64,000 bases of DNA from NCBI GenBank assembly GCA_964016885.1, contig OZ024741.1, forward strand, positions 366,296,001-366,360,000. Direction: 5' to 3'. Each line of letters starts with the position of its first letter. Position 1 is the first letter of the stretch. Source of the DNA: Eledone cirrhosa (Eukaryota). Positions 1-64,000 of the stretch are shown in pieces. Below the pieces are notes generated by a model. That model was not told the origin of the DNA, searched no databases, and saw only the letters and a list, made by a program, of their open reading frames with translations. A program made the translations under genes and the position numbers.

Positions 1-228
<228 letters not shown>

Positions 229-648
229 TAGACCTGAAAAATGCGCAAGCTCTAAAGAGCCACAGAATGTTATAATAAAAATTCAAAAGTGTGGGACTAG
301 AGTTGTTGCTCAAAAATATTGTAAAATCAAAAATATCTATCGTACACTCTGTATAAAAAAGAGACTCATAACGAACTCAAAACGACACGATCATTATTTA
401 AGCTAATGTTCAATATCTCATATTAGATGTTTAGTAATGATTAATACGAAATACACTTAAACCGAATTCTATATTATAAATTCACTTAAATAATTACCTT
501 TTTTTTTTTCTCAAGGAGTTAAGCGACCTTTTAACATTATTATTGTAAGCTGACCACCCTAAACACTAAAACACCAGTCTTCACTTCAGGAACTCATATA
601 TTCAAACACACATACCCACATGCACATCGATATATATATGTGTGTGTG

Positions 649-797
<149 letters not shown>

Positions 798-887
798 GCA
801 AAAGTTTTATTTAAAATTGTTGGGTTACAACGAGTAAATATTTTATAACTGATATAAAAGCACTCAACAGGTTTTGGAGTAGGTTTA

Positions 888-1282
888 CGATATTAAACAA
901 ATGGAAACTATATTTATAAAACCATATTTATTTCATTATATATATTTCAGGGATATCATATTAAAAATATGGTATGCCTTCCTCAGACAAAATACAATAT
1001 ATAAGCCGTTTTATAAATAAATTTGACATACCTTAAAATAATGCAACTTCCATTTAAAAAGTTGATTTGGTAGTGAAACTGTTAAGGACAGTTATAAAGA
1101 AAGACGAAGAAAAACGAAGAGAAAAAACGAAGAGAAAAAAGAAAAAAAGAAGGAAAGTGTATAGTGCTAAGGACGAAGAGAAGAAGAAAGAGAGTGTATA
1201 GTGCTAAGGACAGTTAGAGAAGAAGATGAAGAGATGTATGTAAAGAAAAACAACAGAGCGAGATAGAGAGAGAAGGAGATAT
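888..1282 (-). repeat. Inverted copy of the element 3' end (pseudo-LTR); partner at 3823-4217
   Basis: Reverse-complement match over 395 bp with one substitution seen. Confidence 0.95.
929..994 (-). ncRNA. Hammerhead ribozyme, inverted copy of 4111-4176
   Basis: Identical sequence inside the inverted pseudo-LTR. Confidence 0.85.
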
Positions 1283-1347
1283 TACTATGGGAAGAAGATG
1301 AAGAGATGTATGTAAAGAAAAACAACAGAGCGAGATAGAGAGAGAAG

Positions 1348-2622
1348 TTCGACATTACTATGGGATCATCAGACTCAGCTCAGGTAACGGACCTTGTGGG
1401 CCTATTTATAATTAATTCGCAGCATAGGAAAATACCCGGTGTTACCGGAGGATTATATAGAGATGACATGCTTTTACTTATTGAAAATAATAACTCTGAA
1501 CTAAATAGAAAAAGAAAACAAATTATACAATTTTTTAATTACCTTAATCTAAAAATAGAAATTGAGAATAACCATAGAATAGTCAATTTCCTAGACGTAA
1601 CATTAAATCTCAACACATGTCTTCACTATCCATTTCACAAGTTAAATGAAAACTTGAATTATGTCAATTTTAGCTCCAATCACCCCAGATCTGTCAAAAA
1701 TACTATAGTGAACTCTGTTCAAAAACGTATCTCTAGAATCTCATCCAATAAAACTATTTTTGACGAAAAAGCCCAGTATTATAATGAAGCGTTAGCTAGA
1801 GCAGGATATAGTGATAAAATTATGTACATCGATAATAGACAAACTAACCAAAATAACAACAATTTTAATTACGGTAACAACTTTAACAACTATAATAGAA
1901 AGCATTACAATAATTCCAAAAACCAGAAAAGAAATAGAACTAGAAATATAATATGGTTTGCCCCCCCTTTCTCACTAAACATTAAAACCCACATCGCTAA
2001 ACTATTTTTTAATGCTCTTGACAAACGCTTCCCTAGAACACATAAGTATCACTCAATTTTCAATAGACATACTATAAAATTAACATACTCGTCCACCAAA
2101 AATTTAGCACAAAATATTAATAGAATAAATAATAGGAATCTAAAACCTAGCCAAAATACCGAAAATAGCCTAAACAATATTCAAGTAAACAACTGTAACT
2201 GTAGAGATAGATCTAAATGTCCGCTAAATAACAATTGCTTAGTTAAAAATATAATATACAACTGTAATGTTAAAACTGACTTTAATTCTTTTAATTATGT
2301 TGGTTCCACCTCGACAGAATTTAAACTTCGCTATAATAATCACAAGAATTCTTTCACGGATCCAAATATAAAATCTTCAACATCACTATCAGGCTTACTC
2401 TGGCAACTTAAACACGATAACGTTGGATATTCGATGGTTTGGAATATAGTATCAAAAGGGATTCCTTTTAATTCCTCCTCTGAGACATGTGACCTCTGCG
2501 CGGAGGAGATATTCTTTATACTAAAATCTAAAAATGCCCTTAATTTACGGACCAATTTATTCAGCTGCTGCAGACATAGATTGAACTCAACTTTTAAATA
2601 TAAATATAAATTTAAAATGTAG
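1348..2622 (+). CDS. Penelope-like (Naiad) RT C-terminal half plus GIY-YIG endonuclease, 5'-truncated
   Basis: FDITMGSSDSAQ, GLYRDD, VNFLDVTL, SNHP, IIWFAPPFS, CNC-x5-CPL-x3-C linker, IIY...YVGSTSTEFKLRYNNH, CDLC..E, CRH. Homology starts at 1348, before the called Met at 1360. Confidence 0.93.
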   Translation, partial: FDITMGSSDSAQVTDLVGLFIINSQHRKIPGVTGGLYRDDMLLLIENNNSELNRKRKQIIQFFNYLNLKIEIENNHRIVNFLDVTLNLNTCLHYPFHKLNENLNYVNFSSNHPRSVKNTIVNSVQKRISRISSNKTIFDEKAQYYNEALARAGYSDKIMYIDNRQTNQNNNNFNYGNNFNNYNRKHYNNSKNQKRNRTRNIIWFAPPFSLNIKTHIAKLFFNALDKRFPRTHKYHSIFNRHTIKLTYSSTKNLAQNINRINNRNLKPSQNTENSLNNIQVNNCNCRDRSKCPLNNNCLVKNIIYNCNVKTDFNSFNYVGSTSTEFKLRYNNHKNSFTDPNIKSSTSLSGLLWQLKHDNVGYSMVWNIVSKGIPFNSSSETCDLCAEEIFFILKSKNALNLRTNLFSCCRHRLNSTFKYKYKFKM

Positions 2623-4110
2623 TATATTTACTTAAGATGTTTAACTATTTATGAAACTTGGCGATAAATCTTTCGATTCCTTTAATTTTTTTTAAAACCT
2701 TTCTGCATGAATATATAATTAATGAGATTAATTAAACTACCCTAAAATGGCGATGTTCCCAATCTATTGAATAAATTGTTAAGCTAGATAAACTTCTATA
2801 ATAAATATAAGAGCATTTGTAGAATAAGTTTTTGAATGATTTCTGCTAAATAAGTTTTGTTGGACAATTTTGGTTTTTGTTTGCTTTTGATTCTGATTGC
2901 TTCTAATGAACTTGACAATATGTTGTCAAATAAATTGGAAGGGTGGTTTTATGTGATTGATATGCGTGGCATACTATGTTCTCTTACGTCCCTAGATACT
3001 CTGGGGAGTGACGAAGATATTCTTGGCGTTTTTAATTTTTAATATATTGATATCTGTTGTCTATTCTATGCTTGAACGATAATCATGTAAGTGAGGGCAA
3101 GAATATTACTATTAATATTAATGTATATTTTATGTCTATATATATATGTATGTACATATATATATGGTGGAATCTTTTGTAACGCAATGAAGATTTTCAT
3201 GAAAAATAAGAATTTGCAGAGCAGATCACGTAAGTTCACATGTGTGTATATAATTGTCAACTTGAATTTGAGATAACCTTCTCTTTTTCTCTTTTTCCTT
3301 TTTTCATGAAAATGCATATATACTTATGTATTTTTGAAGTTTTGTCTCAGATTTTGCTTATAAACCTAAGAATTTTTAAACTAAACATGGGGTCATTATT
3401 TTTTTCACACATTATGGATATGTGTCTCATTCATGAATATTGATATTTACATTATAATACCTAATTCATAAAAATTGATAATTCAAATGGATGAGACATA
3501 ATATTTTAAATATATCATCTTTCTTTCTTTTTCTCCTCTACACTTGACGGGATTTATGTGTCGGCTGTTTTAACTGTATCTCTCCCACCTCGTATGATAG
3601 ATATTTACTCGATCTACCTCTTTTCTCCCACCACCTATATCTCTCTCTACCTCTCTTTATTTATCTATTTATTTCTCTCCGTATCCTTAACACTATAACT
3701 AAATAAATAAATAAATAAATAATTACAGTACCCCCTTCCCTCCTTAACCTCTCACTGTACGCTGACCATCTGTCCCCAAGCTGCCTACCATTTTTCACTT
3801 CCTCAATATATTTCTCTCTCCCATATCTCCTTCTGTCTCTATCTCGCTCTGTTGTTTTTCTTTACATACATCTCTTCATCTTCTTCTCTAACTGTCCTTA
3901 GCACTATACACTCTCTTTCTTCTTCTCTTCGTCCTTAGCACTATACACTTTCCTTCTTTTTTTCTTTTTTCTCTTCGTTTTTTCTCTTCGTTTTTCTTCG
4001 TCTTTCTTTATAACTGTCCTTAACAGTTTCACTACCAAATCAACTTTTTAAATGGAAGTTGCATTATTTTAAGGTATGTCAAATTTATTTATAAAACGGC
4101 TTATATATTG

Positions 4111-4176
4111 TATTTTGTCTGAGGAAGGCATACCATATTTTTAATATGATATCCCTGAAATATATATAATGAAATA
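4111..4176 (+). ncRNA. Type I minimal hammerhead ribozyme
   Basis: TATTTTGT-CTGAGGA-[AGGcATAcCATATT ttt AATATGaTATcCCT]-GAAA-TATATA-TA-ATGAAATA. Stem I is 8 bp with 2 GU pairs and stem III is palindromic. Predicted cleavage after 4168; AATAAA follows. Confidence 0.85.
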
Positions 4177-4216
4177 AATATGGTTTTATAAATATAGTTT
4201 CCATTTGTTTAATATC

Positions 4217-4300
<84 letters not shown>

Positions 4301-4508
4301 GTATATATATGTGTATATATATATGTATACATCCACATAAAGCTGCGCCAAGCATATATACACATCAACACACATGTTATAGCCATAATGAAATCAGTGT
4401 GCTTCAGAGAATTTACTGAGTTCCTAACGCCGATTCGTTTGGACTATGCGTGCTGTTTAACTAGATGCCACTGCCGAATACTAATTTAGATAATATCTTT
4501 CGCATGTA

Positions 4509-4566
<58 letters not shown>

Positions 4567-4855
4567 CTATAAAGTATGTCCATAGAATCATTTGATAATA
4601 TATATACACCATTTCTTCTCCCAATTAGCATAATCAACCACACAAAAAACCAATTAAACCAGGCTATAAGATTAAAAGGCACCTAGGAAGAAATAATAGA
4701 TAAATAAACGACACCAATCTATTCGCGATCAACCGCTATGGAATATTTACCCAACATTTTAATAGCACGTGGAAATCGATTAAATATACCGTCAACCATA
4801 CACAATTAGGTATAAAATTAAAGTTAGAAGAAAAAATGCATATACACATACCAGG

Positions 4856-4887
<32 letters not shown>

Positions 4888-5065
4888 ATTTATGTATACT
4901 TGTATGTATGTATGTAGCAATGTATGTATATATGGATGGAAGGATAGATGTGTGTATGTATGTATGAACGTGTGTATGTATGAACGTGTGTATGCATGTA
5001 TGCATGTATGCATGTATGTGTCCTCCACATCAGTTTTATATGTTTATTCCTACAGTTACCTTTTC

Positions 5066-5335
5066 TACTGATTGCATAGCATAGTGCTCTGGTCATTACA
5101 CCATGCCTCATAATATCGTGATGACATTTTCGGACAGCTGCTTATGATGTGTGTGACATCTTCGATGTTTATTCCACAAAGTCTGCATCTGTTGTCACAA
5201 TTAAGCCTTTTGTCTGCATCCCTATCTTTTGGGAGCATTAGGTAGTGCGTTTCTATTTCCTGCTCTTGTATTGCAAAAGTATATCATTCAAAATGCGAGC
5301 CAATATACCGGTTGTTGGTTAGACTGCTTGGCTTA
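5066..5335 (-). pseudogene. R4/Dong-like LINE fragment (CCHC knuckle region)
   Basis: Manual translation: SHFE*YTFAIQEQEIETH...CRLCGINIEDVTHIISSCPKMSSRYY..MRHGV, with stops and frameshifts. Confidence 0.75.
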
Positions 5336-5337
5336 AC

Positions 5338-5935
5338 TATATTACATGCACTCTGAAGCTTTCTGGCCTATACATAGGCGAGACAGCTCGAAGCATAGGA
5401 GAGAGAATAGACCAACACTTGGGGTGGAATTAAAAGGACAAAAAACGGTTCAGTACTATACGAACACGCCAGACAACAACATGACGGTAACATAGAAATT
5501 AAAATAATATCTAAACATAGAAATGACCCAGCAGGTAGGCAAATCATAGAGGCAAGCGAAATAGAGCTTAGAAAGCCAAAGCTAAACAGAAAAAATGATT
5601 GGAATAACAACACCCAAACAAACAATACTGACTTAAGAGAAATATAATTAAATAAATAAATAAATATATATACAAGCACAATAACAACAAACACATATAA
5701 ACACACACTAATAAACTAAGATAGAATACAATAACCAAAGCACAGTCACCCAAACGCGAACACACACGCCAAATACTATACACACAAGCAAACGCATGCG
5801 CAGAGAAGAAGACAAAAATAAATAAATAAATAAACAGATAAAATAAAAATGGCGTAGACATACAATACAACAGGAGGAAACAAAATAGTACCAGTGATGA
5901 TGTTGCAGATGTGCAACGAAAGAACTTTGTTAGAC
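5338..5935 (+). pseudogene. Penelope-like GIY-YIG remnant (non-Naiad, Nematis-like) with 3' UTR
   Basis: Manual translation: YITC...YIGETARSIGERIDQH / SVLYEHARQQH...RQIIEASEIELRKPKLNRKNDW. A degenerate hammerhead-like GTGATGA-T-GTTGCA..TGCAAC-GAAA lies at 5894-5921. Confidence 0.75.
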
Positions 5936-6577
5936 TATATATATGTATTTATATCTGTATTTTTGACCGTTGGTCAATCAATGATAAACATTGATTGCCG
6001 AATGAATTAACTATGGAGATATAAAAGATGCAGAAGCGAAACCCAACCAAACAGTGACTGTGTTCAGTTATTATTTCTGGCAATATTATTACAACAATAT
6101 GACCCTCCCCAAGTATAAAAAATATCTGTTTCGACACACGACACACATATCAAAAACCTCGCAAAAAAAAAAACATATATATATAGAGAGATATATAGAT
6201 TGGCCTGTACGTTTGTATGTAATACAAAATGCAAATATATATTGTTACTTTTGCTTCAATATATATTACTCCATGAGTTTGTGAGCATATTTTTGAGAAG
6301 GGCCTATGAGAGTGTAATCCTATAAGAGTGTAAAAAATTATTTGTATAATTATTTGCATTTCTTGTAACAGTATTATTTAAAGTGGATTATTGCTGACTG
6401 ATTACATATCTCGTCTGATGTTACGACATGTTGTTTAACGCCCACTGGCGGAGAGTCCATTATAAGGACCATTCATAAAGGATATTCAACAATAAAGAGA
6501 CGCATTCATGATGGAAGTCTTTGGAGTTACTTTTCTTTTATTCTTCAGTTTACATTATAATTAATTATATTATATGT

Positions 6578-6797
6578 GAAGGCGCGTGGCTGATTGGTTA
6601 GAGAACTGGATTCGCGATCGTGAGGTTGTCTGTTCGATTCCTGGACCGGGTGATGCGTTATGTCCTTGAGCAAGACACTTTATTTCACGTTGCTCCTTCT
6701 ACCTGGAGTTGCGACCGATAGATAGTATTAGCAATCTGAAAGACCAACGGAAACATCGTTTTCTCGATCCGATTTGACAAAGGTCGATCGACGCTCT
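6578..6797 (+). mobile_element. tRNA-derived SINE (family B)
   Basis: A-box TGGCTGATTGG, B-box GTTCGATTCC, core GTCCTTGAGCAAGACACTTTAT. Body repeated at 49424-49580 and tail at 21252-21330. Confidence 0.75.
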
Positions 6798-7159
6798 ATA
6801 TATATGTGTGTGTGTCCACTCCCCCCCCCCCCTCTCTCCCTGCCTCTCTTTCTCTCTGTTTACACATTTAGAACATCTAGAAAATAACTGAACACAACCT
6901 AGAAAATAATGTAATAAACACCAATAAACAGAAAAAGTGCCGCTACCGAGAATTTCGTCAGAGAATTCCATTGTCTGTAGTAGTTAATAGCCACCCATTC
7001 CGTTTATTTTACCCGATTTTCTATAATCTGATCACAGACATATTCGTACATTTCTAAGCATTTCAACTCACTCGACACTCCACTATTTATTTACTATAAA
7101 TATATATATAGAAACTGAAGAATAGCATATACATATAGATATATATATATGTATATATA

Positions 7160-7475
7160 CAATTGACCCCGGTATTCGCGGAGGTTACGTCCCTAGAGCA
7201 CCGCAAAGAGTGAAAAGCCACGTATATTGGACGTGGTCCATAAAAATGACTTTAAACGTCAAAATATAACATAAAATATAGGCCGCTAAGTACGGTATAT
7301 TGTTGTTAATAATTTAGCGTTAAAAAGCGTGAAAAAAATATATATTGCCACGAAAAAAGTCATGAAATATCGCGGGAAATATTTAGGATTCCATGAATAT
7401 GCGGTGCTTTCCACGATCAATTATTTGTTTAGGTTCTAAGGAAATTTCCGCGAATAACCGGAACTGCGAATGCTG
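7160..7475. mobile_element. Tigger/pogo-like MITE remnant
   Basis: TA|CAATTGACCCCGGTATTCGCGGA left end and complementary TCCGCGAATAACCGG near 7447; right terminus incomplete. Confidence 0.45.
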
Positions 7476-7488
7476 TGGTTATTTTCTC

Positions 7489-7583
<95 letters not shown>

Positions 7584-7585
<2 letters not shown>

Positions 7586-7730
7586 AGAGCGGGTAAAATT
7601 CCCGAGATCCATGAACAAGTTCTCTCCAGCGGTCTCTGTCCCTCATTATCGCTGCCATGTCCTGCGTCTCCAACAGACCAGTGTCTGTCCTTAGGGCATC
7701 AACATACGTTAACCTTGGTCTTCCTCTTCC
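7584..7730 (-). pseudogene. RTE-clade LINE 3' end
   Basis: GRGRPRLTYVDALRTDTGL...MRDRDRWRELV...* running into (TA)n. Confidence 0.75.
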
Positions 7731-7943
7731 AGTGTGTTCACAATATATATATATATATATTCATTATTAATGAGTGTCGTTACTCTAGAGTTTCACGTGC
7801 GCATTCACAGGATGAAGAGATTGAGCAGGTGGGACTCCAGGGTACAAGACTCACTACTTAATCATAAAAAGTGAATATTTAAACTCTACTTCACTTCAAT
7901 ATTGAGTACTCTTTTTCCCGTCCGTCAGCCCCATGCACACACT

Positions 7944-7994
<51 letters not shown>

Positions 7995-8288
7995 ATGTGC
8001 AATTTCTGGACTCAGTCCAGAAACAGCCGTCGAAACGGCTTGAGCTCTGCCGTTGGGGTCTTGAACATTTTCCTATTACCCACTCTACTACCCTAAGTAT
8101 TGAGTACTCTGGCGCGTTATGGTTCACCTGGTTCCTTACCACACTTCCTTCGTTATATATATATATTGTTTAATCTACAGGTTTAAACAGTTCTAGTCTT
8201 TTAGAAGCCATTTCTATATTAAAGATTATATGCTCTACTATGTATTGAGTACCTTACTTACTGTGTTACCCCCGATTGAACCCGAGAT

Positions 8289-8377
<89 letters not shown>

Positions 8378-8437
8378 CACGTATATATATATATAAATAT
8401 ATATATACGTATATATATATATAAATATATATATACG

Positions 8438-8479
<42 letters not shown>

Positions 8480-8492
8480 CGTATATATATAC

Positions 8493-8572
<80 letters not shown>

Positions 8573-8586
8573 GTATATATATATAC

Positions 8587-8729
<143 letters not shown>

Positions 8730-8749
8730 CACATACACATATACACATA

Positions 8750-9549
8750 TATAAAAGAAATATACAATATACTAAAAATATACATATAACGTCACAGAGA
8801 TATATAAGAAGAAGGGACGTGTATGCGTATGAGATAGTACACAGGAGAAATATGAGATATACACTTGGACCTGTATACGGAAAATATAATGTTTTACGAA
8901 ATGGAATACGTGGAGAGTATGGCATTTCTGTTGAAAAGGTACACATGCTTGGGGGTGCGTAGACCGGCCATACTGGAGTATGTTATTGTGGTTGAGGTAT
9001 ATTGTCCTCTAGGTGTAAGGTGTTTGACTGAATGTCAGTGGAATCCGGGTAAACCTGTCCCGGCTCAGGCGATGTTCTTTCCTAGGGTGACGTGCAGAGT
9101 CGGGTGTGCATCCAGGGTTATTATGGTTTACCCCACGGGGCATATACTGTCATCAGGCTAAGGTGTCTGAACTCTTGAACCCGTATCGCCGCACTGGTGG
9201 GCGTGCGCTCTTCCGCATGCCTTTAGCTTGGGCTTCCCGGTGGATTCCATGCAGAGAGTGTGCACCTTCTCTGGTGTCTGCACATCATGATTATTTCCGA
9301 TTTCAGGTTGACCGCATCATCCTTCAGTCTGCCTAACTCCAATGCATCGTATAGGCATAGGCTACACTTTCAACTTCCAGCCGAGTATGCATTCGCGTGC
9401 CGAACGATACTCCCGTCAAGGGCATGTGGGGTGCCCTTGTCTTTCAATTCCCATACCAGGTCCGCTAGCCTAGTAGAGTGCTTCTTACTCCGGTCCTTCA
9501 AAGAGTCCGTGTGGTTTTACATCCGCGATGTAAATGTCGTGGATGTAAG
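8750..9549 (-). pseudogene. Degenerate Naiad GIY-YIG C-terminus (9223-9549) plus 3' UTR
   Basis: Manual translation: TSTTFTSRM*NHTDSL...STRLADLVWELKDKG...AYSAGS*KCSLC...NLKSEIIMMCRHQRR, which aligns with the Naiad ORFs in this window. Confidence 0.8.
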
Positions 9550-9964
9550 AGTGTATATAAGCCAGTGTGTGTGTGTACGGGCACCCACTGTAGGGATAAG
9601 CCTGTTTGTGTGTATATATATGTATATATATATGTGTGTTTGTGTGTATATATATGTATATATATAGGTGTGTGTGTGTTTGTGAGCGAGTCTGTATTTG
9701 TGCCTGTATATACGGACACGTGTGTGTATGTGCGTGCGTGTCTATGTATATGTCTGTACGTATTTGTGTATACGAGTAAATATACGCGTATGCATGTGTG
9801 TTGATGTACGTGGGCATGCGGGCAGACGACTGTGTTTGTGTATGTTTATAGGTTTATATGTTCTACTTAAGTGCGTATGTATAGCGGGAGCATATGCGTA
9901 CGGATGTTGTCATCTATGTGATTGTGTGTGTGTGTGTGTGTATGTGTGTGTGTGTGTGCGCGCG

Positions 9965-10366
9965 TGGACGGGTGAACTACCTAACTCTGCAGTAATTCAT
10001 CGAGGTGTGGCCGAAAACGGACAGCTGATGGTCAGATGTATCATACCTGTTGGTCAAAATTATGATGACGTAGAAAACAGCAGCCAATAGCAGGACGCGC
10101 GAAGAGGATGTTTTTGACGCTAACACCTCAGTGTGAGAATTTGCTCCGAAATAATTTGACGTGTCCGTCAAACCTGCAGATCCAGAATCAGACAGATCCA
10201 CAGAATGATCGTGTCTCGAGCTGTTCGCCGGCGAAACAATTGTAACACACAATAAATTGAGTTCAGATGCAGCACTGATTTTTCGTTTTACATTATATCA
10301 CACTCTGCTCTGTAAGAACATAGAGTGCTCAACCGGCATACCGTCTATGGAAGCATAGCTACCATC
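9965..10366 (+). mobile_element. Penelope-like 3' end/pseudo-LTR with degenerate hammerhead (10211-10248)
   Basis: GTGT-CT(--)CGA-GCTG ttcgc CGGC-GAAA-CAATTG-TA-ACAC then AATAAA. The downstream part recurs at 49668-49792 (-). Confidence 0.65.
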
Positions 10367-10467
10367 AGACACACATATATATAAGTTATACTGATATCTC
10401 TCCTCCTGTGTAATCGACAAAGGTTTAGTGAAGAAACTGAATATTACTTAATCTATCTGTAAAATAA

Positions 10468-10645
10468 TTGTTTCTACTTTCGGCACAAGGCCAGCAAATA
10501 CCCAGTACATTACTGGTACTTTATTTTATCGACCTCGTAAGGATGAAAGGCAAAGTTAACCTTGGCGGGATTTGAACTCAGATCATAAAGGGACTTAACT
10601 ATGCTGGAAAGCATGTCCAACCCTCTAACAATTCTGCCAATCTAT
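10468..10645 (-). mobile_element. tRNA-derived SINE family A (Meta/MESC-like core)
   Basis: B-box GTTCAAATCC plus GCCTTTCATCCTTACGAGGTCGATAAAATAAAGTACCAG; TSD-like atctatcYgtaaaataat. Confidence 0.85.
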
Positions 10646-12124
10646 CCGTAAAATAATGGGTTATTTTCTATTACGAAATAAATATCGGTCATAACCTCAA
10701 AAGGCAACACTCGTTATTTAATCGAAACTAAATTAGTGACGTGGATATCACACTGCATTCATTCCTACTTCTCTATGAATGAATTTGAGTGTATCGATCT
10801 GAACAAAAATTTCTTATAATCGTTAGAACGGCGGACAGAATGTCTTCCAATGTTTAATTATAATCCGTCAGGTTCTGAGTTCAAACCTCGCTGAAGAGGC
10901 TGATTGTTCCTTTTATCCTACATGTCATATATACTTACTATTTCAAAGCTGATTTTTCACACCATCCCCAATCATGTGTTTAGTAACAACGTTTTACGTT
11001 GTGTTCAAAAGACGCTGAAGCCGATTTTGCCTTTCATCTTTTGTGTCGTAGAGTCTATTAATTCGTTCGAAGCTGAATTTTCACACCGTATCTACTATTC
11101 ACAATTTTAGTCGGCATGCGATATTTCAGGGATAAAAATGAATGTAGCAACTAAGATATTTGCGAGATAAAAGGAAGCGAGAAGTAAAATTATTTGATTT
11201 TCGTTGGTCAGCTGATACCAAGTCATAAGACAACATGAAGGTGTCTAACGTTTCATGGGTGGAGATGGGGAGATTTTCTGTAGAAAAGATCAGTTCATCT
11301 GTTAGTGTATGAATAGGAGAGGGAGATAGAGGGAGAGAGAGAGAGAAAGATAAAAAGACAGAGGGAGACTGTTGTGTTTGAGAGTGTTTGTGCATATATA
11401 CGCATGTGTGTGCGAGCGAACGCATATGTGTGTGAATACGAATTTATGCGTATACATATATTATGTGTGTGTGTGTGTCTCTGTGTGTGTGTGTGTGCGT
11501 GCGTGTACGTACGACAAATCCGAATATGCTAAAAGGGTTATATGAAATCATGTCAGTCATATTGAGAAGAATCAGAGAAAGGATCAATGCATTTATATTG
11601 AGAGAATCTTTCTTTCGTAGTTTCTATGAAGCCGCCTTTATATCTGCTATATTTTCCCTCTCAGCCGTAAATCAAAATCAGACATTTCTTTTGTTATAGT
11701 ATTCGTTGGATTTCTATCCCAAAGTGTACAATATGGCAGATATTTATCAAGTATACGTGAGTTCTGTTAGAATTATTAATGAAAAGATAGGGAGATAAAA
11801 TACACACATACAACTAAATATGCTGGCTACTGTTTAAACCTGGTTTCAACTTGGTGAAACTATAAAATACAACTTTTAGCTATACACAGTAAATCAGGTG
11901 CTTGCTTTGACAGTTGCATTCGGGATTTCTGGTTTTGTCATATTTACAAGATCACTACTAGATTAAATGAAACAATACTATTCTCGTTAAGGGCCGAAAT
12001 ACTTGCTTGAGTGGTGTTTATTCTCTGAAGACCTTCAGCTGTCCAGCTCTCCTGAGAGTTTCTTACCACTATATTTTATACAATTAAATAATTTATACTT
12101 AAACATCATTATTAATTTGCCAAG

Positions 12125-12320
12125 AGCGGTGGATGAGCAGTATCGGTAGAGGGTCTGACGTCATGCTTTTCAGCATAGAGTTATGGCCCTTTATGTTCTG
12201 AGTTCAAATCCTGCCAAGGTTAGCTTTGCCTTTCATCCTTACGGCGTCGATAAAATAAAACACCAGTAATGATTTGGGATAATTTCTGGCATTGTGCTAA
12301 AAGTAAAAACAATTATTATT
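12125..12320 (+). mobile_element. SINE family A
   Basis: Same head, core and tail as the other copies. Confidence 0.8.
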
Positions 12321-13358
12321 GTTGTCTATATGTTTTGAATAGTTTACTTAATATATAAATGATCATTGATAAGAACAACAACAAAAATAGATTTTGAAAT
12401 CGTTAGACTGTTTGTAATGGGGTTGGTTAAGTTTCAAGAACTGAAATTTATTTAGTTTGGAAACGTAACGTAAATTATTGCTGTGTGTGGCTATATGTGT
12501 TAAGAAGCCGAAATGAATGCATATCACACATTGCCGTTTTGATTAAAGGTAACTTTACATAAGATAATTTAGACTTTCATAGCCATAAAAGTCGTTATGT
12601 ATGCATGTATGTATGTATGGATGCATGCAAACAAATAGGTCCATTGATTAGCTTAACCCATAAAGAAAACTCTCTCAAAATACGATAAACCAGCCACTGA
12701 CAACATCAGTCACTGGAAACATGGAGACAGATGTTACCAAGGCACAGACGACGCATTCGTAGTTTCTGTATAATAAAAAGGTTATTATCTGCAGCAACTA
12801 CAACCACATTACGTAATAGGCGTGCTGCTGTGTGCCGCGAAGCTTGTGTCAGAAAAATCATATTTATATATTTATATATATGTATATATATAGAATGTGA
12901 TTGAAACTGGATTGACATACATATTACTCGATGTATTTAGGTAAATTGTTTCTTTGGCTATTTACTACAACCTATTCCGATGACTGGCCCCAAATCAGCA
13001 GGTATTTTAGGCTGAGAATTTGGGCATGTCTCAGCCACACAAAGACACAGAATGGTCCACCTACGACGGTCTGCGAAGTTTCCTTCGACTTTATGATAAA
13101 GGATTCTACTCGCTTTCATTTTTCCTCTCTCGTTTTGCTTTTAATTTTTTTAAAAATCCGCTTCTCCACTCAGCCTCACTTCTTTGCTACTTCATCCGAT
13201 TATGTTGCCTTTAATATTTCCAACATCACCTTCATTGTAGGGGCTTCCAAACCAAATCATATATCAATGAATGTATGTGTATATGTGTCTATATAAATGT
13301 AGATATACACATATATGTGTGTATGTATATAAATATATATAAATATATATATATATAT

Positions 13359-14659
13359 GGAGAAGAAGTTTATGAAATGGAAATGCGGGTATACAGAATT
13401 TATTAGGTAACAATTGTTTCTATAGTGTATGGGTTATCTATACCTCGCTATTTGAATAATATAAAAATATTATCATAAACCGAAGGTACACTGTAAGCAA
13501 ACACACCATGTCGTCAGACCTTTGTATTGGAATGATATGAAAATATTTTATACACTAGATAAAAGATAAAGAAGGAGGTAGGAAGAGAAGGGGAAGAGGG
13601 AAGTGAGTAAGGTGGAGGGAGTCTTAGGATTTAAGACTGTCAGACTAGTAGAGATTGTAAGGATAGAATGTTTTGGCAGCAGTTAGCTTAATGAGGCGTG
13701 TTAGGGTTGGCGGGGGAAGTAAATTCTTCTAGTGGTGTTGTTCGGACAAAATTTAGTTAAAGGGGTCAAAGTGGTACAGTGTCACAGACAAGTTATTGGG
13801 GCTATTATAGTAGCAGGTTATTTCTAAAGGGGTCCAGAAAACAGTGTTTAGTACTATTATTATAGAAAGCCATATCTTGTGTATAAACATATAAAACAGA
13901 AATTTGCAAACGGTGGTGTAAAAAGGTAACATTATATGCATTTAAAAAAAGAAAAAGTCGTTTTCAAACGATGGTTACAGTATAGAGAACGTTCAATTTT
14001 GCTGTTCAAAAGTTTGTTTACCGACGTTAAAATGCAGTATATCTCCAAATTGCATAACTTGCAGAATCGATGATTTTGCTTATATGCAGGCGCATCTGTA
14101 ATAATTTGCCAATCAAGGGAGAATGCTTGATTGTTCCTCCGGAGCTGCCAGGCTTTATCGGCGAGGGTTGTTACGGAGCGCATTTTCTCGTGCCTGATCG
14201 AAGATCGATGTTGGTATAGGCGAGCCTTGAAAGAAGTTGCGGTACATCCGACGTAATACCATTTGTTGGTTCCGGAATTTATTGTACATCGGTAGACAAT
14301 ATTGCGTGCTAGGCACTGGTTATTCAGTGGGCACGTACCTGGTTTGGTGCAGTTACAATTATTTTTATGTTTTGCAGTAGAATCCTGGATAGTTTGGTGG
14401 GGTTGTAGTTGCGTGTTAGTGCGTTGTATGTTGCTATGCTGGTGCGCTGAGTCATTAGGGATGTACTTATTCAGTATTGGTGAGTTGAGTTTTTTAATTA
14501 GTTGTTCTATGTTAGGTGCAGTCGAGTATGAGAGTCTAATGGTGCGCGAGTTAAAGATGTTATAGTATTTATGTGAAGTTGTAAAGTGTTTATTGATTAG
14601 TGTATAGAATTGTGAGATAATCTTAGTGCTAATAGAAGAATTGTACACGGGGTTATACC

Positions 14660-14660
<1 letters not shown>
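13359..14660 (-). mobile_element. 5'-truncated Naiad element (linker plus GIY-YIG ORF 13932-14660, 3' UTR)
   Basis: WYNPVYN...CNCTKPGTCPLNNQC...IVY...YVGCTATSFKARLYQH...CKLCNLE...CNHR. Both ends abut (TA)n; related to the 62212 element. Confidence 0.9.
13405..13521 (-). ncRNA. Hammerhead ribozyme with 90-nt stem II
   Basis: AGGT-CTGACGA-c-ATGGTGTGT...ATACACTAT-a-GAAA-CAATTG-TT-ACCT-AATAAA. Confidence 0.75.
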
Positions 14661-14693
<33 letters not shown>

Positions 14694-14880
14694 ATATATG
14701 AATGAATATATATGTATGTATATATGTATACATCTATCTATCTATCTATCTATATATATATATATGAATGAATATATATGTATGTATATATGTATACATC
14801 TATCTATCTATCTATCTATATATATATATATGAATGAATATATATGTATGTATATATGTATACATCTATCTATCTATCTA

Positions 14881-14928
<48 letters not shown>

Positions 14929-14930
14929 TA

Positions 14931-15036
<106 letters not shown>

Positions 15037-15065
15037 TATCTATATATATATATATATATATATAC

Positions 15066-15164
<99 letters not shown>

Positions 15165-15267
15165 AGATATAATATGTATATTTATAAATATATACGTATA
15201 TTAATTTAATTTATAACTATATATATTATATAAATATATACGTACATACATGCATACATATTTGTAA

Positions 15268-15300
<33 letters not shown>

Positions 15301-15460
15301 ACACATATATATATATACATACATAAATGCATACATATTTGTAAATATGTATATATATATATACATACATATTTGTAAATATATATATATATATACATAT
15401 ATAATATGAGAGACGTAAAATAAGAAAATTATAAAATTAACTTACTTACTAAAAAATCAC

Positions 15461-15538
15461 TTCAAACTAATTAGTTTCTGGAATGGAGTAAATATATTTT
15501 CCGAAGAAACATATAGAAAATCATTCCGTCATCAGGAA
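15461..15538 (-). ncRNA. Hammerhead-like motif in an isolated pseudo-LTR remnant
   Basis: TTC-CTGATGA-c-GGAATG...(C-UUCG-G capped)...CATTCC-a-GAAA-CTAATTAG-TT-t-GAA; stem I is short and has one extra nucleotide. Confidence 0.6.
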
Positions 15539-15546
15539 TATACATA

Positions 15547-15578
<32 letters not shown>

Positions 15579-15685
15579 CATATATATATACATATATATA
15601 TGTATATATATATACATATATATACATATATATATATACATATATATATACATATATATATGTATATATATATACATATATATAC

Positions 15686-18016
<2,331 letters not shown>

Positions 18017-18146
18017 TATGCATACATACATATATATACATATATATACATACATATACATACATACATACATACACACACATACATACATACATACATA
18101 CATACATACATACATACATACATACATACATACATACATACATACA

Positions 18147-18177
<31 letters not shown>

Positions 18178-18779
18178 GTATGTGCACATACGTGAGTATG
18201 TGTATGCGCATATTTATATTTATCCCTCTTAGATAGATATGTAGATAAAACTTATTAAATACAATTATTCTCCAGACAAGTTGTATTTATACAGAAGAAG
18301 AATTGTACATAATAGTGTATAAATCTAAATATATTCGCATATATTTTTTTTATGAAATTTCATACCTAAAAATAACAATAGCGAAAATATAACAGTAAAC
18401 TTAATAAAGCTTTGTTTTTTTTACATTTAATAAACTGACACAAGATGATATTTATGATGATATGTGTTTATTTACATCGATGAAAGAATAGGAAATTAAA
18501 TTATTTTCCTATAATGCAACAATATGGAATATATATACTTAGATTTGTTAAAATATTTTTATATGAATTCGTGTTTAAAATGAATTAAAGGTAAATATTT
18601 AAGATAAATATATCATTTGATTTGAAATTTGATATATGATATCCTAACAGTGCTTATTTTTTTAATCTCCTTTCAAAACATAACGTTAATAAGTCTTTCT
18701 ATGAAAAATAAATAATGGGGTATTTTCTAATATGTACATTTTTAGTAGCGTTTCTTTGTATATTGATACGGTTTTATGC

Positions 18780-19127
18780 TATGTTTAAACTGTTGCAGAT
18801 CCCCTCGTTTCGGGAAGACATGAATGAGCAGGGAGTGAGTTCTAGTCATGAAAAAACTGAGCATTTTGTTTGGGTGGTTGGACACAAATGGGTAGTGACT
18901 GAGGAGACATTGTAGTCGGGAATGTTTGAGTGAAGGGAGTAAGAATTTAGCAAGCTCCAGTAAGTAGTAACAGTAGGGAAGATTGGAGAACCAGACAGTC
19001 CGTTTGTGGAGTAGATGTAAAAGAATGACTTTAAACCAATTAGCTTAATGTAAACAATAGCAGCACAACCACGAATTGTGGAGCAGTACACTATTGTGGG
19101 TCTCACCTGAGTTTTGTAGATGATCAT
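18780..19127 (-). pseudogene. Old CR1/Jockey-group LINE 3' fragment
   Basis: YKTQVRPTIVYCSTIRG and downstream NSLPAH..VFP..DLQQFK-like segments. Confidence 0.55.
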
Positions 19128-19157
19128 TACTTATTTAGATGTACTATTTGATTCAAA

Positions 19158-19348
19158 GGCGGTGGATTGGCAGTATCGGTAGAAGGTCGGACGCCATGCT
19201 TTGACGCAAAGAGTTACGGCTTTTTCCATTTTGAGTTCAAATCCCGCCGAGGTTAATTTGCCTTTCATCCTTACGGGGTCGATAAAATAAAGTACCAGTA
19301 TTACACTGGGTAATTGCTGGCCTTGTGCCAAAAGTAGAAACAATTATT
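19158..19348 (+). mobile_element. SINE family A
   Basis: Full head, core and tail; flanking tatttgattc duplication. Confidence 0.85.
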
Positions 19349-20519
19349 TGATTCTGAAGATGATGCATTAGTGACAGACGTTAAATGATAGGGTTTCAAA
19401 TGAGAGTTGAAATATCAGTTCGTTGAAATTTAGAAGTTTACTAAGGTATGTGTGTGTGTATGTGCGCAGGAATGTATGTGTGTGGAGGGTACAAATTCCC
19501 CAATATTTTTTTCTATATGATAGCTAAAGGTTTTTGTCATCGAAACCTTTCTAAAAATTATTAACACGAGAGAAATTATATAGTTTATTGACAGGAATTG
19601 AAACCGCAATGCAGTCTCAGCTCATTGGTTATTCACCAAAGCTGAACATTCCCATAATGCTTTTGACAACAAATCACCTGAAGGAAGATCTGGTTGTATA
19701 ACATAAAATCATCTGGATAAAAATGTTCATATTTAAATTAAAAACATTCCATTATAATTTTATTTATAGTTTTTTTATTAAATATATGCACCAAACGCTG
19801 GCTAAATATACAAACAAATTAATCAAAAGTTTAGATGTTTTACTAAATCCCTTCAAATTCAAGGTTATATTCAAGATTTGAATGCTTCTTCTAGTAGATC
19901 CAGTGACGTAGAGTAGCGGAGGCTAAATTAGCCATGGGACATCGATAGAACTATCAAAGGGTTTTAGTGATTTGGGGGACATTAAAATAAATAAATAATG
20001 AATTCTAATTTTGACGCAAGCTTAGTCTATTAATTCGGTCTCAGTACTTTGTTTTATCGAGCGGGAAAGGATCAAAACCAATGTTGGCCTCAGCAGGACC
20101 TCACGCCAGAACATATTGGGCCGTAACGAAATACGAATCCACCACCTTCGAAGATATATGAAAGAATACATTACAACTTGCTTACACACATTATAATTAT
20201 TGCCTATTTGTTTTACATTCTGGTGGCTGAATTACTTATTAGTTTTTCTGTATGCCTGGGATCAATGAGCGCCAAAGATTCCATGAAGGAATCAATGGTC
20301 TTAAAGTTTTAGTCTTCTCTTGTTGGCACACAGTTATAGAGATTAAATTTTAAATGAAACTTGGAAGCTCCAAGCATCAATATACTATTGGTTAACTTAT
20401 TACAGGCAACTGATCATATTGAAGTAATCTCCCTAGTATAATATTCTTTGGTTTTAAACACCCCTCCAGAAAGTTTCTTATCAACTAATTGCTTGGATCT
20501 AAAGTCTGACTTAAGCCAA

Positions 20520-20758
20520 CAGGTTCGTTAGGTCGGTGCTTATACCAGTTTCATGGCGTGAAGCGATTGAGAGTAGAACACTCCACACTGAACAGGACGC
20601 CAGTCCATCTCAGGGTTAAACCCCCAGCTATTTCAGTTGAATATACTGGAGAAACGTGAAGTGAAGTGTTTTGTTCAAGAACACAACACAGCCCAAGAAT
20701 CGAACCCACGACATTATGATCGTAAGTGCAAAACCCTTACCACTAAGCCACGCGCCTC
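20520..20758 (-). mobile_element. tRNA-derived V-SINE-like element
   Basis: TGGCTTAGTGG A-box, GTTCGATTC B-box, V-domain-like AACCCTGAGATGGACTGGCGTCC...GCTTCACGCCATGAAACTGG. Confidence 0.65.
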
Positions 20759-21053
20759 GACAATTGCTTGGATAGTATCAATTAATCGAATCGTTCAACT
20801 CAGAATATTACAGCTTTGTAGATTTGTTAGAGCAACAGACAAATTGCCTCGGTATGTGTTCCGGTTCCCTGCACTTTGAGTTCAAATCCCGCCGAGGTCA
20901 ATGTTGCCATTCATCCATTTGAGGTTGATAATTAAAATAAAAATTCATGGATTGGTGTAATGTTTAAAAAGTCGGAAGAGTTCCCTTGCAATGTCTGTGC
21001 GTTCTAAGTTCAGATCCTACGACCTGACACTGGAAATGCGGTTACGCTTATGT

Positions 21054-21243
21054 AGACCTACCAACCTCTAAAAACCTAAACGGGGAGTACCATGTAAAAA
21101 AGTGCCCCAAAACGGGAAGAAATGAGAGAAAATGAGATTTTACAAAATGAAAGCTATACCTATTTTCACAAGATAAGACATCTCTCACCCATCCCAAATT
21201 TGGTGGAGTTCTCCCGCTCGCACGGGGAGAGTTGACAGATCTG
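21054..21243. mobile_element. MITE with (C)AGACCTACCAAC-type TIRs
   Basis: Imperfect TIRs, flanking duplication cttatgt; second copy at 51278-51408. Confidence 0.7.
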
Positions 21244-21803
21244 CTTATGTTAGGAGTTGCGACCGACAGATAGTATCAGAAATGGAAAGACCAATGAAAA
21301 TATTGTTCCTTTAAAACGATCTGACGATCAGCTGTTTTCTTTTCCTATACCATATATGATACAACCTACTATATTTGCAGAAAGAATCAAATTAAATATA
21401 TCCCGATATGTAGTTGTTGATAAAGATTTCCGATTTAAAATTACACTATTTTGGTTTTAGTTTTTATCTCTTTGTATCAATAAAATAACTATCGATGAAA
21501 GATAGTGTTGAAAAATTATATTTGATAGAAAAAATATTATAATTCTGTTTTTGATTATATATACACTGTATGAATGATTTTTTCAGTTTTGTTTTGTTTT
21601 ATATCGCAATTAGTAAACAATAGCGTAGGAAGTTTTAAACGGACAAATCACTGCTTCACAGTATTCATGATGGTGAGAGTGAGAATAACTCGAGGCAGAA
21701 CAAATATCTCAAAATACTCACTTTGATTAGCACCCTTTTTTGCCAATGTTTACATCATTCAATGATATATACCGGTAAAATAATCACATACACATACACC
21801 CTC

Positions 21804-21840
<37 letters not shown>

Positions 21841-22237
21841 GAGAGAGAGAGAGAGAGAGAGAGGGGGGGAGATATACAAACACACACACATATATATATA
21901 TATATACATATAATCAAATTAAACAAGGAATACAAATAATTAATAATTAATAGGGCGCACGTTACAATGCCAAAATTTTGCCATCTTATGGGCTTTTAAT
22001 TATAAAGAATATATATATATATATACCCGCACACGTCCGTATACCACTTATATGATATCTGTCAATCTTGAGTCATGGTAGTTACGCATATGAACCGAAC
22101 TGGAAATACTGCTCTCATATTTATAGAATATTTTTAAAAGAGCAGTTGTTTTTGTGTTTGATAATTGAACCTCTGTTGGGGTATCAATTTCATCCACATA
22201 TGAATATTTCTCCTCTCAAAGAATTATTTTTATATTG

Positions 22238-22797
22238 ATTTCTAATTTAGGCACAAAGCTACTAAATTTTGGAGAAGGGCAAAGTTGATAAAATCAACCC
22301 AGTACTTTATTTTATTGACCCTAGGAAGGCAAAGTTGACCTCAGTGAGATTCCAACTCAGAATGTAAAGAGCCAGAACAAACACTGCAATGACATGTTAT
22401 CCGACACACTACCAATTCTGCCAATCTACATCCCTAGAATTATTTTAGTATTAATATAAATAAATAATCATTTAGACCGATACTACTACTTCAACTAAAA
22501 TATCAACTTCTAGCATGGGCACAATGCTACATAATATAAGGGAGGGGACATAGTAGCTTAAATCAACCTGACTGGTATTTTGCTCAATGCAGTAATGATT
22601 CTACCTATCATCTATAATTGTTTTTCTTTTGGCACAAGGCCAGCAAATACCCCAGTGCATTACTGGTGCTTTATTTTATCGATCACGTAAGGCAAAGTTA
22701 ACCTCGGCGGTATTTGAACTCAGAACGTAAAGGGACATAACTCTATGCTGCAAAGCATGGTGTCTGATGCTCTACCGATACTGCCAATCCAATCGCT
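22238..22797 (-). mobile_element. Two SINE family A-related copies (22238-22430, 22618-22797)
   Basis: Core, B-box and tail matches. Confidence 0.75.
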
Positions 22798-22947
22798 TCA
22801 TATCTATCTTATCCTTCAAGACTTGGAATCGTTAACCAGTACTAACGAGGAAATAATCTCATGACATATTAGAAGATATGGCCAAACAATAAAATGTCTT
22901 GGTGATATTAGTACAGGGTGCAGTAAAAAAGAAAAATCCCAGATAAT

Positions 22948-23133
22948 TTCTTCTTCTTCTTCTTCTTCTTCTTCTTCTTCTTCTTCTTCGCCCACTTATT
23001 CCTGAGAGAGTCGTGGGAGCAGATTCATGAAACACTCGTTCCGGCGAGTCCTGTCAGAAGCAACCGTCTCCCCCTAATCCAGCTGGAGAATCCCCAATCG
23101 AGACTAGCCGAGCTCATGGATATTATCCAACCA
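22948..23133 (-). pseudogene. RTE LINE 3' end with (GAA)n tail
   Basis: WLDNIHELG*SRLGI...ASDRTR...LLPRLSQE* then (GAA)n; same family as 33000-33620. Confidence 0.7.
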
Positions 23134-23336
23134 AAATAATTATCTAACCTATATAATTATTAAGATGCGTCATTGGTGTTAATACAGCGCTCAGGTGAAA
23201 GATTATTAGATTAGGAGAAATTGTGGAAATGTGGGATTGGAACGGGAGAATATGGACTAGGAAATGATTCTGAAATGAGTGCAAAGCTATTTTTATTCTG
23301 TTGTATTTCTCCAACAAGATTTCTTCCAATTATTCT

Positions 23337-23526
23337 GGGTGGATTGGCAGCATCGGTAGAGGGTCGGACGTCATGCTTTGTAGCATAGAGTTACGCCCCA
23401 TTAAGGTCTGAGGTCAAATCCCGCCGAGGTTAACTTTGCCTTTCATCCTTACGAGGTCGATAAAATAAAGGAACAGTAATGCACTGTGTAATTACTGGCC
23501 TTGTGCCTAAAGTAGAAACAATTATT
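23337..23526 (+). mobile_element. SINE family A
   Basis: Full-length match; flanking caattattct duplication. Confidence 0.85.
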
Positions 23527-23806
23527 CTCCTGTTGGTAAAGCCGAATATATATACTCTATATATATTTCTATATATTTAGGTTTGATATTATTTTCATGC
23601 ATCAATTTCTTCTATCTGTCTGTCTACTTATAAATCTATTCATCTATCTGTTTACCTACCTAAATATCTATCTTCCAATCTATTTGTCTATCTACCTATC
23701 AATGCGTCTATTCTATTTGCCTCTCTATCGATCTACCTAACTATTTATCTACCTCTGTACCTATCCCTTGTCTACATATCTATCTACTTATGTACCTGTC
23801 TACCTA

Positions 23807-25377
23807 ACAACCGACTCGGAGATCGAGACGATCGGTACCTTACTGGAGGAGTACGAAAGGTTGTCAGGAGCGAAACTGAACCGGGAAAAATCCATCGGGC
23901 TGCAACTCGGAACGTGGAGAGGCAGACCGATGCCTCCCGATGGTGTCGTCGGACACTGGACGGAGGGCCCGGTAAAGTTGCTTGGGGTCTGGTTTGGACC
24001 GGACCTCCAGGTGGAAAAGAACTGGAACGAGGTTACGAACAAGGTGTTTGCACTAACCCAGAAATGGGCCAAGTGTAAGCTGTCCCTAAAAGGCCGGGCG
24101 GAGGTGGCGAACATTTACATAGCGTCCGTCACTTACTACCGCCTGACTGTCGTGCCTTGCCCTAAGGAAACACTCACCACCATGGAACGCATGCTCTTCC
24201 AATTTCTTTGGAAGAAGCGTCCTCCTATGGTGAGAAGATCCATCTGCTGCCAACAACCTTCGAAAGGAGGGCTGGGGATGCCGTGGTTGATGATGCGTAG
24301 GCACGCATTAAGGCTACGGCACCTACAGGTATTCCTCACTGGTCAACCGGTGTGGGCTCCGTTCGTGAAACGAGCCTTTCCGAGACTCGTCTCACTCACC
24401 GAGCTACAGTCCTGGGTCAAGCAAAGATCCGGAAAACTGGGAGACTGGCACACTGAGTGTGCTCAGGCGCTCAGGGCTCTCTGGCAAGCGGGCCGGGCCA
24501 TCGGTGGAGAATCCACCTCATCATTCTATAGAGGGCTGGTGGCTAGCAGGGGCGATGACACCCTTGGAGAATCGCTGGACATGGAAGAAGACGAACTGGC
24601 CAGCCTGTTCGGTAGGACTTTCGGCCCAGGACCAATGGACAACTTCCAGAAGTCACTGGCCTGGCAGTGCTACCGAGGGGCTCTACCCGTTCGAGAGAGG
24701 CTCTACAGACACGGGCGCCCGGGCAGGGATCCCTCAAAAAAGATTTGCCCTAGATGCGTGCGTCACGAAGAAACCGTGGCGCACGCATTGGTGCAATGTC
24801 CGGGCGTGGCTGATCTGTGGGGCTACGCCGAACAACTGCTGTCGCGGGTGGCGCCGATTAAATTGACAGCCGAGTCCGTGATGACAATCAAACCGCCTCC
24901 CCTCTTCACAAAGGAAGCAAAGGCGGTTTTTCTGTGCGTAATAGCCATGTTGAAAGAGGTTGTTTGGTGGACACGATTGAAAGGTCTGAGGTCAGGCAAC
25001 TTCCTCTCTGGCCATAGTCTGGTCTACTTCTTCCGATATCACTTCGGAAGAAGGATAAGAATGGAGAGAGAGGTGCTTGGCCACAGGCAGTTTTATGAAA
25101 GGTGGGTGATAGTGGCGAGAATGGCTCGTGTAAATGGGCCTTCTCTGTATACCATCCTGTAGGTAAAGAAGTAAAGGAGAGGGGAGCACCTTCTCCATGT
25201 GCTCCCCGGGCAAAGGATTGCACACTTTTTCGGGGGTGTGTGCAACCCCCATCACGTCCCCTCCCTTTTGAGGTTATTTTCGATTATTTTCATGTTACAC
25301 CCTTTTTACTCGATTATATGTAAACTCCCCCTTTGTATTTGTCCCTTCTTTTTATGCCTTTATGGTAAATAAAGAAA
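23807..25377 (+). mobile_element. 5'-truncated Tx1/L1-clade LINE (ORF2 C-terminus to 25162, then 3' UTR)
   Basis: YERLSGAKLNREKS, VKLLGVWFG, LSLKGRA, GGLG, CPRC...ETVAHALVQC (zf-RVT). Uninterrupted frame, GC-rich, ends AATAAAGAAA. The first ~13 aa of the called ORF come from flanking (TCTA)n. Confidence 0.92.
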
Positions 25378-25643
25378 TCTATCTATATATCTACATACCA
25401 TTCTATCTAACTATGTAGTTATCTTTCTCTACCTGCCTCTTTATGTATCTACCTATCTGCCTAGCTATCTACTTATATATATATAAATATATATATCTAC
25501 TTATATATCTATTTGTCTGACTGTCTGCCTCTCTGTCTATCTACCTATCTATCTACCTAACCACATACAAAACTCTCACCGGTGGGGGGAGCGTCCGCCA
25601 CAGCCGCGGGGCCAGTGTGTGAGTCCTCATTTACTCATAATAG

Positions 25644-25828
25644 TTGTTTCTACGTTAGGCACAAGGCCAGCAATTACCCAGTGCATTACTGGTACTTTAT
25701 TTTATCGACCCCGTAAAGATGAAAGGCAAAGTCAACCTCGGCGGGATTTGAACTCAGATCGTAAAGGGACGTAACTATGCTGGAAAGCATGGCGTCTGAC
25801 CCTCTACCGATACTGCCAATCCACCGCC
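25644..25828 (-). mobile_element. SINE family A with 16-bp TSD
   Basis: TSD catttactcataatag at 25628-25643 and 25845-25860. Confidence 0.88.
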
Positions 25829-27143
25829 CTATTATGAGTAAATCCATTTACTCATAATAGTGAGAGATGGTGAGAGTGGGAGTGATGGAGGTAGTGACAG
25901 TGAGAGTTTGGTTCTTTTGTGTTCGGATCTGGTGTATATATATATATGAGAGAATGAGTCTTTCCCACTTTAAACTATTATATATGATAATGTATACACA
26001 TGTACTTTCTATCTATTTATCTATATATCAATCTACCTACCTATCTGTTTATCTATGCATTTCATTCTCTGTAGCTGTCTATTTCTCCCTGGCTTTAACG
26101 ATATGTCGCTGAAGCAGAATAACGATTTCCAAAGCCAAGCCTCCAAGTAACAAGCAAAAATGAGAACTAAAATAATATTGTTTAATATGTACTGTACTTT
26201 ACTTCTTCTTCAATTTTATTTAGCGATGTTTTTTTCTTTTTGTCGCAGAAAATTTATCTTACGACGACAAAAGATACTTTTTATGTAAAAATAATATAAG
26301 TACGTGATAAAAAATTACTTCATTTTGTTTTTGATCATTTTTCAACACAAATTTCTAAAATAAAAGCAATATTCTGGGCAAGATTGATTATTATTCAGAA
26401 GATTCAGAAGATTCAAAAGAACGTGTAACATTATGCGAAGCATGAAAGAAAGTATCCCTAACTAGTTCATGAATCTAAAGGCAAAAAGAAAAGATATTAT
26501 ATAGATCAAGTGATGGGCTGACGCCATGTTGGTAATGAGATCGCTTTCCTATGAAGAAAAAACGATATATATTCATGCCTGTTGTCATATTAATATTTAC
26601 AAAATGCGTATATTGAGCTACGATTAAAATCACGTATGCCTATATGTGCCACGAATATGTTACTGGCCTTTGCAAGCGTTATATCTCATTCTCCATAACA
26701 TTAATCTCATTATTCATAACACAAAAGCAGCTTCGAAATAATAGGGAACAGGGAATAGGAAATATCTTGCTGTGTTATAAATTGCCATGTGAATCTTATT
26801 GCCTGCGTAAATTTGTGAATACAAATCTATCCAAATGCATAGTTCTTCAATGACTTGCATACATCTTGATTTCTGATGAATATGAAAATTGAGGTTGGTT
26901 TAATGTGAAGTAATAGTGTAAGAGCAGTTAGCAAAACCTATGTGATGGTATGGCTGTGCTGTTAAAGTGTTCGCTTCCCAACCGCACATGGTTTTGGATA
27001 CAATCTCGTTGTGCAACGCCTTAATCAAGCGTATTTTACTATATTATCGTGTTGAGCAATGAGAGTGATATACTTGAATAAGTACAGGAGGCGATATTAT
27101 TGACTACTTTAAAGTGATGCCCCAGCATAGTGACAGTCTAACA

Positions 27144-27418
27144 AAGGCATGGGCAACCTTTTTCGAGAAGCGGGCAGCATGAATTATGGCTCATCATCAG
27201 GCGGGCCGCAAGCGCTAATTTACATTCGTGCTCACATTAAAAGAGAGGGTGGTAACTCCGGTTGTTTTGATTTGTTTCTACAGAATTCGTAATGGTGTTT
27301 TCCTCGATCGTAAAAATGATAGAAAGAAAAATTACGACTAAAAAGTAAGGGTAAAAAATCAGAAAGATTTCACTTAGGTGAGCCATTCAGAAAGCGAGCC
27401 GCAGGGTGCCCATGACTG
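27144..27418. mobile_element. hAT (Charlie-like) MITE nested in an old SINE
   Basis: TIRs AAGGCATGGGCAACC / GGGTGCCCATGACTG; 8-bp TSD gtctaaca/gtcaaaca. Confidence 0.75.
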
Positions 27419-27986
27419 GTCAAACAACTGAAAGCAGTAGAAGAGTAGAAGAATAAAACCTTCAGTTGACTCTGTTCTCACCATATTTCTAGCTAAAAGA
27501 AAACACTATCTGGGATTTTTTAAGTCGTTATGAAAATAACCAGGAATTTTCAGGAATTCAGTAACATAACTAACCTTCTAGTTAATAAGTTGGAGTTTGG
27601 AACCTGCTTTAACGGTGGTTCTTACATTAAGTTATAATAGAAAGTTTTAGATTAAATGTAAGCACTGTAATTAAGTAGTTTTATATCATTGAAATGAAAC
27701 GAGGCGGTTTTGTAGGATTTGGTATCAACATGTTTAAAGACAACTTTCTGGGGTTCAACATAATATACAGTGATTCTAGTATATTCAAATTTTTAAGTGT
27801 ATATTTCATCGTTAAAGCTATTTTCATCTCCAATTTACGTATGATGATTTCCGAAAATTAATTTTCATAATGAAATAAAAACATTTAAATAAATAACTGA
27901 CCATGAGTTTGCAGCTGGAAAGTTTCACTCTACGGCGCAAATGGAAGGAATATATTAGGTTAACGCTTGAAATAGCAGGAAGAGAG

Positions 27987-28021
27987 TCTTAACGTTTCGG
28001 AGCTAATTCTTCACCAGAAGA
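27987..28021 (-). ncRNA. Degenerate minimal hammerhead
   Basis: TCTT-CTGgTGA-agaattagctcc-GAAA-CG-TT-AAGA; A6 is mutated and stem II decayed. Confidence 0.4.
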
Positions 28022-28651
28022 AAGAATGAGAAATAAGATAGATTGAAGGGACAGGCAGGGTGGAATTGGAAAAAGATGTCTTTAGATAAAAAAAAATAAC
28101 AGGTCCATTCATATTGACATCTCTTGGAAAACTGTTATGCTGGCGTTTTGTGTATGATTGATTTTTTTTAGAAAAGTGGATGATGGAGCGTGTCTACCTG
28201 AAATCGAAAAAAAAAAACGTTTTGTACAAAGAGCTATACTTGTGCGCGTGCATATACATGTGTGTATTGTGTGTGTGTGTGTTATTATACACATAAGAAA
28301 TGTGTGTGTGTATATGTTAATATAAAGGTGTTAATATAAAAGTATGTTAATATAAGGGTGTGTATGTGTGTATACAGAGCTGTGAAGGGAAAAGTAGAGT
28401 GTGCATATTTTGTCAGACGGACCAATTAAAGCTGTACCATGCCGATGACAAATCGTCATCCGTTTGTTCAACACTGGCATTGAGGGACAATGTACATGTT
28501 TCTGGGTCATTACACTTCATCAGAACTGTATACTATGCCAATATGTTGAACGGTTGAAGATATATAGTATTTCCTTAAGTACACATCGGCTGAGTAGCCT
28601 TATTTGCATACCGAGCGAGTTACGGCTGATACATAAATGTAAGTATGCATA

Positions 28652-28714
<63 letters not shown>

Positions 28715-28736
28715 ACACACAAATATATATATATAT

Positions 28737-29295
28737 AATATTTAATACTGCCGGCACTAGTATCGAGCACCTTTGGCATACTCTACTTGGCAAATAACTA
28801 TATGTATCACCTATCCCCCCTTTTTTTCTCTTTCTCGATACGTAAATACTATATTACCGTGCTCCTTTTGTAGAGCATCTCACCTTATTTGCCATTATGT
28901 TGGAGAACCAGCCGTTACCCATGTCTCTCAAGTGTATCCCCTTACCCAGCAGAAAAACCTACCTTAAACTGCTTATAGACGCTGTGGATTTAACCCAAAA
29001 AACTCTTTCCGAGCAATATAAGGAACACTTGTTATTATTTATGCCCTTGAGAAGCCCAACTGGGCGAAACGTACGTAGGTGATATTTTAAATAAACATGT
29101 TTTAACGGTCTATTCTCCGATTTTTTTACTTTCCCACGTGCTTACGCTCTGCTAACTCTCTAGCCCACTAAATATTAACACTTCGAATATTTAATACTGC
29201 CGGCACTAGTATCGAGCACCTTTGGCATACTCTACTTGGCAAATAACTATATGTATCACCTATCCCCCCTTTTTTTCTCTTTCTCGATACGTAAA

Positions 29296-29302
<7 letters not shown>
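28737..29302 (+). mobile_element. Non-autonomous mini-Naiad (retrozyme-like) with 117-bp terminal direct repeats
   Basis: Direct repeats at 28737-28853 and 29186-29302; internal SLKCIPLPSRKTYLKLLIDA resembles the Naiad N-terminus; hammerhead at 29041-29083; (TA)n flanks. Confidence 0.72.
29041..29083 (+). ncRNA. Minimal hammerhead, U3-A8 core variant
   Basis: CC-TTGAGAA-GCCCA ac TGGGC-GAAA-CGTACG-TA-GG, followed by AATAAA; stem I is weak. Confidence 0.68.
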
Positions 29303-29364
<62 letters not shown>

Positions 29365-31021
29365 TAAATATACAGATGTACGTATGGGTTATATCGAACA
29401 CACATATATATATATATTGAAGAAGAAGATAAGGTGCTTATACGTAGTTGTTATGTTGTAACTTAGTTAGCATAAGCCTGTCGGAGAATTGAACATGCGC
29501 ACAGCTTTACAATCGTGAGCACAAAACCCTAACAATTACGTTACAGTCTTTCACTACCATTTAGATAGTATGGAACTAAACAAACAATGTTTCTTTGCAT
29601 TATATCAATTAGATTACCTCATTGAAAGTTTCTTTCTTCTTCTTAATACATATAATGATTTTCTTTGTGCGTTTTAAGTAGCGAGGATGGGTCTTTGTAT
29701 AAGATCGCAATACGTGTTTTAAAAAAATAGAACAAACACATGTTAGAAGAAAACAACAAAACCAAACCATTGCAAATGCAGATATCTCTAAGAACAGTTC
29801 TTGGCACACCAATTCACTGATAAATATTGTTATTTAAAGGTCAATAGCCATTTTCGAGTCTCTTCAACATATTAAGTCTTTTCTGTTTATTTCTTTTGAA
29901 GTTGGTCAATTCCTGGAAGTTATTTTGTTCTTACCATCGATTTGTAAGCGCTACGTCTACATCAAACACGTGTTTCGTTGTGTTTGTTATGTTTGTTAGT
30001 TGCAGCACCAAAACAACAGAGTTCAGTCTACAACAGCCTCTTTTGATTATTATACTAAGATGGTACAGATAACTTTTCTCTTTACACTTTCTTCTTTTCT
30101 TTCAGCTTAGTATTGATCGTAGCCATGTAAAACTGTTAAGATATTCTCCAATTGGAATTCTTGATAACTGTTGGTTAAGAGATAATGCCAGTGCACATAA
30201 TTACGTTTATAGCTTGTTTAAGATATTGTGTTAATGAATACTGTGTGTGCAGTACCAGATATCTTTCATAAATGAAGGATCCTCTAAGTATGTGGTAGTG
30301 AAGATTTTGGCCGCATTAAAATTCAAAACAGCCCGCTGACGAAGTCTCTATAACCTTTATAGAGATATCTGTACGTATTGAGATATCTGTGAGATTAAAT
30401 AGTTTGTTTTACAACCGAGTATGTCCGGATTCGATCCAGCTGCACAGCACTTTGAGCAATTGTGTTCTATTTCCGCATTAACATTGCGAGTGAAATTTAG
30501 CAGACTGAATCCCGGCAAAAACTTTTTTGTGTATATGCATATATTCTTGTGTGTGTAACCGTAGATGTATATAATCTCAGGATGCATAAATAACTTCGAG
30601 AAAAAACGAAACAGAGTTTTAAGAGCAAATTCACTTGGGTTACGCCCTTTCATGTCACTTTCGTCAACAAAAATGCAGAGAACCAGTGAATGGCCAATTG
30701 TAAACCTCTATCCAACAAAGATATTATTCACAAGTGACGAAGGAAATAAAGATAAATCGATAAACTGTAAGACTAAAACAGTAATGTAATATAAGTTGCT
30801 TATGCATGAATTTACAAAATGAAGGCTTCATTATTTTAGTCAGTACGTATGTACCCATACAGATTCTTTTGTGCTTGCACTTCACTCCTGGTACAAAAGC
30901 CGATTCCACGTCTACGTTATCAAACGTCTTGCTGAAAATGGCTGTCAAATTTCCCACAAATCTTACCCGAGGTGCTCATAGTGCTGAAACGCTTTTGATC
31001 ATAAGTCTATCTGCTGAGAGG

Positions 31022-31094
31022 GAAGAAGAAGAAGAAGAAGAAGAAGAAGAAGAAGAAGAAGAAGAAGAAGAAGAAGAAGAAGAAGAAGAAGAAG

Positions 31095-31143
<49 letters not shown>

Positions 31144-31170
31144 GCAGCAGCAGCAGCAGCAGCAACAGAA
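31022..31170. repeat. Compound microsatellite (GAA)n(CAA)n(CAG)n
   Basis: Read directly. Confidence 0.97.
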
Positions 31171-31989
31171 GAAATATTAATGAGAGAATGTGATAAGCTA
31201 TCAGTAGTTTAGATTCATTTATAAATTTTTATCCTGCTAACGCAGCTAACCAACTAACTATCAATACCATGCAAGCTTTGTTAGATGACAGTGATGGATG
31301 ATGCTTCCAGCTTTTTTGTTGTTGTTAGTTACGCATTGCTTTTCTTGCTATCTTTTTCTTTTTATCCTTTTAAAATATTTATGTGTCTTTCAAGTCAAAT
31401 AATGTAATGGTAATAAATACACGACTGCTAAGATGCGTCAACACTACAAGAATGTAATTACAATATGGACGTTCTTCTCTAAATCAATTCAGCCAATAGG
31501 AAAACCAACAAACAAAAGAAATAAAAAGAAAAAACATAATAGGGAGAAGAAAATAAACAACAAAAAGTTTTGTGTGAAATAAACAAATGCTTGTTTGTTT
31601 TTACTTTATAATATATTTTTGTTCCAGATTTACTATGCTATTTCTTTGCTGGGTCGATAGCCATTAAGTTCTATAATTGAAGAAATAAAAGAGGACTGGC
31701 CGTTAAGTTCCCGTTCCAAATAAACCAAAACACATTTGGGCAGACTGACAGACTGACAGACAGACAAACAAGCGACTTGACAGACATGCTCATGCGAATA
31801 TAAGAAAAATAACAGAAATATTAGGGGAGATAACCAAATTTATGAGCAATTTCTGTTGCATTGATTGCAAGCATAAAATATATTATCTGTAATCGTTCGA
31901 CTAATCAATTTATTTTCCAGTGTTCAATAGTTACTGTCGGAGAATCGAAAACTGTTTATATCATTTATGCCAATCTCCCAAATTCGTCG

Positions 31990-32560
31990 TCGCTGCCGGA
32001 TCGATTCCCTCTAACAATTCCTCCTTAAAAGGTACTTCCATTGGGTTCGGCATGTACTCCACCACCCTCAAGGTGAACTTATTTGCAAGGCAGTCGCACC
32101 GCAGTCTCGTCCGATATAACGTACATGTGGTGACAGAAGGATGTTTGCCACATGAAGTTATTTATTTCACTAATACGCGAATTCCTGTATGCTGACGATT
32201 CTGATCGTGTTTTCCACTGCAAGAGTAACATGCAACATCTCATGAATTCTTTCTCGAAGGCATGCTGTGCGTTGCGGCTATCAACCAGTCTGAAAAGACC
32301 GTGGTGATGAACCAACCTGCACCAGACAAAGCTGGTGAAAACGGGCACAGCGTACTTCGACTTGGCGAGGAGAGATGCCTTTGAGAGGAAGAAACAGGAC
32401 AGACTGAACAAAGCACGGCAGCCCCACCCTCCACCATATATGCAAATCCCAATGTGCCCCCCGGCTCTTTCGTGCATGAATTGGACTGATAAGTCACGTA
32501 TGATCACATAACTGAGGGAAACTGATCTGCTATGCTCTATCAAGTGGAAAAAGTCATATC
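31990..32560 (+). pseudogene. Internally deleted RTE-BovB-like LINE
   Basis: LVRYNVHV (APE start-like), LIREFLYADD...MQHLMNSFSKAC...KTVVMNQPAP (RT), CPRLFRA*IGLISHV*SH (C-terminal C2H2). Confidence 0.75.
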
Positions 32561-32999
32561 AAATTAAGAGTCGTTAAGACCATACTTGACCATAATTGCT
32601 TTATTACATGATATATATGTCTATTCCATGGTTCTGCATGTGACTTCATCAGATCCGAATACAATCATAGATGTAGTTATGCAATCATGGGGATGTCTCC
32701 TTCATTGCATAACTACTCCCAATCACCAAATTTTAGCCATGATAAACTACTGACATGAAGTGCTTTCGATCGTTCGAACCAGTTTATCCTCACTAAGTTA
32801 CAGCGTGTGTATGTGCGCGCGCGTGATTTTGTCGGCGTTTTTAAATTAGAGACATGTGTGTGTGTCACTGTTTTTAAGTGTGTGTGTGTCACTGCTTTTA
32901 AGAGACATATATGTGTGTTTCCCTTTCCTCCCTTTTACACACACATACATTCACATATATACATTGTGTGATGGATGGGTGGACAGAAGTCCCTCAAAT

Positions 33000-33620
33000 G
33001 TATACACATGTGAATGGAGTTCTACTGAAGCAGTTAGAGAAGTTCAAGTATCTTGGAGACGTGTTCATGGGTGATAGAATGCAGGAGGGTGAATTAAGTG
33101 CAAGAATTGCAAAAGCTGATGCAGTAATGCGCCAGCCTCAGCATTCAGCAATCAAAAGAAGGGGGTAGGTGTAAAAGCCAAACTCGCTGTCTTCCTGGTA
33201 TTCCTGCCAACTCTTACCGAGGATCATGAATCTTGAGTAATGATCAAAAGAATACAATTGCAAATAAAAGTGGCAGAAATGGGATTCTGGAGTAACGTTA
33301 CTCGATAAAGTGCATAGCTCAGAGACCAGAGACTCACTCCTGGTAGAGCCGCTACTTCTCCGAATTGAGAGATCACATGTGGTCAGAATGTCTCAGTAAA
33401 GAATCGCTGGACACATTTTACAGGCAAAACCAAACGGCAAGGGACCTAGAGGTAGACCCTAAAATCCATGCGCCTGGTTGGTCTCGCTTTCGGATCCTGC
33501 TGTTAGAGATGTTTGCTTCTGCGGTTAGAGATGTTTACTTCTGACAGACTCGCTGGAGAGTGTTTAAGAAGGGCTCTGTCTCCACGGCCCCCTCAGAAAT
33601 AAGTGGTCGAAGAAGAAGAT
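33000..33620 (+). pseudogene. RTE LINE 3' fragment
   Basis: LKQLEKFKYLG...ELSARIAKA...AEMGF...GVTLLDKVHS...HVVRM...GPRGRP; short GAA tail. Confidence 0.8.
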
Positions 33621-33737
33621 ATTGTCGATTTACTTTTTAATTTACATATATATATATATATTTGCGTATAATACCAATATGCACACTACAAATGCTAGCA
33701 GAAAAGCGCCCGCAGGCGGTTTTTCTGTTAGTAAAGG

Positions 33738-33868
33738 TAATTGTTTCTACTTTAGGCACAAAGCCAGCAATTACCCAGTGCATTACTGGTACTTTATTTT
33801 ATCGACCCCGTAAGGATGAAAGCCAAAGTCAACCTCGGCGGGATATGAACTCAGATCGTAAAGAGACG
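33738..33868 (-). mobile_element. 5'-truncated SINE family A
   Basis: Core match; TSD gttagtaaaggtaat. Confidence 0.82.
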
Positions 33869-34009
33869 TTAGTAAAGGTAATGAAGGCTTAACAAATAGT
33901 CCTTCTATTATTGTATTCACACTGTTTAGCTCTGCACCTCGCTACTGACGTGAACCTAAACATCAAGTGCTCACCTAGATAACTACAGTAACTACACCTT
34001 ACATTCCCT

Positions 34010-34051
<42 letters not shown>

Positions 34052-34844
34052 CAAATAGTGAAAACAGTAAAATTAAACAAAATACGTATGTTCATTCTAT
34101 TATAAATAGAATGAACATACGGAGAACTACCCCCCAGAAACGATCGTAAAATAATGAGTTTTACTATGAATTACCTGTATTTTGTTTCATTTCATTGTTT
34201 TCACTATTTGTATTATTTTGACTCTGCTTCCAATGAATTATATCGTTGAGATGTTGTATTTTAAACTTTGCTTCATGACATATTTTACATTTTGGTTTTG
34301 TAGATCTAGTAAGTTCTTTGTTGACGTGTTAAATTGTAAAATTATAATATTATAAAATTAAATTAAATTATCTAGAACTATCGAATCTCTGGCGGTTTGC
34401 AAGTAAATTCGGCCTACTTATATGAAATTAGCAAAGCACTCGATAAGTTAGGGCCTTAGAGTAATAACATACGTTTAAATAGCTTGACAAATCGAACATT
34501 ATGGTAGGCAAATCTAACACACAATACTATACCAAAGTAACGATAGAACTAACAGGTTGAGAAAAAAAATATATATATATAATACAAGTGGAAGCTTAGT
34601 AAAATCGAAGCTTTGGCACACAGGCAACAACCAAATAACCATCCTATTATTAAAATAATTGATGGGAAATTATAATAATAGATTATAATGAAAATCAACT
34701 GGTACGTGTGTTTTACTTGGCATCATGGCCCTCCCAAAATATAACAATATATATATGTGTGTGTGAGTGTGTGCGCATGTGTGTGTGGGTGTGTGTGTGT
34801 TTTACTTTCATTGTTATTATTGGCAGTATTATTTTGTACATAAA

Positions 34845-35035
34845 GAGCGGTGGATTGGCTGTATTGGTAGAGCGTTAGACACCATACTTTGCAGCATAGA
34901 GTTGTATCCCTTTATGGTCTGAGTTCAAATCCCGCCGAGATTAACTTTGCCTTTCATCCTTACGAAGCCGATAAAATAAAGTACCAGTAATGCACTGGGA
35001 TAACTGCTAGCCTTGTGCCAAAAAGTAGAAACAAG
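34845..35035 (+). mobile_element. SINE family A
   Basis: Full-length; flanking tattattttgtacata-like duplication. Confidence 0.85.
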
Positions 35036-35919
35036 TATTATTTTGTACATAATTATTAATTTATTTGAATATTCAATTTGCATAATATGTAATCTATAAC
35101 AAAAATATTGTGTGTATAGGCCATGATGTAGGAATACAAGCTAATATTATTCAAATGATAAATTCGTGCATTAATGTGTGTATGCGACTGTCGGTAATGG
35201 CACGGACCAACTAATGAAAGGCTGTCACGCCACCTTGCCACGTTCGACCGCTCTGTCTCTCCGATGTGCAGAACCCCAGGCGTATGCCAACACAAGATCC
35301 CAGCACTTCTGCTTCTTCATTTGTATGCTTATTTTTTTTTTTTTTGTTATATATATATATAATTTCCTTATTCTATTTTGTTATTAACTTCGTAATACTT
35401 AATTTAGAAAGGAAGAGCTGGGAGATTTACTCGCTACAACCAAGAAATAGTACTCTGGGAATATAACTCCAGCGTGAAATTGAAATTAAGGTAAACCGCA
35501 ATAAGCTGGTATGGAATATTGGCAAACATTTAATAAAGAAGGATTATGATTGGCGTGGACCTACTAAATCGAAGTTAAAATCAATAACCTTCGTATCAGA
35601 GAACATCGAAGCCGAAGAGATTTGTCTGTATGAGAATGTGTGTGTGTGAGAGTGAGTGAATGTGTGTGTGAAGGGTATCTATGTACGTGTGTGTGTGTGT
35701 GTGTGTGTTTGTGTGTTTGTGTGTTTGTGTGTGTGTAACTGTGTGTCTGTGTGCGTGTGAGGGTGTATGTGCCTGTGCGTGTGTCTGTGTGTGCGTGCAT
35801 GTGTGTGTGTATGTGCCTGTCTGTCTTTATGCCTGTGTGCGTGTGTATGTCTGTCTGTCGGTGTGTGCGTGCATGTGTGTGTGTATGTATGTCTCTGTGA
35901 GTGTGTGTGTGTGATTCTG

Positions 35920-36290
35920 TGTGATGGCATGTCGGTTTAGTATTTAGTGTTCGACTAACGATCGTAACATGGTTAGTTCATGTGTGTGGGGGGGGGGTGT
36001 AATTCTGTGTGATGGCATGTGGTTTAATGTTTAGAGTGTTCGGCTAACTATCGTAACAAGATTAGTTCAATTTCCAGTGGTGTATTGTGTTAGTAAGCAA
36101 GACATATTCAACGTTACACCAGCTGAAAAATATAAATGTCCCTCTGATTCAAAGGGACAGCCTTGTTTTCACATTTTGCCATGCTGAATCTCACCAGGAA
36201 CTAAGTTAAAGTTATATGTGTTTGTGGTGTGCTCTGCAACTTGCACGTAAATTTCATGAATAGGCCGTTCCGTTGTTAGAAGAATAACTG
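35920..36290 (+). mobile_element. Old tRNA-derived SINE (family C), head partly duplicated
   Basis: Degenerate A/B boxes; body TGATTCAAAGGG...GCTGAATCTC...CTTGCAC...AATTTCA recurs three times at 54770-55400. Confidence 0.55.
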
Positions 36291-37067
36291 GAACAATCTT
36301 CATAGGAATCTACGAAGATCCAATAAACACGTGCCTGCGTACATGTGAGAGAATAAGTGATTGAATGTGCGTCAATATCTGCGTGTATGTATGCGTGCAT
36401 GTGTGTGAGTGCGCATAGGTATGTATGCATATGTATGTGTGTGTATGTATATGAGAGAAGCAAAGAATATCATGATAAACAATTTATTTTTATGCTCATC
36501 CACAGTTCCTTTCGTTGTGATCCAATCAAGGCATAAGTGGGGTGGGATTATTACGGTATTAAAAGGTTTTTATGAGGAGGCGGAGATTTTAAATGGAAAA
36601 TGTGCTTGAAAGACTTGATTGCGCATAATTCGACTGCAGATTCTCATGTAGACCTTCTGTCTTTGATATTTATTTTGTGTATTGTTAGTAAGGCGCGAGG
36701 AAGCTTACAGCGGATCTCATAACGTTGTGAAATTATCAGGGATGTTCTCCCCCTCTCTATAAGACTACATATCTAATCACATTTTGTGAAGCTGGTGGTT
36801 ATTTGAAGATAATAGAGCATACATTGTCATCGCCATTTACACTAACTGGATTCCTGCGGTCATTTCTTCTAGTTTCGCATGGTACATAATCATCGTTAGG
36901 TCAGCTGGACATGTAAGAGTTAAATGGGAAAAGTCAAATACAATGATCAAAGAATACACAGATAAACGTAAAGTGAAATATTAATGAAACTTTAATTAAG
37001 TGGTCAGTCATTGTCTTTACCGCCATCTTGATCACACACAGACACACACACACACACACACACCACA

Positions 37068-37100
<33 letters not shown>

Positions 37101-37104
37101 CACA

Positions 37105-37162
<58 letters not shown>

Positions 37163-37403
37163 TATATGTGTTGATGAAATGGTACCACAGTGGTCTGGAT
37201 AACCAAAGATGTGGGTTCGACTCCCATGTACGTCAATATTCATCTTTTTCCATTTATCTGAGGGTTCTAAACCCCACTATCAGGCTAAAATTTCTTTAGT
37301 CAAGAATACGGTGAAAGCTATTCTATTTTATAATTTCAAACCTGCTGACTGTTTCAAAACATACTTACTTGTCATATATATATATACATATATATATATA
37401 TAC

Positions 37404-37541
<138 letters not shown>

Positions 37542-37545
37542 GTTT

Positions 37546-37861
37546 ATGTATAATAAAGCCAAAACAATGCAGGTATGGACATAGAATAGAGAATGCAAAT
37601 GCAAAAGATTTTGTTGACAATTAGTCTTTTACCTTAGATTTATTTAAATGTCCTAAATAGCTTGCCAAGTCATGCTGACTTGGCAAGCTATTTAGAACAC
37701 TGGTTTAAGCGCTTTACTTCCCTCCGAAGAAGAGATATTATCTCGAAAATTAAGGACATTTAAATAAATCTAAGGTAAAAGACTAATTGTCAACAATATC
37801 TTTTGCATTTGCATTCTTTATTCTATGTCCATACCTGCATTGTTTTGGCTTTATTATACAT
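37546..37861. repeat. Fold-back: 109-bp inverted arms around a spacer with a 20-bp hairpin and a hammerhead-like motif
   Basis: Arms 37546-37654 and 37753-37861; hairpin 37653-37695; CCT-CcGAAGA-A-GAGATA t TATCTC-GAAA-AT-TA-AGG at 37721-37755. Confidence 0.85.
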
Positions 37862-38062
37862 ATACAAACGTTTAGACCTCATTTACACAATGCTTCAAGT
37901 GAACTATAACTTCCTCCATATATATATATATGTGTGTGTGTATATATACATATATACAAATTTTAGTACAGCATTAACGAAGCTTTTGGCTGCGGCTAAG
38001 TTAACGAATGCAAGTTCGGAATGTAGCTTTAGCACTTGATAGAGAATAATACCCCAGAGTAA

Positions 38063-38262
38063 NNNNNNNNNNNNNNNNNNNNNNNNNNNNNNNNNNNNNN
38101 NNNNNNNNNNNNNNNNNNNNNNNNNNNNNNNNNNNNNNNNNNNNNNNNNNNNNNNNNNNNNNNNNNNNNNNNNNNNNNNNNNNNNNNNNNNNNNNNNNNN
38201 NNNNNNNNNNNNNNNNNNNNNNNNNNNNNNNNNNNNNNNNNNNNNNNNNNNNNNNNNNNNNN
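38063..38262. other. Assembly gap (200 N)
   Basis: Run of N. Confidence 1.
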
Positions 38263-38724
38263 GCATTTTCACCTTCACCGCCACCGCTCACTAAACTGAC
38301 GCCATCATTACCACCACTATCCCATCACCGCCGCCACCACCCCTTGACTCCTTCACTGCTGCTGCCACCGCTACAGCACCATCACTACAGTAATACGGCT
38401 CAAATATTCAAATATTCAACTTTGTATTGTACACTGTATATCCAAAAAAAAAAATAAAATGGCTATAAATGGAAGAAGAAGAACCCCCCCCCCTCCTCTC
38501 CTCTGGCTACACTATATAGGACAGCGAAACTCACCAACACCAGAAACTAGATACACCCACCCACCCCATCATCTGTGTACACTAAACACAACAGCATTTT
38601 CACCTTCACCGCCACCGCTCACTACGGCCATCATTACCACCACTATCCCATCACCGCCGCCACCACCCCCTGACTCCTTCACTGCTGCTGCCACCGCTAC
38701 AGCACCATCACTACAGTAATACGG
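38263..38724 (+). repeat. ~135-bp direct duplication (38263-38398 and 38594-38724) beside the gap
   Basis: Near-identical CCA/CCG-rich segments. Confidence 0.85.
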
Positions 38725-39119
38725 TCGCATCACGCCACCACTGCCTCGGTAATCGACATCACCGCCACCACTGTCTCAGTATCGCCAACGCCGCTAGTCT
38801 CTGCTGGCTACCCACTTCCACATTATAGAATTCCTACTACCAACAAAGAGGAAGGCATCAAAATATATAGATAGACTCAAAGGAAAAAAGAAAAAACAAA
38901 CAACAAAAGCAGCACAGCAAACAACAGTAAAAAACGAGGAAAAACAGAGAAAAACAAAAACAAAAAAAGAAACCCCAAAAACGTAAAGAAAATAAGAATG
39001 AAGAGAGAAGCAGGCGGACGGACAGAGAAGAGGGGGGGAAAAAGTAAAACTTAAAAAACAAAAACTAAGTCAGACATTCGAATACTACATTACAATAAAA
39101 CTTATGCTTATTCATTTTT

Positions 39120-42100
39120 GGGGCCCTTTCTGCCCGTGTGTTTGTTTGTTTATGTGTGTCCGTATACAGCGTGGTGATAATGCCACACAAGGGCCAAGTG
39201 GGATGGCGGATCCACAGATGGCTATGTAAACATACATTCGCCAATCCTCGATAAGAGTGTTTAAATATCGAACATAAACAGTTCGAATAACGGTGAAATG
39301 GAGACTAGAACGTCATGTGACAGACTCTCACCCAACAGGTGCCCCCTGGCTCAGCAGCAGGAACCTGACTGTCAACGAAATACTGCTGATGTTGGAGGAA
39401 GAAGAAGAAGGAAAGGGGCCAGAACCAACTGGACGAAAGAATTGAATAGAACTGTTATGCAATGCTACCTGAAAAGTAACCCCAAGGAGAGGGGCTACAG
39501 GAGACGGATGCATAACATCTGGAACGAGATTGGTTTATTTAAATTAGATGAACAAAAATTGGCCGGGCAGGCTCGGGTAATAAGAACTAATGGGTGGATA
39601 AGCGAGCTGGAACTGGAGGAACTGAGCAGAGAGAATGGCTTGGAGATGGCGGGTGTAGTATGCCAGACAAGCGAGCCGGCGGGAAATGAGGGTGAGGAGG
39701 TCCTGAGAGCGGAGGAACCACCCGAAGCAGACAATGATCTGAATACTGAGATAAATAATACCTGGAACAGAGATACGGCCACTGAGGAGATGAATGCTGA
39801 CGGGCTAGGACAAGATTCGGTTGACATCCTAAATTTAGTGGTAGATGAGTTGAACAATGATAGTGGGAGACCTATGAACCTAAGATTTGTAGACAGGAAA
39901 AAGTTAAAAGAAACAACAGCTAAGGTAAACAAAGTCATCCCATACCTTGAGGCGAGGAGTCTTCACCAGTGCAACAATATCCTCAAAGCAACAGCAAATA
40001 CGGTGAGGAAACTACTTGGTATAAAAGCGAGAGGAAACAACAGACAAGAAAGAGCAAAGCCGTGGTGGAAGAAGCGACTGAGTGGGCAAATCGGGGAAAT
40101 GAGAAATGACATAGGAAAGCTTGAGTCACTACTGAATGGGACACTAAAAAACATAGGCACTAAAAATAGACTGGAAATAAAATACAAAACTAGGAGTAAA
40201 AAGCTAAATATTATCATAGAGGAATTGAAGCAACGCATTGTAGCAAAGAGTGCCAAAATCAGGCGATACGAGAACAGAGTCAGTCAGTATAAACAGAACC
40301 GCATGTTCGACAACAACCAGAAGATGCTGTTTGGACAGCTTGAGGGGAAAGAAAGAGGCACCGACTTGATCCCTGGGGCGGAACAAGCTAAAACATTCTG
40401 GAGAGGAATATGGGAGCAGGATGTTAGACACAATGCCCAGGCAGGGTGGATTGAGACAGTACAGAGGGAGATCGGTGAGCAGGCACAGCAACAGACTGAT
40501 TTGAGTATCACAGTTGAAACTCTTAAGGGGCAAGCCAAAAAACTAACCAACTGGAAATCACCAGGCCCAGATGGTGTGCAGGGGTATTGGATTAAACATT
40601 TAACATCCCTCCACCCGAAGCTGACGGCCATGTTCAATGACTGCTTGGTGTCGGGTGAGGTGCCAGAGTGGTTGACAAAAGGTACCACAGTTCTGATAAT
40701 GAAAGACCGAATCAAGGGTAATGATGTTACCAACTATAGACCTATCACATGTCTGCCCGTAATGTGGAAACTGTTGACGAGCATTGTGTCTGAGGAAATC
40801 TACCATCACCTCCACACAAACAACTTGTTGCCGGACGAACAGAAAGGATGCCGAAAGAAGTCACGTGGTACAAAGGACCAGTTGCTTATTGATAAGATGG
40901 TAATGGGGAATTGCAGGAGGAGACACACTGATCTTGCCATGGGATGGATAGACTACAGAAAGGCATTTGACATGGTGCCTCATTCCTGGATCACCAAAAG
41001 CCTGGAGATCTTCAGGGTGGCAGATAACATCAGACAGTTGCTGGGCAGGAGTATGGGGTCCTGGGAGACAGAGTTGACATCAACTGGAGTATCCTTGGGA
41101 AGCGTGAAGATCAAGAGAGGTATCTTCCAGGGAGATAGCCTGTCCCCTCTGTTGTTTGTCCTTGCCCTGATGCCCTTGACCATTATGCTGCGAAAAGTGA
41201 GAGCAGGATACAAGTTGGGAAGGGGAGAGCTTACCATCAATCACCTCCTCTTCATGGACGATCTTAAGCTCTTCGGGAAAAGTGAGAAGGAGTTGGATGT
41301 GCTTGTTGACACTGTCCGTATTTTCAGCAGTGATATATGTATGCAGTTTGGTATTGGTAAATGTGGAGTCATTGTGATGAGGAGGGGTAGGTTGAGCAGA
41401 AGTAACGGGATCCAGATACCAACAGGTGAGATGATAAAGGAAATTGACTCTGAGGAAGGATACAAGTATTTGGGCGTTCTGGAGGCTGATGGCATAAAGA
41501 ACAAAAAAATGAAGGAATTGTTAAGAACTGAATACATTCGGAGAGTAAGGAGCGTATTGAAGTCACATCTGAACAGCAGAAATGCCATAAGCGCAGTAAA
41601 TTCCCGAGCTGTGTCTATTATTAGGTACAGTGCGGGAATTCTGAGATGGAATGTTGCTGAACAAAAAGAAATGGATAGGAAGACTAGGAAGCTATTGACT
41701 ATCTACAACATGTTCCACAAGAGGAGTGATGTCGATAGACTCTACCTAAGGAGATCTGAGGGTGGAAGAGGTCTTATCAGCATAGAGGACTGTGTTCAGA
41801 TGGAGAAAAACAACCTATACAAATACGTGACCTATAGTAAGGAGCCAATGCTCAGAGCTGTACTGAAGGAGGGGACAGTAGGCCAGGGGATACCCAAGGA
41901 GGAAATAACATCAAGGAGGAAGAGCAGCCTTAAGGGAAAATCCCTTCATAGTACCTTCTTTGAGAAAACTGAATTTAGAGATCCACAGACATGGAACTGG
42001 TTGAGAAGAGGAGACCTCAAAAAGGCTACAGAAGGAATGCTAATGGCTGCGCAGGAGCAGGCCCTCAAAACGAAGTGGTTGAAGCACCATATCTACAAGG

Positions 42101-42776
42101 AGGAGGCTAGCCCACTGTGCAGGATCTGTGGAGAGAGAGAGGAGACTGTGGCTCACATTGTGTCCGAGTGTAAACACCTAGCCCAGACCCACTATAAGGG
42201 CTGGAGACACGATGTGATGGGCAGGGTGATCCACTGGCACCTGTGCAAAGTAAACAATCTACCACATTCTGAGAAATGGTATGAGCATAGGCCAGAGGCG
42301 GTGATGGAGAACAGTCAGGTGAAGGTGCTGTGGGATTTTAGGATACAGACGGACAAAAAACTGGAACACAATAGACCTGACCTGGTGGTTGTGGACAAAG
42401 AAAAAAGATCGTGCCTGATTGTGGATGTGGCCTGCCCGTTCGACACGAGAGTGCAAGAGAAGGAGAGGGAGAAAATTAACCGATACCAGGACCTAAAGTG
42501 GGAGGTGAAAAGGATTTGGAACTGCCATGAAGTCAAAGTGATCCCGATTGTCATAGGCGCACTGGGGACTATCTCCAAAGGTTTCCAGGGATGGTTAAAG
42601 AAAATCGGCCCCTTCACGCTTTTTGGAACGCTTCAAAAGGCATGCTTGCTTGGAACGGCAAGAACCCTCCGATACGTCCTGAATATCTGAGGCTGCAGGT
42701 AGTGGCTTGATATTCAATCCAACGGACTTTCCAGTTAACCAACATCAATGACTGAGATTCAAGGAATAACAATAAC

Positions 42777-42800
<24 letters not shown>
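39120..42800 (+). mobile_element. Apparently full-length Dong-like LINE, copy 1
   Basis: Structured putative 5' UTR (5' boundary uncertain), ORF, ~75-nt 3' UTR, (TAA)n tail. Confidence 0.9.
39298..42690 (+). CDS. R4/Dong-clade non-LTR retrotransposon ORF (RT plus restriction-like endonuclease), intact, 1130 aa
   Basis: N-terminal WTKELNRTVMQCY..GYRRRM..W; KSPGPDG; YRPITCL; IDYRKAFD; [10 protein letters not shown]; LFMDD; CRICG..E...H....C; RHD; RPDLVV; DVACPFD; KINRYQDL. Confidence 0.97.
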   Translation: METRTSCDRLSPNRCPLAQQQEPDCQRNTADVGGRRRRKGARTNWTKELNRTVMQCYLKSNPKERGYRRRMHNIWNEIGLFKLDEQKLAGQARVIRTNGWISELELEELSRENGLEMAGVVCQTSEPAGNEGEEVLRAEEPPEADNDLNTEINNTWNRDTATEEMNADGLGQDSVDILNLVVDELNNDSGRPMNLRFVDRKKLKETTAKVNKVIPYLEARSLHQCNNILKATANTVRKLLGIKARGNNRQERAKPWWKKRLSGQIGEMRNDIGKLESLLNGTLKNIGTKNRLEIKYKTRSKKLNIIIEELKQRIVAKSAKIRRYENRVSQYKQNRMFDNNQKMLFGQLEGKERGTDLIPGAEQAKTFWRGIWEQDVRHNAQAGWIETVQREIGEQAQQQTDLSITVETLKGQAKKLTNWKSPGPDGVQGYWIKHLTSLHPKLTAMFNDCLVSGEVPEWLTKGTTVLIMKDRIKGNDVTNYRPITCLPVMWKLLTSIVSEEIYHHLHTNNLLPDEQKGCRKKSRGTKDQLLIDKMVMGNCRRRHTDLAMGWIDYRKAFDMVPHSWITKSLEIFRVADNIRQLLGRSMGSWETELTSTGVSLGSVKIKRGIFQGDSLSPLLFVLALMPLTIMLRKVRAGYKLGRGELTINHLLFMDDLKLFGKSEKELDVLVDTVRIFSSDICMQFGIGKCGVIVMRRGRLSRSNGIQIPTGEMIKEIDSEEGYKYLGVLEADGIKNKKMKELLRTEYIRRVRSVLKSHLNSRNAISAVNSRAVSIIRYSAGILRWNVAEQKEMDRKTRKLLTIYNMFHKRSDVDRLYLRRSEGGRGLISIEDCVQMEKNNLYKYVTYSKEPMLRAVLKEGTVGQGIPKEEITSRRKSSLKGKSLHSTFFEKTEFRDPQTWNWLRRGDLKKATEGMLMAAQEQALKTKWLKHHIYKEEASPLCRICGEREETVAHIVSECKHLAQTHYKGWRHDVMGRVIHWHLCKVNNLPHSEKWYEHRPEAVMENSQVKVLWDFRIQTDKKLEHNRPDLVVVDKEKRSCLIVDVACPFDTRVQEKEREKINRYQDLKWEVKRIWNCHEVKVIPIVIGALGTISKGFQGWLKKIGPFTLFGTLQKACLLGTARTLRYVLNI

Positions 42801-42808
<8 letters not shown>

Positions 42809-44860
42809 TGTTACCAACTATAGACCTATCACATGTCTGCCCGTAATGTGGAAACTGTTGACGAGCATTGTGTCTGAGGAAATCTACCATCACCTCCACA
42901 CAAACAACTTGTTACCGGACGAACAGAAAGGATGCCGAAAGAAGTCACGTGGTACAAAGGACCAGTTGCTTATTGATAAGATGGTAATGGGGAATTGCAG
43001 GAGGAGAGACACTGATCTTGCCATGGGATGGATAGACTACAGAAAGGCATTTGACATGGTGCCTCATTCCTGGATCACCAAAAGCCTGGAGGTCTTCAGG
43101 GTGGCAGATAACATCAGACAGTTGCTGGGCAGGAGTATGGGGTCCTGGGAGACAGAGTTGACATCAACTGGAGTATCCTTGGGAACCGTGAAGATCAAGA
43201 GAGGTATCTTCCAGGGAGATAGCCTGTCCCCTCTGTTGTTTGTCCTTGCCCTGATGCCCTTGACCATTATGCTGCGAAAAGTGAGAGCAGGATACAAGTT
43301 GGGAAGGGGAGAGCTTACCATCAATCACCTCCTCTTCATGGACGATCTTAAGCTCTTCGGGAAAAGTGAGAAGGAGTTGGATGTGCTTGTTGACACTGTC
43401 CGTATTTTCAGCAGTGATATATGTATGCAGTTTGGTATTGGTAAATGTGGAGTCATTGTGATGAGGAGGGGTAGGTTGAGCAGAAGTAACGGGATCCAGA
43501 TACCAACAGGTGAGATGATAAAGGAAATTGACTCTGAGGAAGGATACAAGTATTTGGGCGTTCTGGAGGCTGATGGCATAAAGAACAAAAAAATGAAGGA
43601 ATTGTTAAGAACTGAATACATTCGGAGAGTAAGGAGCGTATTGAAGTCACATCTGAACAGCAGAAATGCCATAAGCGCAGTAAATTCCCGAGCTGTGTCT
43701 ATTATTAGGTACAGTGCGGGAATTCTGAGATGGAATGTTGCTGAACAAAAAGAAATGGATAGGAAGACTAGGAAGCTATTGACTATCTACAACATGTTCC
43801 ACAAGAGGAGTGATGTCGATAGACTCTACCTAAGGAGATCTGAGGGTGGAAGAGGTCTTATCAGCATAGAGGACTGTGTTCAGATGGAGAAAAACAACCT
43901 ATACAAATACGTGACCTATAGTAAGGAGCCAATGCTCAGAACTGTACTGAAGGAGGGGACAGTAGGCCAGGGGATGTCCAAGGAGGAAATAACATCAAGG
44001 AGGAAGAGCAGCCTTAAGGGAAAATCCCTTCGTAGTACCTTCTTTGAGAAAACTGAATTTAGAGATCCACAGACATGGAACTGGTTGAGAAGAGGAGACC
44101 TCAAAAAGGCTACAGAAGGAATGCTAATGGCTGCGCAGGAGCAGGCCCTCAAAACGAAGTGGTTGAAGCACCATATCTACAATGAGGAGGCTAGCCCACT
44201 GTGCAGGATCTGTGGAGAGAGAGAGGAGACTGTGGCTCACATTGTGTCCGAGTGTAAACACCTAGCCCAGACCCACTATAAGGGCTGGAGACACGATGTG
44301 ATGGGCAGGGTGATCCACTGGCACCTGTGCAAAGTAAACAACCTACCACATTCTGAGAAATGGTATGAGCATAGGCCAGAGGCGGTGATGGAGAACAGTC
44401 AGGTGAAGGTGCTGTGGGATTTTAGGATACAGACGGACAAAAAACTGGAACACAATAGACCTGACCTGGTGGTTGTGGACAAAGAAAAAAGATCGTGCCT
44501 GATTGTGGATGTGGCCTGCCCGTTCGACACGAGAGTGCAAGAGAAGGAGAGGGAGAAAATTAACCGATACCAGGACCTAAAGTGGGAGGTGAAAAGGATT
44601 TGGAACTGCCATGAAGTCAAAGTGATCCCGATTGTCATAGGCGCACTGGGGACTATCTCCAAAGGTTTCCAGGGATGGTTAAAGAAAATCGGCCCCTTCA
44701 CGCTTTTTGGAACGCTTCAAAAGGCATGCTTGCTTGGAACAGCAAGAACCCTCCGATACGTCCTGAATATCTGAGGCTGCAGGTAGTGGCTTGATATTCA
44801 ATCCAACGGACTTTCCAGTTAACCAACATCAATGACTGAGATTCAAGGAATAACAATAAC

Positions 44861-44912
<52 letters not shown>
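42801..44912 (+). mobile_element. 5'-truncated Dong-like LINE, copy 2 (open frame to 44774)
   Basis: Matches copy 1 from ~40721 onward with about 11 substitutions seen; same 3' UTR and (TAA)n tail. Confidence 0.95.
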
Positions 44913-44916
<4 letters not shown>

Positions 44917-47900
44917 GAAAGGATCGAAAAAGTGGAGGGAGTGCATGCTCAGGATGAAACTCCAAATGAAAATAATGAGATCGTAAATGATAAAGAAATG
45001 AATGAGAATGAACTTGCCAACTTGAAGGATGAAATTATGATCGAATGGATGAAAATGAAAGAATCTGACATGGGGCAACGAGACACCCTCCCTAAGATCC
45101 AGAACTACAAACAGAACCAAAAGATAATACACAAGACTAACATAATTCTCAAAAACATTATCATCACAAACAAACTAAACATTACTGATTTAAATCATCT
45201 CTATTATGCATCGGCTAAAGTCACCACTCACTTATGTGGAGTGAAGATGAAAAAACAAAGGAATTCCCACAAGAAATCTACTTGGCAAGAGAACATCAAT
45301 CGCCAAATAAACCTTCTCCGATCTGACATAGAAATTTTAACAAACTATAAAGTAGGTGAACATGTTAAACAAACTAAACTTAGAAAATTGAAAAAAAAGT
45401 ACAGTATAAAATCAACATGTGACATAGACATGCTGATAGAAATAATCAAGCAAAAAGTGTCGGCCAAAGCTGCTCGTATAAGGCGCTTTGAAAAACGATC
45501 TAGATTCTATAAGGACAATAATATGTTCAAAAACAACCAAAGAAACTTCTACAGAAAATTGGTAAGTCAACAATAACTGCTAAATCAATACCACCCAAGG
45601 AGGAAGTGCAAGAATTCTGGGAAAAGATCTGGGCCGAAGAAAAAGTTCATAACATACATGCCCCATGGATAGTCAGACAAATGAAAGATACAGCTCACCT
45701 TGAGGAACAAATATGGGAAAATATAACAGTTGAACAGTTGCGCTTGGCTCTAAGAAAATCCAGCAAATGGAAATCCCCAGGAAAAGACAAAATACAAAAC
45801 TTTTGGATAAATGCCTTCACAGAGTCTCATGAGCTGTTAGCCCAACTTTACAATGAAATAGTTAAGGAGCCAGAAAAGATACCATCATCGCTAGTTAACG
45901 GCATTACATGCCTGCTTCCGAAGAATGATGAGACAAACAATCCCAAAAATTACAGACCGATAACTTGCTTGACCACAATGTATAAAACTTTAACATCAGT
46001 CCTAACTGAATACACATATGACCACCTGATAACAAATGACCTTTTTCCCATTGAGCAGAAAGGGTGTAAACGAGGCTCATATGGCTGTAAGGATCAGCTT
46101 CTGGTTAACAAAATGATACTGGAAGATTGTCATAATAGACACAAAAATCTATCGATTGCTTGGATAGATTATAAAAAAGCATTCGATAGTTTACCACACA
46201 GTTGGATTGAAAAATGTTTAGAGATTTTCAAAATATCCCCCGTTGTCAGGAGGTTTTTGTCATTCAGTATGAAGACATGGAAAACGACACTCCTTTTGAA
46301 TAGTGAAACAAAATCACTGGAAGCTGGAGAAGTTAATATTAATTGTGGAATTTTTCAGGGTGACTCTTTATCACCGCTTTTATTCTGCATCGCACTTATA
46401 CCATTAAGTAAAATACCTCAATGAAACAAAACATGGATATAAAGTCTATGACAAAACCATTAATCACCTGTTCTACATGGATGACCTGAAACTATTTGCA
46501 AAAAATGATGAACAATTGCAATGGCTATTATCCACTGTGGAGCAGTTCAGTGATGACATTAAAATGGAGTTTGGACTAGATAAATGCGCCAAAGCAACGT
46601 TCACCAGAGGAAAGCTGCTGAAGAGTTCAGACATTAATCTTGATCGGGAGAACGTGATAAGAGAACTTGATCAAGAAAAAACTTACAAATATCTAGGTGT
46701 TTGTGAAGGAGACGGAATCAAGCACTCGACAATGAGGGAAAGGATAAGGAAGGAATGTTACCGCAGAGTAAGAGCAATCTTAAGAACGGAATTGAATGCA
46801 AGGAATAGGAACGATGCCATAAACACGCTTGCCATACCAGTAGTAACCTACAGTTACAATGTCATCAACTGGTCAAGCACAGAGATCCGTAGGCTCGATA
46901 CAAAAATTCGAAAATTCTTAACCATGCACAGAATGCATCACCCTAAGGCAGATATAGATAGAATATATCTCCCTAGGAAAGAAGGAGGACGTGGGTTAAT
47001 CCAGTTAGACATTGCGTTGAAAACTGCAACAATTGGATTATCTACATATCTAAGGGAATCACATGATTGGATGATCAAACTCGTTTTGAAGCACGAAAGC
47101 ATCAAAAGATCATATTCCATTACAAAAGATGCACAAAGATACAGTAATGGACTACAAATTTCAGAAGTCCCATTTACTGCTGAAATGGAAAACACAGAAA
47201 AAGCAAAGCAGGTAAAAGTAACTGCAAAGAAAGAACTGCTACAGAAACTGGCTAAGAAATGGCAAGAAAAGCCTCTGTATGGAAAATACCCAGAGCGAGC
47301 TAACAATCCTGATAACAATCCTGATGTTGACAAAACTTTAACCCATCAGTGGTTGGCATCCTCTGGACTGAAATCGGAGACTGAAGGACTGATTATATCA
47401 GCACAAGATCAGTGTCTGCCAACAAAAAATTACCAAGCCAACATAATAAAAAATGGATTCAGCCCATTATGCCGTGTATGCAAAAAACAACCAGAGACCA
47501 TTGACCATATAATTTCAATGTGCAGTCCTATAGCTCCAACCGAATACCTAAACAGGCATGACAGAGCTGCACAATACATACATTGGATAATGTGTAAGCA
47601 TTTTGACCTGCCCCATCAAAAGAATTGGTGGGAGCATCAACCACCTCCCATACTTGAAAAAGATCACATCTCAATCTTGTGGAACTTTAGCATCCAAACA
47701 GACCGAAAAATAGATGCAAATAGACCTGATATAATATTGAAGGACTTTAAAAAGAGGGTATGCCTGCTAATTGATATGTCTGTTCCAATAGACAAGAATG
47801 TATCTATAAAAACATTTAAAAAATTGAGCAAGTATAAGGACCTGGAGATAGAAATTGGAAAAAAGTGGAAATTGAGAACTAAAACAATACCAGTGGTTGT

Positions 47901-48036
47901 AGGCGCTCTGGAAATGATACCTAAGGGGTTTAATGATTACTTATCGCAGATCCCAGGAAACCCGCGTATAGGAGAAATACAAAAGATAGTACTAATGGGA
48001 ACTGCCCATATACTAAGGAAGATTCTGTCAATATAA
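44913..48036 (+). pseudogene. Second, more degenerate Dong/R4 family, 5'-truncated, two frameshifts
   Basis: ORFs 44932-45576, 45606-46424 and 46477-48036 are colinear with the 1130-aa ORF ([33 protein letters not shown]). Confidence 0.93.
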
Positions 48037-48069
48037 GTACATCACAAGTCTAAACACTAAAGATGCATG

Positions 48070-48386
48070 TGTGAGTATGTATGAAGGAAGGGGTATTGAA
48101 ATAGTAGGGCATACGACAAATAAAAAATAAAGGTATAAATGTTTATAGCTGATTAAGACCACTCAACAGTTCCTAAGGCAAATAATCAATAAAAGTAAAC
48201 ATTAAAAAAATCTGTATTTAATTATGCATATACATACAAAACCATACATACACACACACACACACAACCAACTACATACAAATATATATACGTATACATA
48301 TATATACATATATATACACACATATATATATATGTATGTATATATACACACATACTAATAAACACACACACAAAGTAGAAACGGTT

Positions 48387-48433
<47 letters not shown>

Positions 48434-49330
48434 CATACACATACACATATATATAAACATTTATACATACATATACACACATATATATATATACATACAC
48501 TTATATACACATATAAAATTAATATCTAAAAATGAAAAGGGGTGGGTATGTAAAGGGTAAGGTAGAGAGTAGGTGGGAATAAGGAAAAGTTAAAAAATAA
48601 GAGGAGATAAGGGAGAAAGAGAAAATAAGGGTACAGAAAGTGAGTTCAGAGAGTAATAAAAGTCGTAGTAGATGTAAGGCGTAAAGGGCAAAGAAGAGGT
48701 TCAAGGTGGTTAAGTCATCGTAGCAAAGAAGAAGTTCAAGGTGGTTGAGTCATCGTAGGAATGTCAATCCAGTTACAGAGCAGATGTGATTTCAGGTGAG
48801 GACAACATCTGAAGATCTCGGTCTTGGAGTTAAGGCAAGTTGAAGAGGCTTTCAAATTCTGTAGAATTCTAAATTTTTCAGTGGTACACAAAGAACAATT
48901 CTTTGTGCCCCTTTGGTATTCCCTCGAATAGTCTAAAATAGACCAATCGATAGAGTACGGGATGTTGTTTTGTCACACACACACACACACAATATCTTTG
49001 AATTCCCACACCTTATTAGCGAGAGCCGTTGCTGTTCTTTTATCAGAGTGTTTAAAAGAAGCGACATGTGCATAAAACCTGGCTTTGAACCTGTCTTGAG
49101 TCATACCAACATATCGTTCACTCCTAGCTGGCTGGTTGTTAATCAAAGGTGTTACTTTGGCCTCATATACAACGGATTTGGTGTTACATTTGCCCTGCAA
49201 TGGGCATTCGTCCGGCTTTCTGCAACTGCATCCTGGATTTATTCTCGTACGATTAGAGTTGGTAATTTTAGACTTCATAGATGGGCAGCAAGAGTAACTA
49301 ATTTTAACTACATTTCTATTAAATATCTTA
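48070..49330 (-). mobile_element. Naiad fragment: GIY-YIG (48735-49330) split by a (GT)n insertion, plus probable 3' UTR
   Basis: CSCRKPDECPLQGKC..VVY..YVGMTQDRFKARFYAH..LANKVWEFK, resuming after (GT)n as NIPYSIDWSIL..CSLCTTEK..LNSKTEIFRCCPH. UTR extent uncertain. Confidence 0.8.
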
Positions 49331-49343
49331 TAATATCTATGAT

Positions 49344-49377
<34 letters not shown>

Positions 49378-49382
49378 ATCAT

Positions 49383-49580
49383 AACGTGAAATAAAGTGTC
49401 TTGCTCAAGGAAATAACGCATCTCCTGGACCAGGTGATGCGTTATGTCCTTGAGCAAGACACTTTATTTCACGTTGCTCCTTCTACCTGGAGTTGCGACC
49501 GATAGATAGTATTAGCAATTGGAAAGACCAACGGAAACATTGTTCCCTCGGTCCGATTTGACGAAAGTCGATCGTTCCTT
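49383..49580 (+). mobile_element. 5'-truncated SINE family B with fold-back 5' end
   Basis: Matches 6640-6790; 49383-49475 is a near-perfect palindrome. Confidence 0.8.
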
Positions 49581-49621
49581 TTATATATATATATATACAT
49601 ACATTTATATACACACACACA

Positions 49622-49656
<35 letters not shown>

Positions 49657-49667
49657 GTGTGTGTGTT

Positions 49668-49792
49668 ATGGTAGCTAAGATGTATCCATAGGCGGTATGC
49701 CGGTTGAGCACTCTATGATTTACAGAGCAGCGTATGAAAGAATAGAAAACGAAAAATCAGTGATGCATCTGAACTCAATTTATTGTGTTACA
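49668..49792 (-). mobile_element. Short PLE tail fragment, same family as 10241-10366
   Basis: Clear reverse-complement similarity; flanked by TA/CA repeats. Confidence 0.8.
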
Positions 49793-49914
49793 TATATATA
49801 TATATATAGATATACATAGATATATGGTGTTTTCATACATACACACACAACTACATACGCATATATGCGTGTGTGTGAGAGAGAGAGGGAGAAACAGTGT
49901 GTGTGTGTGCGTGC

Positions 49915-50034
<120 letters not shown>

Positions 50035-50534
50035 CAAAACAGTTTGTTTTTTTTCTTTCAATTTAGTGGATTAGAGTAACGTTGTTCAAGGACAATAGGT
50101 GGTATCGAACTCACGGTGGTGAGCCGAACAACCAAACCTGTAAGCGACATGCCTTCACTACTTCAATCTCTATTCTGTGGCAACTACTGCCAACGAGTTT
50201 TGCTTCTGCTTATATAAACTGACATTTAAATATCTCTTCCTTACACTTTTGTGAAGGTTACTTTGAGACTATAAATATATCTCGGCAGCAATCAATATAT
50301 GCTAGCCCATTGAAATATAATACTATCACTCCCTTACTCTTTCACTGGTTTCGGACAGTAGATTGCAGTCATGCTGGAGCACCGCTTATATAAATTTAGA
50401 CGAGTCTGGTACTTACCTGTTTATCAATCTTTTTTTGTTGAACCCCTACATGCTGAATATAAACATAGACACGGACACAAACGTAAAAATAGACGCACAC
50501 ACAAACGCACACACACACGCACACACACACACGC

Positions 50535-50579
<45 letters not shown>

Positions 50580-50717
50580 CGTGTTATTGATGAACGTGAG
50601 AAAGAGCACTCAATACCGAAGTAGAGTTTAGATATTCCATATTATGGATAAGTGGTGGGACCTGTTACCTTGGAGTTTCAACTGATCACGCGCAGAATCA
50701 TCGCACACACACACGCG

Positions 50718-50777
<60 letters not shown>

Positions 50778-51277
50778 TTTCTGTCAATCAAATTCCATCC
50801 ACAAATCATTGTTCCACTGGAGGCTATGTTGTTGTTCGTCTATCTTCATATTTCCTATACATCACCTCTGCGACAACAAATGTTATCATCATCATCATCA
50901 TCATCATCATCACCATCATTATTAATCATAGTTTATCTATTGTATTGTGAACGTTCAAGTTGATATATCTGTTTGCTATTAAAATCATTCTAATTTTCAT
51001 TCTATTTTGTTTTTCATAAAATATTTTAACGTCTTGCTGTGTAATTAATATATATATTTTTATTTTGTATTTTGTTTCTTTTCATTCAATATAGTTACTT
51101 GGAGTGCGAGGGTCGTTGTCTCTCTAACTTGTAATCATCTAGAATTGAATGAAAACAGAAATTAAATTATTTCTAACTGTTCAAAAGTGACATCAAAACT
51201 TGTTTTTAACTTGATATTGGAGGTTATTCGAGAAGAGTTCTCCAAAGAAAATATTGACAAAAATATTTTACTTTAGT

Positions 51278-51408
51278 CAGACCTACCAACCTCTAAAACC
51301 CCCAAATGGGGAGTACGATCAAAAATAAAAGGGCTTCAAAACGGGGAGAAATGAAGCAAAATAGGGAGAAGACATCTCTCACCCATCCGAAAGTGGGTGG
51401 GAGATCTG
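51278..51408. mobile_element. MITE, same family as 21054-21243
   Basis: CAGACCTACCAAC...AGATCTG, flanking duplication ctttagt. Confidence 0.7.
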
Positions 51409-52095
51409 CTTTAGTTGTCCATGAGGCGCAACTGAGATATACCACCTAGACTAGGGTGTAGAATCTGCAGCCCCCTACCAACTTATCCTTCACTTTTGCT
51501 TTTTAATTTGCTTCCTCTTTGGTTGTTCTTTCTTTTTTATCGGCAAAGGGACGTAATTATAGCTGTTTCATAAAAATCATGATGATTTGAGTACAATTCT
51601 AGGTATAATGAGTGCAGTCTGTAATTTCTTCTGGAGGACTCTCAGGTCTTGTATTGTTTTGCATAGAAGATATGCAAATATTACAGCCACTTCTAGTTTA
51701 GCCCGTATATTAAAACAGAACAAAATAATCATACATATGCAGATCCCACTCATTTCTGTGATTTAACCACTCATTACTAGATTTATCAATCATATGAAAC
51801 TTGAAGCAATTAATATTGTGACACTTATGTCCTTCCAAAAGATATAAGTAATACAATAATAACCTATTTTATTATTCAACATCATAATTAAAGTAATGGA
51901 AGAAGTTTGTCTGCGAACAACTGTAAATATACTTGATAAGTAAACAACTTTCTAAATTGCAATTTGTCTTTTGAACAAAGCATGACACATATGTTCTGAT
52001 TATCTTCTCCTACTCATGAAACAACTTAACATAGGCCAGCAAGTATAGCTCTTGCTCAATGTAATGTGTAAATCTTCAATCTAAACAATGCTAAT

Positions 52096-52284
52096 ATTGT
52101 TTCTACTTTTGGCACAAGGCCAGCAATTATCCCAATGCATTACTGGTACATTATTTTATCGACCCCGTAGGGATGAAAGGCAAAGCTAACCTCGGTGGAA
52201 TTTGAACTGAGACCGTAAAGGGTCGTAACTCTATGCTGCAAAGCATAGCGTCCGACCCTCTACAGATGCTGCCAACCCACCGCC
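52096..52284 (-). mobile_element. SINE family A
   Basis: Full-length; TSD-like aaacaatRYtaatatt. Confidence 0.85.
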
Positions 52285-54769
52285 AAACAATATTAATATT
52301 AAACACAACAATTAAACGAGTCGATTGTCAAATCGGATCAAGGAAACTTTATGACCATTGGTCTTTGTTTTGTTGATACTATCTGCCGGTAACAAATCCT
52401 TGAGGAGACAGGAATTGAATTATGTACACGCAGAACCGAATCAAGTACTGCAACGCATTCAATCCGATTCTTTAACAATTCTGTCAACCCACCGCTGCCC
52501 CTAGTCTGGTAATTTGTTTATCCGAAAGGATGAAAGGCAAACTTGGCCACATCGTGATTGGAACTCGGAGCGAAACAAATACCGAGATATTTAAACCGAC
52601 GCTCTAACCACTCTTCCAACTCACCACCTATTAACTTTTCCCAAGTTGTTCACATTTAGATATCTACCATGTGGTCCATGAAAAGGCTATGAATGCTGCC
52701 CTCACTCTCTTCTATCAAGATATTGCAAGAATGTCTTACGTATATATTAGTAATCTAATTTCATATGAATTATGCGTATTTACTTTATATAACCTTTATC
52801 TGAGATGTTTTCTGTAAATGAGGACTCCTTATCATTGTGTCTTATCACCATTGCTCACAGCTATATCTTCGTCTAGACAGATTCACCTGGTAATCAATTC
52901 TTGTCATTATTTATTCGTCGAGAGAATTATGTATCTGGTGAGAGAAAACATATGTGAACAGACTTCAAATTATGATTGATAGAATCCAAAGATTTTATAG
53001 TTTCTCAGTTAGAATTCGACAACTCACTGTGTATACATCTACACACAACATATCATTTATCTTACAAAGTAAATAGTAATCAATTGTCGATATACACACA
53101 TTGTCAATACATATGTTAAATGGGCAAAATCTATTCATCAAAATATATTGATATACGCAAACAAGTTGTAAATCAATAATAATAAAATATTTATATATAT
53201 ATATATACATATATACACACACAAACATTGGTGTTTGACACAAGAAATAAAAAGAAATAAACATAACCACAAAGCGTATCATATTGGTTGTAAAGTCCTG
53301 ATTCCAGTGATCAATTGACAAATTATTTGTTTGTTCATAGACACAAGTAAGTTCGTGTCCTTGTGTAGCTAAAACACTTGCTAATGGTCTGTAGGTTATG
53401 GAAAATAGAGATGGCAATCTTTACTCTACTTTTTCTCTCTACAGAGATAAATAGATCTACTTCAAACGCCATTTGAGGTGATCATGCATTTACATACAAA
53501 CTTGTCACTTTGAACATTCACAAATATATTTCCAATGTAGTAAACGTACCACTTAAAGAAGAAGAGTTCTTCGTAAGTTTCTGTTTGATGTATGTTTATA
53601 CAAAAAGTTCAGTAACAAATAACACACATAAGTACATATGCATAGGTTTATAGGAAAAACAGATAGATAAGTGTATGTCTGTATAAATGTCAATACATAC
53701 AAACTACAAAAACAAAGCAGCTGAAAAACGACAAGTGATATTCTGTGGGCGTATCAAAAAAAGAATCGTGAAAATAACTCACAAAATAATATAAGTTCCT
53801 GAGCTTTGAGATGAGTTCAAACGTTGCAAAGTGGAGTGATGCCTGAAACAGAACTTACCTCTCAATCTAATCTTAATTTACAAACTTCATTATACCCAGA
53901 GCGGTGTCCCGGCGTGGCTGAAGTCTAATGACTGGAACCAATAAAAGAATAAAAGTATACATATAAACTTATAGGTTTATATGCATAGACACGGAATAAA
54001 TACTTGATCGTTTGTCAGATCTTTTTATAACTAAACACATTTAAATAGAGTAAAATCGTCGAAATTGAATTGTTTGTATTTTCTACATAACGTTTCGCTA
54101 CGAATGTCATCTATCAAGGAATGGACAGTTATAACTAATTCAATGATGGAAGTAAAAAAAAAAAAACTGTTGCCTTCATCCTTCTCTCAATGTTTATATG
54201 GAACGTAAAAAGGCCGTATTAGATGTGTGAGGAGACGTTACAAAACGTAGTTGGAAACTAACTCACTGCAAACATAAATCGTTTCTATATATGTTGTACG
54301 TGAGTGTATAAATATAAATATGTGTGTGTACAGAGAGCGAGATGTAATAATTCTACGTAAATCATGCTATATATTATGAGAACAATAAAGATGGTTATTG
54401 AATCCCCTTGCGATTCTACTAGTACTACTATAAAATCTCTTGTGAACTAATACTATTTCTCTGATACCGATATTTCCTGGAGCATTTTGTATTTCGAAGA
54501 ATTGACTGTTTGTGTTTACTACGAAACTCCAAGGGACTTAGTTCGTTGCAGCTTAGTTATTTTATATGTGAATCCGGTTAAAGTCCGTTTCCCAGAAATG
54601 TATTTAAGTTATTTCTGAGTGTACTATCTACGATGGCATCTTATTTCAGTGATAGCAAAACTTTCAAAGTCACAGCTCATTCGAATATTCCTTTACTCCA
54701 TTTATTCTAAATATGAATAAAAATAAATATATTTTTAAATAGAAAATAATATGACCCTACTGCACATAG

Positions 54770-55400
54770 TGATCTTGAGAGGGAGACTTTATTTCACACC
54801 GTTCCAGTCCACTCAGCGGGAGATGTGGAAATCTAAGTTGCACCTGTGATTCAAGGGACCAGCCTCTTTGTCACTCGCTGTCTTGCCGAATCTCTCTGAG
54901 AACAAGGTTAAGGGCATACGTGTCTGTGGAACGATCAACTACTTGCACATTAATTTCACGAGCAAAGTCGTGCGTTTGATTACAGGTGACGCGTTGTGTC
55001 CTTGAGCAACACATAGTAAAAACTGAATTGTATCATGAATCAAGTGGCTGAGCTTATCTCATACTGTGTGTTCGCCATGCTGAATCTCCTTGAGAAATAC
55101 TTTAATGATACGCTTGTCAGTGAAACACTCAACTACATGCATATTAATTACAGGAGCAAGATCATGAGTTCAATTCCCAGTTGAGAGTTTATTTCGCATT
55201 ACGCCAATTCAGTGAGCTGGCAAAAAATAAGTGTTCCACCTGTGATTCAAATGGCCAACAATGTTGTCACACAGTGTGTCAAACTGAATCTCCCTGGAAA
55301 CTACGCCACGAGTACATGTGACTATGGAACACTCTGCCACTTCTTTGCTGATCTAACAATTAGAATAATCTTCATAGAAACTGACGGAGATCCAACAACA
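54770..55400 (+). mobile_element. Three degenerate SINE family C bodies in tandem
   Basis: Repeated GAATCTC..GAGAA.TAC..ACG..TGTC.GTG.AAC.CTC..C.AC segments. Confidence 0.5.
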
Positions 55401-55559
55401 AACTATAACTACCAACAGATTAGAAACAAATGAAGGATCCTAACTTGAAAGTTGGAATTTTTCCTAACAGTTTAGTAGTAAGTAACTCTAAAGAGAGCTG
55501 AACAGCAAAGGTTCTTCAGAGGAAAGGTTACCCTACTCCATCTTCAGGCAAGTGTTTTG

Positions 55560-55860
55560 AGCCTTTCTTCTGACGCCTTTCTACCACTTGGATATCGTAG
55601 ATTTGTTGTATGTAAGGCACATACGGCGTATGGAGATCGTGTCTATTCTTCCTCAAGCAAATTTAGCTAGGATTATTCTCTCTTGCCTCTGCTATTATCT
55701 TTATGGCTTTGGTCCTCTTCTCAGAAGTTAAGAGCTTTTTCATAAAATTTTAGGCTAATAAACTCTTAGCCGCCATCCTCTCCGGCGAGAAATTTGTTCT
55801 GGAAACCGGATTTCCTCAGGCTGCTGGTTAAACTAACATTTTCCTCGGTCTTGTTACCCA
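55560..55860 (-). pseudogene. Possible 3' remnant of an RLE-type (HERO/NeSL-like) LINE
   Basis: Fragments resembling RG..AKSL and KRTKAIKIIAEARENNPS*ICLRK; heavily decayed. Confidence 0.4.
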
Positions 55861-56519
55861 ATGAAATAAATTCCTTACACATCAATTTACACGACAAACA
55901 ACAAATATGTTAAAAATTTTACAAATTCATCTCACCTAGAAACTGCTTACTTCCTTTCTGCCTGAAGTTGCTATGTGTTATTTGAAAGCTCAAGCTCTTA
56001 AGGATGCATTAATCATAATGAATAGCTATTTTGATAGATTATAAATATATCAGATAAGCACAGTTATTTCCTCTCTTTGTCCCTGTGTATCTGTCAATCT
56101 CAATCTCATCATATAAAACATGACACAAAATGAAAATGAAAATGAAAAAGGAAAAAATGGCAAAACACAGCAAAAAGCAATGATTGGAAAAAATGTATGT
56201 ATTCTGCTCAAACATGAAAAGCAAAATTCCTTTTGGTTGGACGTTATTTATACGAGATGAAAATTTTAGCGATCAAACATAAAACACCTCTTTCCAACTA
56301 CATACTGTATTTCTTCCTTAATCTCGAGTTTAAGGCCATTTACCAATATTTACTATCTTAAGAAGCTGACGTTGATCTCATTGAAAGTAAAAACAATGAT
56401 AAAAAAGAAGAGAAAACGGCAGAAGGTATATATTTAGAGTTAAAGGAAAGCAAGGAAACAGGCAATGGAAGAATACATCATAATATAAATACAAGGCAAC
56501 ACAATATTCGTAATAATAA

Positions 56520-57017
56520 TGGTTTCTGATTTAAGCACATGGCCAAAAGTTTTGGGAGTGAAAAGTCGATTAACTCGATCCCAGTGCGTTACTGGTGCTT
56601 TATAATAATAATATTAATAATTGTTTCTACTTTTGGCACAAGGCCATCAATTATCCCAGTGCATTACTGGTGCAATATTTTATCGACCCCAACGGATGAA
56701 AGGCATAGTTAACCTCGGCGGGATTTGAACTCAGACCATAAAGGGCCGTAACTCTATGCTGCAAAGCATAGCGTCCGACGCTCTACCGATACTGCCAATC
56801 CAAATAATAATAGTTTCTACGTTAGGCACAAGGCCAGCAATTTTGGGGGAGAGGAAAGTTGATTAAATCGACCCCAGTATGTTACTGGTACTTTATTTTA
56901 TCGACCCCGTAAAGATGAAAAGCAAAGCTAATCTCGGCGGGATTTGAACTCGGAACGTAAAGGGATGCTGCGAAGCATGGGGTCCGACGTTCTATTGACG
57001 CTGCCGATCCACCACCC
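56520..57017 (-). mobile_element. Tandem SINE family A copies (56520-56600 partial, 56620-56802, 56810-57017)
   Basis: Core, tail and B-box matches separated by short (AAT)n. Confidence 0.85.
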
Positions 57018-57069
57018 TAATATCAATAATAAGTAGAAGAAAAGCAATAATAAAAACAAAAATGATAAT

Positions 57070-57640
57070 GATTTCTTTATTCAATACAAAAGGTTTACAT
57101 TAAGAAAGCAGGACGACACAGGACGAAAAGATAGATTGTGTATATGTGTGTGGGGGTGCGTGTAAACAAGGTCAACAATCGTAAAAAGAAAGGTAACAAT
57201 AGACATTTCAATAATGAGAATTCCTCAATAGGGAGGAGACGATTGAGGGCTACACCAATGTTAAGGTGCACACTCTGAGCAGTCCTATTCACTCGTGTCA
57301 TGCTCACTTACCTCACTCACCTTTCAACAAACTGACTAAATGTCAACATTTCCCTCACTACTTTGATCTGCCTCTTCAAGTGTAACCTGAAAAACTTAAT
57401 TGTCTTCGATCATTTCAGACGTGTCCACCATACAACCTCCTTTGTCATGGTCACCAGACAGACAAAAACAGCCTGCTCTTTCTGTCTAAAGGAAGGCGGC
57501 GGGGTGATCTTCACAGTTCTGAGTGAGAGTGGCGACCCTGTTCGTCACCTCCTCCCAGATTTTTGTCGATCTGGATTTTTTCAATTTTATCAGTTTGGCT
57601 GCTTGGGTCAAACATCTCCTTTCAGCGAGGTTCATAACGA
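57070..57640 (-). pseudogene. Old internally deleted Tx1-like LINE related to 23807-25377
   Basis: KIWEEVTNRVATLTQ joined to FRQKEQAVFVCLVTMTKEVVWWTRLK*...FFRLHL...MTRVN; 3' end AATAAAGAAATC. Confidence 0.8.
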
Positions 57641-58811
57641 ACAGTTCCGTATGTTTGGCAACAATAGGAGAAGGTATTAGTAGTGGGGGAGATGGTAAAA
57701 TCCTGTAGATAATGAACACAACTACAAGGATATGGTCCGAACGTGGAAGAGCCGAACTCCCACTGTCATCGCCCCCATCTCTGTTGCCCTCCCCATCTCT
57801 CTGTATGGTGAGCAAATGGGGTCCCACGTGCTGGCCTCCCCACAGCCCCAGCGGAAAGACTGGAGAAGGCGTTTCCCCGGAGGATGGTAAAGGAGAGGTG
57901 TTGCTGCAAATGTATAGTTGTTGTTATTCTTGTTGTTTTTCATGTTATCATTTATGTTGTCGCTTGTATTAGTGTTATATTTATTTTGTTTCCATTGTTG
58001 TTGTTGTTGTTGTTGTGGTGGTGGTGGTGGTGGTGGTCGTCGTCGTCATCGTCGTCGTCGTCGTCGTCGTGTTACTGGCATTTCTTTTGTCTTTCCTTAC
58101 TTTCGTTGCGATGAGGTCGGCGGCATTCTCAGTAGTAGACATTGGTAGATGTGGCAAATCTATTTCATTTGCAGCTGATACACGAGATTAAGTTTTGGTT
58201 ACTGTTGTTATTGTTACCGTTACTACTGGTGCTATTGTTTCTGTTGTTGCTGATGCTGCTGTCACTGTTTTGTGAATTTTGGTTGTTCCACTCTGTGGAT
58301 AGCCGACCATTTCGTTTAGAGGACACAAAATGTTTGCCCGCCATTTTATTTTTAGCAGAATATTGAGGAACGTGCTTGATAAACGAACAAAGGTTTAGTC
58401 CATAATAGCTGCCGGTAGAGAAAAACTAACAAGCTCACGAAAATACTGGTTAGTGTAACTACAGAACAATAGCAAAGTTAAATACAATAGGTTGATTATA
58501 TATGAAAATAGAACAAACTTACAAGAGCGATGTGAACCACGTCTGGAAAGATTCGATAACAAGATGAAAAAAGAAATAATATACTGAAGAGATTGATGAT
58601 AACAATAATAGAAAAAGAAAAGGGGATATAGTAGTAGCGATGGTTATGATGGTAGTAATGATGACACGATGGAGATGATTAGGATCAAGGTTGTATTCAT
58701 GATCATTGTCATGAATACGATGATGATCATCGTATTCATTATCTAAGAAATACCAATGTTATTGCTGGTAGCTCCTTTTAAAAAGATAAAGAGAAGTGAG
58801 AGATCTTGTCA

Positions 58812-58873
<62 letters not shown>

Positions 58874-59417
58874 TAAGAGTGAATAACCAATTTAGACTTA
58901 CAACATAAAGATACTGAGCATCATTGAGCTTCTATAATCTTTACCAGGTTATATATTGGCAAACTTCAATATAACTTTATATATATAAATATTCCACTTG
59001 TAATTTCCACACGTGGTTTAACTTACCACCGTGTCATTCACTTATTTGGTACAGAGCGAAATACCTGTTGATAACGTGATATTCCTTGTTCGATCGTTAT
59101 ACACAAACCTTATATTTTTAAGCAGACTGTATTTTGATTTAGGTGTCACAGAAACTCTACATCGGATTTTAACATCAATTCCGGGAGTCCAGGTCTGGTT
59201 ATCACTTATTTTTTATCATTTATTTTGTTTTGACCTGTTTAGCTTGATTTGGTTTTGGGCTTGGGTGGTTAATGCTTTCTTGACCACCTTTTCAGTTGTG
59301 TATGGCTTCTTAACACATTGTTTAGCTCTGGTTTTTAACTGCCAGTATCATTTCTGATTTTTGCGTTTCGCTTCGCTTTTCCTGCCCGCCGGAAATGCGA
59401 TTCTCGCTGAATCTTTA

Positions 59418-59461
<44 letters not shown>

Positions 59462-61140
59462 CATACATACATACATACGACGAGCTTCCACACAATTTTC
59501 GTCTATCAAATTTCATACATAAAACCTTTGTAATACCGAGGCTATAATAGAAAGTGCTTGTCCGGGGTGCCACACAATAGAACTGAACCTGATACCACCA
59601 GCTAGCAAAGCAAACTCCTTATCTGCATCTATCAAGAAAAGTATTGTTTTTTTCTATCAGTGTTCTGGACCATATCTTCAGCTCTTAACAATAAAGAGTG
59701 TTATCTGCATGTTGTAAATGAGAATATTTTCCACAAGGAAATCTAATTTCAATTAGTTGTTGATAAGTTCGTTATGAAGGTGAAGTCGCTTCAACTGTGA
59801 AGAAAAAGTTAACACAATATTAAATCATAAAACAAGTCATAGAATAAAGGATTTCAATTTTTTAAAGCAATTTTTTCTTTAAAATGGATGCATTAAAAAA
59901 TACTTTGCGTATTTTTTGTTTGTTTGGTTCTTCTTTTAAAAATATGATAGAAAGATTGTAAAACAAAATGCCAGAAAATAGGCTTTTTGAATCTCCAACA
60001 GAGAAATATCGACTTAAAATTAACGAGTTGAGAGAACAGCCATCGTCGTCTTTATTGCATTGTTTCTGGATTTAAAAGAATCACTTGGAGACAAAATGAT
60101 ATAGTTACTGACAGTAAAGATTGTAAGAATAAATATTAATAACCGCAAAGTAATTATTTGAATGCGATGCTTGAGCAGTTATATTGATAATTATTGCTCT
60201 AGAAACTCATAGATGAAATTTAATCATTTTTAATTTAAAATTTAAAAACTAATATAACAAGCATGTATGCGTAGTTAAGTTCTTGGAAAAGCATCTCGTG
60301 TTCAGACCTCAATGGGATTTTCTATGTTTCTGGGTTAATCTAGAATACACTGCCTATCACAAAACACTACAAACACGTACAGTAGCACTCACAATTCTTC
60401 TGGTTTTCGTAGAGAATGACTCACTGGTCTAACACCGTGTCGAGATGAATTAGAGTCACACTCCATTTAACGGCCATCTTGTTTAATATAAATTCTTTGT
60501 GTATCTATATTTATTTATGTTCTTCTTTAATTCATTTTATGTATTTTTTTATGGTTCGCATAGTCTTTTCTTCATCCAGTTAACCCTTTTTTATGATTCA
60601 AAATATTTTATGTTATGCTTGCAAAATAATACAAATATTATAGTTACTAAGATAGAGTTTCCATTACACTTTTACAAATTTCATTATTTCAATAATTCAT
60701 TTAATATAAAAATGATACTTGGTAAATTTCCCTGGACTCTGTCACCCAATGTGTAACATTAAGATAATATCTAAATACATTTTATGACCAGTTCACTGGT
60801 TGCTAAATGAAGCGTGTCAGTATTTTGTTCACAAGATACAGAACATTAAACATCTATTCACACATAGCATGTTTACTGATTTCCTTCTTTGCCCTAAGTT
60901 TCTTTACCCATCTTTGTTATATCTGCCTGAATCACTCTCAGAGAAAACAATTTTTTTACAGCCAACAAATGAGGTTAGTCTGTACGTTGTTGGTTTGATT
61001 GTGTATACGGAGGAATATTAATATAGCCACTCTATTATATATATATATATGTGTGTGTCTGTACAAATATATGTATAGGTATATATATATATATATATAT
61101 ATAGAAAGATTTGAATGGATACAGTTTAGTTGAAAGGAAT

Positions 61141-61257
61141 TTATTGACACGTGTTTCTATAACAGTTACATAACCTAAAACAGCTATCTACAAACTTTTA
61201 GTTATGCAGACATTCAATATTTCAATGTTATTGTTTACTGTCATTTCATCAGAATAA
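61141..61257 (-). ncRNA. Hammerhead ribozyme with 88-nt stem II
   Basis: TTATT-CTGATGA-a-ATGACAGT...ACTGTTAT-a-GAAA-CACGTG-TC-AATAA; GUC cleavage triplet. Confidence 0.82.
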
Positions 61258-61847
61258 TATTACTGAGGACCTATTTAGTTTTTATAGAGAATATTAGGAG
61301 GAAGGGGTGAAGTTGTTAGAAGAATAGTTGAAGGAGTGGTTTTTCGATAGCAGTGAGAATTCTTGGTGGCAGTGATTAATTAGATTCCCATCTGTTGTTT
61401 TGACATTTTTTATAGAATATATTATTGGTTATTTTTCTAAATCTATAGAAGGATTAGAGATAGTAAAGATATGCGTGGTTGGTTTTGTGTTTGCACTTAA
61501 CATTCAGACTTAAATTTTTCTTTCAAGTGTACGTATTCTTTCACCCACGCATTCACACACAAATATATTTGCACACCTCTACAAAATACATATACTCACA
61601 ATTCACATATTCATACTTACATATATATACACATGCATACACATATATATACACACATGTATTCATGTACATACATACGCGCTCATGTGTATACATTTTC
61701 ATACTCAACTTATCTTTATATATACACACGTATAGACACACACATATATACATACATACTCTAGTCCATGTGTACACACATACACATACATACACATCCA
61801 TATACACATACATACATACACACATATATATACATACATACATATAC

Positions 61848-61892
<45 letters not shown>

Positions 61893-61893
61893 C

Positions 61894-61942
<49 letters not shown>

Positions 61943-62211
61943 AGCACTTTAATACATGAATACACTTACATCTAACTATACACATCAAACATATATATAT
62001 ATTTACTTATTTATATACATTTTCACATATATATACATACTTATGGACGTTTTTAGACACATTCATTATCGCATATTTGTACCTATTCTCATCAGCATAT
62101 CTTTTCATTATTAGTATGGTAATTTAAGGTTATTAATATATGTTGAAAAGAGATTGTTTTTATATTTTTCTAACTAGATTAAGGTTTATATAGTTGGGGG
62201 ATGTCCCTCTT

Positions 62212-63999
62212 TTATGTAATATTCGGCTTGTAGTGGGAAAAAAGGGTTTTAGTTCTGTGACGGCAGAATAATGTTCGTTCAATTCTGTTATTCAGCAGTT
62301 TCTTCTTGTGTGTGATTATGTAATAAATCTCAAGATTACACAATTTGCAGAAATTTTGGCTCCTGGAAAAGCTTTGGGTTTTAGCTAATTTTTCCCATTT
62401 TAGGGTAAACTTTTGATTGCTATCCCTGAGCGTCCAAGCTTTCTCTGCTAAAGTTGTTACATTTCTTTGGCTCTGGTGTTTTATTGAGTAAGAATGCCTA
62501 TACAATCGAGATTTAAACGATGTTGCCGTTGATCCCACGTAATACCACTCGTTGCCTCCGGATTTAATGGTACACTTATAAATAATATTTTTTTCCAGGC
62601 AGTTATTGCCGAGGGGGCAGTTGTCAGGATAGGTGCAGTTACAGTTGTGTACGTTGGATTTTCTCTGGAGTAGTATTGCGGACGAACTTAGGTGTGGTTT
62701 ATTTATGTTCTGTAGTGTATTGTCTACTGTTTTTTTGGGGTTCTTTGTACTTAAGTTCTTAGTGTTTTCGTTTAACCTTCTAGTATTGATCTTTTTTATG
62801 TGTTGTTCAAGGTTTAACGCTGTAGAGTATGACAGTCTTATAGTGGTAGGGTTTAGGATTTTGTGGTATTTGTGTGATGTGGGAAAATGTCTTTTAATTA
62901 TTTTAAAGAAGAGTACTGGTAAATTTGTACTAATGGAGCTATTGTATTCGGGGTTATACCATAAGTACTCTTTGCATCGCTTTCTATTAGTTTTGTTTGT
63001 TGGTTTACTGGTGTGCATACTATGGTAGTAAGTGTGGTTTGGTGTTGTGTTATTATATCTACCTATGTGGGATTTATTTTGGGTGTTTTGATTGTTCCCA
63101 TCTATGTACTCTATTTTGTTGAGGTAGCCTGCTTTACTAAGGGCGTTATCGTAGTACTCGGCGTGTTCCTTAAATACTTGTATGTTAGAAGATAGACCCG
63201 AGATTCTAAGGGAAATATTTTTAGGGATAGATTTAATTATAGAGATGGGGTGGTTAGACCCAACATTTACGTATTTGAGATTTTCATTCAATTTATGAAA
63301 CGGTTTAATCAAACCAGAGTTTAAATTGAGTGTGACATCCAGGAAGTTAACTACTTTAAGGTTGTATTCATATGTTATAGTTAGTCCTATTTCGAGTAGT
63401 AGTTTTCTTATATCTTTGCGTAGTTTTTCTAGTTTTTGGTTATTAAGGTTTTTAGCTAGGAGGAGAACATCGTCGCGGTATATTCCGCCGTGGAGATTGC
63501 TGAATTTTTCCTGGAGTCTAAAGGCGATAAATAACCCCACAATATCAGTTATTTCCGCCGAATCGTTAGAGCCCATTGTTATGTCAAAGTTAGAGGGTCT
63601 ATCTTTACGTACCCAATAACTGTTCTCAAATTTGACTATAGTTTTCCTAGCTTCTAATATAATCTTAATTTCATCGTTTGTAAGGTCGGAGTTATCCTTA
63701 GCAAACTTAATGGCTCTATTCAAAGTTTCAGGTGATATCGATGAGTAATATTCATCGATATCAAACTGGATAAACTTAGATTTATTCTTATTGCTAATGC
63801 TATTAAACCATCTTATTGCTTCTTGGGTCTTCCCCCAGAGTTTAATGTTAACCTTAGCCTTAATTTGGGGGATGATTCTATCTAAGATATATTTGCTTAT
63901 TTTACCTATATCTGATTTAGAGGGGCAGATTAATCTAATTTTAGGGTCATTATCAAAGTTTACCTTGTGGTCCTTAAGATTGAAAGTGGGTACCGCCGG
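62212..63999 (-). CDS. Naiad-clade Penelope-like RT/GIY-YIG ORF, open to the window edge
   Basis: Manual extension beyond 63723 has no stop: LKDHKVNF..PKIRLICPSKSDIGKISK..FIQFDIDEYYSSIS. Then FDITMGSNDSAE, GIYRDD, CNC-x5-CPL-x3-C, YVGSTATSFKSRL, CKLC, CRHR. Confidence 0.96.
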   Translation of the reverse strand, partial: PAVPTFNLKDHKVNFDNDPKIRLICPSKSDIGKISKYILDRIIPQIKAKVNIKLWGKTQEAIRWFNSISNKNKSKFIQFDIDEYYSSISPETLNRAIKFAKDNSDLTNDEIKIILEARKTIVKFENSYWVRKDRPSNFDITMGSNDSAEITDIVGLFIAFRLQEKFSNLHGGIYRDDVLLLAKNLNNQKLEKLRKDIRKLLLEIGLTITYEYNLKVVNFLDVTLNLNSGLIKPFHKLNENLKYVNVGSNHPISIIKSIPKNISLRISGLSSNIQVFKEHAEYYDNALSKAGYLNKIEYIDGNNQNTQNKSHIGRYNNTTPNHTYYHSMHTSKPTNKTNRKRCKEYLWYNPEYNSSISTNLPVLFFKIIKRHFPTSHKYHKILNPTTIRLSYSTALNLEQHIKKINTRRLNENTKNLSTKNPKKTVDNTLQNINKPHLSSSAILLQRKSNVHNCNCTYPDNCPLGNNCLEKNIIYKCTIKSGGNEWYYVGSTATSFKSRLYRHSYSIKHQSQRNVTTLAEKAWTLRDSNQKFTLKWEKLAKTQSFSRSQNFCKLCNLEIYYIITHKKKLLNNRIERTLFCRHRTKTLFSHYKPNIT

Positions 64000-64000
64000 T

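What the first reader, a model, noticed from the sequence alone, without database searches (positions are those of the whole stretch)
13405..13521. Hammerhead variant: long stem II with an N.A mismatch at the 10.1-11.1 position, in three different elements
Seen: 13405-13521(-), 61141-61257(-) and 15461-15538(-) all read CUGANGA-(C or A)-helix...helix-A-GAAA-palindrome-UH. Stem II inserts are 90, 88 and 50 nt, and the helix sequences differ but still pair (ATGGTGTGT/ATACACTAT, ATGACAGT/ACTGTTAT, GGAATG/CATTCC). Known: this position is normally a base pair (usually G-C), and PLE hammerheads are usually minimal with palindromic stem III acting as dimers. Inference: recurrence argues for a real structural subclass rather than decay, and standard descriptors requiring that pair or a short stem II would miss it.
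Basis: partly seen in the sequence, partly recalled or inferred. Interest (0 to 1): 0.72.

Follow-up and report, generated by a model that had tools for sequence, protein, structure and literature searches.

The report
Long-armed hammerheads with loosened junction pair
The three motifs are predicted self-cutting hammerhead RNAs at the ends of two young Penelope-type jumping genes and one non-coding repeat; their long second arm and unpaired junction base are fixed in thousands of copies, but an unpaired base there is already in print, it switches between paired and unpaired in sister families, and cutting is untested.

Summary
Observation confirmed: all three motifs sit where stated (0 of 200 shuffles give one). 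Two lie in the pseudo-LTRs of sister Hydra-type Penelope-like elements (62% protein identity); the third is a damaged fragment of a 525-nt non-coding tandem repeat. That is two lineages, not three. The mismatch is family consensus, not decay, and replaces the 10.1-11.1 pair without change of length. It is not a fixed N·A class: sister subfamilies carry A-U (524 against 3,057 A·A), G-C, G·U or U·U. Still, long stems and mismatches go together here (14 of 15 long-stem clusters against 5 of 18 short), and in the repeat's lineage C·A persists while the helix covaries, next to a predicted pseudoknot. Unpaired junctions are published: U·U in 14 of 25 Hydra-clade families, one C·A, an active axolotl U·U ribozyme; the 2014 descriptor allows them and misses these motifs through loop and helix III length. 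Not found in print: 50-116-nt stem II domains. This scan already noted long-armed Hydra hammerheads on other DNA. New variant of a known kind; cleavage untested.

The parts
13405..13521 (-). Type I hammerhead motif, family 1: C10.1 (13510) opposite A11.1 (13421), 90-nt stem II domain, predicted cut after 13409 (GUU)
   Evidence: 42 of 42 scanned copies C·A (sample biased to close copies)
13355..14661 (-). 5'-truncated copy of a Hydra-type Penelope-like element (family 1): linker, GIY-YIG endonuclease, 3' UTR/pLTR with the hammerhead, (TA)n on both sides
   Evidence: (98.6% to L091)
61141..61257 (-). Type I hammerhead motif, family 2: A10.1 (61245) opposite A11.1 (61158), 88-nt stem II domain, predicted cut after 61146 (GUC)
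61101..64000 (-). Full-length Hydra-type Penelope-like element (family 2); open RT + GIY-YIG frame 62212-64000 runs on beyond the window; a second hammerhead lies about 3.6 kb upstream and an inverted truncated copy beyond it
   Evidence: locus L367
15461..15538 (-). Damaged hammerhead motif, family 3: C10.1 (15528) opposite A11.1 (15479), 50-nt stem II domain; leader and most of the 5' strand of stem I lost, position 1.1 changed
15401..15538 (-). 3'-end fragment of a 525-nt non-coding tandem repeat (retrozyme-like) inserted in (TA)n
   Evidence: 98.5% over 135 nt to the unit in L073; longest open frame 76 aa

Best explanation
These are type I hammerhead motifs in the pseudo-LTRs of young Hydra-type Penelope-like retrotransposons (sites 1, 2) and in a non-coding tandem repeat (site 3) that are predicted to cut slowly, likely as dimers and with help from the element's protein, and whose 10.1-11.1 position likely tolerates a non-Watson-Crick pair because a long stem II holds the domain. 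Shown: location, intact cores, family-wide mismatch, covarying helices, switching of the junction between paired and unpaired states. Inferred: stem II is a proximal helix of 6-9 bp, an internal loop standing where loop 2 stands, and an added distal hairpin; in family 3 the internal loop is predicted to pair with the leader 5' of stem I (pseudoknot). Inferred: the 8-10-nt palindromes give only 2-3 bp of helix III alone and 8-10 bp between two tandem copies (3.6 kb or 525 nt apart). Inferred: cutting would release unit-length RNA, while new insertions are copied from uncut or re-ligated RNA, since copies keep the whole core and a tail of about 42-59 nt.
For: Context. Consensus mismatch. Substitution without length change in six homologous groups. 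Amplified paired sister of family 2: 524 against 3,057 (99 of the first 100 listed are U). Covariation in family 3 lineage: third pair AU 12, GC 11, UA 9, CG 2 of 34 while 33 of 34 junctions are unpaired (34 of 40 distinct sequences given). Association with length: 14 of 15 against 5 of 18 clusters; 71-101-nt spacers M..A 10,518, U..U 4,501, G..Y 1,307 (controls 320, 64, 69). Pseudoknot. Precedent: active U·U axolotl ribozyme, better as dimer; protein-assisted PLE hammerhead, cleavage not needed for insertion.
Against: No cleavage data. Only U·U is documented as an active mismatch, and it is reported as the best tolerated mispair, so C·A and A·A may be much slower. Folding z-scores are modest (-1.6, -1.9, -2.4) and nil for family 3 (+0.4, +0.2), and unconstrained folding does not give the hammerhead fold for sites 1 and 2. 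No convincing leader pairing was found for families 1 and 2. In the family 3 lineage the mismatch looks kept rather than merely tolerated, which fits the first rival better. Clusters are not phylogenetically independent, one long cluster was a tie counted as mismatch, and the scanner can miss bulged stems.
Confidence: 0.55

Rival explanations
1. The M·A junction is selected: it tunes cleavage down or makes it depend on the element's protein, which would bind the long arm.
For: Family 3 lineage: of 10,684 copies only 479 have a base other than C at 10.1 with A kept at 11.1. Among the first 100 of these, counted by eye, about 64 are A·A (an amplified subfamily with tandem arrays), about 33 U-A scattered over many subfamilies as CpG decay would give, 3 G. 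The C sits in a CpG whose commonest change would close a U-A pair, yet the founders kept C or went to A. No cluster with C-G and none with U-A as majority in the census.
Against: Family 2 has an amplified A-U sister; other long-stem lineages hold both G-C and U·U. Three or four of the U-A copies share one subfamily sequence, so a small paired subfamily may exist.
Confidence: 0.25
2. The motif is kept as a folded handle for the reverse transcriptase near the start of cDNA synthesis and no longer cuts in these lineages.
For: Copy ends lie about 42-59 nt past the cut site; in a Poseidon element catalytic mutants still insert and uncut RNA is the main template.
Against: All core bases, C3-G8 (or its U3-A8 covariant), A15.1-U16.1, UH and a palindromic helix III are kept across 100 census hits and dozens of diverged clusters; the scan required these, but the reversed control gave 2.
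Confidence: 0.12
3. Both unpaired bases are insertions that bulge out, and the next pair is the true 10.1-11.1 (the known extra nucleotide after A9 plus an extra A before G12).
For: In family 3 the next pair is G-C in 32 of 34, as in PLE-X1_cBra and the 2014 consensus; in families 1 and 2 it is purine-pyrimidine too.
Against: Homologues with a closed pair align without gaps and keep the same length; several mismatched lineages have U-A or C-G as next pair.
Confidence: 0.08

Closest known systems
Hammerheads of Hydra-clade PLEs (Craig et al. 2021, PMC8557442; section 11, passages, supplement part 2 with File S2 read)
   Same: Type I, 3' position in the element, (TA)n targets, short palindromic helix III, unpaired 10.1-11.1 common (U·U in 14 of 25 families, U·C in 1); the Chara element PLE-X1_cBra has C·A over G-C exactly as family 3.
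   Different: Listed Hydra stem II domains are at most 26 nt; here 50-116 nt. No Hydra row has C·A or A·A.
Minimal PLE hammerheads (Cervera and De la Pena 2014, PMC4209133; parts 1-2 of 4 and the supplementary PDF read)
   Same: In pLTRs, long helix II (7-8 bp), unpaired base after A9, palindromic helix III, proposed dimers, low activity; descriptor allows extra N10 and N11; 1 of 56 rows has AGAAA (by text order the Cotesia row, A·A over G-C; row assignment inferred).
   Different: Loop 2 limited to 3-10 nt, G10.1-C11.1 highly conserved, mostly no helix III; my re-implementation of the descriptor finds 0 of the 3 sites and 3 of 98 census hits.
Metazoan non-LTR retrozymes, axolotl HHR_Amex2 (Cervera and de la Pena 2020, PMC7229834; passages and section 15 read; bioRxiv 10.64898/2026.07.22.740005 parts 1-2 of 5)
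   Same: Non-coding tandem units each with a type I hammerhead; Amex2 has U·U at the base of helix II in about 60,000 copies and cleaves (22% in 1 h as monomer, more as dimer).
   Different: Family 3 has C·A, a 50-nt stem II, a 10-nt palindrome, a predicted pseudoknot and a 525-nt unit.
Pseudoknotted and core-variant natural hammerheads (Perreault et al. 2011, PMC3088659; passages read)
   Same: Pseudoknot replacing the loop 1-loop 2 contact; weak stem II; natural U10.1-U11.1.
   Different: Short stems II; C·A or A·A did not appear in the passages seen.

Membership tests
Type I hammerhead ribozyme | Core CUGANGA, GAAA, A15.1-U16.1, UH, C3-G8 | tested here: met
Type I hammerhead ribozyme | Helices I, II, III around the core | tested here: met
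   stem I 4-6 bp, stem II 6-9 bp, palindromic III; covariation; the window's site 3 copy alone has a broken stem I
Type I hammerhead ribozyme | Watson-Crick R10.1-Y11.1 (highly conserved, not strictly required: active U·U cases in PMC3088659, PMC7229834) | tested here: not met
   C·A, A·A, C·A
Type I hammerhead ribozyme | Self-cleavage 3' of H17 | not testable with these tools
   only contigs were available
Minimal PLE hammerhead (2014 descriptor) | Loop 2 of 3-10 nt and two bases between GAAA and UH | tested here: not met
Minimal PLE hammerhead (2014 descriptor) | Position in the pLTR, one copy per tandem repeat | tested here: met
   families 1 and 2: L091, L094, L095, L367
Hydra clade of PLEs | RT then C-terminal GIY-YIG; RWK and DKT motifs; CxCx5C linker; CxxC and CxH in the endonuclease | tested here: met
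   read by eye in P0001 against section 11; P0002 lacks its N-terminus, shows the linker, CxxC and CxH. Pfam gave no hit for 3 of 3 proteins
Hydra clade of PLEs | Insertion into (TA)n | tested here: met
Hydra clade of PLEs | Length generally under 3 kb | tested here: inconclusive
   family 2 unit about 3.6 kb with a long, partly simple-repeat 3' UTR; family 1 unit about 3.0 kb
Hydra clade of PLEs | Placement in an RT tree with reference Hydra families | not tested
   reference proteins were not available as tool sequences; the tree holds own-genome rows only
Non-LTR retrozyme | Non-coding tandem units, a type I hammerhead in each | tested here: met
   spacings 522-571 nt in 21 of 21 neighbouring pairs; longest frame 76 aa
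Non-LTR retrozyme | Circular monomer RNA | not testable with these tools
   no raw RNA reads

The most novel reading that the evidence does not exclude
C·A and A·A at 10.1-11.1 are a selected catalytic gate: a long-armed, in part pseudoknotted hammerhead that stays off until the retroelement's own protein or a second copy engages the arm, kept in tens of thousands of copies and in a CpG context that would otherwise close the pair.
Probability: 0.2. Interest if true: 0.7.

Novelty: new variant of a known kind. Interest (0 to 1): 0.42.

Why it matters
What hammerheads do in Penelope-like elements is open (PMC8557442, PMC11167929). This genome offers natural near-isogenic pairs (A·A against A-U in family 2, U·U against G-C in another lineage) in young families, one with an intact open frame, so junction pair, arm length, dimer and protein can be tested one by one. 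Descriptor searches capped at a 10-nt loop 2 miss most of these motifs (3 of 98 recovered), so counts of genomic hammerheads in such animals are likely far too low. The mismatch alone is not news.

Tried and rejected
Rfam: no hammerhead among the 150 of 165 matches shown. Pfam: nothing for 3 proteins. RNA evidence: no RNA holder listed; laid runs were contigs of unknown kind and show no ends; single contigs from two other coded organisms keep A·A at site 2, weak. Copy ends at the cut site: none, but the loci were picked by queries that span the site, so this is no fair test. Leader-stem II pairing in families 1 and 2: only short, non-homologous candidates. Rule 'next pair is purine-pyrimidine in all mismatched families': fails. 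First guess Neptune clade: dropped for Hydra. In the tree row L027 pairs a family 1 endonuclease with a foreign hammerhead and was ignored; L278 and L363 were too short to enter. (16,285) is swollen by an unrelated repeat and was not used as a count. Two weak hits were dropped from the census (98 of 100 kept). A-U long stems were not counted genome-wide. Lunse et al. 2017 and Arkhipova et al. 2017 are not held; both could describe long or mismatched stems II. Supplements of the bioRxiv retrozyme preprint were not seen.

Full report
Observation. The three motifs are present as described. A scan of the window found sites 1 and 2 with full stems and a further inverted pair at 929-994 and 4111-4176. 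Site 3 failed because its stem I is damaged in this copy.

What carries them. The window lies in an unnamed 3.0-Gb animal genome. Each motif belongs to a young repeat family: the 40 best-scored hits are 99-100% identical for sites 1 and 2 and 97-100% for site 3, from 1,050, 313 and 1,323 candidates. Sites 1 and 2 lie about 410 and 950 nt behind a GIY-YIG endonuclease that follows a reverse transcriptase. Full elements have one motif in each tandem pseudo-LTR (L091, L094, L095), and the window's site 2 element is full-length with an open frame, a second motif about 3.6 kb upstream and an inverted copy. The two proteins are 62% identical, their stem II domains align, and their endonucleases group with a U·U family of the same length (support 94/98). 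Site 3 is the 3' end of a 525-nt non-coding tandem unit.

Decay or design. The mismatch is the consensus: 42 of 42, 52 of 53 and 58 of 59 scanned copies (close copies over-represented). In the site 3 lineage (10,684 matches, control 0) the helix below it covaries while the junction stays open: 33 of 34 unpaired, third pair in all four Watson-Crick forms, 74 two-sided cells against 25 in shuffles (related sequences inflate this control). In the 90-nt group 11 of 17 predicted pairs change on both sides among three families (9 sequences). The inserts fold as long irregular hairpins with modest z-scores, nil for family 3.

A subclass? To avoid picking, I took 120 evenly spaced 10-kb stretches. They hold 100 motifs against 2 in the reversed control. 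Of 98 kept: A-U 33, G-C 22, U·U 19, C·A 11, A·A 4, A·C 3, G·U 2, U-A 1, and 3 with a 5' bulge only; 16 of the A-U hits come from two tandem arrays. By cluster, 14 of 15 with stem II of 44 nt or more are mismatched against 5 of 18 shorter ones (Fisher p 0.0002; clusters not independent, one tie counted as mismatch). Genome-wide patterns with 71-101-nt spacers give M..A 10,518, U..U 4,501, G..Y 1,307. So the link with length is real here. But homologues swap states without gaps: C·A, U·U, G-C and A-U in a 14-nt group; A·A, C·A, G-C and G·U in a 58-63-nt group; A·A and A-U in family 2, where the paired sister has 524 copies against 3,057. The feature is a loosened junction, not a fixed N·A. The site 3 lineage is the exception: 479 of 10,684 differ at 10.1, mostly an amplified A·A subfamily, with U-A scattered (first 100 counted by eye).

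Tertiary contact. In the site 3 lineage the leader 5' of stem I is complementary over 5-7 nt to the first internal loop of stem II, with one two-sided change in the window's subfamily (mean 4.9 bp own, 4.4 crossed, 3.9 shuffled, 50 sequences, not independent). Two other long-stem lineages show a like pairing without clear covariation. Families 1 and 2 show none that convinces.

Mechanism. Most likely these are slow, dimer- and protein-assisted ribozymes in which a long, pre-folded stem II, in some lineages with a pseudoknot, lets the junction drift among purine-pyrimidine pairs and C·A, A·A or U·U. Copies end about 42-59 nt past the cut site (family 1: 19 of 36 ends at +49 or +57; family 3: 21 of 57 at +59; family 2: 8 of 37 at +45, the rest running into (TA)n, biased sample), so insertions derive from uncut or re-ligated RNA, as shown for a Poseidon element whose hammerhead cuts only with protein (passages). 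All functional steps are inferred.

What is known. The 2014 paper reports long helix II and an unpaired base after A9, and its descriptor allows an extra base on each side with loop 2 of 3-10 nt. File S2 of the 2021 paper lists U·U in 14 of 25 Hydra families and C·A in one Chara element, all filed as canonical; Hydra stem II domains there reach 26 nt. Natural U·U is also in PMC3088659 and in an active axolotl ribozyme. My re-implemented descriptor finds none of the three sites; freeing helix III recovers 38 of 98 census hits, freeing loop 2 as well 75 of 98 and both intact sites. Searches that found no account of 50-116-nt stem II domains in these elements. Two key papers were not held. PMC11300833, PMC7761336 and PMC6765202 were seen as passages only. 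This scan has already noted long-armed Hydra hammerheads, an A·A case and pseudoknots in this and other genomes (unreviewed leads, not support).

Verdict. Real and inherited; a new variant of PLE and retrozyme hammerheads, new in arm length and in the scale of C·A and A·A, not in the open junction itself. Interest 0.42.

Noticed in passing
window 929-994(-) and 4111-4176(+): Inverted pair of hammerheads (A-U junction, 31-nt stem II with an inner C·C mismatch, ATATATAT palindrome) in 397-nt perfect inverted repeats around a Hydra-like frame at 1339-2622.
   Followed up: partly
L164, L248, L293, L199 and others: A C·C (or U·C) mismatch at the fourth position of stem II recurs in the 26-, 30-, 58-63- and 100-116-nt groups.
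   Followed up: no
L159, L234, L287, L223, L214, L278: Several clusters use the covariant U3-A8 core, including long-stem C·A and U·U forms.
   Followed up: no
L200, L229, L331, L356, L364; L121, L127, L229, L286: Leader-to-stem II complementarity in a 96-nt three-way-branched lineage (G-C and U·U subfamilies) and in a 48-nt lineage.
   Followed up: partly
window 39265-48036(+): Tandem long frames with reverse transcriptase, zinc knuckle and restriction-like endonuclease features, separated by (AAT)n; resemble R4/Dong-type non-LTR elements (recalled, not tested).
   Followed up: no
window 23741-25162(+): 473-aa frame resembling the C-terminal part of an L1/Tx1-type element (recalled, not tested).
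   Followed up: no
window 48973-49404(-): Another Hydra-like linker and endonuclease fragment; no hammerhead found by the scans.
   Followed up: no
L237, L241: Arrays of a 310-nt unit, each with a short A-U hammerhead (11 and 5 copies), a plain retrozyme candidate.
   Followed up: no
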